This document shows, in pieces, positions 1-64,000 of a stretch of DNA of 64,000 nt (positions are counted from its first letter, which is position 1; the number at the start of each line of letters is the position of its first letter). This DNA is from Octopus sinensis (Eukaryota). Below the pieces are notes generated by a model, which saw only the letters and a program-made list of their open reading frames with translations, was not told the DNA's origin and did not search any database. Both the position numbers and the translations under genes were made by a program. The stretch spans positions 22,940,001-23,004,000 of the forward strand of contig NC_042999.1 in NCBI RefSeq assembly GCF_006345805.1. The letters are read 5' to 3'.

Positions 1-138
1 GAAATGCAAGGAGGAAGTGGAGGATGGGGTTGTAACATTCAGAAGATAGATAAAACAGAAAGAAAGGGTTATGGCCGTAAGAGAGCTGCAGGACTAAAGA
101 GAACGTTATATACATTATTATTATTATTATTATTATTA

Positions 139-186
<48 letters not shown>

Positions 187-187
<1 letters not shown>

Positions 188-485
188 AATTATTTTTATA
201 TGAAAACCCACATCTTATTTTGCTGGGTATGCTGGAAAGTGCCATCTGTCCACAACCAGCAGACTAAGGTGACATTTGTTTACTGGTCATGCTTCAAGAA
301 CCCTGCGAACAATTCTTGCAGTTCCAAGCAATGCCAATTTTTGCATGGGTTCTATCTTCACACTTGCAACAACCTTTTTCAGCCATGTTAGTAATTGAGT
401 GCTAACACTTCCAAGTGCACCAATTATTACTGGTATCACGTCTACTCTCTTCATTGAAAACAACCTTCTTATTTCCCACTTCAAA
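187..485 (-). mobile_element. 3' fragment of an R4/Dong-like RLE LINE with (TAA)n tail
   Basis: EIRRLFSMKRVDVIPVIIGALG...MQKLALLGTARIVRRVL*. The tail corresponds to (tta)n at 113-186. Confidence 0.8.
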
Positions 486-529
486 TTGTCATAGTTGTTT
501 ATTTAAAATTTTTTAAAATTTTATTGTTA

Positions 530-1066
530 TTGAGTGAGAGAGTCGTGCATGCCATCAAAGTGATACAGGGGTAAAATATACGAAGCCCAGTATACCCATC
601 ATGACTACCCGTCTGATAAGGGTACACTAGGCACATGCATCACAACCATGTGTGCGCGACATGGTGATTTCATATCAGGATAAACAGCGCATGACCTTGC
701 AGGTGGGGCCCAGTTAGAATTTTCTTCAGGTCGAGTAGCCCATCCCTCTCCAATGGTCCTTGAATAAGGCTTGTTTAAGGATGGATGTTGAACGAAACAC
801 CCATATTTCCAGAGGTGAATTATTCAAACCCCAAAGAATCCCTCTCAACACATGGCGATGATGCTCCCCCACTACTTCTGCTCGTGGTCAGAGATGCACA
901 TATTGTCAGCCACTAAGGGACATGCTCAAGTGGTTAAGGCCAAATAACTGACAGGCAAATCTGTTGCTATAGCTCGTCTTTTCTACCCAGATAAAACAAA
1001 GTACATGATAACACTTCCAATCAGTTAAGATGAGAAGCCATGAAAGTCACTGCCTGGTACTGCAAA
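530..1066 (-). mobile_element. About 556-bp non-coding (AAT)n-associated interspersed element, copy 1
   Basis: Reverse complement of the 40622-41177 unit, with the extreme 5' end eroded. (tta)n flank at 1067-1240. Confidence 0.85.
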
Positions 1067-1067
1067 C

Positions 1068-1171
<104 letters not shown>

Positions 1172-1182
1172 CATCATCATCA

Positions 1183-1233
<51 letters not shown>

Positions 1234-1515
1234 TATTATTATTCAAAAACAGTTTGATTCGGCTCTATGCATCTTAAAGCTACGCAGGTTTCTTGTAGAA
1301 ACCTGGTTCGGCCAGGCTACATATATATATAGGAAGAAAGAGAGAGAGAGAGGGGGGGGCAAAAAGAATGAGTGAAAGATAGCTATGTTCCATTCCTTGC
1401 TAGCAAACAGGAGTAATATGAGAATTAGAAATGGAGAGAAATAGTCGGAGAAAAAGAGCTGGGCGGTTAACACTAGCATACAAGATATATATGTAAAGAG
1501 AGATGGAAACAAGTA

Positions 1516-1560
<45 letters not shown>

Positions 1561-3769
1561 GGGATAGAATGACAGTAAATATGGCTGAGAGAGAGAGAGA
1601 GAGAGAGGCGGAGGAAGAATGAGTGATACATACAGACATGTTACTCTCGGAAATAAGATAGAAAGAAACAGAGAACTACACATGAAGAGAGAGAGGTGAG
1701 ATTTTAAGAATATAAGAGACAGAAAAATGAATTAACGAACGGTGGGTAGACATGAAGAGAAGTATGTAGGTGTCTGTGTCTGTATTAGAGTCTGTGTTTA
1801 TGATAAATACAGTATTTCTGTTGGTGTTATATACCTTAATATTTTGAACGAATAGCGATCAATATCAGACGTATCAGGCTACAAGTATCGACTGGTGTCG
1901 ATATGATTGATTAAAACTCTTGAAGGCGGTGCACCAGAATGGCTGCAGTCCAATGACTGAAACCAGTAAAGGTGTTAAAATAGTATAGAGTAGAAATGAT
2001 TATATTCGTGGGGCAGGACAACAAGGGCTAATAATAGTAAAAATAAAAGGAGACAAAATAAGAGAACGTTAGAGTAAGACTGAAAGACGCGCGCACACAC
2101 ACACACACATTTTATTTCTTTCAATTATTGGACTGCGGCCATACTGCAGTACTGCCTTGAAGGGTTTTAGTCTAACAAAAGACCTCAGTACTATCATTTT
2201 ACACTTTAATTTCACGAGCAAGCTGTTCTGTTGATCGAATCAACTGAAACACGCGTCGTCGTCGTAAGCGACAGAGAGCCAAGCCTTTGTGATTACGGTA
2301 AGTCCATAGTCGAAGATTTATATAGGAAGTCAGGTCACGGGTAGATCATAGGCAGGGGTACTTATATGCTATTGTTTGGGCTCATTCTCGCTGGTATGTT
2401 AGCACAGGCGAAGATTTATATAGGAGGTCAGGTCACGAGTAGGTCATAGGCAGGTCACATTCAGTAGTTGTGTTGAAAGCGTTGCTGGATCTAGTCATAT
2501 TGCTTTTGCTTGGTAGGTTACTCCAAGGAAAATAACATCACTAGGTGAGACAAGCTGACACTGAATTAGCCTCGTTGATTGACAGGCGACGGTATCGTTT
2601 AGAGAATGCGTGGGCTAAGACTACGCGCCTTCATTGGCCAGTTAAAGTTGAGACAGTGTCACGCGACAACTTGCTGGGGATGCCTGCTGTAGCCTAGCGG
2701 CAGGTATTTAAAGGGAAATTTGACAAGACAGTCAGTCACCCGCTGACACTCGTTGACGCTACATCGAAGAGGCCAGGGAACAGAAGAAAGAAGAAAGAAG
2801 ACATGCACCCAACACCAGAGCTGAAGACACCTCCGAAAGGGGGGTGGCTGCCACGTCAAAACGATAGAGGAGTAGGGACCGAAACCGGACGTGGTTCCTC
2901 CTGATGGTGTCTTGAGCTAACTGGATCCTATAAAGGAGTTGTTGTGGTAACAGACCACGAAACACGATTGAAATTCCTATATTATGTAGGAAATTTTTGG
3001 CTGTCTTTACGCTACTTATGCTATAGTTAGGATCCACTCTCAAGTATGCAAATACATTTGCGATAGGTTACAATTGTCTCGGAGCACGGATCAAAGATAT
3101 ATTAAAATTCAGTGATAGATATTAAACGATCGCATCTTAAACATATTCTCAACAAAGGAAGTGGTTTGTTTTAAAGTACTCGCTTTGCGGATAAAGAGGA
3201 TTATTATTTAATGCCATTGTAAATTTCAGTGTAATTATATATTCTTCATCAGTAACATGATACAAATAAGTGCTTGTGTAGCTACAGACTTTATACGCAT
3301 CCTGAGTTCGCAAGCATAGATCTCGCCATATGCATACACATACACACATACATTTCAACTTCATATACGAGCATTTTCATATATAGTGATATACATACGT
3401 GCGCGCACATACATACACAATATATATGTATATATATACATATATATCTATATATCTATCTATAAACATATATATAAGTTTGGAAATGTTGACTACCTTG
3501 TGTTATGTTTCGATGTCGCTTGATAGAAGATGCAAAGGGTAGATTTCTAGCATTTTCAAATTTATAATTCTCGAAATATTATGTCGATGAAGGAAATGAA
3601 TTTTTTATAATTCTAATCCAGAAACGCGTCCATAATTAATCGTAGACTGTTTGATTTCATTATGTTTTCTTCTTTTGCCTATGTGAGTTACAAATATTGT
3701 TGTTTCTAAATTTTCGGTATGTAGTTAAGCAACTTTTTGCTAAATCTTTAATTATATATACATATATAT

Positions 3770-3858
<89 letters not shown>

Positions 3859-4268
3859 CATATATATGTATGTATGTGTGTACACACAAATCCGTGCACA
3901 CACGTATATATGCATACATATACACAGGTTTATATTCATACATACGTACACACGATACGCATCGGTACGGATATGAATAAATATATTCACAGATAAACAC
4001 CTAAGAGTATGTACCTAGATAGACATACACATGCATACATACACTTACAGGTATGCTTATACGTATATACTTACATGTAAGTATACACACAGACACACAC
4101 AAACACAATCACACACATTCACGCAGGAATACATTATACAAATATTTATACGTTTATGTAAATATAGATATTTACATAAGCCTATGTAAATATCTATATA
4201 AACGCCTAAATGTTTGTATTAATTTTATAGATATACACAGATATACATTTACATATATATGCAGAAAC

Positions 4269-4426
4269 GAGTGGCTGTGTGGTAAGTAACTTGCTTACCA
4301 ACTACATGATTCTGGGTTCAGTCCCACTGCGTGGAACCTTGGGCAAGTATTTTCTACTATAGCCTCGGGCCGACCAGAGCCTTGTGAGTGGATCTGGTAG
4401 ATGGAGCCTGAAAGAAACCCGTCATA

Positions 4427-4517
<91 letters not shown>

Positions 4518-4560
4518 TTGTGTATCTGTGTTTGACCCCTGCCGACATCGCTTGACAACT
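4269..4560 (+). mobile_element. tRNA-derived SINE family S1 with internal (TA)n(TG)n
   Basis: gagtggctgtgtggtaag...ggttcagtccc...ccttgggcaagt...gaaacccgtc, then microsatellite. Confidence 0.85.
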
Positions 4561-4687
4561 TCTTAAAGTAGTGGAAATGGCTAAAAAACTTTTTGGCTGC
4601 TATTTCTAGAAAGTTCAGTATGTGGCAAAGTAATTTATTGTACTAAGCCCTAATTATATAATTATATATATAATATATATATATATA

Positions 4688-4728
<41 letters not shown>

Positions 4729-4880
4729 GTATATACATACATACATATATACATACATTACTTGACCCGCAAGATGAACCCCTACATATGTGTGTGTTTA
4801 TACACACACACACCACATATTATATATATATATATCTATATATATTATATAATTATATATATTATATATATATATATATA

Positions 4881-5159
4881 ATGAAAAACAAGGGTCTAAA
4901 ATAGAAAATGCTAAGATGATTTTATAGTGAATCTTCAGTACGGTTCGGTCATTTTGAGACCTTTTCAACTGTAACGATTAAATAATTAAATTTAGAAAAA
5001 TAGAGAAAAAGTTTTTTTTTAAAAAAATTTTCTTTAATTTTCTAAATTTAATTATTTAACGTTACAGTTGAAAAGGTCTCCCAAAAATGACCAAACGGTA
5101 CTGAAAGATTCACTATAAAAATCATCTTAGATTTCTATTTTGACTTGTTTTTTTTTCAT
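4881..5159. repeat. Fold-back inverted repeat, possibly a Penelope-terminus derivative
   Basis: Arms of about 125 bp are near-perfect reverse complements around a T/A centre. Confidence 0.85.
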
Positions 5160-5286
5160 ATATATCAACTCGTGTGTTCCTTTCACCCTTATACATATAT
5201 ATATATATATATAATATATGATATAATATATATTATATATAGATATATATATATATATATAGATATATATTTATATATATATATAT

Positions 5287-5363
<77 letters not shown>

Positions 5364-5689
5364 GATAGATAGATAGATAGATAACTTTTTATTGTAGCCA
5401 CACAGGGCTAAACACAGAATAAAAATGGACGAAATACAATGTAGAATTTTTTCTTTTCGAGGTGGGATGGGTGGGGCAAGAAGAAAAAAAAAAAAAAAAA
5501 AAACGTTTGATCAATAGGGATTTGTGGGTTGTGTGGTGTATAAAAAAGCAATATATATATATATATATAAGGTTCACAGTTTAGGTGTAGTCTTGGAAAG
5601 AAAAACCTACAAAAAAGACCAAGGTCACCTCAGGCAATTCGAAAAAGAACACATGAGTAAGTCGCCTTACTTCTCGTTGTCTCTTTTGG

Positions 5690-8600
5690 TTACAGATTTA
5701 TGCTTAAAATAGTGTCGTCTTTCATACTGACCATTTTTGCCACTTTTACCCACTTTTTATTAAAACATTCGTTCGACAAAGCCTTCCTCTCTATTCTCAT
5801 CCTCCTTTTCAAGTGGTATTTGAAAAAGTTGACGAGAGACTGACCAGAGAGGAAGGTGTTTGTTTGCAGTCCTTTCAAACACGCGTCCACCACACATATT
5901 CTTTCGCCATAGCCATCAGCGTAACGAAAAACCGTTTTCCCTTCCCGTTTAAGGAAGGTGGTGGAACAATATTCACAATAGACTCGGCCGATAGGCGAGC
6001 CTGACCTACACGTGACAACAGCTGTTCGACGAAAACCACAGCTCTGAAATATCTGGACACTGCACGAGTGCGTGCAGAACGGTTTCGTCGCTCTGACCGC
6101 ATCTCGGGCAGGTCGGTCCGGTGATGGTTTTCGAACCGTGTCTGTAGCTCTTCTCTCGAACAGGTAGTGCGTCTCGATAGCACTGCCAAGCCAGGGATTT
6201 CTGGAAGTTATCCATAGGCCCCGGCCCGAACGTCGTCCTGAACAGGCGGGTTAGGAATTCCTCGTCGACGCCCAGGTTGCCCCGAGTGGTCGTCGGACCT
6301 CCCCTCCACTAGTCCTCTATAGAACGCTTTAGTCGTTTGGAAGTTGCACAAGTTTGACCCGGTCGGCAGAGCTGCTGTAGAGCTTGGCGACACTCTCGGT
6401 GCCAATCGCCCAGTTTCGGTCTCTTTTTGATCCACGTTTGCAGTTCGGTCAGTGAGACGAGCTGCGGGAGTCGCGCCTCACAAACGGCGCCCACACCTGT
6501 TCACCGTCGTCGATGAATTTCCAGAGATGTCGCAGTCTCAGCGCATGCCTGCGCATCATCAACCACGGCATGCCCAGTCCTCCATTCAACGGATGTTGAC
6601 AGCAAATGGACTTCCTCACCATCGGAACGCCACCCTTCCACAGGAAGCGGAAGAGTATGCGTTCCAGTTTGGTGATGGTGGAGTCGGGACAAGGTACGAC
6701 GGTCAGGCGGTAATCGATGACGGATGCGATGTACGCGTTCGCCACCTCCGCCCGGCCTTTTAGAGACAGCTTTCTCTCGGCCCATGTTTGGCTGAGAGCG
6801 ACCACTCTACTCGTGATCTCGTCCCAGTTTATCCATTTGGAGGTCCGGACTGAACCAGACCCCGAGCAATTTAACCGGTCCGTCCGTCCAGCGTCCCACT
6901 ACTGAGCCGCAGTCGGACGGCATGGGCTTGCTTCTCCAGGTGCCGAGTAGCAAACCCACTGACTTTTCCGGGTTAATCTTTGCTCCCGTCACCGTTTCAT
7001 ATTTTCTTAGTGTCTCGCCGACCAGCTCGATGTGCTGGTAGCTCGACACTATGACGGTGACATCGTCCGCATATGCCGACACGCTCGTCCCGCAACCCAG
7101 TTCCCGTGGGATGCCCCTCAGTGTCGCCAGCTTCCGCAGTAGCGGCTCGAGAGTCAATACATACAGAAGCGCCGACAGGGGACACCCTGACGGACCGAAC
7201 GCGTGATGTCAAACGGTTTAGACAGGTGACCGTTCACCCGAATCACCGATCGGATGCCGCTATACAAGGCAGCGATCCAACCGCGGAAGACGGGACCGAA
7301 GCCAGCCGCCCTGAGGACGGCCGCCAAGTACCGATGGTCGACCCTATCGAAGGCTTTAGACTGATCCAAATTTATCAGCGCCCCACCCATGCCAGGATCC
7401 TTAACTACCCTGTCCACAATGTAGCGCATCAGATGGAGGTTGTCATGTATGGTTCTGCCCGGCACGGCGCATGTTGCGCCCTGGTCGACCAGTTTACCAA
7501 TGACAAGCGCCAACCTCTCGGCTATTACTTTGGCCAAAAATTTCAAATCTGCGTTGAGCAGAGTGATGGGCCTGAAAATTATCTATAAAATTCCCCTTGT
7601 TTGAGTCTTTCTTCAGCAACGTCACTGCACCTCGGCTCACGAAACCGGGGATTCTCCCGTTTTGTTGCCAGTTGCAGTAGACTGATGCCAAGAGGTCGCC
7701 AAACAAGTCTGGCATTCGACAATACAGCTCGTAGGGTAAACCATCCAATCCAGGCGACTTATCCCTCGCGCAGCCCGCCATCGCATCCCACACGTCAGCG
7801 GCTGTGATGGGACTTTCACAACACTCCCTCTCTTGCCGAGAGCCGCGGCAGGTCGGTCAGGTAGGCACTGAAATCCATCCCTCGTTCCGACCCACCACTC
7901 GCACCAAACAGTCGAGCAAAGTGCTGTTGTAAGGCCTCACACATCCTTTCGTGTTCGAGTAAACTGCATCCCTGTTGATCTATTAGAGACCGAATGGTTG
8001 ATCTGTTGCCACGCTGCGCCTCCGCTACCCGGGCCTCTCGCGCAGCTTCAATCCCTTCGTTCCTTAAGGCACGCATTTTAGCTCTGACGACGCAACCTTC
8101 GTGCTTGGCGTTGGCAGCTAGCACGTTGGTTGCGCTGCCAGTGGTAAGTGCCTCTTCTAGTTTCTTAACTAAGTCTCCCTCTACTCTATTTCGTTCTATC
8201 GCTAATTCCTTGCTAAACCTAATTGATTCCGATTTTATTGCCATTTTCAGGGCGTACCACCAGCGGTTGTTAACGACCGCTCCCGTCAGCGCCCTCTTAA
8301 TTAACTCGCTAATCCGGTTCCTGTAAACCTGTCGCGCTAACAGCGACGTGTTCAGTTTCCAGTAACCGGGACCCTGCCTATGTGTTTTATCTAAGTCGAG
8401 CGTACACGTAACAAATTTGTGATCTGTGTAGCTGACTATTTTAAATTGTGGACATCCTACACTATCCCTATCCGCTGTCCTGCATAGAATTCTATCTAGA
8501 TAAGATCTCGACGATCCGACGCGGTTTGTCCAAGTCCACGTTGGCACGTTCGGATGGTCGAGTCGGAACCTGTCAGACAAATGGAAACGTCTGAGCAGGT

Positions 8601-9060
8601 CTTTGAGGCTCTTACACCCCCTTCTATTCCTATCCCTTCCCACATAATCTAGATGCGTGTCCAAGGTAGCGTTCCAATCCCCTACTAACAGTAAAGGTCT
8701 AGACGTACCCAGGAAAACCTCTAGACGTCTGAAGAAATCCGCCCGACCCGTTAAGGACGGTGCATAACTGCCATCAGAGGAATGCACACCCATTTCTGCC
8801 ATCCACGTCCAAGACAACCAGCCTACCCTCCGGGTCTAGGAATATTGCTCTTACTTTTACCTTTAGACTCTTTCGAAAAAGCACCGCAGTACCTCCACCA
8901 CCCATGTTCGGCAGACAGGGAGAAAAATAAATGTCAAATTGAGTCTGGTTTCGCTGATAGCTACTATATCCACGTCCAGTGACTTGATGTCGTTTAGAAG
9001 GTAACCTTGCTTCCAAGCCGACGCCAAGCCACGCGCATTCACACAACCTAATTTAAGCAT
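5690..9060 (-). pseudogene. Tx1 ORF2 (APE endonuclease + reverse transcriptase), several frameshifts
   Basis: MLKLGCVNARGL start at 9060, then AISET, LLVGDWNA, WTW...SYLDRI, TDHK, GPGYWKLNTSLL, KSPGLDGLPYELY, LDQSKAFDRVDH, VRQG, AYADDV, KINPEKS, GGLGMP and CPRCGQSDETVLHALVQC, spread across ORFs in different frames. Confidence 0.92.
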
Positions 9061-9099
9061 ACTTGACAATTACGAAAATTGTGTTTTACACACTATATT

Positions 9100-10969
9100 A
9101 GAAGAGACAAGAGGCAAGAAGTGAGGTCACTTACTCATTTTAAAGTTTCATTTTTTTCTTCTTCTTTTGTATCGTTTTTGATGAGGTGTTTGTATAGTTT
9201 TTCGACAGGTATCGTTGATACCCGCCTACCGCATTCGGAAATAATGTTTCAGTATGTGGTGTTGTGCTTGTGTTATGTGTAAAATTCTGATGTGTTTCGG
9301 TGGTGTGGTGTGCGGATGATTGTTTGTCTTAAAATCATCTCACAGACGACCATGTTAGATTTGATGTAGTCCATTAATTCTTTATTGTCTGTGTCTATTG
9401 CAGTTAGTTGGTGTGTGGTTTTACGGGTTCATTACTTTTTTGATTGTCTAGGGGAATGTTGTCCTGAGTGAGATATCTCCCTGCTTTAATTCCTTGTTTG
9501 GTGGATTTTTTGGATCTTTTCTTTTACCCCTGTGGCTATTTGCCATTCCGTCGAACTTTCGTCGTCCGAGGTATCAGTATGGGGTAGAGGAAAAAGAACA
9601 GGATCACTATGTATGCTTGTATAAATTGTTGATGTTTGTTTGTGCGGTGTTTGTGTTGTTGTGGTGTTAGGGGTAGCATTTGTCTTCTCGTCAGTGTTTC
9701 TGTCTTTTTATTGTCGTCCTGGGTGTGGGTGTGGGTCGATTTTTTGAAGATTCAACAAGTTTAATTGGTTGTGACGTCAACGGTGATTGTGTGTTGGTAC
9801 TGTTTTTCTTGGTGATGTTGTTGGGGTTTGTTTGTTTTCTTGGCGTTGTTCCATAATTGAGTGTGTTGGTGTTGGTGTTGGCAACAAAGGGATTTTATTG
9901 TTTTTCTTGATTGTTCTGTACCAGATCGCACTTGGCAATCAAATGTTCGGGGCTGCCACATTTGTAGCATCTAGGCTTTTTGCCTTCTGCCATAACATAT
10001 AGGCATTGCCCATTCTCCAAGTATATCTTGTCGGGTAGGCTCTCGATAGAGGCCCCCTCAATCTGGATGGTCACAACTACTGTTTTTCCACCCCAATTGT
10101 CGTTTAGGTACACGGCTGTTTCTAGAATATTGATCTTTTTCAAGTGGTAACAGATTGCCCCTGTATCCATTTGTTCGGCATATCGGGGGGTACATTTCTG
10201 ATAGTAATTCTACTCACCCTCTGGTTTTATAATAAGGGACCATGATGATTTCATCATTTCCCAGAGACTCAGTAGAGTGAGCTTTTGCCACTTCTGGTTA
10301 GGGAAGCGGACCACTACTGTGTTAAACTGGGGACCCCAGTTTATATACTCTTTTTCTTTCATATATTTTTTAAACATTTCTCCACATCAGTTTGTAATCT
10401 GTTCATTTGGTTTTTTGTTTTTTCTAATAATTTTATATACAATTGTCTTATTTTCTATTTCTTGTTTTATATGTTGAGGTGTATGCAGGACTAAATCTTG
10501 TCCACGGGTTGTAAAGAGAGCTCTTGTTTCTATGAGCTCTTCATTTGTGAATGTAACAATCCCTTTTTCTGGCGAAGAATATCTGCGAAATTTACTGTTG
10601 TTGACTTTTTTGTATTGGCATCTTCACTATTAGATAGTTCATTTTTATTGTGGTTGTGTGTTGCTGTTGTTTTTGTCAATAGTTTTCGTTTCAGTTTTAT
10701 TTTATCATTTATGTTGGTCGTGTGGTAGTGGTGGTGGTGGTGGTGGAGGTGGTGGTGGTAGCAGTTGTTGTCTCGTGGTTGCTGTTGTTAGTGGTGGTGG
10801 TGGCGTTGGTGACAGGGCTGTTAACGCACGTGGTTGCAGCGTTCCTTTCACCGAATTTCACGTTGGCATTTTCCGTGCGAACGTTCTTTTTTTTCTGTCG
10901 TTTCCAGACTAGGAAAATGTTGTTCCAAAAAAGAACGCGACCAGCGTTCAACAATAAATTTCTAGACAT
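9100..10969 (-). pseudogene. Tx1 ORF1 remnant (gag-like zinc knuckle)
   Basis: KPRCYKCGSPEHLIAKC (CX2CX4HX4C) in ORF 9895-10170, immediately upstream of ORF2. Stops and frameshifts present; boundaries approximate. Confidence 0.7.
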
Positions 10970-11171
10970 TTCTAATGTCGAGAAGAAAATAACAGAAATG
11001 AAATGGGGTCGAAACTGCCCTAGGGGCGAATTCCTCCCTTGGAAAAGCACTCAAATGAAAGTTGGTTGCCTTACACACCTATTTGCAAAAATCTACACAA
11101 AAATTGGCCTATAAATAGTCAAAATAAATGATACCTTCGGAGCTGAAACGACATCACATCCGTCAATAGAT

Positions 11172-11206
<35 letters not shown>

Positions 11207-11219
11207 GGCGGATAGATAT

Positions 11220-11264
<45 letters not shown>

Positions 11265-11286
11265 AGATAGATAGATAGATAGATAG

Positions 11287-11317
<31 letters not shown>

Positions 11318-11742
11318 AGATAGATAGATAGTAGATAGATAGATAGATAGAGATAGATAGATAGATAGATAGATGAAGATAGATAGATAGATAGATGATA
11401 GATAGATATAGATAGATAGATAGACGGATGGATGGTTAGTTGCGAAGTTTGATAAACCGAAGTCATTTTACAGTTTGAATAAGCAAGGCTTCGATGTAAC
11501 TGTCGAACTTTTCGATGTGAAAATAAAATATGCTGCTACACAGAAAGGTATTGAGAGTTATAACGTTTGGCTGTTCTTATATATATATAACTAAGCTTTA
11601 AAATAAATATTGATATATGGACGCGTGTCCTTGTGTGTGTATGCGCTTGTATGCGCGTGTATGCGTGCGTGTATGTGTCTGTGCGTATGGGTGTGTGTAT
11701 GTAAGTATGTATCTACACACGTATTCATACACCCCCACACAG

Positions 11743-11791
<49 letters not shown>

Positions 11792-12245
11792 TATATATTT
11801 ATATTCACATACTATCAAATGCATATAATGTATATAATTATATATATATATAATATATATATATATATTTTAAATGTATGTAATATAGATATACACACAT
11901 TATATTATAAATATATTATATATATTATTATATTAGTACATGTATGTATATATAAATAATATATATATAAATATAATATATATAAATGTATATACATATA
12001 TAAGTGGATATAATATATAGAAATACGTATATATATATATACATACATACATATATACATACATACATGCATGCCTACATACATACATACACACAAACAC
12101 ACACATACACACACATATGGAGTGTGAATTAGTTAGAGAAAAGGTGGAGATAGATACATCAAAAGAAAAATGAAATATCAGAATTTAGGAAAATCAATGG
12201 TATTCATCACCATACATCTATGTGTGCATGCGCATATGTGGTGTA

Positions 12246-12278
<33 letters not shown>

Positions 12279-12454
12279 ATATATACACGTACACACGTAC
12301 ACGTCTCTACAAATATTGGTATTTAGTTGATGGTATTGATGGTGTATTTATGCAGTTCTGTAAAGTATCAATTTGCGTACGCTTGTACTCGTTTATTCAC
12401 AGATAGACACATTGACGATACTTACAACACGCACAAATGCCCTCCCGACACACA

Positions 12455-12490
<36 letters not shown>

Positions 12491-12893
12491 GTCTCTGTCT
12501 CTGTCTCTCTTTCTCACCGCCATCCACACACATACACTATAGACAGAACCATCCGCATGTACACACATAAAATATCATTAAAATCTTTCTCATACAACTT
12601 AGAAGACAGACAAATAATAGGTTAGGTATGTAAAATAAATATTCTGCATAAGAGATTTTATACACGAGACTTACCAAACGTAGAACCGTTATTATTATAC
12701 CTTCCTCATTACCTTTATTGTAATTATAACATAGGCAACGAGACTAAATGGTTGTTGTTGGTGGTGGTGTTGTTGTATAGCCTCAATCAACCCTCTTTGA
12801 CCATACTTATTATCAAAGATATCTCGTCATATTATTTTCCCAGACATATCTTAATATAAGGCATTATCCAAAGTGTCCTTCCCACTACCAACC

Positions 12894-12970
<77 letters not shown>

Positions 12971-13270
12971 TTTATATATATATATTCATATCTATCATTC
13001 GCCATGATAGATCGCTAGCCACTACACATTCTTTATTTTCTCTCCTTGTTTCTTTCTGTGGAAGAGCGTAGGCTCGAAACGTTGAAGACTTTTTCACTTC
13101 TCGAGCGTTAAAGTAAAACGTTTGTTTGTTGTCTACACCATCTGTCTTCGTCTTTGTTTTTTGCGAATTGTTTCCAAATTTGGTATATGGATTAAGTTTT
13201 GTATACTAATTCTTAAAATGAAATTCATTTTCTTATAAATTCATAACTAAAAAGTTATTAGCTCTTGACT

Positions 13271-13682
13271 CTTTACTCTTTTACCTGTTTCAGTCATTTG
13301 ACTGTGGTCATGCTGGTGCACCGCCTTTAGTCGAGCACATCGACCCCAGGACTTATTCTTTCGAAGCCTAGTACTTATTCTATCGGTCTCTTTTGCCGAA
13401 CCGCTAAGTTACGGGGACGTAAACACACAAGCATCGGTTGTCAAGCGATGCTGAGGGGATAAACACACAAACACACACACACAAACACACACGCACACAC
13501 ACACATATATACATATATACGACGGCCTTCTTTCCGTTTCCGTCTACCAAATACACTCACAAGGCTTTGGTCGGCCCGAGGCTATAGGAGAAGACACTTG
13601 CCTAAAGTGCCACACAGTGGAACTGAACCCAGAACCATGTGGTTTGTAAGCAAGCTACTTACCACACAGCCACTCCTGCGCC
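13271..13682 (-). mobile_element. SINE family S1, full length
   Basis: Complete head, microsatellite and tail in reverse orientation. Confidence 0.88.
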
Positions 13683-14049
13683 TTTTTGTAATTTGTTGAT
13701 TACAATCAATTTGGAGGTTACACACCTTGTGCGCATGCGCAACATCTTTGGTTGCTATGACAAAAAAGTAAAAGAGTAAAAGAGTAAATCTTAATCCATA
13801 TCCCAATTGTATACTAATTATGAAAATGAAATTCATTTTCTTATAAATTCATAATTAAAAAGTTATTAGCCCTTAACGTTTGCAAAATTTGGGTATTTTA
13901 GCCAATCAGACCACCGTTAAGGTCTGTTAGCATATTAAGCAAAGAAGTACCACGTGTTCCATAGCTGATTGCGAAGAACTCTGTTGCTATAGTAACCAAA
14001 GATGGTTGCGCATGGGCACAAGGTATGTAACCACCAAATTGATAGCAAT

Positions 14050-14220
14050 CAACAAATTGAGTGTACCTGGGCATCTTTAAAGCGTGGAAACAAATGACGA
14101 CGTGGGACACACCATACATGGTTGACTCCTTTCTTTGTGAATTTTTGTGGAGAAGGGGATACGAGAAAGATAATTCATTTTGTAAAATCCTAGACTGCAT
14201 TGCAGACTTTCGTTCTTAAG
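14050..14220 (+). pseudogene. Merlin/IS1016-like transposase C-terminal fragment
   Basis: QIECTWASLKRGNK*RRGT..MVDSFLCEFLWRR fits the Merlin pattern IES.W...K......G.....L.SYL.EF.WR. Confidence 0.65.
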
Positions 14221-15179
14221 TTTTTTTTAAACTAAGAAACGTCTGTTTTAAGCAATAAATGTCTGTTTAAGACTTGTATTTCTAGCAACTCTTGTTGGTT
14301 TGCTCGTAGCTTTTAAATATTTGATTTGCTCGCGAAACTCTTTTAATGTTTTTCACTGCTTACTGTAGCTAGTTTAATGTTTTGACACGTCAGTGTTCCC
14401 CACTACGTCTTTCTCGCTTCTGTGACAGATGAAGGAAGAAGCAGCGAACGCGCTGTTTTCTGATTGACTGAAAATTCTGAAAATTATCAAACTTTGAACA
14501 CCTGAAATATTTTCGCCAATTTTTTCTGGAATAAATGAATAACGAAAATTACATCTATATGATACATTAAAAAAAAATTTTAACGATAATTGTAAACTTA
14601 CAAATTCAAGCTTTGGTCGACCTGAGGCTATAGTAGAAGACACTTGCCCAAGGTGCCATGCAGTGGGACTTGAACCCGGAACCATGTGGTTCGTAAGCAA
14701 GCTACTTACCACACAGCCACACTCCTACGCCTATGAAGTTAGATGAAAACTTGCTGTCGTCGTGAATAATAACGTCTTACTCCGCTAAGAAGAGAGTATG
14801 ATGTATTACGAATGACCTCTTATATCGGTTTGTCATGCGATGATATTATTATGATGAATATCAAGGAAGAGACGTGAGTATTTATTTGTTAAGAGAACAG
14901 ATGCTAAGAACAGTGGACAGCGACATATCGCCTTCGTTGTGAATTATTTATTAGTTTAACTACTTGGAACGTATTGTGACAAAAACAAACAGCCAATGCA
15001 ACAAGACAACAAAGAAGAGGCTACGTGGTTGCTCGGTTTGCTAGAAATAGCAACCAAATCACCCTCAATTTACACATCACTGTTTTTAGTAAATAACACA
15101 TTGGATAATTTGGTCTTAGGTTCGTTACACACACAAAAAAAACGTAATTGTCATATGTTTTTTTTTTCTTCTTGCTGGT

Positions 15180-15350
15180 CTGGAGTAAGGGCCACTCTCT
15201 TTAGCCTTCGCAGGTCCTCCTACATTGGTGAGATTTTGATGGCAGTAATTTTCCTCTTGAGCTTTTGAAAGTCTACACCTGCTGGAAAGATATGAACAGG
15301 AAAAGGAATTCCAGAATGAACGATGTTCTGGGAAGGAAGAACTGGGGGCG
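15180..15350 (-). mobile_element. L2/CR1-like LINE 3' fragment
   Basis: Decayed F.PRT..LWNSLP...FP...F.K.K motif. Confidence 0.45.
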
Positions 15351-15382
15351 GGGTCAGTGATTACTGTAGGACAGTGGTTCTC

Positions 15383-15608
15383 ATCTGCCTTTAGTCGAGC
15401 AAATCGACCACAGGACTTATTCTTTGTAAGCCTAGTACTTATTCTATCGATCTCTTTTGCCGAACCGGTAAGTTACGGGGACGTAAACACACCAGCATCG
15501 GTTATCAAGCGATGTTGGGGAGACAAACACAGACACAATACATATACATACATATATACATACATACATACATACATACATACATACATACATACATACA
15601 TGCATACA

Positions 15609-15658
<50 letters not shown>

Positions 15659-15832
15659 TATATATATATAATATACGACGGGCTTCTTTCAGATTCCGTC
15701 TACCAAATCCACTCACAAGGCTTTGGCGGCCCGAGGCTTAAAGAAGGACACTTGCCCAGGTGCCACGCAGTGGGGACTGAACCCGGAACCATGTGGTTCG
15801 TAAGCAGCTACTACCACACAGCCACTTCTGCG
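15383..15832 (-). mobile_element. SINE family S1
   Basis: Same consensus with an expanded internal (CATA)n/(TA)n tract. Confidence 0.85.
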
Positions 15833-16267
15833 CTTATACAGTCAGGGGATAAGCAGCCACAACCTAATATAAAATATAAGATATCATTGTGCTTTACAAA
15901 GAATATAAAGTACTTATTAAAATGCATAGCAGTCAAGGGTTAACCAACAACAGCCTTGTGCAAAACATTCATAAAATATGAGACATTAGAGTGCTATACG
16001 GACAATATAAAATACTTATTCAAATATATAAGAGCGAGGTAGACGTGCGGAAAACAAGAGAATACAATGTGTTTATTAATTGCATCAGATATATTATCTT
16101 TTGTTTTGCTATGAAATAATATGCTATTTCTGTTGTAACGTACAGTGAATATACTAAACATTGTCTGGGATAAATTATCGAATTCCTATCCTCTATTGTT
16201 GTTATTCTTCGTTCCTCTGGTTTCTTGTTAGCCTAATTACCAGACGTGCATGACCCGATTGTTTGTT

Positions 16268-16307
<40 letters not shown>

Positions 16308-16387
16308 AGGTAGATAGACAGACACTTGGGCATATACGTAAACTCATATATAGATATTGTGTACTTCGTAACAGCTGGCGATTAAAC

Positions 16388-16450
<63 letters not shown>

Positions 16451-16454
16451 TTAA

Positions 16455-16983
16455 ATGCCCTGGTGCAGTACCAGTCAGTGGCTCTCATGGCTTCTGATCT
16501 TAACTGATTGGAAGTGTTATCATGTACATTGTTTTGTCTTGATATAAAAGATGAGCTACAGCAAATATTCTGCTCAATACCACAGATTTGCTTGTCAGTT
16601 GCTTGATCTTAACCAGTTGAGCATGTCCCTTAGTGGCCTACGATATGTGCATCTCTGATCCCGAGCAGAAGTAATGGGGGAGCATCATGGCCATGTGTTG
16701 AGAGGGATTCTTTGGGGTTTGAATAATTCACGTTCAACATCCTTAAATATTCAGGGACCTTTTGAGCAGGATGGGTTACTCGACAAGAAGAAAATTCTAA
16801 CTGGGCCCCACTGCAAGGTCATGTGCTGTTTATCTTGATATGAGATTACCATGTCGCGCACATATGGTTGCGATGCATGTGCCTGGTGTACCCTTATCAG
16901 ACGGGTAGTCATGATGGGTATACTGGGCTTCGTCTATTTTACCCCAATGTCACTTTGATGGCATACAATGCTCTCTCACTCAA
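16455..16983 (+). mobile_element. About 556-bp (AAT)n-associated element, copy 2
   Basis: atgccctggtgcagtacc...ctctctcactcaataat, preceded by (aat)n. Small internal deletion. Confidence 0.85.
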
Positions 16984-17101
16984 TAATGATAATATTATAT
17001 GTATATATATATACAGACACTCAGATACTGAGACTTGTTTATCCTAGATAGATCAATTAATAGATAGATAGATACACACACACATCATACATACACATAT
17101 A

Positions 17102-18340
17102 TACGAGGGTGTGTAATTTATTAAAACAAAAGCAGGGATTGATCAATTACATCATTGTTCGACATAGTCTCCTTCCTTTTCGATACACTTCCATCGATCT
17201 ACAAACCTGCTTACTCCATCGGAGAAGAAGGTTTTCTGTCGATCGCGCGGCCATTTGTGCACCGCTCCTGTGCCTCTTCGCCTGCAGCAAATCGACGGCC
17301 TCATAAAGAATATTTGAGAGTTCCAAAGAGGTGAAAGTGTGAAGGAGCGAGTCCTAGACTGAATGCAGTGTTCGAACAACATGAAATCCAATTTTTCAAT
17401 GGTCTCAACGGTATGGACGATCGTAAGTCGGCGTGCATTGTCGTGCAACAACAACACTTGATTTGACAACAGACCGCTGCATTTGGTGCGAATTGCAGGT
17501 TTCAGTTTGTTGGCCACCATTTCACTGTAACTTACACTGGTGACTGTTAACTCCTTTTCTAGATCATGTTCGCCGGGCGAAATGCGTAGCATCACTTTTT
17601 TTTTCTGTGGATGGCTGGGTTTTGAATTTCCTTTTCGCTGGCGATTCCGGGTGTTTTCACTCCGTACTCTGCCTTTTGGATTCTAGTTCAAAGTGATGGA
17701 TACGGGCCTCATATCCTTTGACTATTCTCTCCAAAAATGCTGGTCTTTATCATTGTAGTGGTCGAGTAAGCGTTAACAGATCTCCACACGATTACGCTTA
17801 AGTGCTTCGATAAGCTTCCTTGGTATCCATCTCACACAGAGTTGTCGTGGATGGTTTCGTATGTAGAACCATGAATATTTTGCAGAGGACATGTCATCTA
17901 ATCGATTGTCACTTGTCGGTTCGCCAGAACCATCTCCCGAGCTTGTTGAATCTTCACCTCAGAGGTGGAGATTAATGGGCGTCCTGCTCCATCTCGTGCT
18001 TCACCTTTGTCTGTCCATTTTTAAACGTCTCGAACCACTCATGCTTCTACACGGTAGAGCTCTATACCCATATTGTATGGAAAACCTGCAATAAATTTCA
18101 GCCCTGACACACCTTCAGAGCCAGAGAAAACGGGTCGCTAATTTCAGTTCTTCCTTGGTGCACATGGCCAGCTGATCGACCATATTTACTCTGTAACATA
18201 AAAAAAAAAAAGAAATTTGGGCGATCAAGGTCCAGCCTCTGTTACATAACCACAAAAGTACCACTTTTTAGCACGCGGGCGCGGAAGGCAGGGCAGTCAA
18301 CCAAAAAGAAGTCTTTTGCAACATATAACGGGTATAAGCC
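17102..18340 (-). mobile_element. Mariner transposon, transposase pseudogene
   Basis: RFLW.EG..GAEI, WF..FKNG, GRP, LLHDNAR, decayed YSPDLAP and RW.KCIEKEGDYVE. One end begins tacgagggt after TA. Confidence 0.85.
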
Positions 18341-18345
18341 TGTGC

Positions 18346-19390
<1,045 letters not shown>

Positions 19391-19498
19391 AAACATACAT
19401 ACGTACATAATACATACCTATATACATACATAATATACATAATACATACCTATACAGAGATAATAGACAGAGGCAGACAGACAGACAGACAGACAGAC

Positions 19499-19581
<83 letters not shown>

Positions 19582-19672
19582 GCGTGATGTCTGAGTTTGT
19601 AAGATAGTGACAGTGTATAAACAACTAGATACACGAACACACGTCGATACACAGGCACGTGTGTGTATGTGT

Positions 19673-19727
<55 letters not shown>

Positions 19728-20214
19728 TAGTGAGAGAGAGAGAGAGAGAGAGAGAAGTGATGATTGGAAGTATGTAACAAATACAGAGCGACTGTGCTAT
19801 ATGTTTTTCAATACAAAATTCGACGTAATCAAAAGACAATCTCAATTAATGGACTTAAAACAACACAACTACGAAAAAAATAAAAACAAGGAAAAAAGAA
19901 AAGAAAGATGACATTATTTCGTCTATCGCAGCCAACAGTAAATTCAATAAGTAGCAATAACAAATAATTTTCAGAGTCTTATCGATCTAGCTTTCCCCCA
20001 ATTACATCGACGTTTAATCGACACTGATCAATTAATCTACACAAATATTTTATTTGGCTTAATGCTTTGAAAATCTTCAATATCCGGAGAGAAAGACAAA
20101 TAGCAAATACTACTCTTCTGGAAATCAAATGAATTCTTCGTAATTATTTAAATCTTGATTTCGGTTACTTCTACACCAATGCTATGTAATTTTCGCATTA
20201 TCGATTTGTTTGAT

Positions 20215-20247
<33 letters not shown>

Positions 20248-20984
20248 TGAAATCTGCAAATTCTTTACGTTCGATTATAGATTTAAGAATAAAGAAGTAA
20301 AGAAATAAATTGGTAACATATGCAGACTTGAATAGAATTATTTCGGCTATTCACTATTGATGTTATTTTGGCTTTGCATTTCATCATTGCATTTAATGGA
20401 CATTTCTTTGTATTTTTAGTAAATTAAAGGTTTCCGTCACTGTGCTATATTGTACGGTCAGTTATTGGAGCATAATGAAACCTGATAGTCTTAGATGATT
20501 CGCAGTGAAAAATATGAATTGAATAAGAAAGAAAAATGGTTAGCATTAACGAAAATATAAATTTCGCGCTTCGGATAAAGGATTTCAGAATTCTATAGAG
20601 ATGAGAAAGTAGATTGATGGTTATCTTTATTTTTTATTATTATTATTATTATTTGTATGATTCGTTTGTCTCTCAAACCATTAATCGATAGAAAAGATAA
20701 AATAATGGATTTGAACGAAAATCGAAACTGTAGTCATGGGCTTCGCTTGTGATGAGCTCATCTTCATTGAACACTTTTGAGCATCTTTTCGGGGTCGATT
20801 TAAAAAACAAAAAAGTATCAGCACAGGTAGGTAGATTGGCGGAATTGTTAGAGTATCGGATAGGATACTTTCTATTATCCGTTCCGGCCCTGTGCTTTCT
20901 GAGTTCGAATCGCGTCTCGTCACCGGAAAATGGTGTCACTTCTGTTAGGCGTTGCGACCTTTGTTGGGGGTTATTTAGTTGTTT

Positions 20985-21243
20985 GTTCCTTCTTGGGCCA
21001 TGCCTGGCTCATAAAGGCCGGTTTCCCATCTGGTCCGTCGCAGGTGAGCTGCATATGCAGAAGGAAAGCGTGAGAGAAGGTTGTGGCGAATGAGTCAGCA
21101 GAAGTTCGCCATTACCTTCTGCCGGAGCCGCGTGGAGCTTAGGTGTTTCGCTCATAAATACACACATCGCCCAGTCTGATATTCGAACACACGATCCCTC
21201 GACCGCGAGTCCGCTGCACTAACTACTAGGTCATGTGCCTCCA
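20985..21243 (-). mobile_element. SINE family S3
   Basis: Reverse complement of the head and tail of the 57608-57905 copy. Confidence 0.75.
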
Positions 21244-21616
21244 CGATTATTTAGTTACTTATGTCTTACTATGTTATCTCAGATTTTGCTGAGATTGACT
21301 TAGTCTTTCTTCCTTCGCGATCGATAAAATAACAGTATCAATCAAATACTGGTTACATTTAAGCGACTGTATCTGCAAATGTCTTCCAACACGACATTTA
21401 CAGTCTTGTACATATGTTAGAAATTATTATTGTTATAAATCAAATTCTCCGAATCCTACACAAGCTGTTTGGATCACTGACTAAGCCAAATGGATTGTTA
21501 TAATTCTGCTGCTTGACATGCACGAAAATATCAAATATACTAAGCAGCTGTACCTAACAATCTAGTAATAATAGGTTGTTTAGTAGCGTCATATTGCATC
21601 ATATATTACGCTGGTG

Positions 21617-21850
21617 AAGGCGGCGAGCTGGCAGAAACGTTAGCACGCCGGGTGAAATGCGTAGCCGTATTTCGTCTGCCGTTGCGTTCTGAGTTCAAAT
21701 TCCGCCGAGGTCGACTTTGCCTTTCATCCTTTCGGGGTCGATAAATGAAGTACTAGTTACGCACTGGGGTCGATATAATCGACTTAATCCCTTTGTATGT
21801 CCTTGTTTGTCCCCTCTATGTTTAGCCCCTCGTAGGTAGTAAAGAAATAT
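21617..21850 (+). mobile_element. tRNA-derived SINE family S2, full length, with TSD
   Basis: ggcggcgagctggcag...gagttcaaattcc...tttagcccctcgtaggtagtaaagaaata. TSD atatattacgctggtgaa at 21601-21618 and 21851-21868. Confidence 0.9.
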
Positions 21851-21869
21851 ATATATTACGCTGGTGAAT

Positions 21870-23305
21870 TGGATCAATCGTTACAGAGGTGGCTAAAAGC
21901 TTTGGCAGGATAACACACGGTTTATGTTGCAGGGTTCGAATCCTGCCGAAATCAACTTTTCTTCTCGTCGCTCCAGGATCAATAAATTAAAGTACTGGTC
22001 TGGGGCGGTGGATTGCAAGGTTTGTTAGAGCTTCGTACAAAATATTTTGTGGCATTTGTATCGGATCTTTATGCTATGGGTTCGAATCCTGCCGAAATCA
22101 ACTTTTCATTTCGTCGTTCCAGGGTCAATAAATTAAAGTACTGGTCTGGGGCGGTGGGTTGCAAGGTTTGTTAGAGCTTCGTACAAAATATTTTGTGGCA
22201 TTTGTATCGGATCTTTATGCTATGAGTTCGAATCCTGCCGAAATCAACTTTTCATTTCGTCGTTCTAGGATCAATAAATTAAAGTACTGGTCTGGGGCGG
22301 TGGGTTGCAAGGTTTGTTAGAGCTTCGTACTAAATATTTTGTGGCATTTGTATCGGATCTTTATGCTATGAGTTCGAATCCTGCCGAAATCACTTTTCAT
22401 TTCGTCGTTCTAGGATCAATAAATTAAAGTACTGGTCTGGGGCGGTGGGTTGCAGGTTTGTTAGAGCTTCGTACAAAATATTTTGTGGCATTTGTATCGG
22501 ATCTTTATGCTATGAGTTCGAATCCTGCCGAAATCAACTTTTCATTTCGTCGTTCTAGGATCAATAAATTAAAGTACTGGTCTGGGGCGGTGGGTTGCAA
22601 GGTTTGTTAGAGCTTCGTACTAAATATTTTGTGGCATTTGTATCGGATCTTTATGCTATGAGTTCGAATCCTGCCGAAATCAACTTTTCATTTCGTCGTT
22701 CTAGGATCAATAAATTAAAGTACTGGTCTGGGGCGGTGGGTTGCAAGGTTTGTTAGAGCTTCGTACAAAATATTTTGTGGCATTTGTATCGGATCTTTAT
22801 GCTATGAGTTCGAATCCTGCCGAAATCAACTTTTCATTTCGTCGCTCCAGGGTCAATAAAATAAAGTACTGGTCTGGGGGCGGTGGGTTGCAAGGTTTGT
22901 TAGAGCTTCGTACAAAATATTTTGTGGCATTTGTATCGGATCTTTACGCTATGGGTTCGAATCCTGCCGAAATCAATTTCGCTTTTCGTCCTTCCGGGTT
23001 CGATAAAATAAAGTGCTGATCTAGGGCGGTGTATCAGAAGAGTTATTGGAACGTTGCACAAAATTTATTGTGATATTTGTATCGGATCTTTATGTTAAAA
23101 GGTCGAATCCGGCCGAACTCAATTTGGTCTTTCATCGTTCCGGACTCGATAAAATAAAGTACCAGTCAAGGGCGGTGGATTAGAAAGGTTGTTAAAGTAT
23201 CGTACAAAATGTTTCATGGTATTTGTATCGGATCTTTATGCTATGAGTTCGAATCTAGCAAAGGTCCCTAATGCATTTCGTTCTTTCGGGTTCGATAAAA
23301 TATAC
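21870..23305 (+). repeat. Tandem array of about 10 x 146-bp units derived from a tRNA-SINE head
   Basis: Unit boundaries at about 22001, 22147, 22293, 22438, 22583, 22729, 22875, 23022 and 23168. Each unit has a B-box-like gttcgaatcc. Confidence 0.93.
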
Positions 23306-23858
23306 TACTAATGAAAGTATTGGAGTGCAGTCGTTACCCCTTTAGTTGACGCTCGAGTCAAGAGCGAGAAAAGTGGAGGGGATCTGTGTCCAGCCAACAG
23401 CATGGGGACTCAAAACATGAGCGAAGATATGGCTTATGCTACTGCTAAACCGTATTTCATTGCCAATTATATGCAGTTTATCTCAAACTTTTGCCTTTAG
23501 TGAAGCACATAGATTTCAAAGTAGCTCTTATTTAAAAATCAAGGTTACGATATCATTTTCCTTCACAATATGTTCCTTCGCTGCTTCCATAAGTGACTCT
23601 TAATATATGTGATAACTATAAGGCTTGCAAATACCTACTGAGTCATTTTAAAGTCCACGATCTATAAAGAGCACAAGCTAAAAGGTTTCAGTAATGTGTT
23701 CGTTGGTCAGGCGGAGTTTTGTATGTCAAGTACACGTCTTTTTGAATGCATCCTCTCTTCATTTCATTTAGCTGAGTATGACTTGAAGGAGATGTATGTG
23801 TACACATACGTACATACATACATACATACATATACATTTACATGAATATATACACACA

Positions 23859-23889
<31 letters not shown>

Positions 23890-23904
23890 GCGCGCACACA
23901 CGCG

Positions 23905-23938
<34 letters not shown>

Positions 23939-24022
23939 CATATATATTCACACATATACACATATGCATATATATATATATAATATATACACTCACATAT
24001 ATGCATATATATACATATATAT

Positions 24023-24086
<64 letters not shown>

Positions 24087-24094
24087 GCATATAT

Positions 24095-24487
24095 AGGTGC
24101 AAGTGTAGCTGTGTGGTAAGCAGCTTGCTTATCAACCACATGGTTCCGGGTTCAGTCCCACTGCATGGCACCTTGCGCAAGTGTCTTCTACTATAGCCTC
24201 GGGTCGACCAAATCCTTGAGTGGATTTGGTAGACAGAAACTGAAAGAAGCCTACGGTATATACGTACATATATATGTATGTGTGTGTATATCTTTCTGTG
24301 TCTGTATTTGTCCTCCTAACATAGCTTGACAACTGATGGTGGCCTTGTTACGTCCCCATAATATAGCGGTTCGGCAAAATAGACCGATAGAATTAGTCCT
24401 AGGCTTACAAATTCCTTGGGTCGATTTACTCGACTAAAGGCAGTGCTCCAGCATGGCCGCAGTCAAATGACTGAAACAAATAAAGGT
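24095..24487 (+). mobile_element. SINE family S1, full length
   Basis: Same consensus. Confidence 0.85.
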
Positions 24488-24843
24488 AAAAGAGTAAGAG
24501 TATGCATATATATGTATATATATACATATATATCTATATAGGGCATATATATATACAATGCATATATATACTTATATATGCATATATATACACATATATA
24601 TGTATATGTATATTTATGCATATATATGTATATATACACATATATACGTATATATATGCATATATATATATACATATATATGTGCATAAATATACATATA
24701 CATATGTATAGACATATATATATTCATATATGTGTACATGCATATATACATATAACATATATATGCATATATGTATATGTATATATATGCATATATGTAT
24801 TCATACATATATATATATTCATACATATATATATTATATATAT

Positions 24844-24875
<32 letters not shown>

Positions 24876-24920
24876 ATATAATATATATATATATACATAT
24901 TATATATATATATATATATA

Positions 24921-24956
<36 letters not shown>

Positions 24957-26055
24957 ATATATATATAATATAATATAATATATATATATACATATATACA
25001 TGTATACATACATATATATATATACACGTGTTTGCGTGTGTGTGTGTAGGTTGGTATCTATTCCAGTAACAAAACAGAGAACGACTGGAAAGTCCGTTGT
25101 TGCATTGTTGCAGATCTGCTACATTAATTTTGATTAATGAGGCAGGCCACAGAAAGTGATTTTTCTACAGTCGTTGTTTTAAGACAGACTCTCAAGGTGA
25201 CCTCACTATTTCTTACGACTAATAAACATTCGATATAACGATATGGTAACGATTAAAAAAAATGCAAACTATCGTTTTCTTATTTAAAAGCAATCTTAGG
25301 TATTGTTGCACTCACATTTGAATGTCTAAATACAAAATTTGTACGTTGGTATGTGGTTAAGAAGCTCGCTTTTAAACTAAATGGTTTCGTGTTCAGTTCC
25401 ACTGCGTGGTAATTTAGGCTTATGTTTTCTATTATAGCCCAAGGCCCCACAGTACTTTTTGGGTGAATTAAGTATATATATATATATTATATATATATAT
25501 ATATTATATAATATATATATATATATTCTTTTATTTTTCAGCGGCCATGCTGGAGCACCGCATTTAGTCGAACAAATCGACCCCAAGACTTATTCTTTGT
25601 AAGCCTAGTGCTTATTCTACCGTTTTCTTTAGCCGAATTGCTAAGTTATGGGGACGTAAACACACGAACATCGGTTGTTAAGCGAGGGTGGGGGACAAAC
25701 ACAGACACACAAACATACACACGCGCACACACACACACGCACGCACATATATATAATATATATATATGTGTGTGTGTGTTTGTATTTATTTATAATGCGT
25801 GTGTGTCTTTGTATTTGTGCTTGTCCCCCACTACCAGTTGATAACCGGTGCTGGTTTGTTTATATCCCTGTCATAGCGGGTCGGCCAAGAGACCAAGAAT
25901 GGAAGTACTAGATTTCAAAAAAATAAAAAATAAATAAAAAATAAGTATTTGGGGCTATCTGTCCGACTAAACCTTTCATGGCGGTACTCCAGCGTGGCCA
26001 CAGGCTAATGTCTGAAACAAGTAAAAGAAGAAAGATTAAAGATATAGCACCTCAC

Positions 26056-26151
26056 GGCAACCCAGTCGAAGCGATATCGTGCAGCCGACTGAAGGGTCAC
26101 GAACGGATGGCTTCTCAGCGTTTCAATGCCGTGTCCGTAGTCAAAATCCAT
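26056..26151 (-). CDS. Possible first coding exon of an unidentified minus-strand gene
   Basis: ATG-initiated 32-codon frame MDFDYGHGIETLRSHPFVTLQSAARYRFDWVA ending at gcc|gtgagg. Locally GC-rich and preceded by a CT-rich leader. No homology recognised. Confidence 0.25.
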
Positions 26152-27832
26152 TTCACTCAAGTCCAATTGAAATATAGTTCAAGAAATTATAATAGGCATA
26201 ATCTTATAATAATTCTGCTCGTCACTCCGTTACTTAGCCCGTCCGTAACGCTTCCATGTGATCAGTCGAAGGTAACGGGGAGAAATAGGAGGGGTGGCGG
26301 AGAGATGTGTGTGGAGGGGTGTGGAGGGGATGAGAGGAAGAGGTGATGGTGAGTGAAATGTGTAATTTTCTTTTTTTGAACTAAGTTTATTTTTCCTCCG
26401 TTACTCAGCCCGTCTGTAACGCTTTCGTGTGATTTGTTGAAGGGAAAGGCGAAGAGCGAAAGAAAAAGGAGAGAGAAGAAGAAGGTAAGGTGAAGAGTAA
26501 GCGAGAAAGAGTGAGAGTGTTGTGTATTAAGTCTATAAAATTGTGCATAAAGTATATAAAGTGTATATATAAAGTACATTAAGTAATCATCATATTCCAA
26601 TTTCTTTCACATTTCAATGAGTAGCAGATGAGCGACTATCTTTTGATACAGGCACAACACAGGCTACGCTTCCAGGTTTTTTAGATAAACATTTCAGAAA
26701 TAACCCAATAAGTTTAGCAAAAATTCTGTGAAATATTCATTGGTCCCACTTGTCAGTATTAATTTGGGATTAAAAGTAAGACGGTGAGCAAAATGCTTAA
26801 CGGTATTTCATCTGTCTTTACGTTCTGAGTCCAAATTCCGCCGAGGACGACTTTGCCTTTCGCTGTTTCAATTCCCAGACCGGGCGTTGTGAGTGTTTAT
26901 TGAGCGAAAAACTTTCGGGGTCGATTAAATAAGTACCAGTTACGCACTGGGGTCGATGTAATCGAGGTCGATGAAATAAGTACCAGTTGAACACTGGAGT
27001 CGGTGTAATCGACTAAATCCCTCCAGCTGCATTGCTGGCCTTGTGCCAAAATTTGAAACCGATTTGGGTAAAAAGTGCAATAGACCTGATGTAGTTCGAT
27101 CCTCGAACTACACATCTCTCGCTTTCTAAAGAACTATATTACCAATTATACTACAGAGTACTTACCGTTTATAAATTGTTTCTACTATTGTCACTGCATT
27201 ATTTTTCTCTTTAATCTCTTTCAGATATTTAGTCATTCACTAGCGTTATCAGAATAAAATTATTCTACTAATTGCCCAACATTACATTAAAAATATTAGC
27301 ATCCAATTAATTTGTAGTCGAAGGAAATTTCATTAATGATTACTTGTTTTCCTGCTGATATGAAAAATTTTAATCTTGTACCCTGTGATTTCCACGATTG
27401 ATTTGATGGATCTTGTATCGGTTTGGACAGAACTTCATATAATGATATCAGTGGTTAAATATTCTACTGACATCAAAATAATTTTTTTTAATTCTCGTAG
27501 GAGTGGCTGTGTGGTAAGTAGCTTGCTTACAAACCACATGGTTCCGGGTTCAGTCCCACTGCGTGACACCTTGGGCAAGTGTCTTCTATTATAGCCTCAA
27601 GCCGACCAAAGCCTTGTGAGTGGATTTGGTAGACGGAAACTGAAAGGAGCCCGCCGTATATATGTATGTATACATATATACGAGTTGCCGATTCGTATAA
27701 TGGTGCAAGTATTATGTTATGTAATAAGAAATAGCAAAATGCTTAGATTTTAAATCATATATTCCATCCATTGACCCGGTTGTGATTCAATGTACTAGTT
27801 CTTTTGTGTAAGTACTGATCGCTCATATGCAG

Positions 27833-28009
27833 CCAATCGTCACTCGTAAACCCGTGTTTTAGTAACATGCACCCTGCTTTCGTGAATTGCTTAAAGTGCC
27901 TATAAAATCACCTGCAAACATAAATACCCCTCAGTCCCTTTCCTTTGACTTATTAGAACACCCAGCTCCAGAATCTGTCAGCTGATGAGAAAAATACGCG
28001 CTAGTAAGT
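27833..28009 (+). promoter_or_regulatory. Candidate Pol II core promoter and short first exon
   Basis: CCAAT at 27833-27837, TATAAAA at 27901-27907, Inr-like TCAGTC at 27931-27936 (TATA 32 bp upstream of the Inr A) and donor cta|gtaagt at 28003/28004. Confidence 0.5.
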
Positions 28010-28227
28010 CGGTTGCTATCTCTTACAGCTCAGTAGACTGGGTCAACAGGAATTGAAGTGCCTTGCTCAAAGACACACCGCACCAACCAAACCGGAAGCT
28101 GAACCTACGACTTAATGGTCCTCAGCCAACAATCTAACCACTTGGCCACGCGCCTTCACATAGCTTGTATCACCGTAACGTATTTCATTAGTTTGTAGGA
28201 TTTAATTAATATCCTGCATTGTGTTCT

Positions 28228-28480
28228 CTGTGGAGGCACTTGGCTTAGTGGTTAGCGTGTTGGATTCATGAACGTAAGATTGTGGTTTCGATTCCTGGAG
28301 CGGGGAGTTGCGTTGAGCTCTTGAGCAAAACACTCTATTTCCCGTTGCTCCACTCCAAGCTGCCAGTGAAAACGAGTAATCCAGCGACTGACTGGCGTCC
28401 AGTCCAAGGAGGAATATATACGTCGCAAAACTCAAGAAACCGGCCCTATGCCCCATACGGAGAACGAGGGCTAAACATTG
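28228..28480 (+). mobile_element. tRNA-derived SINE, S3-related subfamily
   Basis: tggcttagtggtta...ggtttcgattcc...gactggcgtccagtcca...gaaaccggccctatg. Confidence 0.75.
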
Positions 28481-28544
28481 TCTTCTGTTTGGTGAGGAAC
28501 AGGCCTTTACTTGATAAACCTAGGTTACATAATGGTGAAGTCTT

Positions 28545-28800
28545 TGTAGTGACGCCATCTTGGAAATCTCCAGCACGCATGCGCAGAGTTGGAGTCTTCA
28601 GGGAGGCCTGCCGGAAGTTCCCTCATGCGCAGAAAACTAGCAGCAGCGAAATTCCCTCGTAGCGTCCTCTTGAACGCCGGAAGCTGAACAAGACTGTCGC
28701 GTTTTATCAGCTCTCTCAAGCTGCTGCCTCGTGGCGTAGCTCCGCTATGCTTGAACGGACAGGATTAGGCTCACTCCACTTGACTACTGCGATAAGCTCT
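28545..28800. promoter_or_regulatory. CpG-rich patch with YY1-, NRF1- and ETS-like motifs
   Basis: cgccatctt at 28553-28561, cgcatgcgca at 28576-28585, ccggaagt at 28611-28618 and ccggaag at 28677-28683. Confidence 0.4.
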
Positions 28801-29775
28801 GAGGCTGCCGATTCGCCCAAAAAGAAGAGATGTATATATCGCGAATCAAGAAATAAATATTTATACTGCTGAAGTTAATCGGACGTCTTGACCATCCAGT
28901 GCGGGAACCTCTCATCCTGTTACATCTTCAAGCCATGTCCTCAGAGTCCATTCATTTGTCGCTCTATGTTAAATACATAAATAGACGGCAAATTTATTAA
29001 ACGTGCATTGTAATCTGTTTTGACAATGAAAGAATTCCATGCAATATAGCTGTACATAGAAGAATAGGTTTTTGATAGTTTTCTTTCATTAACACAGAAT
29101 TTTAGAAAACATTCCTACGATTTGCAGTAATTTTAAATCGAAACATTAAGTAATAAAGAAAAACCATTAACTATGGGCTTCCTTTTGTTGATATCGCCAT
29201 ATTGTTATTGCACACTATTGGCAAATTTATCTCCTTGATTAGCTATACTATACAATTTCACTACCATTCCTTGTTATGCTGAGCTCTTCGGAGTGAGTAA
29301 GAGAGTGAGAGAGAGAGAGAGAGAAGGAGAGAAAGGAGTTGAATTCAAATAAAGAAAACAAAAAGAAAACCAATGTATTCTATAGCTAGTTAATCTTCGT
29401 TCGTGGTGAGTAAAAATGTTCGAACAAATTACGAATGAAAAGTCTTACATTTTATTCATTGGCAATCTTCGTGTTTGGTTTACAATTACGATTTTATTTT
29501 GTTCTTGAGCGATTGTGTAACATCTCTGTTGTTATTATTTAACTGGTTCTGGATTTTCATTATTGCCACCGCTGATGTATGTATGTATATGTGTATGTAT
29601 GAATATATATATGTATGTATGTGTCATTATTCAGTTTTATTTCAAGATTTCTTGCCAATAGAGAAAGAGCCGGTTTCTAACCTAGATCCAAGGCTACTTC
29701 ATTGGACTATCAACGTCAACAACAGGGTATTTTTATATGTATGTATATATGTACGTATGTCATAAAGCGAGACAG

Positions 29776-30062
29776 ATGAGTGACAACCTGGCCACTGGTG
29801 GTGGTGTTACACACCATACTAATCATATCTGTTAAGCATGTGGAAGAGAGTGTAATTCAGCAGGAGGACTTTAACGACATGCAAAGGTACATGAAGCCCA
29901 GTTACAACTACAGCCGGCTATTACCGGTAAAGGTTTAAGTTTCCAATTCTGTACAAGACATTGTAGATCTTTAGCTGGGCTAAAAAGTCACATTCGATCA
30001 CAGCACCAATAACAGTTAAGCTTCGTGCAATGGCCATACTCGATAACGAGGGGGCAGCCATC
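29776..30062 (+). mobile_element. 3' end of an RTE-like LINE with two C2H2-like motifs and a (TGTA)n tail
   Basis: C*ACGRECNSAGGL*RHAKVH and FCTRHCRSLAGLKSHIRSQH*, then ggccatactcgataacgagggggcagccatca and (tgta)n. Confidence 0.65.
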
Positions 30063-30117
30063 ATGTACGTATGTATGTATGTATGTATGTATGTATGTAT
30101 GTATGTATGTATGTATG

Positions 30118-30148
<31 letters not shown>

Positions 30149-30276
30149 ATATGTATGTATGTATGTATGTATATGTGCAGATTTGTATGTTTTGTTTTAT
30201 GTATATCTTCTTATGAATATACTTACATATCTAGATATGCTCATATATACTTAAATGATAAACTTCTGTATGTACG

Positions 30277-30309
<33 letters not shown>

Positions 30310-30456
30310 TGTATGTATGTATGTATGTATGTATGTATGGATGGATGGATGGATGGATGGATGGATGGATGGGTGGGTGGATGGATGTATGTATGACAGA
30401 TAAATGGATAGACAGACAGATAGTACATAGATTAATGATAGACAGATAGATAGATA

Positions 30457-30970
30457 TGTTTCTTTATTAGCCACACAGGGCTGCACACAGATAGAACAAA
30501 TTACAAGGTAGAGCTTTTCTTTTGAAGGTATTAAAAAAAAAAAAAAAAAAAAAAGGAAGGGGGAGGTTCGATCAAAAGGGATCGTAAAAGGAGAGAAAGA
30601 GGACAAAAATAAGGGGGGTTAAAAAAAAAAAAAAGGGGGGGGGGGGAGGAAAAAAAATGATCAATAGGGATCGTTATCACAGAAATGTCAATATGAAGTG
30701 TAAAGGGGAGGACAGGTGAGGTTTACCCGTGGAAAGAAAAGCCTGCGGAAAAGACCACGGTAACCTCGGTCAATGAAGTCACATTTTATATTTCTTTTTT
30801 TTTTTTTTTTTTTTTTGCAAATAAGCAACTCTCTGTTTTCGATTTCTGGGTTCATAGGACTATGCTCAAGGTGGCTTCGTCATTCATACGTGCCATTCTT
30901 GCTACATTCACCCATCTTTTTTTAAAACATTCGCTAGACAAAACTTGCCTCTCTACTCTCACTTTCCTTA
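30457..30970 (-). mobile_element. 5'-truncated copy of a related Tx1 subfamily (end of ORF2 + 3' UTR)
   Basis: 30860-30965 aligns with 5700-5800. The 3' end gccctgtgtggctaataaag matches the 3' end of the long copy. Confidence 0.85.
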
Positions 30971-31005
30971 TAGATAGATAGATAGATAGATAGGTAGATA
31001 GATAA

Positions 31006-31097
<92 letters not shown>

Positions 31098-31486
31098 CTG
31101 TTTATTAAATGCCGTATTGTTTCTGATGTGTTCTCACAAGACAAAGATTGTTGCAGACATCCTAAAATTCTTGTTATTATATCTGTGCTTTCTTTCTTTG
31201 GGCAGCTTGCAACCGTGAATCCAGAGTTTAGGCTAAATTAACCATTATAAACCAATATCAGTTTTTGATTAAGCGAGCAGACGATAAATAATTGCACTTT
31301 TTTGCATGCTGTAAGCGATGGTCCTTCTCCAACCGACTGCATGTCGTAAGACTTCTCTCTCCCCCTTTTCTGTCTTCGTCTCTTTCTCTCGTTCTTTGCC
31401 TCTACCTTCAGCTGACCACGTGACCATTAGTCTAACCGTATTAATATATTAACCTTTCTCTACTTCCTCCTCTCGTCTTTTTTCAT

Positions 31487-31527
<41 letters not shown>

Positions 31528-31789
31528 GCCACCTCTCACTCGCTCTGCCTCCACTTCTCTTAGTGAGTTAGCGAACGAACAAGCAGATTATTCAGTTCTA
31601 TATTTAATAGGTAAGGAATTATGTACATTATTTACATTATTTATATTATTTACATTTCGACGGATATTTGTCCTCATCTTGTTTGTTGTTAACACAACGT
31701 TTCGGCTGATATACCCTCCAGCCTTCATCATGAGTTTTGGAGAAATTTTGGTTCCCATTCCTAAGGGATGCTGTTGTTGTTGTTATTAA

Positions 31790-31879
<90 letters not shown>

Positions 31880-31888
31880 CATAATTAT

Positions 31889-31944
<56 letters not shown>

Positions 31945-33046
31945 TTATTATTGTTATTGTTCAGGTCACTGCTTGGAATCTCGGAATCTTGGGCTTAGTA
32001 GCCCGCACGTACACACACATATGTAGTCTATCAGAGGTCTGCCCATGGGAAGGTCCTGTGTATGTGAACCTTCCCATGCACTCTCTATACAGCCTGGGAG
32101 GGCCAGTACCTTCGACAGCCACCTTTAAGTAGATTACTGGAACCTCGGTTACCATAACCAAACCTGAGATGAAGACTGGAGTGGCTTATCGTTTACTTCT
32201 CCAGGCAGGTGGGATTTGAACTCAGAATGTAGAGGACTGGAAGCTATACTGGAAAGCATCTCTGCCGACTCACCACTGCTTCTGTCACACTCCCACACGC
32301 GCTGAACAACGCACCGCTTGGTCAGGGAATCTAACCCACGATCTAGCGATCGCAACTGCAAAGCCTAACCATTACGCCACGCACTTTCACGCACAGACAA
32401 TTTATTCCGTATTATATTCCGTATAACCTGCTACAAAATTGCGATTAAATTCATGTTTGTTAGGATTTATTTCTTGGATTATTCATCGATTTTAATGCTA
32501 TATGAGGCATTAAAGAATAATTGCCTAAACGTGCGAGGTCCCAGTTGCTGTGCAAATTCTTCTCGGCACTCCCTCAGTTATCCAATAAATTTTCTTTAAG
32601 ATAATTCTCAGGTATGAGATAGCAATATTCAGGTAAGCGCGTGATATGTATTCATATATCATATACTAAACAGGGAACAGGAAATTCTACCTCTCTCTAT
32701 GTTACTCTCCCCCCTCTCTCTCAGTATATATATATATATATATTAACATATATATACGGTGTATATATTCATGTATATAGTGTGTGTGCCTATATATATC
32801 TAATTATGTGTATGTATGTATATTTACATATATATCTATGCATAAACATATGCATTTATGTGCTTATATAACTGTTTATATATATGCATGTATATATGTA
32901 TCTATCTATGTATACGTTTATATATATGTGCATATACATACATACATATATATACATACATACGTACGCATGTATGTATGTATGTATGTATGTATGTATG
33001 TATGTATGTATGTATGTATGTATGTATGCGTGTATGTATGTATATA

Positions 33047-34380
33047 TCAGGTCATCCAATAAATAATGTCCGGACTATCATATTTGTAGGTTTTATCAAA
33101 TTTTACAGTATTCCAAAATATCAGATATTATTATTGATGCTCGTATGAATTTGGAAACCTTTAACTTAATATAATTTCTTTTTACAGGATAATCTGTCTG
33201 AATTAATTATTAATACTAACCCCTCAAAGTTGGATGTTTCAAAGGAGCATTTAAGGCGCATAATGCTTTATGAGCTCAAAAAGGGAAACAGCGCAGCTAA
33301 AGCATCCAGAAATATCCATTTTGTTTATGGAAAGGCGAATTCTGCTTCGCAATGATAGGAAGAGCCGACGTCGAAGGATCAAAAAGCGACGTCGCTGCGA
33401 ACGCTTGGCCGCCACAAGACAGTTATCTCTGTGGTAACTTTTCTGAAGTTGTAGAAGATGGTTTGCAAAGTTCAAAAATGATGATTTCAGGCCAAGAGTG
33501 AAGCCACAAATACGATGCTCTGTTGAATTTGATGACGAGCTTCTTTTGATAGAGCTTGGGAAGGATAATGCTATGTCAGTTGAACAACTGGGAAGCAAGC
33601 TCAATTCAAGTTATCCAACTGTTCACTTCCATCTTCAACTGCTTGAAAAGGTGACCGAACTCGGAAAATGCCTTCTGCATGTTTTGACAGAAACCAACCG
33701 AAAATCACGAGTGGACATCTCGTCACTCTATTTTTGGACAAATTAGTGACTAGTGATGAAAATTGATTTTTTATAAAAATCTTAAGCGACGCAGGCAATG
33801 GCTCAGTTGTGGAGATTAGGTTAAACCACAGCCCAAAAAGGACCTCCATGCAAAAAATGTTCTTTTGTTTGGTGGGATTTCATTGAAGTCACCCATTTTG
33901 ACCTGCTACCAATGCAACAATAACTGCTCATACTTATTGCCAAGAATTAGAGAGTTTGGATAATGCTTTGAAGAAAAAATGCTTGCTTTGGCGAATCGTT
34001 AGGAAGTGGTATTTCATTATGATAATGCAAGGTTCTATATTGCAAAGATTACATTAGAAAAAAAATCGAAGAATTTGGCTAGGAAAAAGTCCCCCATCCG
34101 CTTTATTCCTTGAACCAAGCTTCTTCTGATTACCGAAGCTTACAGAATCATTTAAATGGATTAGTACTCAAAGTGGTCGAAACTGATCTCTTTTCCTTCT
34201 TATCAAAACAAAAAGTGTCTTCTACCAATGGAATTAATAAACTGATAAGTAGATAGAAGGAAACGATTGATAATGATGGGATATAATATAAAGGATTAAG
34301 TTTTAATAAGATGTAAAATTAGACCGCTGTTTTACATTACCCAAAATCCGGACACATTACTTATGAGATGATCAGATGAT
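33047..34380 (+). mobile_element. Mariner transposon, transposase pseudogene, degenerate TIRs
   Basis: KEHLRRIMLYELKKGNSA, CRRWFAKFK, VTSDE, FHYDNAR and WEKVPHPLYS..SDY. The left end tcaggtcatccaataaataatgtccgga matches the reverse complement of the right end tccggacacattacttatgagatgatcaga. Confidence 0.88.
33334..33446 (-). rRNA. 113-bp 28S rRNA fragment (domain V), pseudogenic insertion
   Basis: The reverse complement reads tcagaaaagttaccacagagataactgtcttgtggcggccaagcgttcgcagcgacgtcgctttttgatccttcgacgtcggctcttcctatcattgcgaagcagaattcgcc. This is the conserved eukaryotic LSU peptidyl-transferase region with a few substitutions. Confidence 0.93.
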
Positions 34381-34450
34381 GTGATATATATATATATATA
34401 TATATATATGAATTAAGAATTTGCGTATGCATATGAGTATGTACGGATGA

Positions 34451-34482
<32 letters not shown>

Positions 34483-35491
34483 ACATATATATTAATGTAC
34501 GTATCTATATATGTATCTATGTATGCATGTATGTATGTATGTATGTATGTATGTATGTATGTATGTATGTATGTATGTATGTATGTATGTATATGTACAA
34601 ATATATATGTATGTACTTCTGTGTGTACGTCCGTACGTACATATGCATGTCTGAATGCATGTATGCACGCATGTATGTATTATGTGTATATGAATGCATG
34701 CATGTATGTATGTATGTATGTACACATGTATGTATGCATGCATGTACGTATGTATGTACGTATATATGTACATATGTACATAAATGTACATATATATGTA
34801 TGTACGTACGTAATTACTATGCATGTATGTATGTACGTACGTATATATATATATATATATAATATATGATCGTATGTATCAATTAAAGTAAATATTTAAA
34901 AGCTAATACCTCTACTCATTTTAATAAGGAAGAATTGTAATGAAAATATTAATCCAACGGTAATATAGTTTCACCTTACGTTCGCTAATACAGCTTGATT
35001 ATATCCGAACAACGTAATACCATCTATAATTATTTCTTCGTAATTACCATCTGCTGAGGCATTAAGATATGTATTGGTAATTTCATATATTTCTGTCTCA
35101 GGTAATTATTACATTTTTGTCTTCGGCATTCCCTATAGCAGATTCCAATTAAGAGAAAGAAGAGAGTTTAATTACTTGGTGCTTTGCACGTTATAGTAAT
35201 ATCGTTCTCGCCACAGGAAGCGAGAAATATGATGATATCAAGAAATATTAATGGTTATAAATCTGCTTGCTACAACGATATATTTCCACTGGAATACATC
35301 TTCCCCCTCAATCTATCTCATTCTCTTTCTTTCAGTATCGTCCATTCTCACAGCCTTTATGCGTATGCGTGCGCTCGTGTATGTAATATATAAGTGTATG
35401 TATGTGTGTATGTATGTATGTATGTATGTATGTATGTATGTATGTATGTATATATGCATGTATGTATGCACGTATGTATGTATGTATACTC

Positions 35492-35860
35492 TCTTTTTAC
35501 TTGTTTCAGTCATTTGACTGCGGCCATGCTGGAGCACCGCCTTTAATCGAGCAACTCGACCCCGGGACTTATTCTTTGTAAGCCCAGTACTTATTCTATC
35601 GGTCTCATTTTGCCGAACCGCTAAGTGACGGAGACATAAACACACCAGCATCGGTTGTCAAGCAATGCTAGGGGGACAAACGCAGACACACAAACACACA
35701 CACATACATATATATACATATATACGACGGGCTTCTTTCAGTTTCCGCCTATCAAATCCACTCACAAGGCTTTGGTCGGCCCGAGGCTATAGTAGAAGAC
35801 TGAACCCGGAACCATGTGGTTGGTAAACAAGCTACTTACCACACAGCCACTCCTGCGCCT
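35492..35860 (-). mobile_element. SINE family S1, full length with small deletion
   Basis: Same consensus. Confidence 0.85.
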
Positions 35861-37052
35861 ATGTATGTATGTATGTATGTATGTATGTATGTATGTATGT
35901 ATGTATGTATGTATGTTTGTATGTATGTATGTGTGTATGTATGTATGTATGTATGTGTGTATGTATGTATGTATGTGTGTATGTATGTATGTATGTGTGT
36001 ATGTATGTATGTATGTATGTATGTATGTATGTATGTATGTATGTATGTATGTATGTATGTGTGTATGTATGTATGTATTATGTATGTATGTATGTACATG
36101 TACATGTGTGTCTTTGTGTCTGGTGCAGGTCTATTTACGCCCCCCGTAACTTAGCGGTTTGGCACAAAACACCGATAGAATAAGTACTAAACGCTAACAA
36201 GAAATAAGTTCTGGGGGTCGATTTCATCGACTAAAAAACAATGCAAGGCGGTGCTCCAACGTGGCCGCAGTCATGGCTGAAACAAGTGAAAGAATAAAAG
36301 AATATATCAAACATAAGCATATATATTTGTGTATGTGTGTGTATTCTTTTATTCTTTTATTCTTTTATTTGTTTCTCTCAGTTGACTGCGGTCATGTTGG
36401 AGCACCGCCTTTAGTCGAACAAATCGACCCAAGGACCTTTTAAAAAGAAGGCAATTTTAAGCCACTATTTCTGTATAGAATAGTAGTAACTATCAAATTC
36501 CATCCATATACGAGACCCAACAGCAAGATACGAGAACTATAAATTGCCTGTTATTTCTTAACTCACTTTTTTTCCCCAATTTAAGATGCCGCAAGCAATT
36601 ATGGTTTCTGATCAGAGTGAGACTAAAACTTTAGTACCAACTGATTGACAAACCAGACACGTTTTTATCTTCTTCTCAAAGACCTTATTATTTGATTTGG
36701 ATATATTTATGTAAACTAATTTTCATCTTCTCATTGTAAAACATTTTATTACCTGAATGTTTTATGTAAACTATTTTTTGACTCATCACAGAGGATACGC
36801 AAAGCCTCAAACATTTTCTTGTCATATATATATATATATATATATGCCATGTTGGACCATTAGCCCCTACACGCAATTTTTTTCTCTCCTTGTTTCTCTC
36901 CTTGTTTCTTTTCTGTGTATCTTTCTGTGGAAGAGCGTAGGCTCGAAACGTAAAAGACTTGTTTTATTTCTATTCCTGAGCGTCATACTAATACATTGTT
37001 TGTTTGTACTCCACCTGTCTTCATCTTTTGTTTATTTTCGTAAACCTTCCCG

Positions 37053-37100
<48 letters not shown>

Positions 37101-37217
37101 CCTACATCATAGTAATTCAATTCATAGTGAAAAATATTATCTATAATAAAATATAAATTTAAATATATTATTAATATTGTACAAAAAATTACTATACTTT
37201 TATATATTGTGAAATTT

Positions 37218-37439
37218 GAAAGAAAGAGACCTCAATATTATGTAAACAGAGGAAATTTATCTGTAAAATAATATGTGACAATTATACAAAAGCCAAGATA
37301 AAACTCTGAGTTTCGGATGCCGACGTAGAAATCCACAACACCATCTCTTCGGTTATCTGGAGAAGGTGTAGATTTCCACCTCGGCATCCGAAACTCAGAG
37401 TTTTATCTTGACTTTTGTATAATTGTCACATATTATTTT

Positions 37440-37507
<68 letters not shown>

Positions 37508-37830
37508 AAAATAATGTGACAATTATACAAAAGTCAAGATAAAACTCTGAGTTTCGGATGCCGAGGTGGAAATCTACACCTTCTCCAGATATATATATAT
37601 ATATCCGTAAAATAATATGTGACAATTATACAAAAGTCAAGATAAAACTCTGAGTTTCGGATGCCGAGGTGGAAATCTACACCTTCTCCAGATAACCGAA
37701 GAGATGGTGTTGTGGATTTCTACGTCGGCATCCGAAACTCGGAGTTTTATCTTGGCTTTTGTATAATTGTCACATATTATTTTACAGATAAATTTCCTCT
37801 GTTTACATAATATTGAGGTCTCTTTCTTTC
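37218..37830. repeat. Nested palindrome (fold-back) with (TA)n centre
   Basis: 37218-37444 is the reverse complement of about 37603-37830, each arm is itself palindromic, and an extra partial arm lies at 37503-37590. Confidence 0.92.
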
Positions 37831-37889
37831 TTTTGTTATCTTACCGTTTTTACCAACACACACACACACACACACACCACACACACACG

Positions 37890-37924
<35 letters not shown>

Positions 37925-37969
37925 GTTCGTATGTATGCATATATATATATTTTTAAGGTCTATTTGCAG

Positions 37970-38178
37970 GTACACCATCTAAGGCCCGCATCAAAGTCGC
38001 CTTCTCTGTGGGCCTCATGAAAGATCTTGGTCCAATAACTAAAGACCAGGAGATACTTTGGGACAGAGTTTTTTCCAATATTGGAGAGTCATATAGCATT
38101 AAAAACGGTCGGTTCGTTGCTCCCCATAACGGAACATATAAGTTCGATGCAGCTGTTGCTGCTCGAGGCGGCCAAAAG
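37970..38178 (+). CDS. C1q domain-containing protein, exon encoding the N-terminal half of gC1q
   Basis: Acceptor tatttgcag|g at 37969/37970 and donor aag|gtaatt at 38178/38179. Translation TPSKARIKVAFSVGLMKDLGPITKDQEILWDRVFSNIGESYSIKNGRFVAPHNGTYKFDAAVAARGGQK matches the gC1q pattern AFS...V..NIG..Y....G.F.AP..G.Y.F. Starts phase 1, ends phase 0. Confidence 0.9.
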
Positions 38179-38199
38179 GTAATTCGATTATTTCTATCT

Positions 38200-38390
38200 C
38201 ACAGTCTTTTTGCTCGTCTATCTATTTCTCTATCTATCTGTCTGCCGGTCTGCCTGTCTGACTGTCAATCTGTCTGACTATCTGTGCATCTGTCTCTCTT
38301 TCTATCTATTTAAGTGTCTGTATGGCTGTCTGTCTGTCTATTTATCTATCTATTTATCTATCTATCCCTGTCTATCTAGCTATCCCTCTG

Positions 38391-38444
<54 letters not shown>

Positions 38445-38447
38445 CTT

Positions 38448-38519
<72 letters not shown>

Positions 38520-38637
38520 ACTTCTAGCTATCTAACTATCTATCCTTCTATTTACCAGTGTATGTATCTCTCTATCTACCTATCAATCTATTCTATGTAT
38601 CTATCCTTCTATCTATTTATCTATCTATCTATCATTT

Positions 38638-38679
<42 letters not shown>

Positions 38680-38680
38680 A
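38200..38680 (+). repeat. Degenerate (TATC)n/(TGTC)n tract in the C1q intron
   Basis: Direct reading of the sequence. Confidence 0.9.
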
Positions 38681-38912
38681 AAGCACCCAAGATGCTAAGT
38701 GTGGGTGTTAAACCTGATGACGGACATCTGCTCTCTCTCCTTCACACACACACGGACACACACACACAATGTCTCTCTCTCTCTCTCTCTCTTTCTCATT
38801 ACCTTTCTTTCTCTCTCTCCCTCTCTCTCTCTCTCTTTCTGCTCCTCTCTACGTTTCTCTATGTTTTGCCAATTTAAACGACAAATACATTATTTCTTAA
38901 ACTTTGCACTTA

Positions 38913-38972
<60 letters not shown>

Positions 38973-38975
38973 TAA

Positions 38976-39967
38976 ATGGCAAGAAATAATAAATGGCAAG
39001 AAAAACCTCTCTACGGCAAATACCCAAAGAGAGCGAATAATGCAGATATCGACAAAGCCCTGACCCATCAATGGCTATGGCCTCTGGCTTAAAATCTGAA
39101 ACAGAGGGTTTATCATAGCAGCTCAAGATCAATGCCTACCAACAAGAACTACCAGGCCAACATATTAAAGATCAGAAGCAGTCCAACGTGTCGTGTATGC
39201 AAGCAACAAAATGAAACCATTGACCATGTGGTCTCCAAGTGCAGTCTTCTAGCGCCTACAGAGTATCTCAACAGGCACGATAGAGCTGCACAATATATTC
39301 ACTGGGTAATCTGTAAAAACCTGGATTTGCCCCATGAAAAAAACTGGTGGGAACACAAACCACCCCCAGTGCTTGAAAATGACCACATCTCACTCCTCTG
39401 GAACTTCACCATTCAAACTGACAGGAAGATAGATGCAAATAGGCCAGACATCACATTGAAAGACTTCAAACAAGAACATGCTCCTCATTGATATGACTGT
39501 CCCAATCGATATAAACGTATCTGTCAGGACCTACCAAAAACTGAGCAAAATAAAGATCTTGAAATAGAAATCAGCAAAATGTGGAAGCTGAAGACTAAAA
39601 CAATACCTGTTGTCATAGGTGCCCTGGAATGATAGCAAAAGGGGCTGATAGCTACCTAACTCAGATACCAGGAAACCCAAAAATGGCAGAAGTTCAAAAG
39701 ATAGTGCTCATGGGAACTGCTCATATCCTACGCAAAATACTCTCTATGTAACCTCAAGGTTTAAAACAAACATAATTTTCGGTTTAAAAAAAAAAAAAAA
39801 AAAACTTTTTTTTTTTTAGACATTCATTAGTACAACATCCCCACCCCCCAAATATATGGCACACTAGGCATAACAACAACATGAACTTCCAACCCTGTCG
39901 TCTCTTGAGGTCTCTGGGTGAGACTTGGAGCCAACTTGTACAAATATAAAGCAAAAGTCAAACATAG
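38976..39967 (+). mobile_element. 5'-truncated R4/Dong-like RLE non-LTR retrotransposon in (AAT)n
   Basis: WQEKPLYGKY, SGLKSETEG, AQDQ, CRVC...ETIDHVVSKC, RHD, RPDI, IDMTVP and VIGALG...QKIVLMGTAHILRKIL*. (AAT)n lies on both sides. Confidence 0.88.
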
Positions 39968-40007
39968 AATAATAATAATAATAATAATAATAATGATAAT
40001 AATAAAA

Positions 40008-41181
40008 ATGCCCTGATGCAGTACCATGCCCTGATGCAGTACCAGGCAGTGGCTCTCATGGCTTCTGATCTTAACTGATTGGAAGTGTTATCAAATACAT
40101 TGTTTTGTCTTGGTATAAAGATGAGCTACAGCAAATATTCTGCTCAATACCACAGTTGATTTTGTCAGTTGTTTGACTTTAACCAGTTGAGCATGTCCCT
40201 TAGTGGCTGACGATATGTGCATCTCTGATCACGAGCAGAAGTAGTGGGGGAGCATCATAGCCATGTGTTGAGAGGGATTCTTTGGAGTTTGAATAATTCA
40301 CCTCTGGAAACATGGGTGGTTCTTTCAACATCCTTAAACAACCTTTATTCAGGGACCTTTTGAGCGGGATGGGCAACTCAACCTGAAGAAAATTCTAACT
40401 GGCCCCAACTGCAAGGTCATGTGCTGTTTATCTTGATATGAGATCACCATGTCGCGCACATATGGTTGTGATGCATGTGCTGGTGTACCCTTATCAGACG
40501 GGTAGTCATGATGGGTATATTGGGCTTCGTATATTTCATCCCAGTGTCACTTTGATGGCATGAACTGCTCTCTCACTCAATAATAATAATAATAATAATA
40601 ATGATGATAATGATAATAATAATGCCCTGATGCAGTACCAGGCAGTGGCTCTCATGGCTTCTGATCTTAACTGATTGGAAGTGTTATCATGTACATTGTT
40701 TTGTCTTGGTATAAAAGATGGGCTACAGCAAATATTCTGCTCAATACCACAGATTTGCTTGTCAGTTGTTTGACTTTAACCAGTTGAGCATGTCCCTTAG
40801 TGGCTGACGATGTGTGCATCTCTGATCACGAGCAGAAGTAGTGGGGGAGCATCATAGCCATGTGTTGAGAGGGATTCTTTGGAGTTTGAATAATTCACCT
40901 CTGGAAACATGGGTGGTTCTTTCAACATCCTTAAACAACCCTTATTCAGGGACCTTTTGAGCGGGATGGGCAACTCAACCTGAAGAAAATTCTAACTGGG
41001 CCCCAACTGCAAGGTCATGTGCTGTTTATCTTGATATGAGATCACCATGTCGCGCACATATGGTTGTGATGCATGTGCCTGGTGTACCCTTATCAGACGG
41101 GTAGTCATGATGGGTATATTGGGCTTCGTATATTTCATCCCAGTGTCACTTTGATGGCATGAACTGCTCTCTCACTCAATA

Positions 41182-41216
<35 letters not shown>

Positions 41217-41776
41217 AATAATGCCCTGATGCAGTACCAGGCAGTGGCTCTCATGGCTTCTGATCTTAACTGATTGGAAGTGTTATCATGTACATTGTTT
41301 TGTCTTGGTATAAAAGATGGGCTACAGCAAATATTCTGCTCAATACCACAGATTTGCTTGTCAGTTGTATGACCTTAACCAGTTGAGCATGTCCCTTAGT
41401 GGCTGACGATATGTTCATCTCTGATCACGCGCAGAAGTAGTGGGGGAGCATCATAGCCGTGTGTTGAGAGGGATTGTTAGGGGTTTGAATAATTCACCTC
41501 TGGAAACATGGGTGTTTCGTTCAACATCCTTAAACAACCCTTATTCAGGGGCCTTTCGAGTGGGATGGGTTACTCGACCTGAAGAAAATTCTAACTGGGC
41601 CCCACCTGCAAGGTCATGTGCTGTTTATCTTGATATGAGATCATCATGTCGCGCACACATGGTTGTGATGCATGTGCCTAGTGTACCCTTATCAGACGGG
41701 TAGTCATGGTGGGTATACTGGGCTTCGTATATTTTACCCCAGTGTCACTTTGATGGCATGCATTGCTCTCTCACTC
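40008..41776 (+). mobile_element. Three head-to-tail copies of the 556-bp element separated by (AAT)n
   Basis: Units at 40008-40578, 40622-41177 and 41221-41776 have identical termini. Confidence 0.92.
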
Positions 41777-41835
<59 letters not shown>

Positions 41836-41850
41836 TGATGATGATGATGG

Positions 41851-41908
<58 letters not shown>

Positions 41909-42069
41909 AATAATAATAATGATAATGATAAAGAAGAAGAAATTATCAAAACTATTATAAAATGTGCATAATAGCAAACACCTTTTAAGATCGTAAGATT
42001 ACACTATCATCTTTATCAGATTACTTTTAAAGCATACTTTGAAAACAAGCGTTTGATTTTCTTATGTTA

Positions 42070-42218
42070 TGACAGATATACTCTAGAACAATAGTCTGTG
42101 CAAAACCAAAAATATGGTATCCTAGTGGTAGCATCAACTTGAACGTCTAACTTGTCTCTTGAGGTCTCTGGGTGAGACTTGGAGTCAAATTGTACAAATA
42201 GAAAGCAAAAGCCAAACA
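42070..42218 (+). mobile_element. 3' UTR fragment of an R4/Dong-like family
   Basis: gtctcttgaggtctctgggtgagacttggag...gcaaaagccaaacata matches 39900-39967 and is followed by (aat)n. Confidence 0.75.
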
Positions 42219-42219
42219 T

Positions 42220-42290
<71 letters not shown>

Positions 42291-42291
<1 letters not shown>

Positions 42292-42432
42292 TGGAAATAA
42301 TAAGGGCCGCAATAAGGCTAGAGCACTTGCAGAAAAGGGCACTGCTTGGAACCACTCTAATACTCCGGAAGGTGCTCGAAAAATAATGAACTGCGATAGG
42401 TAATCCCCGATATGGCAAGAGATTATTGTACA

Positions 42433-42434
<2 letters not shown>
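42291..42434 (+). mobile_element. 3' end of another R4/Dong-like family, (AAT)n on both sides
   Basis: IRLEHLQKRALLGTTLILRKVLEK* followed by a short 3' UTR. Confidence 0.75.
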
Positions 42435-42518
<84 letters not shown>

Positions 42519-42534
42519 AAGAAGAAGAAGAATG

Positions 42535-42599
<65 letters not shown>

Positions 42600-42638
42600 A
42601 ATGATGATGATAATATAATAATAATAATAATAATAGTA

Positions 42639-42695
<57 letters not shown>

Positions 42696-42817
42696 TCAAC
42701 AACAACAGCGACAAATAAACTTATTCATAATTATTATACCTGCTAATGATTAAGTTGTTTGTCATTCACAATTTTCGTTTTATTTCTTTCTTTTATTCTT
42801 TCTTTTAATCACCCTAG

Positions 42818-43027
42818 GCTGCTGTGATGCTGATGCACAATGACAAGATGGTAGTAACTATTTGGGCGGAAAGTATCCCTACTTGGTCCTCAGCCTCAGG
42901 TGGTGCCATATTGCACTTGAAACGCGGCGACGAGGTGTGGTGCGAGGCTTTGCAGCGTGCTTCGTTTTTATCTGGATACCTGTATACTACATTCTCCGGC
43001 CACATTCTCTTTGCTGACGAAGAATAA
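42818..43027 (+). CDS. C1q domain-containing protein, terminal coding exon
   Basis: Long pyrimidine tract and accctag|gct acceptor, phase 0, compatible with the previous exon. Translation AAVMLMHNDKMVVTIW...SASGGAILHLKRGDEVW...TTFSGHILFADEE* has the gC1q C-terminal motifs (S.S....L.L..GD.VW; TFSG.L). Confidence 0.9.
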   Translation, partial: AAVMLMHNDKMVVTIWAESIPTWSSASGGAILHLKRGDEVWCEALQRASFLSGYLYTTFSGHILFADEE

Positions 43028-43048
43028 CCAGCCAATGAGGCGTGAGAA

Positions 43049-43099
<51 letters not shown>

Positions 43100-43106
43100 A
43101 TGCACG

Positions 43107-43148
<42 letters not shown>

Positions 43149-43430
43149 CAGATGCGCACTCGCATGTAAACATATACGCTCGTATATTGATACCTTGCGC
43201 TGAATTCCTTGAAAGATCAACATGACAAAAATAAAATAAAATAAAATAAAATAAAATAAAATGAATAAATAAAAAAGACAAAAAGCAACAACAAAAACCT
43301 AAAATGTTATTGAAAAATATATAAACAAAACCAAAGCATTTACAACAACAAAAAACAAAAAACAAAATACCAAGTGGAGAAAACAGCGAATACACACGTA
43401 TATATACATATATATATTATATATATATAT

Positions 43431-43478
<48 letters not shown>

Positions 43479-43512
43479 TATATATAATATATATCTATTA
43501 TATGTATGTATA

Positions 43513-43557
<45 letters not shown>

Positions 43558-43615
43558 CTATATGTATGTATGTATATATATAAATATATTTATGTAGATG
43601 TATATAATATGTATG

Positions 43616-43654
<39 letters not shown>

Positions 43655-44437
43655 CTATATATATATATTATATATCATATATATATATATATATATAGAT
43701 ATATATATATATTACGTATACACACATACACATACACACACACAATATCAACAGAGAAGAAAGACTCAAAATATGTTTTGCTGATCTGACATCCAATCCT
43801 CAATGCTGCCTAATTAGCATTTTCAGTCTTTCTTTTTGTTAATTGCTTTCCATCTTGGAGTAATATGCATTAAGAATGTATGTGCCATATATGGACAGAT
43901 AAAACGTCACGAGGCATTTGAGAGAACAACATATTTCTCTTATCATTGAAAACGTTCTGAGTACAAGAATAAAACTGCAAATAAGGAGAGAAAACAATGC
44001 GCAAAAGCAATAAGAAGAAAAATTATAATATCAACAGAATTATCGTTGTCTACTGTTGCTGTTTAAATGACTAGTAACTGCTTCGGTTATTTCTATCATT
44101 CATAAAAACCATTTTCACCTAGACATCATGACGAACGGCCTCGGCGACCATGACGTTCGCGACTACAACGACGACGATGAAGACGAAGATGGTGGTGGCG
44201 GTGATAGTAGTGGTGGTGGTAGGAGGTGGTGGTGAGGTTGTCAGCAACGACAAGGACGACGAAGATGGGCATGCTGACGACGATGGTGCATTACCATCGT
44301 CATGAGGATGCTGATGAGGATGATGATGATGATGATAATGATGATGGTACACCGCCACCATCATGGCGATAATGATGACAATGATGATGATGATGATGAT
44401 GATGGTAATCGTGTTGATGATGGTAATGATGATGACA

Positions 44438-44470
<33 letters not shown>

Positions 44471-44978
44471 GTAATGGCATTATCTGTAGATAAACTTCAT
44501 AGTGTTTAAACTGTTAACAAGAAAAACAAACAAACCTACAAAAACAAAACACTGTACAATGATGTGAAAACAAAAGAAGAAAAAAAAAACAAAAGAAAAG
44601 AGCAAAATGACGTAAACAGTAATTATAAAACAAAAATTGTAATTAATTTAATTACAAAATACTTGGACGTTATTATATACAAATTTACAGCAGTAATGAG
44701 GTTATACTTAATTTTACACCTAAGTACATTTTGGTCTTTCGGTTGTGAAAATTCAATATATGTAGAATTATAGATTTCATACACTCAAAGAGTAAGAATC
44801 GACACATAGTTAAACCAACGCAAAATATGGAAAAGCGATTAACAGAACTATTGTAAAATAGACAGATAGTTCGTCTATTATTTCCATGTAGTATGAAGCC
44901 ATAAAAAGGCTATATATGCGTATACATATATATATATATATAGAAAATAGTAAAAAGTGACATACCAACTTTCTCACC

Positions 44979-45017
<39 letters not shown>

Positions 45018-45684
45018 GTGTGTATGTGTGTGTGTGTGTGTGTATGTAAGCAGTAACTCCATAATCGTTTCCTACGGCCTAGTCGAAACATCGATGAATA
45101 ATTCCATTTGTTTGGTTTTCTGCCAATACAACTATGATTTGAATAATAAAAGCAAAATTGCTTGGCAGACACTTATTGAGATGCATAATATCGGAACCGA
45201 TGCTCACAAGCGAACCTGCATAAACACACATAGATTTGATTCTAAGCCCATATATATAAATAATGTATGTGCGTATGTATATATACATACATATATACAG
45301 ATATGTATTTCTATATATGTGGATGTATGTGCACATACACAGTAATGAAGACGAAAAGAATGGATAATTTGTGTTACTACTCACGTTTTAGTTGCAAAAT
45401 TTATTATTAAAACAATGCATGTAACGACGCGCATGATCAGATAACGTTATGCAATAATGAACGTGTTTTTCATAAACTGCCACGTCTTCAGGTGATACTT
45501 CATTAGAAGTTCATTAGGCGATATGCCAACGAAGGGAGAATGGTGGTATATGAAATTTCAAGTGAAAGAGAATTAGATATACAGATTTATTCATTTGGAG
45601 CGGGGTGGGGTGATTCATATAGAGTCATGAAGGAGGCAATCAAAATCGTTAACTTCACAGCATAAACAGATTCATTAGATTCAG

Positions 45685-45717
<33 letters not shown>

Positions 45718-45733
45718 CACACACACGAAACAC

Positions 45734-45799
<66 letters not shown>

Positions 45800-46094
45800 T
45801 ATATAATGTTATATTTTCGCATATTATAATAGCTTATATACACCCTCTGTTTAGATGTATGTCGGCTTTGATGAGGAGTAGGATTTACCTTGAAATTGTC
45901 TCCCTCGAATTTCTAATTATACTTAATATATATATATATATAGACGACATAGAAATATATATATCTACATATATATATACATATTATATATATTACATAT
46001 AGATATGTATATATATACATATGTAATATACATACATATACATAATATATATATATATATATATTATAATATATATATATATATATATATATGT

Positions 46095-46126
<32 letters not shown>

Positions 46127-46445
46127 GAAAATAAAGCTGCTTTCGTCTGAGTCATTTCTGATTATCTGTGTATGCGAGATCGTGGGTTCGGTTCCCAGAC
46201 CAGGCATCGCGTCGTGTTCTTGAGCAAGGCGCTTCATTTCACGTTGCTCTGCGAACATTTCGTCATCTGACATGCGGCACACGGTGCACCTGTACAGGTA
46301 ATGTCGATTTGAGGAAGGGAATAAGTTTATGTGTACACAAACATTTGATCAATCACTATAAACACATCATCTGTGTGTGGTTGTTGAGCAAAAATTGCAG
46401 AACCCTCGTACATCGTTTGACAACGGGAGAGGCCATGAATATATC

Positions 46446-46511
<66 letters not shown>

Positions 46512-47170
46512 TATACATATACATATACACATACATACAACCACCGATCTTATTTAACTGCATACACTAACAATCTTCAGGCATCATACAATATATATAT
46601 ATATATGATAAACTTCATAGGAAAATGGATAGTTGCCTCACAAATATATTCAAACATCATGCATCGATCTATAAATATTTTTAGACAATTGAGAAACAGA
46701 CACACACCGAAACACGAATTATATTAGCTATAAGACTTTTTGGTGAAGCCAGTTCAAACATATTCCACTACAGAAAAGAAGCCAGTTATGTTATAAACAA
46801 ATTCCTGTATCTAACATAAATATATAGTCTTCAAAAGTTGTGTATTCTTTAATATAGATGTATATGTTCATAGATATAATATACATATTTATTATTATGT
46901 AGAGCGAAACATTTACATTTTACACATTCTGTCAGTATATTTAGTGTACACATTTTGTTTCTTTCGGAAATAGTGGAGTCATAACAATAACAACAACAAA
47001 AAAATAATGAAATAAAGCTAAAATAAAAAAATAAACTTATAGAATACCTCGCAATATCTTCACCTGCTGATATCAATGAAAACTGGCCGACTTAAAATAA
47101 ATCAATATAATGATGTGTGTGTATATGTGTGCATGCGTGTATATATGTATATATGAATATACATACATGC

Positions 47171-47203
<33 letters not shown>

Positions 47204-47525
47204 ATATATATATACTTGTATATATAAATATGTATATTCATATGTATATATACGTTCATAAATACACACATATATATATGTGTGTGTGTTATATATCCAT
47301 ATGTATGCATATGTACATATATAGGCGTGTAAGACACAAATGCATATTGTATGCTTAAATATATGTGCAAATATGCAATACATACACCTACATATATATA
47401 GATACAAATACATATATATATACATACATATATATACATATACATACATATATATATGTACATATATATACATACATGTATATATATGCAAATATATACA
47501 TACATATATATACATATATATATAT

Positions 47526-47577
<52 letters not shown>

Positions 47578-47715
47578 GCATACATACATGCATAATAAAT
47601 ATATTATATATCTGATATATATATATATGTGTGGTGTATATAAAATATATAATAATAATATATATATATATGTATATGTATAATATATATATAAGTATAT
47701 ATATACATATATATA

Positions 47716-47768
<53 letters not shown>

Positions 47769-48791
47769 ATGTATCAAATATATTAAGAAAATATACCAAA
47801 ATATTGCATTCACAAAGAGATATTCTTCGAAATACCACACACACACACACACAATCTTTACAACCTCAATATTAGACCTTTTATAGAGAGCAATAAAATT
47901 TATTCATTTACGTTTGTTTATAAGTGTTTCTGTGTCTTTTTACGAATGTATTAGACAAAAACGTATTATATAATTATATAATTTATACATAATATATAAT
48001 TTTAGACAAGAATAAATAAATATATATATATATATAGTTTCTTTTTTGTCTGTTTATTTTCATTTTTTTTTTTTCGGTACGATAATGACAGAGTATATAT
48101 ACAAGAGGATGTTGTGTTTGTCAATAAAAGTATAAATTGGTAACAAGAAGAAGTAAAAAAAAAAAAAAAACAAAAATAAACAGAAAAAAATAATGAAGAA
48201 ATTTAACAATGAATTTACATCGTTATATTAACGCTGACTCGGTGCCGTCATATTGCGCCAAAATCGATGCGGTGTCAGGAATGATGGTAAAAATATGTCC
48301 CTGATGTTTCAAATAGCCTGAATGCGAGGTCACGCAAAAATAACAACAATGATAATAATCATACTATTCATAACAATAAAGATGATGAAAAAGAAGAAAA
48401 AAAAAATGAAGAAAAGAAAAAAACAACATAAATAACAACAACAACAACAACAGCAACAAACACGACTATAACAACAACTAAACCCACAAAAGACTTTGTC
48501 ACTTTTTACAATTTTTACTCCATTCTTGTACCCATCATTCGTCAATAAAAAATGCTGTTTTCCGAAATCTATGTGTTTTTTGAGTTATTATTATTATAAT
48601 TATTATTATTATTAACGGACAAAATGCTTAGCGGCATTTCGTCCGACCTTACATTCTGAGTTCAAATTCCGTCGAGGTCGACTTTGCTTTTCATCTTTTC
48701 GGGTTCGATAAATTAAGTACCAGCAGAATATAATCGACATTCCTCCTCCCAAAAAATATCAGGCTTTGTGCCTAAAGTAGGAAGGATTATG

Positions 48792-48827
<36 letters not shown>

Positions 48828-48858
48828 ATTAGTAGTGGTGGTAGTGGTGATGGTGGAG

Positions 48859-48916
<58 letters not shown>

Positions 48917-48918
<2 letters not shown>

Positions 48919-49458
48919 TTGAGTGAAAGAGTAGCACAATCCATCAGAGTGATGCTAGGGTGCAAATATACTCATCATGACCACCCATCTTATAAGGGTA
49001 CACCAGGCACATGCATCACAAACATATGTGCGTGACATGGTGATCGCATATCAAGATTAACAGCCTATGACCTTGCAGGTGGGTCCCAGTTAGAATTCTC
49101 TTCAGGTCGAGTAGCCCACTCAGCTCGAAAGGTCCTTGAATAAGGGTTGTTTAATGATGAACGAAACACCCATGTTTCCAGAGATGAAATATCCAAACTC
49201 CAAAGAATTCTTCTCAACACATGGTTATGATGCTCCCCTATTACCCCTGCTCGTGATCAGAGATGTACACATCGTCAGCTACTAAGAAACACGCTCAACT
49301 GGTTATGGTCAAACAATTAACAAGCAAATCTGTGGTATTGAGCAGAATATTTGCTGTAGCCCATCTTTTATACCAAGACAAAACAATGTATATGATAACA
49401 CTTCCAATCGGTTAAGATCAGAAGCCATGAGAGCCACTGCCTGGTACTGCATCAAGGC

Positions 49459-49460
<2 letters not shown>
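48917..49460 (-). mobile_element. About 556-bp (AAT)n-associated element, copy 6 (more diverged)
   Basis: Reverse complement of the same unit, with (tta)n at 49461-49522 and (gta)n at the 3' side. Confidence 0.85.
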
Positions 49461-49524
<64 letters not shown>

Positions 49525-49774
49525 GGCAACAAGCTGACAGAATTGATAACACGCCAGAGAAAATGCTTTGCGGGATTTCGCTCGTCTACACGTTCTGAGT
49601 TCAAATTCTGCGGACAGCGACTTTGCCTTTCATCCTATTCGAGTTGATAAAATAAGTATTATTTGAGCACTGGGGTCGATGCAGTCCCTCTCCACAAATC
49701 GCAATCGACTAAATCCCTCCCCCCAAAATGCTGCCCTTGTGCCAAAATTTGAAACCATGATAACTTAATAACTG

Positions 49775-49816
<42 letters not shown>

Positions 49817-50464
49817 TTGCTGCTGCTGCTGCTACCACTACTACAGAATGTTGTGCGTGTGAGTTATTGGTGTTATCGGTTATCGCTTATATGAGCCTAT
49901 AAGTCGGCGAGCTGGCTGAATCGTAGGCACGTCGGACAAAATGCCTACAGCATTTCGTCCATTTTTACGTTCTGCGTTAAAATTCTGCACCGAGGCTGAC
50001 TTTGCCTTTCATCCTTTGAGGGTCGATGAAATAAGTACCAGTTTAGCACTCTGGCCTATTGTAGAAAGGATTATGTAATCCTATATATTTTAGCGGTCAT
50101 TTAAGTATGTTGGGGTTATTTTGTGTCATATTGCTTGGTGGTGATTCGGTTGAACATGTGTTGTGTCAGTTTATTGGGTAGTTATAGTATTGAGTATGTT
50201 TTGTTACTACAGAGTGAATTATTTTATTTGTATTATTGAATTGAATATGTTTTGCTCATATATCTGTGGGTGGATTTCGATTGTGTTTCTTCAGTTTTGA
50301 ATAGATTGAGAGAACGTTGGATTCTGGCAAAATCTAGGATTGAAAAAATATGAGAAATATATAGTATCTTTGTTGAGAATTTAGCAACATTTAAGTTATA
50401 AGGAGAAATGTCTCATATGTAGCTTAAGAATTCTCTTATATAATTCATACCTAATATTTCATGT

Positions 50465-50670
50465 TAGTTAGTTAGTTAGTTAATTTGGCTCAAAAGCAAA
50501 TAGCAAGGCCATGTAGGGGGACATGGAGTTAAGTACAGGGTGGTGTTCATGTAAAGAGTTCAGGCCACTTGAGGTCAAGGGAGGCTTTGAACAAAGCGGT
50601 CGTCGGCATCTTCACCATCTCGTCTGGCAGCTTGTTCCACGGATCCGCAACCCGGACGGAGAAAGCTCGT
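50465..50670 (-). mobile_element. CR1-type LINE 3' fragment with (TAAC)n tail
   Basis: AFSVRVADPWNKLPDEMV...FKASLDLKW fits the CR1/L2 C-terminal pattern WN.LP..VV...FK..LD. Confidence 0.7.
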
Positions 50671-50699
50671 TATTAACGAGGAATTATACCATGTAGTTG

Positions 50700-51020
50700 A
50701 GGGCGCGTGGCTTAGTGGTTAGGGCATTTGGTTCATGATCGTAAGATCGTGAGTTCGATTCCAAGCGACGCGTTGTGTCCTTGAGCAAGACACTTTATTT
50801 CATGTTGCTCCAGTCCACTCAGCCAGCAAAAAATGAGTAGTACCTGTATTTCAAAAGGGCCAGCCTTGTCACATTCTGTGTCACGCTGAATCTCCTTGCG
50901 AACTACGTTAAGGGTACACGTGTCTGTGGAGTGCTCAGCCATTTGCACGTTAATTTCACGAGCAAGCTGTTCCGTTGGTCGTATCACCTGGGACCTTCGT
51001 CGTCGTAACCGACGGAGTGC
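50700..51020 (+). mobile_element. tRNA-derived SINE with CORE-like domain
   Basis: tggcttagtgg and gagttcgattcc boxes followed by tgtgtccttgagcaagacactt. Confidence 0.75.
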
Positions 51021-51249
51021 TCTCATACAATTTTCTTGGGCTATGAATAATATTATGAGCCCAGGCTTAACTTCTATGTTTGTGACCATCGATTTTATTC
51101 TATCCAGTACTCTAATTATCAACGCTACTGTGTAACTTTCATGCCTACATCCTACATATTGTAAGTATAAAACCTTTGTAGATAGAAGGGGGAAAATGTC
51201 AATTGGCATAGTACTAGTTTTAGTTCTAGGCTCTGGCTATTATATCTAA

Positions 51250-51589
51250 AGGGAGAGTTCACGAAAAAAAAAACAACAGACAAAGACAGGTGGTGTAGAA
51301 AACAAATAGATGCATTAGTATAACGCTCATGAATCGAAAAAGTATTTTACATTTCGAGCCTACGCTCTTCTACAGAGAGGGACACAGAAAAAAAAACAAG
51401 GAGAGAAAGACGGAGAGAAAAAAATGTGTGTAGTGGCTACCGATCTATCATGTATTCTGTGTCCCTTTCTGTGGAAGAGCGTAGGCTCGAAATGTAAAAT
51501 ACTTTTTCAGTTCCTGAGCGTTATACTAATACGTCTGTTTGTTTTCTATACCACCTGTCTTCGTCCGTTTTTTTTTGTGAATTCTCCCT
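51250..51589. repeat. Inverted repeat of a Penelope-like terminal sequence
   Basis: The arms share ggaagagcgtaggctcgaaa. Single-arm copies occur at about 13005-13175 and 36850-37050. Confidence 0.8.
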
Positions 51590-51867
51590 ATATATCACAC
51601 GCTCACGTGGTCGCACCAGTTGATCCTGTCATTTCTTATCACACACGAACTTCTCCACTGGACTTTCTACCTATCTACCCTTTACGGATTCTCTTTTTGA
51701 CATTTACATTCCGGCTGCACCTCTCCTACCTATGGATCACTGTGGACTCTACTATTATATCTAAACCAGTTATCTTGGTCTTATAAGCCTAGACTGTCAC
51801 ATTCCAGGAATTGTGGACAGATCGCTGTCATATAGCATTTTTCATATATGCTTATACTGCTCCTGAT

Positions 51868-52100
51868 AAGGCGGCGAGCTGGCAGAAACGTTAGCACGCC
51901 GGGCGAAATGCGTAGCCGTATTATGTCTGCCGTTACGTTCTGAGTTCAAATTCCGCCGAGGTCGACTTTGCCTTTCATCCTTTCGGGGTCGATAAATTAA
52001 GTACCAGTTACGCACTGGGGTCGATGTAATCGACTTAATCCGTTTGTCTGTCCTTGTTTGTCCCCTCTGTGTTTAGCCCCTTGTGGGTAGTAAAGAAATA
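51868..52100 (+). mobile_element. SINE family S2, full length, with TSD
   Basis: 15-bp TSD tatactgctcctgat at 51853-51867 and 52101-52115. Confidence 0.92.
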
Positions 52101-53570
52101 TATACTGCTCCTGATCCTTGTTCATGTCGAAGTTTGGATATGTAATCCGCTGAAAATGGCTGCGAACTCGATCATGACAATGAAGCATGGTTATGACTGG
52201 ACAACCGGAAATGATGTCGTTAAACATCTCACTGGTACTGGCTGCATAATTTACACTTGATGTTACTATTATCATTCCTTATGTCATGTTTATAATCGTT
52301 TGTCTTTAGGCATCGGAGTCTGAACCTGTGTTTCTGTTTTTATCCTAGATCTTTTAAGCCATTATTGACTCTCTCAATGGCTTGTTTTCCATCTATGGAA
52401 TCTTGCAGACTGCTTTTCCCCTTCAATTTTTCATTATATATTTTTTTAAATTTCGATTTGATCTTGACTGATTTTACGCTATTTTGTTATTTTGTCATTA
52501 TCTAAATATTTTTCTAAAATACCGTTAGTTTCTAAGGTTTCCTTATATGAAGAAATTTTACTTTTTTAACCCCTTTTTACCGCAATCAATTTCCCTTTTC
52601 TTGCAGCAAAGTATTTTTCTAGTCCTACTGTTGTTATTTTGTAGAACCTCTCTATTTGCATCAGGTCGCCCCAAACTCACCATTTGTTGTTTAGGCTGGT
52701 GACTTCGGAAAACTAGTTTCCTTATCTATTTTTTTTTTTTTTGTTTCACATTAGCTCTTTGACTCATCTGATTTTCAATTTATTATACTGAAGCTATAGT
52801 TTATACTGAGAATGACTATCATATTTATACTGATCATCTTATTTCTAGCGTTGAGCTGGCAGAATTGTTAGTCCAGTGGGAAAAATGCTTGGCGCAATTT
52901 TGTCCGTCTTTACATTTTGAGTTCAAATTCTGCCGCGGTCGGCTTATCCTTTCATTCTTTCGGGGTCAGTAAAATAAGTACCACTAGAGATATTGTTTTT
53001 CAGTTAATCAACCCTGAGTTACTAAGGTTTGTTTTCCTTATTTTGTAGTTTTCTATAATTGTCAGGGTCACAACAGCTACTCTATACAGCTGTAGTATTT
53101 TACAACCATACACCCTTTTTGCTCCTCAGGTGGCACTGCTTTCATTGGAAAGCAACCATCTCGTTCTACAATATGGATCTAAGGGCTCTGGCAAATATGT
53201 TATACTCTTTTAGGAGTCCCTAGTATTTTTGTTTTGGAGACTTAACATTATTTCCTCTCCGACATCCGAACAAGTATTGATTTTCGTTTGTTTCCAGTTC
53301 ATTGAATGCTACCACGTGTGTATTTATGCGTGTGTATTGGGTATTGGCCAAGTGATTCAGTTGGAAATTGGGGATTCTTCTTGTTGGTTGCAGTTCTTAA
53401 TATTTTGGTACGTTTCTTATCGATTAGTTCTCTTATGATTCCTTGCTGTTGGGTAGAATCTTTTGTTAATATACCTGCATGGGTTTGTGGGCAGACTTAT
53501 GTTTCTTTCCGTTTTGAAAAAACATAAATCCACCCAGAAGTTTTTTTCGTTTTGACAAAGCAGAGGAGGT
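52090..53570 (-). pseudogene. Heavily degraded RLE-type (R4-like) LINE remnant
   Basis: FGCRRG, KY*GLL, WLKRSRIKTET and KCKLC...IISGCP...HDRV motifs occur in the expected order, with many stops. Confidence 0.55.
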
Positions 53571-53849
53571 AAAATTCTGGTGAAAATTACGACTAGAAGA
53601 AAAGATTTAAATAGAATTTTTATTGAAAATTTACTTATATTTATAATATAAGGAGAGAGGAGAGTTCTTGAGAAAAAAACTTCATTTCGCGTTGCATCAG
53701 TCCACTCGTCTGGTAAAAATAACTAACTCTGCGATGGACCTGCGTCACGTCCTGGAAGGAATATATACACCAGAGAAACCGGGAAACCGGCTCTATGCTC
53801 CTTGTGGAGTAGTGTAGAATAACCAAGGAGGGTGTGCATCGTAAATAAT

Positions 53850-54490
53850 TTTAAAATTCTCTAGTTACTGGGGACATAATCGTGGTATTCAATGGAAGAT
53901 TATACCATGTAACATTTCTGTTTTTATTTTTAATTCAATGTGTAGATGTAGGTGTGTATTCTGTGTGTGATGTCTTTGAACCCGTTTCTATAGACGGCTT
54001 CATTGCAATATTAAGAGAAGCTTGCGAAGAATTGCTTGTCGAAAGAAAACTGAGACAGTCTAAGAGATGCTTTTGATTATTTTTTTAGGAATTCCATCGT
54101 GTAGTTGAAGAGATCGCCTATGTAATTTAACGATTCAAATATAAATGTGGTGAGAGAAATATAAAGAACTGCTAAGTCTAAGGTGATGTTGAGGGGTTAG
54201 CTCAAGAAAAGTTAGTGTCTAACAGGTGTCTAACTAGGTTATTCTTAACTGAGCTGTAGTTGTGGTTTGTAAATATTAAAGGTTAATAATCCAATCCAAT
54301 CTCTCGATAAAAACTGCCCTCGGCTTCGGAAGAAGCTTGTTTTTCAGGTTGTGTGTTCTCTGACTTCTCGACATACTTTTCTTAATGAAAGCAAATCAGA
54401 ATTAATTTTCTCTATAAAACAATTAAATATGTGAATAATGGCCATAATGAAGCCGTCAAAACTTAGTAAACATCGAAACCAGCTATATTT
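53850..54490 (-). pseudogene. Penelope-like element remnant (late RT and linker)
   Basis: GIPK...LRLSQFSFDKQFF...NEAVYRNGFK and KNKNRNVTWYNLP resemble the PLE motifs IP..RLS..SS and RNIIWFNPP. Confidence 0.5.
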
Positions 54491-54534
54491 ATATAACAGT
54501 CTTTCTGTGTCTCTCATTCTCTCACTCTCTCCCG

Positions 54535-54584
<50 letters not shown>

Positions 54585-55350
54585 ATCCCTCCCTGCCTAT
54601 ATATAGATAAGTATGTGTGTCTGCTCATGTCAAGTTATATATAAAAGCAATCTAACATGAAAATGAAGAATTACTCGATACTTTTCAGTTGGATATGTGT
54701 GAGCGAGAGAGGAGGAGGAGAAGGAAGAGGAGAGAAAGTAGAAAGAGGGAGCAGAAAAAGAGAGGGAGAGAGACAGCTATCGGTAGAGAACGAACAGAGA
54801 TAGAAAATTTATAAATGGCAATAAGAAAAGCGAAAATAAAATCGCTATAAACAAAGCGACACCATATAATTCTAAACGTGAGTGAATGACGACAGAAACC
54901 ATTAGAAGAAACTTGGCAACTAGACGCGATGGCTCTAAAATAAGATTGTTACACTATTTTATTTCTTGTGTTCTTTATCGAAAATGACCAGAAGATAAGA
55001 TCAGCGAAGCTTAAGAATATTTCTTACAATACTAGAGTATTCTATTTTGAATTACTTAGTTTAGATAATCCGATAAAATTTAACAATGTTCTTAGTGTAA
55101 AAAAAAGAAATTGTAACATGATTGAATATCGATACCAAACTTTTAGTGTTTTAGAAGTTAGTATGGCTCAAATTGAAACACGTCAGAGTAATTCTTTGCA
55201 AGACAAGCGCCGAGCGGATTAATATGTCAGAGAAGAAACAAAAAAATATGAAAAGAATATAAAAACATACACACAGGTATATATGTGTGAATCTGAATGC
55301 GTATTCATGTATTATATGTCTATATATATATTTGTGCATCATATATATAC

Positions 55351-55400
<50 letters not shown>

Positions 55401-55406
55401 ATATAT

Positions 55407-55456
<50 letters not shown>

Positions 55457-56588
55457 CACGCGCGTGTGTGTATGCGTGTGTTTTGTTTTATAGCCGAGAC
55501 ACAATGCTCGAATTTAATCTTTCGTTTCGACTTTTTAACGGTTTTCATATTTCTTCTTCTATTTTCTTTCGAACAACAACACTTCCATTAATGTTTCAAG
55601 ATCTTCTCGGCCTCAACTTCTGGCACTGATGAAAGAGCAATAACTCTTGAAACGTGCATATACACCAATAACCTATTTATTCTTTCTTCCATCGCACTGG
55701 TTTACATTGACGTGTTCATATACGAAACGTCATAACTTTGAATGCTAGCCCTGAACTCTAAAGAAAATCTGTAGAATTAAACTAAAAAATGAACTTCTGA
55801 AAAGAGTATTGACAGAGACGTGTTGCTGCCACGCGTTTGTTTCTTTCTTTAACAAGCAAGAAAACTAAAATAAGAATTATGTAAGCTTTATTGATCAAAA
55901 TTCAGCGCACAGATATAGCAAACCTAAAATAAATGATGGAAGTGACAACATTATTTTTAATCCAGCCATGATGATTTTATTAGTTACAACATTATTCCCT
56001 TAATCACTCGCTACTTTCTTCAAAATGCGGTTACAATGCATCACTATCATTTAGAAATTTAAGTCTTTAAACATTAATGAACTTAACAATATAGTTTCAA
56101 AGAAAATAATTAACAAGTAAATTAATAAGTAAATTATTAATAATATGAAACTTGCTTTAATAAAGATGATCAAAATCGAAAACAAATACATTTTCAATAT
56201 AAAGTGTAGCAATATGCTTACGAAGTTCACTTCGCAACTACATGGTTTCGGGTTGAGTTCCACCGTACGACACCTTGGACAAATGTCTTTTAGCATAGCT
56301 CTAGGCTGACTCGAACAAATCAACTTAGTGACGAAGATGCTATTTTAGAGTTGGCTTTTGTTGTAGCCTCAAACAAGATGAGGACAAATATCCGTCAAAT
56401 GTAAATAATGTAAATAATGTACACAATTCCCCATCTCTTAAATATAAAACAGTTTTATTTTTGCTCGGCTTGATTCTATATTGGTGACACTTCTCGTAAT
56501 TTTTCTATCCATAGAATAAATTAAGACTATTTACAACTAAATTTCACCCCTTTTTCCCAATTTGATCAAATATTTATAAAGAAAAAGG

Positions 56589-56821
56589 CGTAGGAGTTGC
56601 TGTGTGGTAAGTAGCTTGCTTACGAACCACATGGTTCCGGGTTCAGTCCCACTGCGTGGCACCTTGGGCAAGTGCCTCGGGCCGACCAAAGTCTTGTGAG
56701 TGGATTTGGTAGACAGAAACTGAAAGAAGCTTGTCGTATATATATGTATATCTATATATGTATGTGCGTGTGTATACGTTTATGTGCCTGTGTTTGTCGC
56801 CCCAACATCGCTTGACAACCG
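56589..56821 (+). mobile_element. SINE family S1, 3'-short copy with 19-bp TSD
   Basis: TSD atatttataaagaaaaagg at 56570-56588 and 56822-56840. Confidence 0.85.
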
Positions 56822-57607
56822 ATATTTATAAAGAAAAAGGTTAAACGATTTTTATGATGCTATTATGTAGCGCTCAGTCTCCTCTTACTGAGCACAACTG
56901 GTATTGGTAAGATACAGTGGCGAACAACGTCATGCTATTGTCTATATGCAAACGATAAATCCCTGATGTTTTCTTCGCGACATTCTACAACGTAATATTG
57001 AAGGTCACATATGCTTTATATTCCTCAAAATAATTTTACTTCAAACTGGGCCTGACAGCATCATATCATCATATCATCATATTCCTTTCAACAATGACAA
57101 GAGATACAACACATTTCAAGCTGATAAATGTCGAATCCAGTTAGCAAGGTTAGCCTTTGATGTGACTAATGCCGTAAGCACTTTTCTGTGAGTGATCGAT
57201 GGTATAATTACCAACAATGATATCAAAGGAATTTACGCCTATCTTGGCAATGTTATTGTCTTTGAGGAAACTACTGAGGAACACGATGGGAACTTGGCTC
57301 AATTTATTTCAGTTAATAACTGTCTTCACATTACATTGAACAATGAAAAATGCTTTCTTCTTCAAACATACATTTGTTACCTGGGATACGAAATAGATTA
57401 TTCTCCGCAACTTGATCCAGAGAGATTGAAATTCATCGTTGATTATCAAATGCCTAGCAATCCTAAACATCTACTAGGGTTGCTAATGTTACTGCTCTAA
57501 ATGAGTGTCTACTTTCTCGAAATTAATTTAGACCCTAATAAATCTTATTTTACCAGTACAAACAAAATCGTATAGATACAGCCCATGTGCTTCAAGCTTC
57601 AATAGTT

Positions 57608-57905
57608 GGTGGAGGCACATGGCCTAGTGGTTAGAGCAGCAGATTCGCGGTCGAGGGATCGCGGGTTCGAATCTCAGACCGGGCGATGTGTGTGTTTATG
57701 CGCGAAACACCTAAGCTCCACGCGGCTCCGGCAGAAGGTAATAGCGAACTTCTGCTGACTCTTTCGCCACAACTTTCTCTCACTCTTTCCTCCTGCATCT
57801 TTCAGCTCACCTGCGACGGACTGGCGTCCCGTCCATGTAGGGAACCTATACGCCAAGGAAAGCGGGAAACCGGCCCTTATGAGCCAGGCATGGCTCGAGA
57901 AGGAA
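57608..57905 (+). mobile_element. tRNA-derived SINE family S3 with V-domain-like body
   Basis: A and B boxes (tggcctagtgg; ggttcgaatc) and the body ctgcgacggactggcgtcccgtcca. 15-bp TSD caagcttcaatagtt at 57593-57607 and 57906-57920. Confidence 0.88.
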
Positions 57906-58533
57906 CAAGCTTCAATAGTTAATACCTCTCTACCTCTGCTTAAGTTTCACAGCTGATGACATTGATGTTCTGGAACTCCAATTTCGGGCGCCCCTTCCAC
58001 AATCTCATCAACCTGTTGCGTTCTTCTCCAGAACTCTTTCATGTTCCAAACGTAATCTCCCACCAAATGAAAAAGGGGCTATGGTTATCATAGAATGTGT
58101 TGCTAAATGACAAAGTGTTTTTACTTCGAAGCTATTTTACTCTATACACCGATTAACAAGTAATCTCGTTCATATTTAGTTACAAAAACAGAAAAAAACG
58201 AACAAGATTATTGTTAACACATAGAATTATCGGTCTACAATTATGATATTCGACACGTTCCTTCCAAAGATAGCATATATTTTGTTTGTACTGGTAAAAT
58301 AAGATAGTCTATTGCTTTAATTAGATTTTCCTCTGTAACATCAACTCCTAGAATTTCAAATTTACATCAATCTTTTGTATTATCCTGTGGTGATTCAATT
58401 ATCACATTATGTTAGATCCAAAAACTTGACATTTTCATTGAAAATATGTTTAATATATAAAAAAACTTGTATCGAATGCATCGCATACTTGGAATTGAAA
58501 TCAGGATTCTACCGTTTTCCTCGAGTCTATATA

Positions 58534-58768
58534 TATATATTTCTTTACTTCCCACAAGGGGCTAATCACAGAGGGGACAAACAAGGACAGACAAACGGAT
58601 TAAATCGATTACATCGACCCCAGTGCGTAACTGGTACTTAATTTATCGACCCCAAAAGGATGAAAGGCAAAGTCGACCTCGGCGGAATTTGAACTCAGAA
58701 CGTAACGGCAGACGAAATACGGCTTCGCATTTCGCCTGGCGTGCTAACGTTTCTGCCAGTTCGCCGCC
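58534..58768 (-). mobile_element. SINE family S2, full length, inserted in the gypsy relic
   Basis: TSD ttcctcgagt(c/t)tatata at 58517-58533 and 58769-58785. Confidence 0.9.
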
Positions 58769-59619
58769 TTCCTCGAGTTTATATAGCAGTTTAAATGTCT
58801 CGGAGTCGACATCAAAGGTTCCATACGGTCATCTAATTCTTACGATGACTTTTTTGTAATTATAGAGAAGTAATAAATACCCCACTTTGCGTCTGTGTTC
58901 AGATAAATCAGCTCCCATAACAATTCGCTATCTTCAAAATGTATTCTTCATGTCGGATGCTACAGTTTCAATCCACTTAGAGTGAGGGCCCCAATTTATA
59001 TCACGAGATTTTTATACTGTTTCTCCACATAACAATGGTTTCAGATTTCGGCACCAGGATGGAATAAGTTGATTATATCAATCCCAGTTCTTCACAGATA
59101 GTTATTTAATCAACCCCGAAAGGATAAAAGGCAAAGTCGACCTTGGCGAAATTTGAACTCAGAATGTAATGAGTCAGACGAAATACTACTAACGATTGTC
59201 AGCTCGCCTTTTTGGATAACAATAATATTCTTTTCTACTCTAGGCACAAGGCCCGAGATTTTTGGAGAGGGGGGGGCAGTCAATTAGATCGACCCCAGTA
59301 CACAACTGGTACTTAATTTATCGACCCCGAAAGGATGAAAGGCAAAGTCGACCCAGGTTGAATGGATAACATTAATATTATTCAAACTATAACACTAGAA
59401 TGGTAAATTCTAGTGGTGGACAGTCAAACAGAACGTCTTGATAGAACTCTGTGGAGAAGAATAACATTTTTACTTCGTTCGAGGAAGCAGTCAAATAAAC
59501 ATTCCAGTAATGTTTTAGAATGGCTTTCTGCGATTTCTCTCCTCGTTTTCACTGATTGATCAGGCACCGCATGAAAGACTAGCTTTCAGCGTCGTTCGAC
59601 ATCACAGTTATTACTTGCA

Positions 59620-59820
59620 GACGTAGGAGTGTCTGCGTGGTAAGTAGCTTGCTTACCAACCACATGGTTCCGGGTTCAGTCCCTCTGCGTGGCACCTTGG
59701 GCAAGTGTCTTCTAATATTGCCTCAGGCCGACCAAAGCCTTGTGAGTGTATTTGGTAGACGGAAACTGAAAGAAGCCCGTCGTATATATGTATATATGTA
59801 TATATATATATGGTGTGTGT

Positions 59821-59856
<36 letters not shown>

Positions 59857-60070
59857 TGCGCGCGTATGTTTGTATGTCTGTGTTTGTCCCACCAACATCG
59901 CTTGACAACTGATGCTGGTGTGTTTACATCCCCGTAACTTAGCGGCCCGGCAAAAGAATCCGATAGAAAAAGTACTAGGCTTACAAAGAATAATTCCTGG
60001 GGTCGATTTTCTCGACTATAAAAGCGGTGCTCCAGCATGGCCACAGTCAAATGACTCAAACAAGTAAAAA
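59620..60070 (+). mobile_element. SINE family S1, full length
   Basis: Same consensus. Confidence 0.87.
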
Positions 60071-60695
60071 GTGTATGTCTCTTGAAACTGGAGAAGTTCA
60101 ACTTGGATAGTTTAATCCTAATAATCCTTTCTAATTTTAGCCAGGGCCACCAATTTTGAGGGGAGGGGATGAGAATTCCGTATGAGATTACTGCGATATT
60201 GATTTGTTAAAATCAAAATCCAGAATCCAGCGTAACCAAACTTTATCTCTACTGATTGATATTCGACCACTGATTGATTGCTACAGAAACATGCTGACAA
60301 AAGTTTAACAAGCATGTGAGCAGATGTCCAGCATTGATGTGATGATTATTAAAGAGGAAATCGCGGTTCCATCACTTGAAGTTTCCCTTTGATTAACAAG
60401 GATCTGAAAAGTACCAAAAACGACTAAAATTTTAAAGTGATTATAAATGCTTCGAAATCACTATTGCTCTTCGTGGTCCATGTGCTTTATTGTATACTTT
60501 AGTTGAATGCTAGTAGCCAGCCATTTGTGGTAAATATAGACAAGTTATCCTTCTGCTTCGACTACTGAAGTTGATTTTTTTTTTAGCGGAATAAAACGAC
60601 CTATTCTCACAACTATTTTTCGTCACATATATCTATATATGTTTGTCAGTCCATCACACTGTTTGCCTGTCTTTCTGTATATTTTGAATATAATG

Positions 60696-60736
<41 letters not shown>

Positions 60737-60738
60737 TA

Positions 60739-60789
<51 letters not shown>

Positions 60790-60802
60790 TATATATATAT
60801 AA

Positions 60803-60836
<34 letters not shown>

Positions 60837-60837
<1 letters not shown>

Positions 60838-61237
60838 GGCGCAGGAGTGGCTGTTTGGTAAGTAGCTTGCTAACCAACCACATGGTTTCCGGGTTCAGGT
60901 CCCACTGCGTGGCATCTTGGGCAAGTGTCTTCTGCTATAGCCCCCAGGCCGACCGATGCCTTGTGAGTGGATTTGGTAGACGGAACTGAAAGAAGCCTGT
61001 CGTATATATGTATATATATATAAGTGTGTGTGAATATGTTTGTGTGTCTGTGTTTGTTCCCCTAGCATTGCTTGACAACCGATGCTGGTGTGTTTACGTC
61101 CCTGTCACTTAGCGGCTCGGCAAAAGAGACCGATAGAATAAGTACTGGGCTTACAAAGAATAAGTCCCGGGGTCTATTTGCTCGACTAAAGGCGGTGCTC
61201 CAGCATGGCCGCAGTCAAATGACTGAAACAAGTAAAA
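60837..61237 (+). mobile_element. SINE family S1, full length
   Basis: Same consensus. Confidence 0.87.
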
Positions 61238-61431
61238 AGAGAAAAAAAGAGAAAAGAGAAAGATATATATATATATATATCATAATCTCTGAGCGAGCTA
61301 CAGTAGCATCCACCCTTAATGGTTAGCCACATTTAAGTGGCAAATATACTTCACGATATATAAATACATGCGTGTTTTGGGCTAAGATCAAAGTGTAGTA
61401 TAAACATATACACGAAGGTACATATATATAA

Positions 61432-61465
<34 letters not shown>

Positions 61466-61467
61466 AT

Positions 61468-61835
61468 AGGCGCAGGAGTGGCTGTGTGGTAAGTAACTTG
61501 CTTACCAACCATATGGTTCCAGGTTCAGTCCCACTGCGTGGCACCTCGGGCCTACCAAAGCCTTGTGAGCGGATTTGGTAGACGGTAACTGAAAGAAACC
61601 TGTCGTATATATGTATATATGTTTGTGTTTGTGTGTCTGTGTTTGTCCCCCAACATCGCTTGACAACCGATGCTAGTGTGTTTACGTCCCCGTAACTTAG
61701 CGGTTCGGCAAAAGAAATCGATAGAATAAGTACTAGGCTTACAAAGAATAAGTTCAGGGGTCGATTTGCTCGACTAAAAGGCGGTGCTCCAGCATGGTCA
61801 TAGTCAAATGACTGAAACAAGTAAAAGAGTAAAAG
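61468..61835 (+). mobile_element. SINE family S1, full length
   Basis: Same consensus. Confidence 0.87.
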
Positions 61836-61837
61836 AG

Positions 61838-61869
<32 letters not shown>

Positions 61870-62404
61870 CACACAAATATATAATATATACATACTGACA
61901 TACATATGTACATACATACTTACATACATACACACACACACACACTCACACACACACACACACACACACATACATATATACATACATGTATGAGTGTATG
62001 TATTTATTGTTTTATATCGAAAAAATCTTTCAATTTTTATGTAGACATCTAGATTTATAGAGTGTGAAGCCAATTATTTGTGTTCAGACACATTCAAAAT
62101 ATGGTTTCCAATAGATCTTTAAGTGGTTATCAGCAGTGAACACGAAACGGCGATAAAAGTAACGGTTTGGTTGCTTTTGTTGTTGTTGTTGTAATTATTG
62201 TTAATGATTCTATTATTGCCTTTGTTGTTTATCTTCAGATAATATCAAACCGAGGTGACCTATGACCAAAGGTATTGATTTCATGACCATTCAAGCTTTC
62301 CTTGAACTAAACCACTACTATATTATCCAACAAAATCTCGTTATAATTTAATACAGTAGGATGAGACTGAACAGCGATTTAGCTGCTTTTTCTAGCAGGT
62401 CATA

Positions 62405-62722
62405 TAGTAGGAGCACTCCGTCGGTTGCGACGATGAGGGTCCCACGTGTACCCTTAACGTAGTTCTCGAGGAGATTCAGCGTGACACAGAGTGTGACAAG
62501 GCTGGCCCTTTGAAATACAGGTACAAGAGAAACAGGAAGAAAGCGTGAGAGAAAGTTGTGGTGAAAGAGTACAGCAGGGTTCACCACCACCCCCTGCCGG
62601 AGCCTCTTGGAGCTTTAGGTGTTTTCGCTCAATAAACACTCACAACGCCCGGTCTGGGAATCGAAACCGCGATCCTCCGACCGCGAGTCCGCTGCCCTAA
62701 CCACTGGACCATTGCGCCTCCA
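62405..62722 (-). mobile_element. Composite SINE (S3 head + tail of the 50700-type family)
   Basis: The head matches 57608-57790 and the tail matches 50850-51020. Confidence 0.7.
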
Positions 62723-62919
62723 CTTGCGGGGTCATATATAAAGTGACTATATAAACGCTCCCTCGTTGGCTCGTGGTTTAGGAATTAGGTAGGTCATGTG
62801 ATTTGTCACGTCATTTGGGTAATTGATAGGATACTTAATGAGCAGAATATGTTCCATATTGTGTCTTTACGCCTCCAAATTTACATTCGAAATTCATTCG
62901 ATATTTGCCTCGCCAGATT

Positions 62920-64000
62920 CATCGACTGTTCTACATACACCCGGAATTAAGAAGACCAAAGTGTGCAACACATCTTGTGTTTTGTGAGGAAACCTAACGT
63001 ACCGGGAATATCGGAGATTCGTGATATCCCCTCCAACGCAAAATTTCTAGAACGCATGTATTTAGCCCCAGTTTCGACGACTACAAGACGTACTCATCGT
63101 ATTTCTTTACTACCCACAAGGGGCTAAACATAGCGGGGACAAACAAGGACAGACAAAGGGATTAAGTCAATTACATCGACTCCAGTGCGTAACTGGTGCT
63201 TAATTTATTGACCCCGAAAGGATGAAAGACAAAGTCGACCTCGGCGGAATTTGAACTCAGACCGTGACGGCAGACGAAACACCGCTATTTCGCCCGGCAT
63301 GCTACCGTTTCTGCCAGCTCGCCGCCTTATACAAGACGTACTCATCTTCAGGTCTGATGGGATCGGTGCTTTTCCAGAAAGAATTAGGTCTAACGGTACA
63401 GATGATCATCCTGAATCCGGCAGATAAATTGACGGTTCTAAAGATGAATGACAGTAAAGGCAGCACCTTCAGACTTACGACTGTTTATGCACCCACCGGG
63501 GTAGGCCGGCCAGACTTATTTAGAGGTCTAGAAACCTTCCTAGAGACATCCTGTTCTTTAATACAAGCAGGGGATTGAAATGATATTTTGGACGCTCATG
63601 GGACTGTACAGGGTTAATCCATAGAAGGGGATACAATAGCCTCGAAAACATGCTCAGAGTTTTCAAATGCCTGACAGGCATCGACTGGATTTCCCGAATG
63701 TGCCAACGTGGATTTGGAGCAACTACAATAGATCTTACAGTTGATACTTAGCGAATTCGTTAGATTAACCGACAGAAATACTTTAGGGTGTCCACAATTT
63801 AAACTGGTCGGCTATACAGATCATAAATTTGTGATCTGCACAGTCCTTTAGAGATGATTCATAGACTAAGTCCCAGCTGCTGGAAGTTGAACGTCTACAG
63901 AGATTGGATTAGTGAGCTGGTCAAGAGGCATCTGACAGGAGCAACAGTCAACAAAAAGTGGTGGGGAGCCAAGAAGAGAGCCGTTAAATATGAGCCAATA
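62920..64000 (+). pseudogene. Degraded Tx1 ORF2 (APE region), interrupted by a SINE, runs off the window end
   Basis: ISEIR, SVLFQK, FRLTTVYAPTGVGRPDLFRGLETFL, AGD*N, YTDHKFVIC and WKLN are colinear with the APE of the 5.4-11.2 kb element. Confidence 0.8.
63099..63329 (-). mobile_element. SINE family S2, full length, inserted in the Tx1 relic
   Basis: 17-bp TSD tacaagacgtactcatc at 63082-63098 and 63330-63346. Confidence 0.92.

What the first reader, a model, noticed from the sequence alone, without database searches (positions are those of the whole stretch)
51853..52115. SINE family S2 shares its 3' tail with the Tx1 LINE: a SINE/Tx1 partnership
Seen: the S2 end tttgtcccctctgtgtttagccccttgtgggtagtaaagaaata aligns with both Tx1 3' ends, tttgttctatctgtgtgcagccctgtgtggctaataaagaaaca (30457-30500, reverse) and attctgtgtttagccctgtgtggctacaataaaaag (5384-5420, reverse). 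All four full S2 copies have 15-18 bp TSDs and no poly(A). Established: shared 3' tails mark LINE partners, and this is typical of CR1/L2/RTE rather than L1/Tx1. Inference: S2 is mobilised by a Tx1-clade RT that recognises a 3' structure. The body gcctttcatcctttcggggtcgataaa resembles the Meta central domain as I recall it (unverified).
Basis: partly seen in the sequence, partly recalled or inferred. Interest (0 to 1): 0.75.

Follow-up and report, generated by a model that had tools for sequence, protein, structure and literature searches.

The report
Octopod SINE with a borrowed LINE tail
A 233-bp parasitic repeat (SINE "S2") ends in the same ~35-50 bases as an L1/Tx1-like LINE in the same window, so it most likely copies itself using that LINE's enzyme; this is a familiar trick but with an unusual partner.

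Summary
S2 is a 233-bp SINE with four full copies in the window. Each is flanked by 15-17-bp target-site duplications and none has poly(A). Its last 35-52 nt find their best match in the S2-masked window at the 3' terminus of a LINE fragment (score 36-40; shuffle maxima 23-25, sd 2; 0 of 200 reach it). A second LINE 3' end ranks joint second.

The LINE encodes an ORF1 with one zinc knuckle and an ORF2 with APE endonuclease, reverse transcriptase and zf-RVT. Its closest solved structure is human L1 ORF2p (1e-51). Both copies sit inside (TATC)n microsatellites on both sides, which is the behaviour of microsatellite-targeting Tx1 elements. The "Tx1" label is therefore plausible, but I had no labelled Tx1 reference and ran no RT phylogeny.

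New evidence: homologous LINEs in Argonauta hians (53% protein identity) keep the same terminal GCCC.TGTGGCTAATAAAGAAA plus (TATC)n, while the rest of the 3' UTR has diverged. The S2 tail's top two hits in that locus are again those two LINE ends.

A shared stem-loop is not supported by folding. The "Meta domain" idea could not be tested. S2 copies are not in (TATC)n, so the true partner may be a sister subfamily. Verdict: a real SINE/LINE tail pair and a new variant of a known mechanism.

The parts
51868..52100 (+). S2 SINE copy a (233 bp): tRNA-like head with A/B-box-like motifs, conserved body, LINE-like tail
51853..51867 (+). 5' target-site duplication of copy a (TATACTGCTCCTGAT)
52101..52115 (+). 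3' target-site duplication of copy a
52049..52100 (+). S2 tail homologous to the LINE 3' terminus (core TCTGTGTTTAGCCCCTTGTGGGTAGTAAAGAAATA = 52066-52100)
21617..21849 (+). S2 copy b, 16-bp TSD ATATATTACGCTGGTG
58538..58770 (-). S2 copy c, 15-bp TSD with 1 mismatch, (TA)3 after the tail
63100..63328 (-). S2 copy d, 17-bp TSD GATGAGTACGTCTTGTA
5384..11168 (-). Near full-length L1/Tx1-like LINE, about 5.8 kb. ORF1 remnant with zf-CCHC at 9895-10170. ORF2 has APE + RVT_1 + zf-RVT and is broken into at least 8 pieces in three frames. No poly(A).
5384..5420 (-). 3' terminus of the 5.4-kb LINE (…TCTGTGTTTAGCCCTGTGTGGCTACAATAAAAAGT)
30463..30969 (-). 5'-truncated copy of a related LINE (3' UTR only)
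30457..30512 (-). 3' terminus of the 30.5-kb LINE (CCTTGTAATTTGTTCTATCTGTGTGCAGCCCTGTGTGGCTAATAAAGAAACA); best match of the S2 tail in the window
5290..5383 (-). (TATC)n array abutting the 3' end of the 5.4-kb LINE
11172..11393 (-). (TATC)n array abutting the 5' end of the 5.4-kb LINE
30973..31096 (-). (TATC)n array abutting the 5' end of the truncated LINE; a degenerate (TATC)n follows its 3' end at about 30400-30456

Best explanation
S2 is a 233-bp non-autonomous retroposon. Its 5' part carries A-box-like and B-box-like motifs, so I infer RNA polymerase III transcription. Its middle is a conserved SINE body shared with other SINE families in the window. Its last ~35-50 nt are homologous to the very 3' terminus of an L1-superfamily, Tx1-like LINE family that lacks poly(A) and lives inside (TATC)n microsatellites.

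The LINE's terminal ~26 nt (GCCC.TGTGGCTAATAAAGAAA) is held constant across octopod lineages. I take this as the signal its ORF2 protein needs to start reverse transcription. S2 carries a copy of that signal and is therefore reverse-transcribed and integrated in trans by the LINE's ORF2p, through target-primed reverse transcription at staggered nicks. This leaves 15-17-bp duplications. Priming is probably helped by pairing between the RNA end ...AAAUA(UA)n and a nicked ...TATA-3' target.

Shown: tail homology and its significance; co-terminal ends; TSDs; absence of poly(A); LINE domain content; microsatellite embedding; conservation of the LINE terminus in Argonauta.

Inferred: pol III transcription; recognition of the tail by ORF2p; trans-mobilisation; the role of microhomology.
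For: - Tail match is the top hit in the S2-masked window and beats all 200 shuffles. Pattern count is 5 against 0.00 expected.
- The match is co-terminal in the SINE and in two diverged LINE copies.
- In the Argonauta hians locus L002, the S2 tail's two best hits are again the two LINE 3' ends. They score 32-35 and 29; the next best hit scores 20-22; 0-1 of 200 shuffles reach the top score.
- The terminal 26 columns of the LINE 3' UTR are 58-81% identical between window and Argonauta copies, against 24-32% upstream. This is the most conserved 26-nt window of the alignment, although the ORF2 proteins are only 53% identical.
- S2 has clean TSDs of 15, 16, 15 (1 mismatch) and 17 bp and no poly(A), as expected for APE-type LINE integration.
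- Other SINEs in the window share S2's head and body but carry other tails. The tail is therefore an exchangeable module.
- The LINE is L1-type: L1 ORF2p 1e-51 over residues 7-851; the intact relative P0002 gives 5e-68, with no R1/TRAS1 endonuclease hit at E<=1. It has APE, RVT_1 and zf-RVT, and an ORF1 with zf-CCHC.
- Published SINE/LINE tail homologies are 35-61 bp at 72-95% identity (PMC11481361). This pair falls in that range.
Against: - Identity of S2 to the two LINE tails in the window is only 77% (34/44) and 88% (21/24), so neither copy is the source.
- Both LINE copies here are dead. ORF2 is split into at least 8 pieces.
- All LINE copies seen abut (TATC)n, yet none of the five S2 copies does. 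If the endonuclease alone dictated microsatellite targeting, S2 should land there too.
- S2 ends in (TA)n, not (TATC)n, whereas classical stringent pairs share the terminal repeat.
- No species-wide LINE library could be searched, so a better-matching LINE cannot be excluded.
- A shared hairpin is not statistically supported.
- Only 4+1 S2 copies and 2+2 LINE ends were available.
Confidence: 0.65

Rival explanations
1. The tail is homologous, but the real driver is a different LINE carrying the same terminal module. It would be a sister subfamily without microsatellite targeting, or a LINE of another clade that exchanged 3' ends.
For: S2 copies are never in (TATC)n, while every LINE copy is. 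Identity to the LINE tails in the window is only 77-88%. In the last 23 nt, the S2 tail is as close or closer to the Argonauta LINE end (20/23, loop CTTGT identical) than to the window copies, which hints at unsampled family members. O. vulgaris is reported to hold 13 recently active L1-Tx1 families (PMC13282606).
Against: Every LINE end that carries the motif (4 of 4, in two genera) belongs to the same ORF2 family. No other LINE with coding capacity is present in the window for comparison.
Confidence: 0.2
2. The sequence moved the other way. The LINE copies acquired an S2-derived 3' end by template switching or by a nested insertion, so the similarity says nothing about who mobilises S2.
For: SINE and LINE modules are known to recombine (PMC5786205, PMC4824008). 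S2 itself is a mosaic: the segment just 5' of the tail is shared with the S1 SINE body.
Against: The motif is the terminal, most conserved block of the LINE 3' UTR in both the window and Argonauta hians. No S2 was detected in the 21-kb Argonauta locus. Only the last ~35-50 nt are shared, with no SINE head or body and no TSD inside the LINE.
Confidence: 0.07
3. The match is a chance or compositional resemblance between two T/G-rich ends that each carry an AATAAA-like signal.
For: The region is T/G-rich. Part of the S2 3' region (GTTTGTCTGTCCTTGTTTGTCCCC) also matches an unrelated SINE body at score 33.
Against: 0 of 200 dinucleotide-preserving shuffles reach the observed score, at all three query lengths. 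The result is replicated in a second genome. The ends are co-terminal. The 24-nt pattern is expected 0.00 times.
Confidence: 0.03

Closest known systems
UnaSINE1/UnaL2 (eel) and other 'stringent' SINE/LINE pairs (CR1, L2, RTE partners)
   Same: The SINE's last tens of nucleotides copy the partner LINE's 3' end. There is no dependence on poly(A). Size and identity of the shared block are within the published range (35-61 bp, 72-95%; PMC11481361, PMC4824008).
   Different: The partner here is an L1-superfamily, Tx1-like LINE. No convincing conserved stem-loop was found. The SINE and the LINE do not share the terminal simple repeat: (TA)n against (TATC)n.
ZmSINE2/3 with LINE1-1_ZM (maize/sorghum) and SINEX-3_CR with L1-1_CR (Chlamydomonas): stringent pairs inside the L1 clade (Ohshima 2012, PMC3472496)
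   Same: An L1-group LINE with a conserved, specific 3' end that is shared with a SINE. This argues for sequence-specific template recognition inside the L1 group.
   Different: Those pairs are in plants and algae. The plant case has a well-supported stem-loop with compensatory changes, and the algal pair ends in poly(A). Here the host is an animal, there is no poly(A), the structure is weak, and the LINE is microsatellite-associated.
SINEU mobilised by Tx1-Mar in crocodilians (Kojima 2015, PMC4494074)
   Same: A SINE family attributed to a Tx1-clade partner.
   Different: That attribution rests on a shared insertion target (Mariner-N4_AMi) and shared snRNA-derived 5' ends. SINEU has poly(A) tails, and no LINE sharing its 3' terminus was found. 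Here the evidence is the reverse: a shared 3' terminus and no shared target.
Kibi, Koshi and crocodilian Tx1 families that insert into (TC)n, (TTC)n, (TTCC)n or (TTTC)n microsatellites (PMC4494074)
   Same: An APE-type, L1-group LINE found with the same microsatellite on both flanks, in full-length and in 5'-truncated copies.
   Different: The repeat unit is (TATC)n. I did not find this unit listed as a target in the papers read. Phylogenetic proximity to Kibi/Koshi was not tested.

Membership tests
SINE (short, non-autonomous, LINE-dependent retroposon) | Short (<700 bp), multicopy, no coding capacity, flanked by TSDs | tested here: met
   Four copies of 229-233 bp at 91-96% identity to copy a, with TSDs of 15-17 bp. 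One more copy is in an unrelated contig, L005.
SINE (short, non-autonomous, LINE-dependent retroposon) | Head derived from a pol III RNA (tRNA/7SL/5S) with an internal promoter | tested here: inconclusive
   ARAGORN finds no tRNA in the window. Rfam finds nothing, even at E<=10 on the element alone. By eye, a B-box-like GAGTTCAAATTCC and an A-box-like TGGCAGAAACG are present.
SINE/LINE pair with shared 3' tail ('stringent' type) | Significant, co-terminal similarity between the SINE 3' end and a LINE 3' end from the same genome | tested here: met
   replicated on Argonauta LINE ends.
SINE/LINE pair with shared 3' tail ('stringent' type) | LINE 3' end conserved within the LINE family (functional constraint) | tested here: met
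   The terminal 26 nt are 58-81% identical between genera, against 24-32% upstream.
SINE/LINE pair with shared 3' tail ('stringent' type) | Conserved stem-loop in the shared tail | tested here: inconclusive
   A 3-4-bp GC hairpin can be drawn in all tails. Folding z-scores are -0.05 to -0.34. RNAalifold gives -2.09 kcal/mol with 0 compensatory pairs. One apparent G-C to C-G swap between the Argonauta LINE and S2 depends on the chosen register.
SINE/LINE pair with shared 3' tail ('stringent' type) | Tail-dependent trans-mobilisation by the LINE protein | not testable with these tools
   Needs a retrotransposition assay.
L1 superfamily LINE (L1/Tx1 group) | ORF2 with N-terminal APE endonuclease, RT and C-terminal Cys-His motif; closest to L1 ORF2p | tested here: met
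   Pfam Exo_endo_phos, RVT_1 and zf-RVT. PDB best hit is L1 ORF2p at 1e-51 over residues 7-851, against R2 at 1e-21. The relative P0002 gives 5e-68, with L1-EN at about 1e-13 and no R1-clade EN hit at E<=1.
Tx1 clade | Placement with Tx1 references in an RT-domain phylogeny (RTclass1) | not tested
   No labelled Tx1 sequence could be obtained. Database hits carry no useful names.
Tx1 clade | Target-specific insertion (multicopy genes, transposons or microsatellites) | tested here: met
   Both window copies have (TATC)n on both flanks, in the same orientation. Such arrays cover about 2.7% of the window. Argonauta copies are also followed by (TATC)n. Among APE-type LINEs, only the Tx1 and R1 clades are said to hold site-specific members (PMC6007223). 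The sample is small (2 independent copies).
Tx1 clade | Type-I-like ORF1 (RRM and/or CCHC knuckle) rather than Transposase_22 | tested here: met
   zf-CCHC in the window ORF1 remnant and in the ORF1 of relatives in L003 and L004; no Transposase_22. Described as consistent with Tx1 in PMC5203782. An RRM was not detected.
MetaSINE superfamily | 66-bp Meta-domain directly after the tRNA-derived head (61-86% identity to consensus; PMC4824008) | not testable with these tools
Published annotation labels octopus SINEs tRNA-Core and tRNA-Deu (PMC8967140).

The most novel reading that the evidence does not exclude
An animal Tx1-type (L1-superfamily) LINE family that lives in (TATC)n microsatellites starts reverse transcription from a specific, poly(A)-less ~26-nt 3' terminal sequence conserved across octopods. 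A tRNA-like SINE has copied that terminus and is spread genome-wide by the same enzyme, free of the microsatellite restriction.

Among the papers I could search, this would be the first SINE/Tx1 pair defined by a shared 3' tail. It would also be an animal counterpart to the 'ancestrally stringent L1' idea so far based on plants and algae.
Probability: 0.45. Interest if true: 0.65.

Novelty: new variant of a known kind. Interest (0 to 1): 0.5.

Why it matters
SINEs are reported to make up about 40% of repeat content in octopus genomes (PMC8967140), and about 11.6% of the O. vulgaris genome (PMC13282606). Most of them are 'unclassified' with no known driver. Assigning one family to an L1/Tx1-type partner would help explain their expansion.

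It would also extend sequence-specific ('stringent') template recognition to the animal branch of the L1 group, where poly(A)-based, relaxed recognition is the textbook model.

Finally, it gives a natural experiment on what sets target choice. The LINE sits in (TATC)n and its presumed passenger does not. This separates the contribution of the endonuclease from that of RNA-target pairing.

Tried and rejected
- Clade naming by database annotation. Two protein searches (single sequence and an 18-sequence profile) and a cluster look-up returned essentially no informative names. Tx1 versus other L1 lineages could not be settled this way.
- More S2 and LINE copies from public data:
  - The exact-pattern scan of metagenome contigs found nothing.
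  - A search with the S2 reverse-frame peptide found one 543-bp contig.
  - The window's own LINE ORF is not on record.
  - The 72%-identical relative L001 ends before the 3' UTR tail.
- tRNA origin of the head: ARAGORN and Rfam were negative.
- Meta, Nin-DC or Deu identity of the body: no reference sequences in held papers or supplements.
- Shared stem-loop: single-sequence and alignment folds are not better than chance, so I dropped it as evidence.
- Distant LINE relatives (42% identity; L003, L004) end without poly(A) in ...CCTTGTGCCTTCTGTGTA..CAGAAATAAAGCAG, with two strong hairpins (z about -3). The words they share with the octopod tail (CCTTGT, TCTGTGT, AATAAAG) occur in a different arrangement. 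I did not count this as homology.
- R1-clade membership was rejected: the alternative site-specific APE clade gives no R1/TRAS1 endonuclease hit at E<=1, while L1-EN hits reach 1e-13.
Full report
**What is at the coordinates.**
The finding's span, 51853-52115, is one copy of a 233-bp repeat (51868-52100, + strand). It is bracketed by a perfect 15-bp direct repeat, TATACTGCTCCTGAT (exact ends).

A BLAST of this copy against the window finds three more full-length copies:
- 21617-21849 (+)
- 58770-58538 (-)
- 63328-63100 (-)

These are 91-96% identical to the first copy. A four-way alignment shows that similarity starts at AAGGCGGCGAGCTGG and stops at GTAAAGAAATA in every copy. Each copy has its own flanking duplication: 16 bp, 15 bp with one mismatch, and 17 bp. 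There is no A-run at the 3' end. The element ends in ...AAGAAATA, followed by zero to three extra TA units and then the duplication. Three of the four duplications begin TATA or ATATA.

**Is the tail match real?**
I masked the four S2 copies and scanned the whole window on both strands with the last 70 nt of the S2 consensus.
- The best local alignment falls on 30457-30512 (-), score 40.
- The 5384-5420 (-) end ties for second place at score 33.

I repeated the scan with the last 35, 44 and 52 nt. The observed scores were 36, 39 and 40. For 200 dinucleotide-preserving shuffles of each query, the window-wide maxima averaged 22.9-24.7 (sd 2.0-2.4, largest 33). None reached the observed value.

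One degenerate 24-nt pattern covers all three tails. It occurs five times in the window, on the two LINE ends and three S2 copies, against 0.00 expected.

The alignment is also co-terminal.

One qualification applies. The other score-33 hits are to GTTTGTGTGTCTGTGTTTGTCCCC, an internal segment of a different, abundant SINE that I call S1. So the part of S2 just upstream of TCTGTGT is shared SINE body. The securely LINE-like part is the last ~35 nt.

**What the LINE is.**
The 5.4-kb end belongs to an element of about 5.8 kb (5384 to about 11168, minus strand).
- It has an ORF1 remnant with a CCHC zinc knuckle (9895-10170).
- Its ORF2 is broken into at least eight pieces in three frames.
- ORF2 carries an apurinic-type endonuclease, a reverse transcriptase and a C-terminal zf-RVT zinc motif.

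I stitched the pieces into one ORF2 sequence and compared it with solved structures. It aligns end to end (residues 7-851) with human LINE-1 ORF2p at E 1e-51. R2 proteins reach only 1e-21, over the RT alone.

An intact relative, P0002, gives 5e-68 to L1 ORF2p and about 1e-13 to L1 endonuclease structures. It gives no hit to R1-clade endonucleases even at E<=1.

The second LINE copy (30463-30969) is a 5'-truncated 3' UTR, 69-78% identical to the first. No other LINE with coding capacity is in the window.

The closest proteins in public data are:
- an unnamed NCBI assembly contig, 72% identical (P0001);
- a protein of Argonauta hians, 53% identical (P0013);
- a family at about 42% identity from an ENA assembly.

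From this I infer that the window comes from an octopod cephalopod.

**Is it Tx1?**
I could not test this directly. No labelled Tx1 sequence was reachable, and the database hits carry no useful names. Three indirect criteria point to Tx1.

1. Target specificity.
   - Both LINE copies are embedded in (TATC)n on both sides, in the same orientation.
   - The full-length copy has arrays at 11172-11393 and 5290-5383.
   - The truncated copy has an array at 30973-31096 and a degenerate array 3' of 30457.
   - Such arrays cover about 2.7% of the window, and other (TATC)n arrays in the window carry no LINE.
   - Two independent insertions both landing in such arrays is unlikely by chance, roughly 7e-4 by my estimate.
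   - Microsatellite-specific families (Kibi, Koshi and several crocodilian families) are a known branch of Tx1 (PMC4494074).
   - Among LINEs with APE-type endonucleases, only Tx1 and R1 are said to contain site-specific members (PMC6007223). R1 is excluded.
2. ORF1 type. ORF1 has a single CCHC knuckle and no Transposase_22 domain, here and in the 42%-identity relatives. This has been described as consistent with Tx1 (PMC5203782).
3. Published annotation. Repeat annotations of octopus genomes list L1-Tx1 as the L1-type component, including 13 recently active families in O. vulgaris (PMC13282606, PMC8967140).

I rate the Tx1 label at about 0.7. 'L1 superfamily' is secure.

**New evidence from a second genus.**
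The Argonauta hians locus L002 holds two copies of the homologous LINE. Their 3' ends read:
- ...CTTGCGCCCATGTGGCTAATAAAGAAATC(TATC)n
- ...CTTGCGCCCTTGTGGCTAATAAAGAAACA(TATC)n

.

I aligned the four LINE 3' UTRs. Between genera, the last 26 columns are 58-81% identical. Everything upstream is 24-32% identical. The terminal block is the best-conserved 26-nt window in the alignment.

I then scanned L002 with the S2 tail. The two LINE ends are the top two hits, scoring 32-35 and 29. The next best hit scores 20-22, and 0-1 of 200 shuffles reach the top score. Over the last 23 nt, S2 matches the second Argonauta end at 20/23.

So the shared block is the conserved functional end of this LINE family, and the S2 match is to that block. 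This argues against chance. It also argues against the idea that the LINE copies picked the sequence up from S2.

The two Argonauta copies share their downstream flank, so they are not independent insertions.

**Structure.**
A small hairpin can be drawn in all tails:
- AGCC/GGCU with loop CUGUGU in the window LINEs;
- GCC/GGC with loop CUUGU or CAUGU in Argonauta;
- GCCC/GGGU with loop CUUGU in S2.

But the minimum free energies are not better than shuffles (z -0.05 to -0.34 for the consensus tails). RNAalifold gives -2.09 kcal/mol with no compensatory pair. One G-C to C-G exchange between the Argonauta LINE and S2 looks compensatory, but this depends on the register chosen in a run of G and C.

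I treat the hairpin as unproven. The evidence favours conservation of primary sequence. That sequence includes an AAUAAA-like element at the very end.

**Mechanism proposed.**
Steps shown by the sequence:
- S2 shares the LINE's conserved terminus.
- S2 integrates with 15-17-bp staggered-cut duplications.
- Neither element uses poly(A).

Steps inferred:
- S2 RNA is made by pol III. I infer this from A-box-like and B-box-like motifs seen by eye. ARAGORN and Rfam do not recognise a tRNA in the head.
- The terminal ~26-nt element is bound by the LINE ORF2p, and reverse transcription starts there, as in published 'stringent' pairs.
- Priming is helped by microhomology. After nicking, the primer would end in ...TATA-3' at three of the four S2 sites and in ...GATA-3' at the LINE sites. 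These match RNA ends ...AUA(UA)n and (UAUC)n respectively.

This would also explain the main inconsistency, that S2 is never in (TATC)n while the LINE always is. The LINE's targeting would have to depend partly on pairing of a (UAUC)n read-through with the target, not only on the endonuclease. That is speculation, and with four S2 sites it cannot be tested here. The alternative is that a sister subfamily without microsatellite targeting drives S2. I keep this as the main rival (0.2).

**Comparison with what is known.**
- SINEs sharing 3' tails with LINEs are long established. A survey listed 58 pairs, dominated by CR1 and RTE (PMC3747384, PMC3472496).
- Within the L1 group, stringent pairs were reported for maize/sorghum and Chlamydomonas (PMC3472496).
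- The one SINE family attributed to Tx1 that I found, crocodilian SINEU, was assigned by shared insertion target. It has poly(A) tails and no LINE sharing its 3' terminus (PMC4494074).
- For mollusc SINEs, reported partners are CR1, CR1-Zenon, L2 and Nimb (PMC4824008, PMC11481361). Most octopus SINEs are unclassified (PMC13282606).

I found no report of a SINE sharing a non-poly(A) tail with a Tx1-type LINE. However, my search covers only open-access text and not Repbase or Dfam. I therefore call this a new variant of a known kind, not a new kind.

**The Meta-domain remark.**
This could not be tested. Published annotation of octopus SINEs uses tRNA-Core and tRNA-Deu (PMC8967140). My own recollection, unverified, is that the motif TCGGGGTCGATAAA.TAAGTACCAG resembles the Nin-DC/Deu type rather than Meta.

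**Limits.**
- Only 4+1 S2 copies and 2+2 LINE ends were available.
- There was no species repeat library, no RT phylogeny and no experiment.

The homology claim is strong (about 0.85-0.9). The mobilisation claim is moderate (0.65). The Tx1 label is moderate (about 0.7).

Noticed in passing
window 21934-23255: A tandem array of 146 bp x 9.1 copies (91% matches). Its unit looks like a SINE monomer: a B-box-like GTTCGAATCC, the ...TCAATAAATTAAAGTAC body motif, and what looks like head sequence. It lies directly 3' of S2 copy b, so it appears to be a SINE-derived satellite.
   Followed up: partly
window 48616-48790 and 49522-49770: Another SINE family ('S3') has an S2-like head and body but a different tail (...GGCTTTGTGCCTAAAGTAGGAAGGATTATG / ...GCCCTTGTGCCAAAATTTGAAACCATGATAA). 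The first copy has (ATT)n on both sides; the second has (ATT)n 5' and a (CTA)n run 3'. This suggests a second, microsatellite-targeting partner; Dong/R4-type LINEs insert in (TAA)n. It also shows tail swapping between SINE families.
   Followed up: partly
window e.g. 61468-61850; also near 59600-60000, 61000-61200 and 25400-25800 (-): An abundant SINE ('S1'). By eye its head and body look tRNA-like and CORE-like. It ends in ...AAGTAAAAGAGTAAAAGAGTA(TA)n. Its internal GTTTGTGTGTCTGTGTTTGTCCCC is shared with S2 just upstream of the LINE-like tail. Its AGTAAAAGA...(TA)n ending faintly resembles the S2 end.
   Followed up: partly
window 5290-5383, 11172-11393, 30973-31096; L002 12790-12805 and 18859-18914: The L1/Tx1-like LINE is always next to (TATC)n: both flanks in the window, and the 3' flank in Argonauta. 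This is a candidate (TATC)n-specific LINE. I did not see this target unit among the microsatellite targets named in the papers read.
   Followed up: yes
window 17152-17595 (-): A 147-aa ORF that looks to me like a mariner-type transposase remnant (...LLLHDNARRLT...). It was not checked against any library.
   Followed up: no
L003 1-14307: In an ENA assembly (ERZ21867824), LINE relatives at 42% identity sit head to tail. One element's end, ...AAATAAAGCAG, runs into what looks like the next element's 5' UTR. They lack poly(A) and end in two strong hairpins (z about -3).
   Followed up: partly
window 63621-63892 (+): A third fragment of a related LINE, 70% identical to ORF2 positions 2554-2831 of the 5.4-kb copy. 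It lies next to S2 copy d, near the end of the window.
   Followed up: no
window-wide: The window is very rich in tetranucleotide microsatellites. Perfect runs of at least 5 units: 32 of the AGAT/TATC class and 14 of the ACAT class. There are also long (TA)n and (TG)n tracts.
   Followed up: partly
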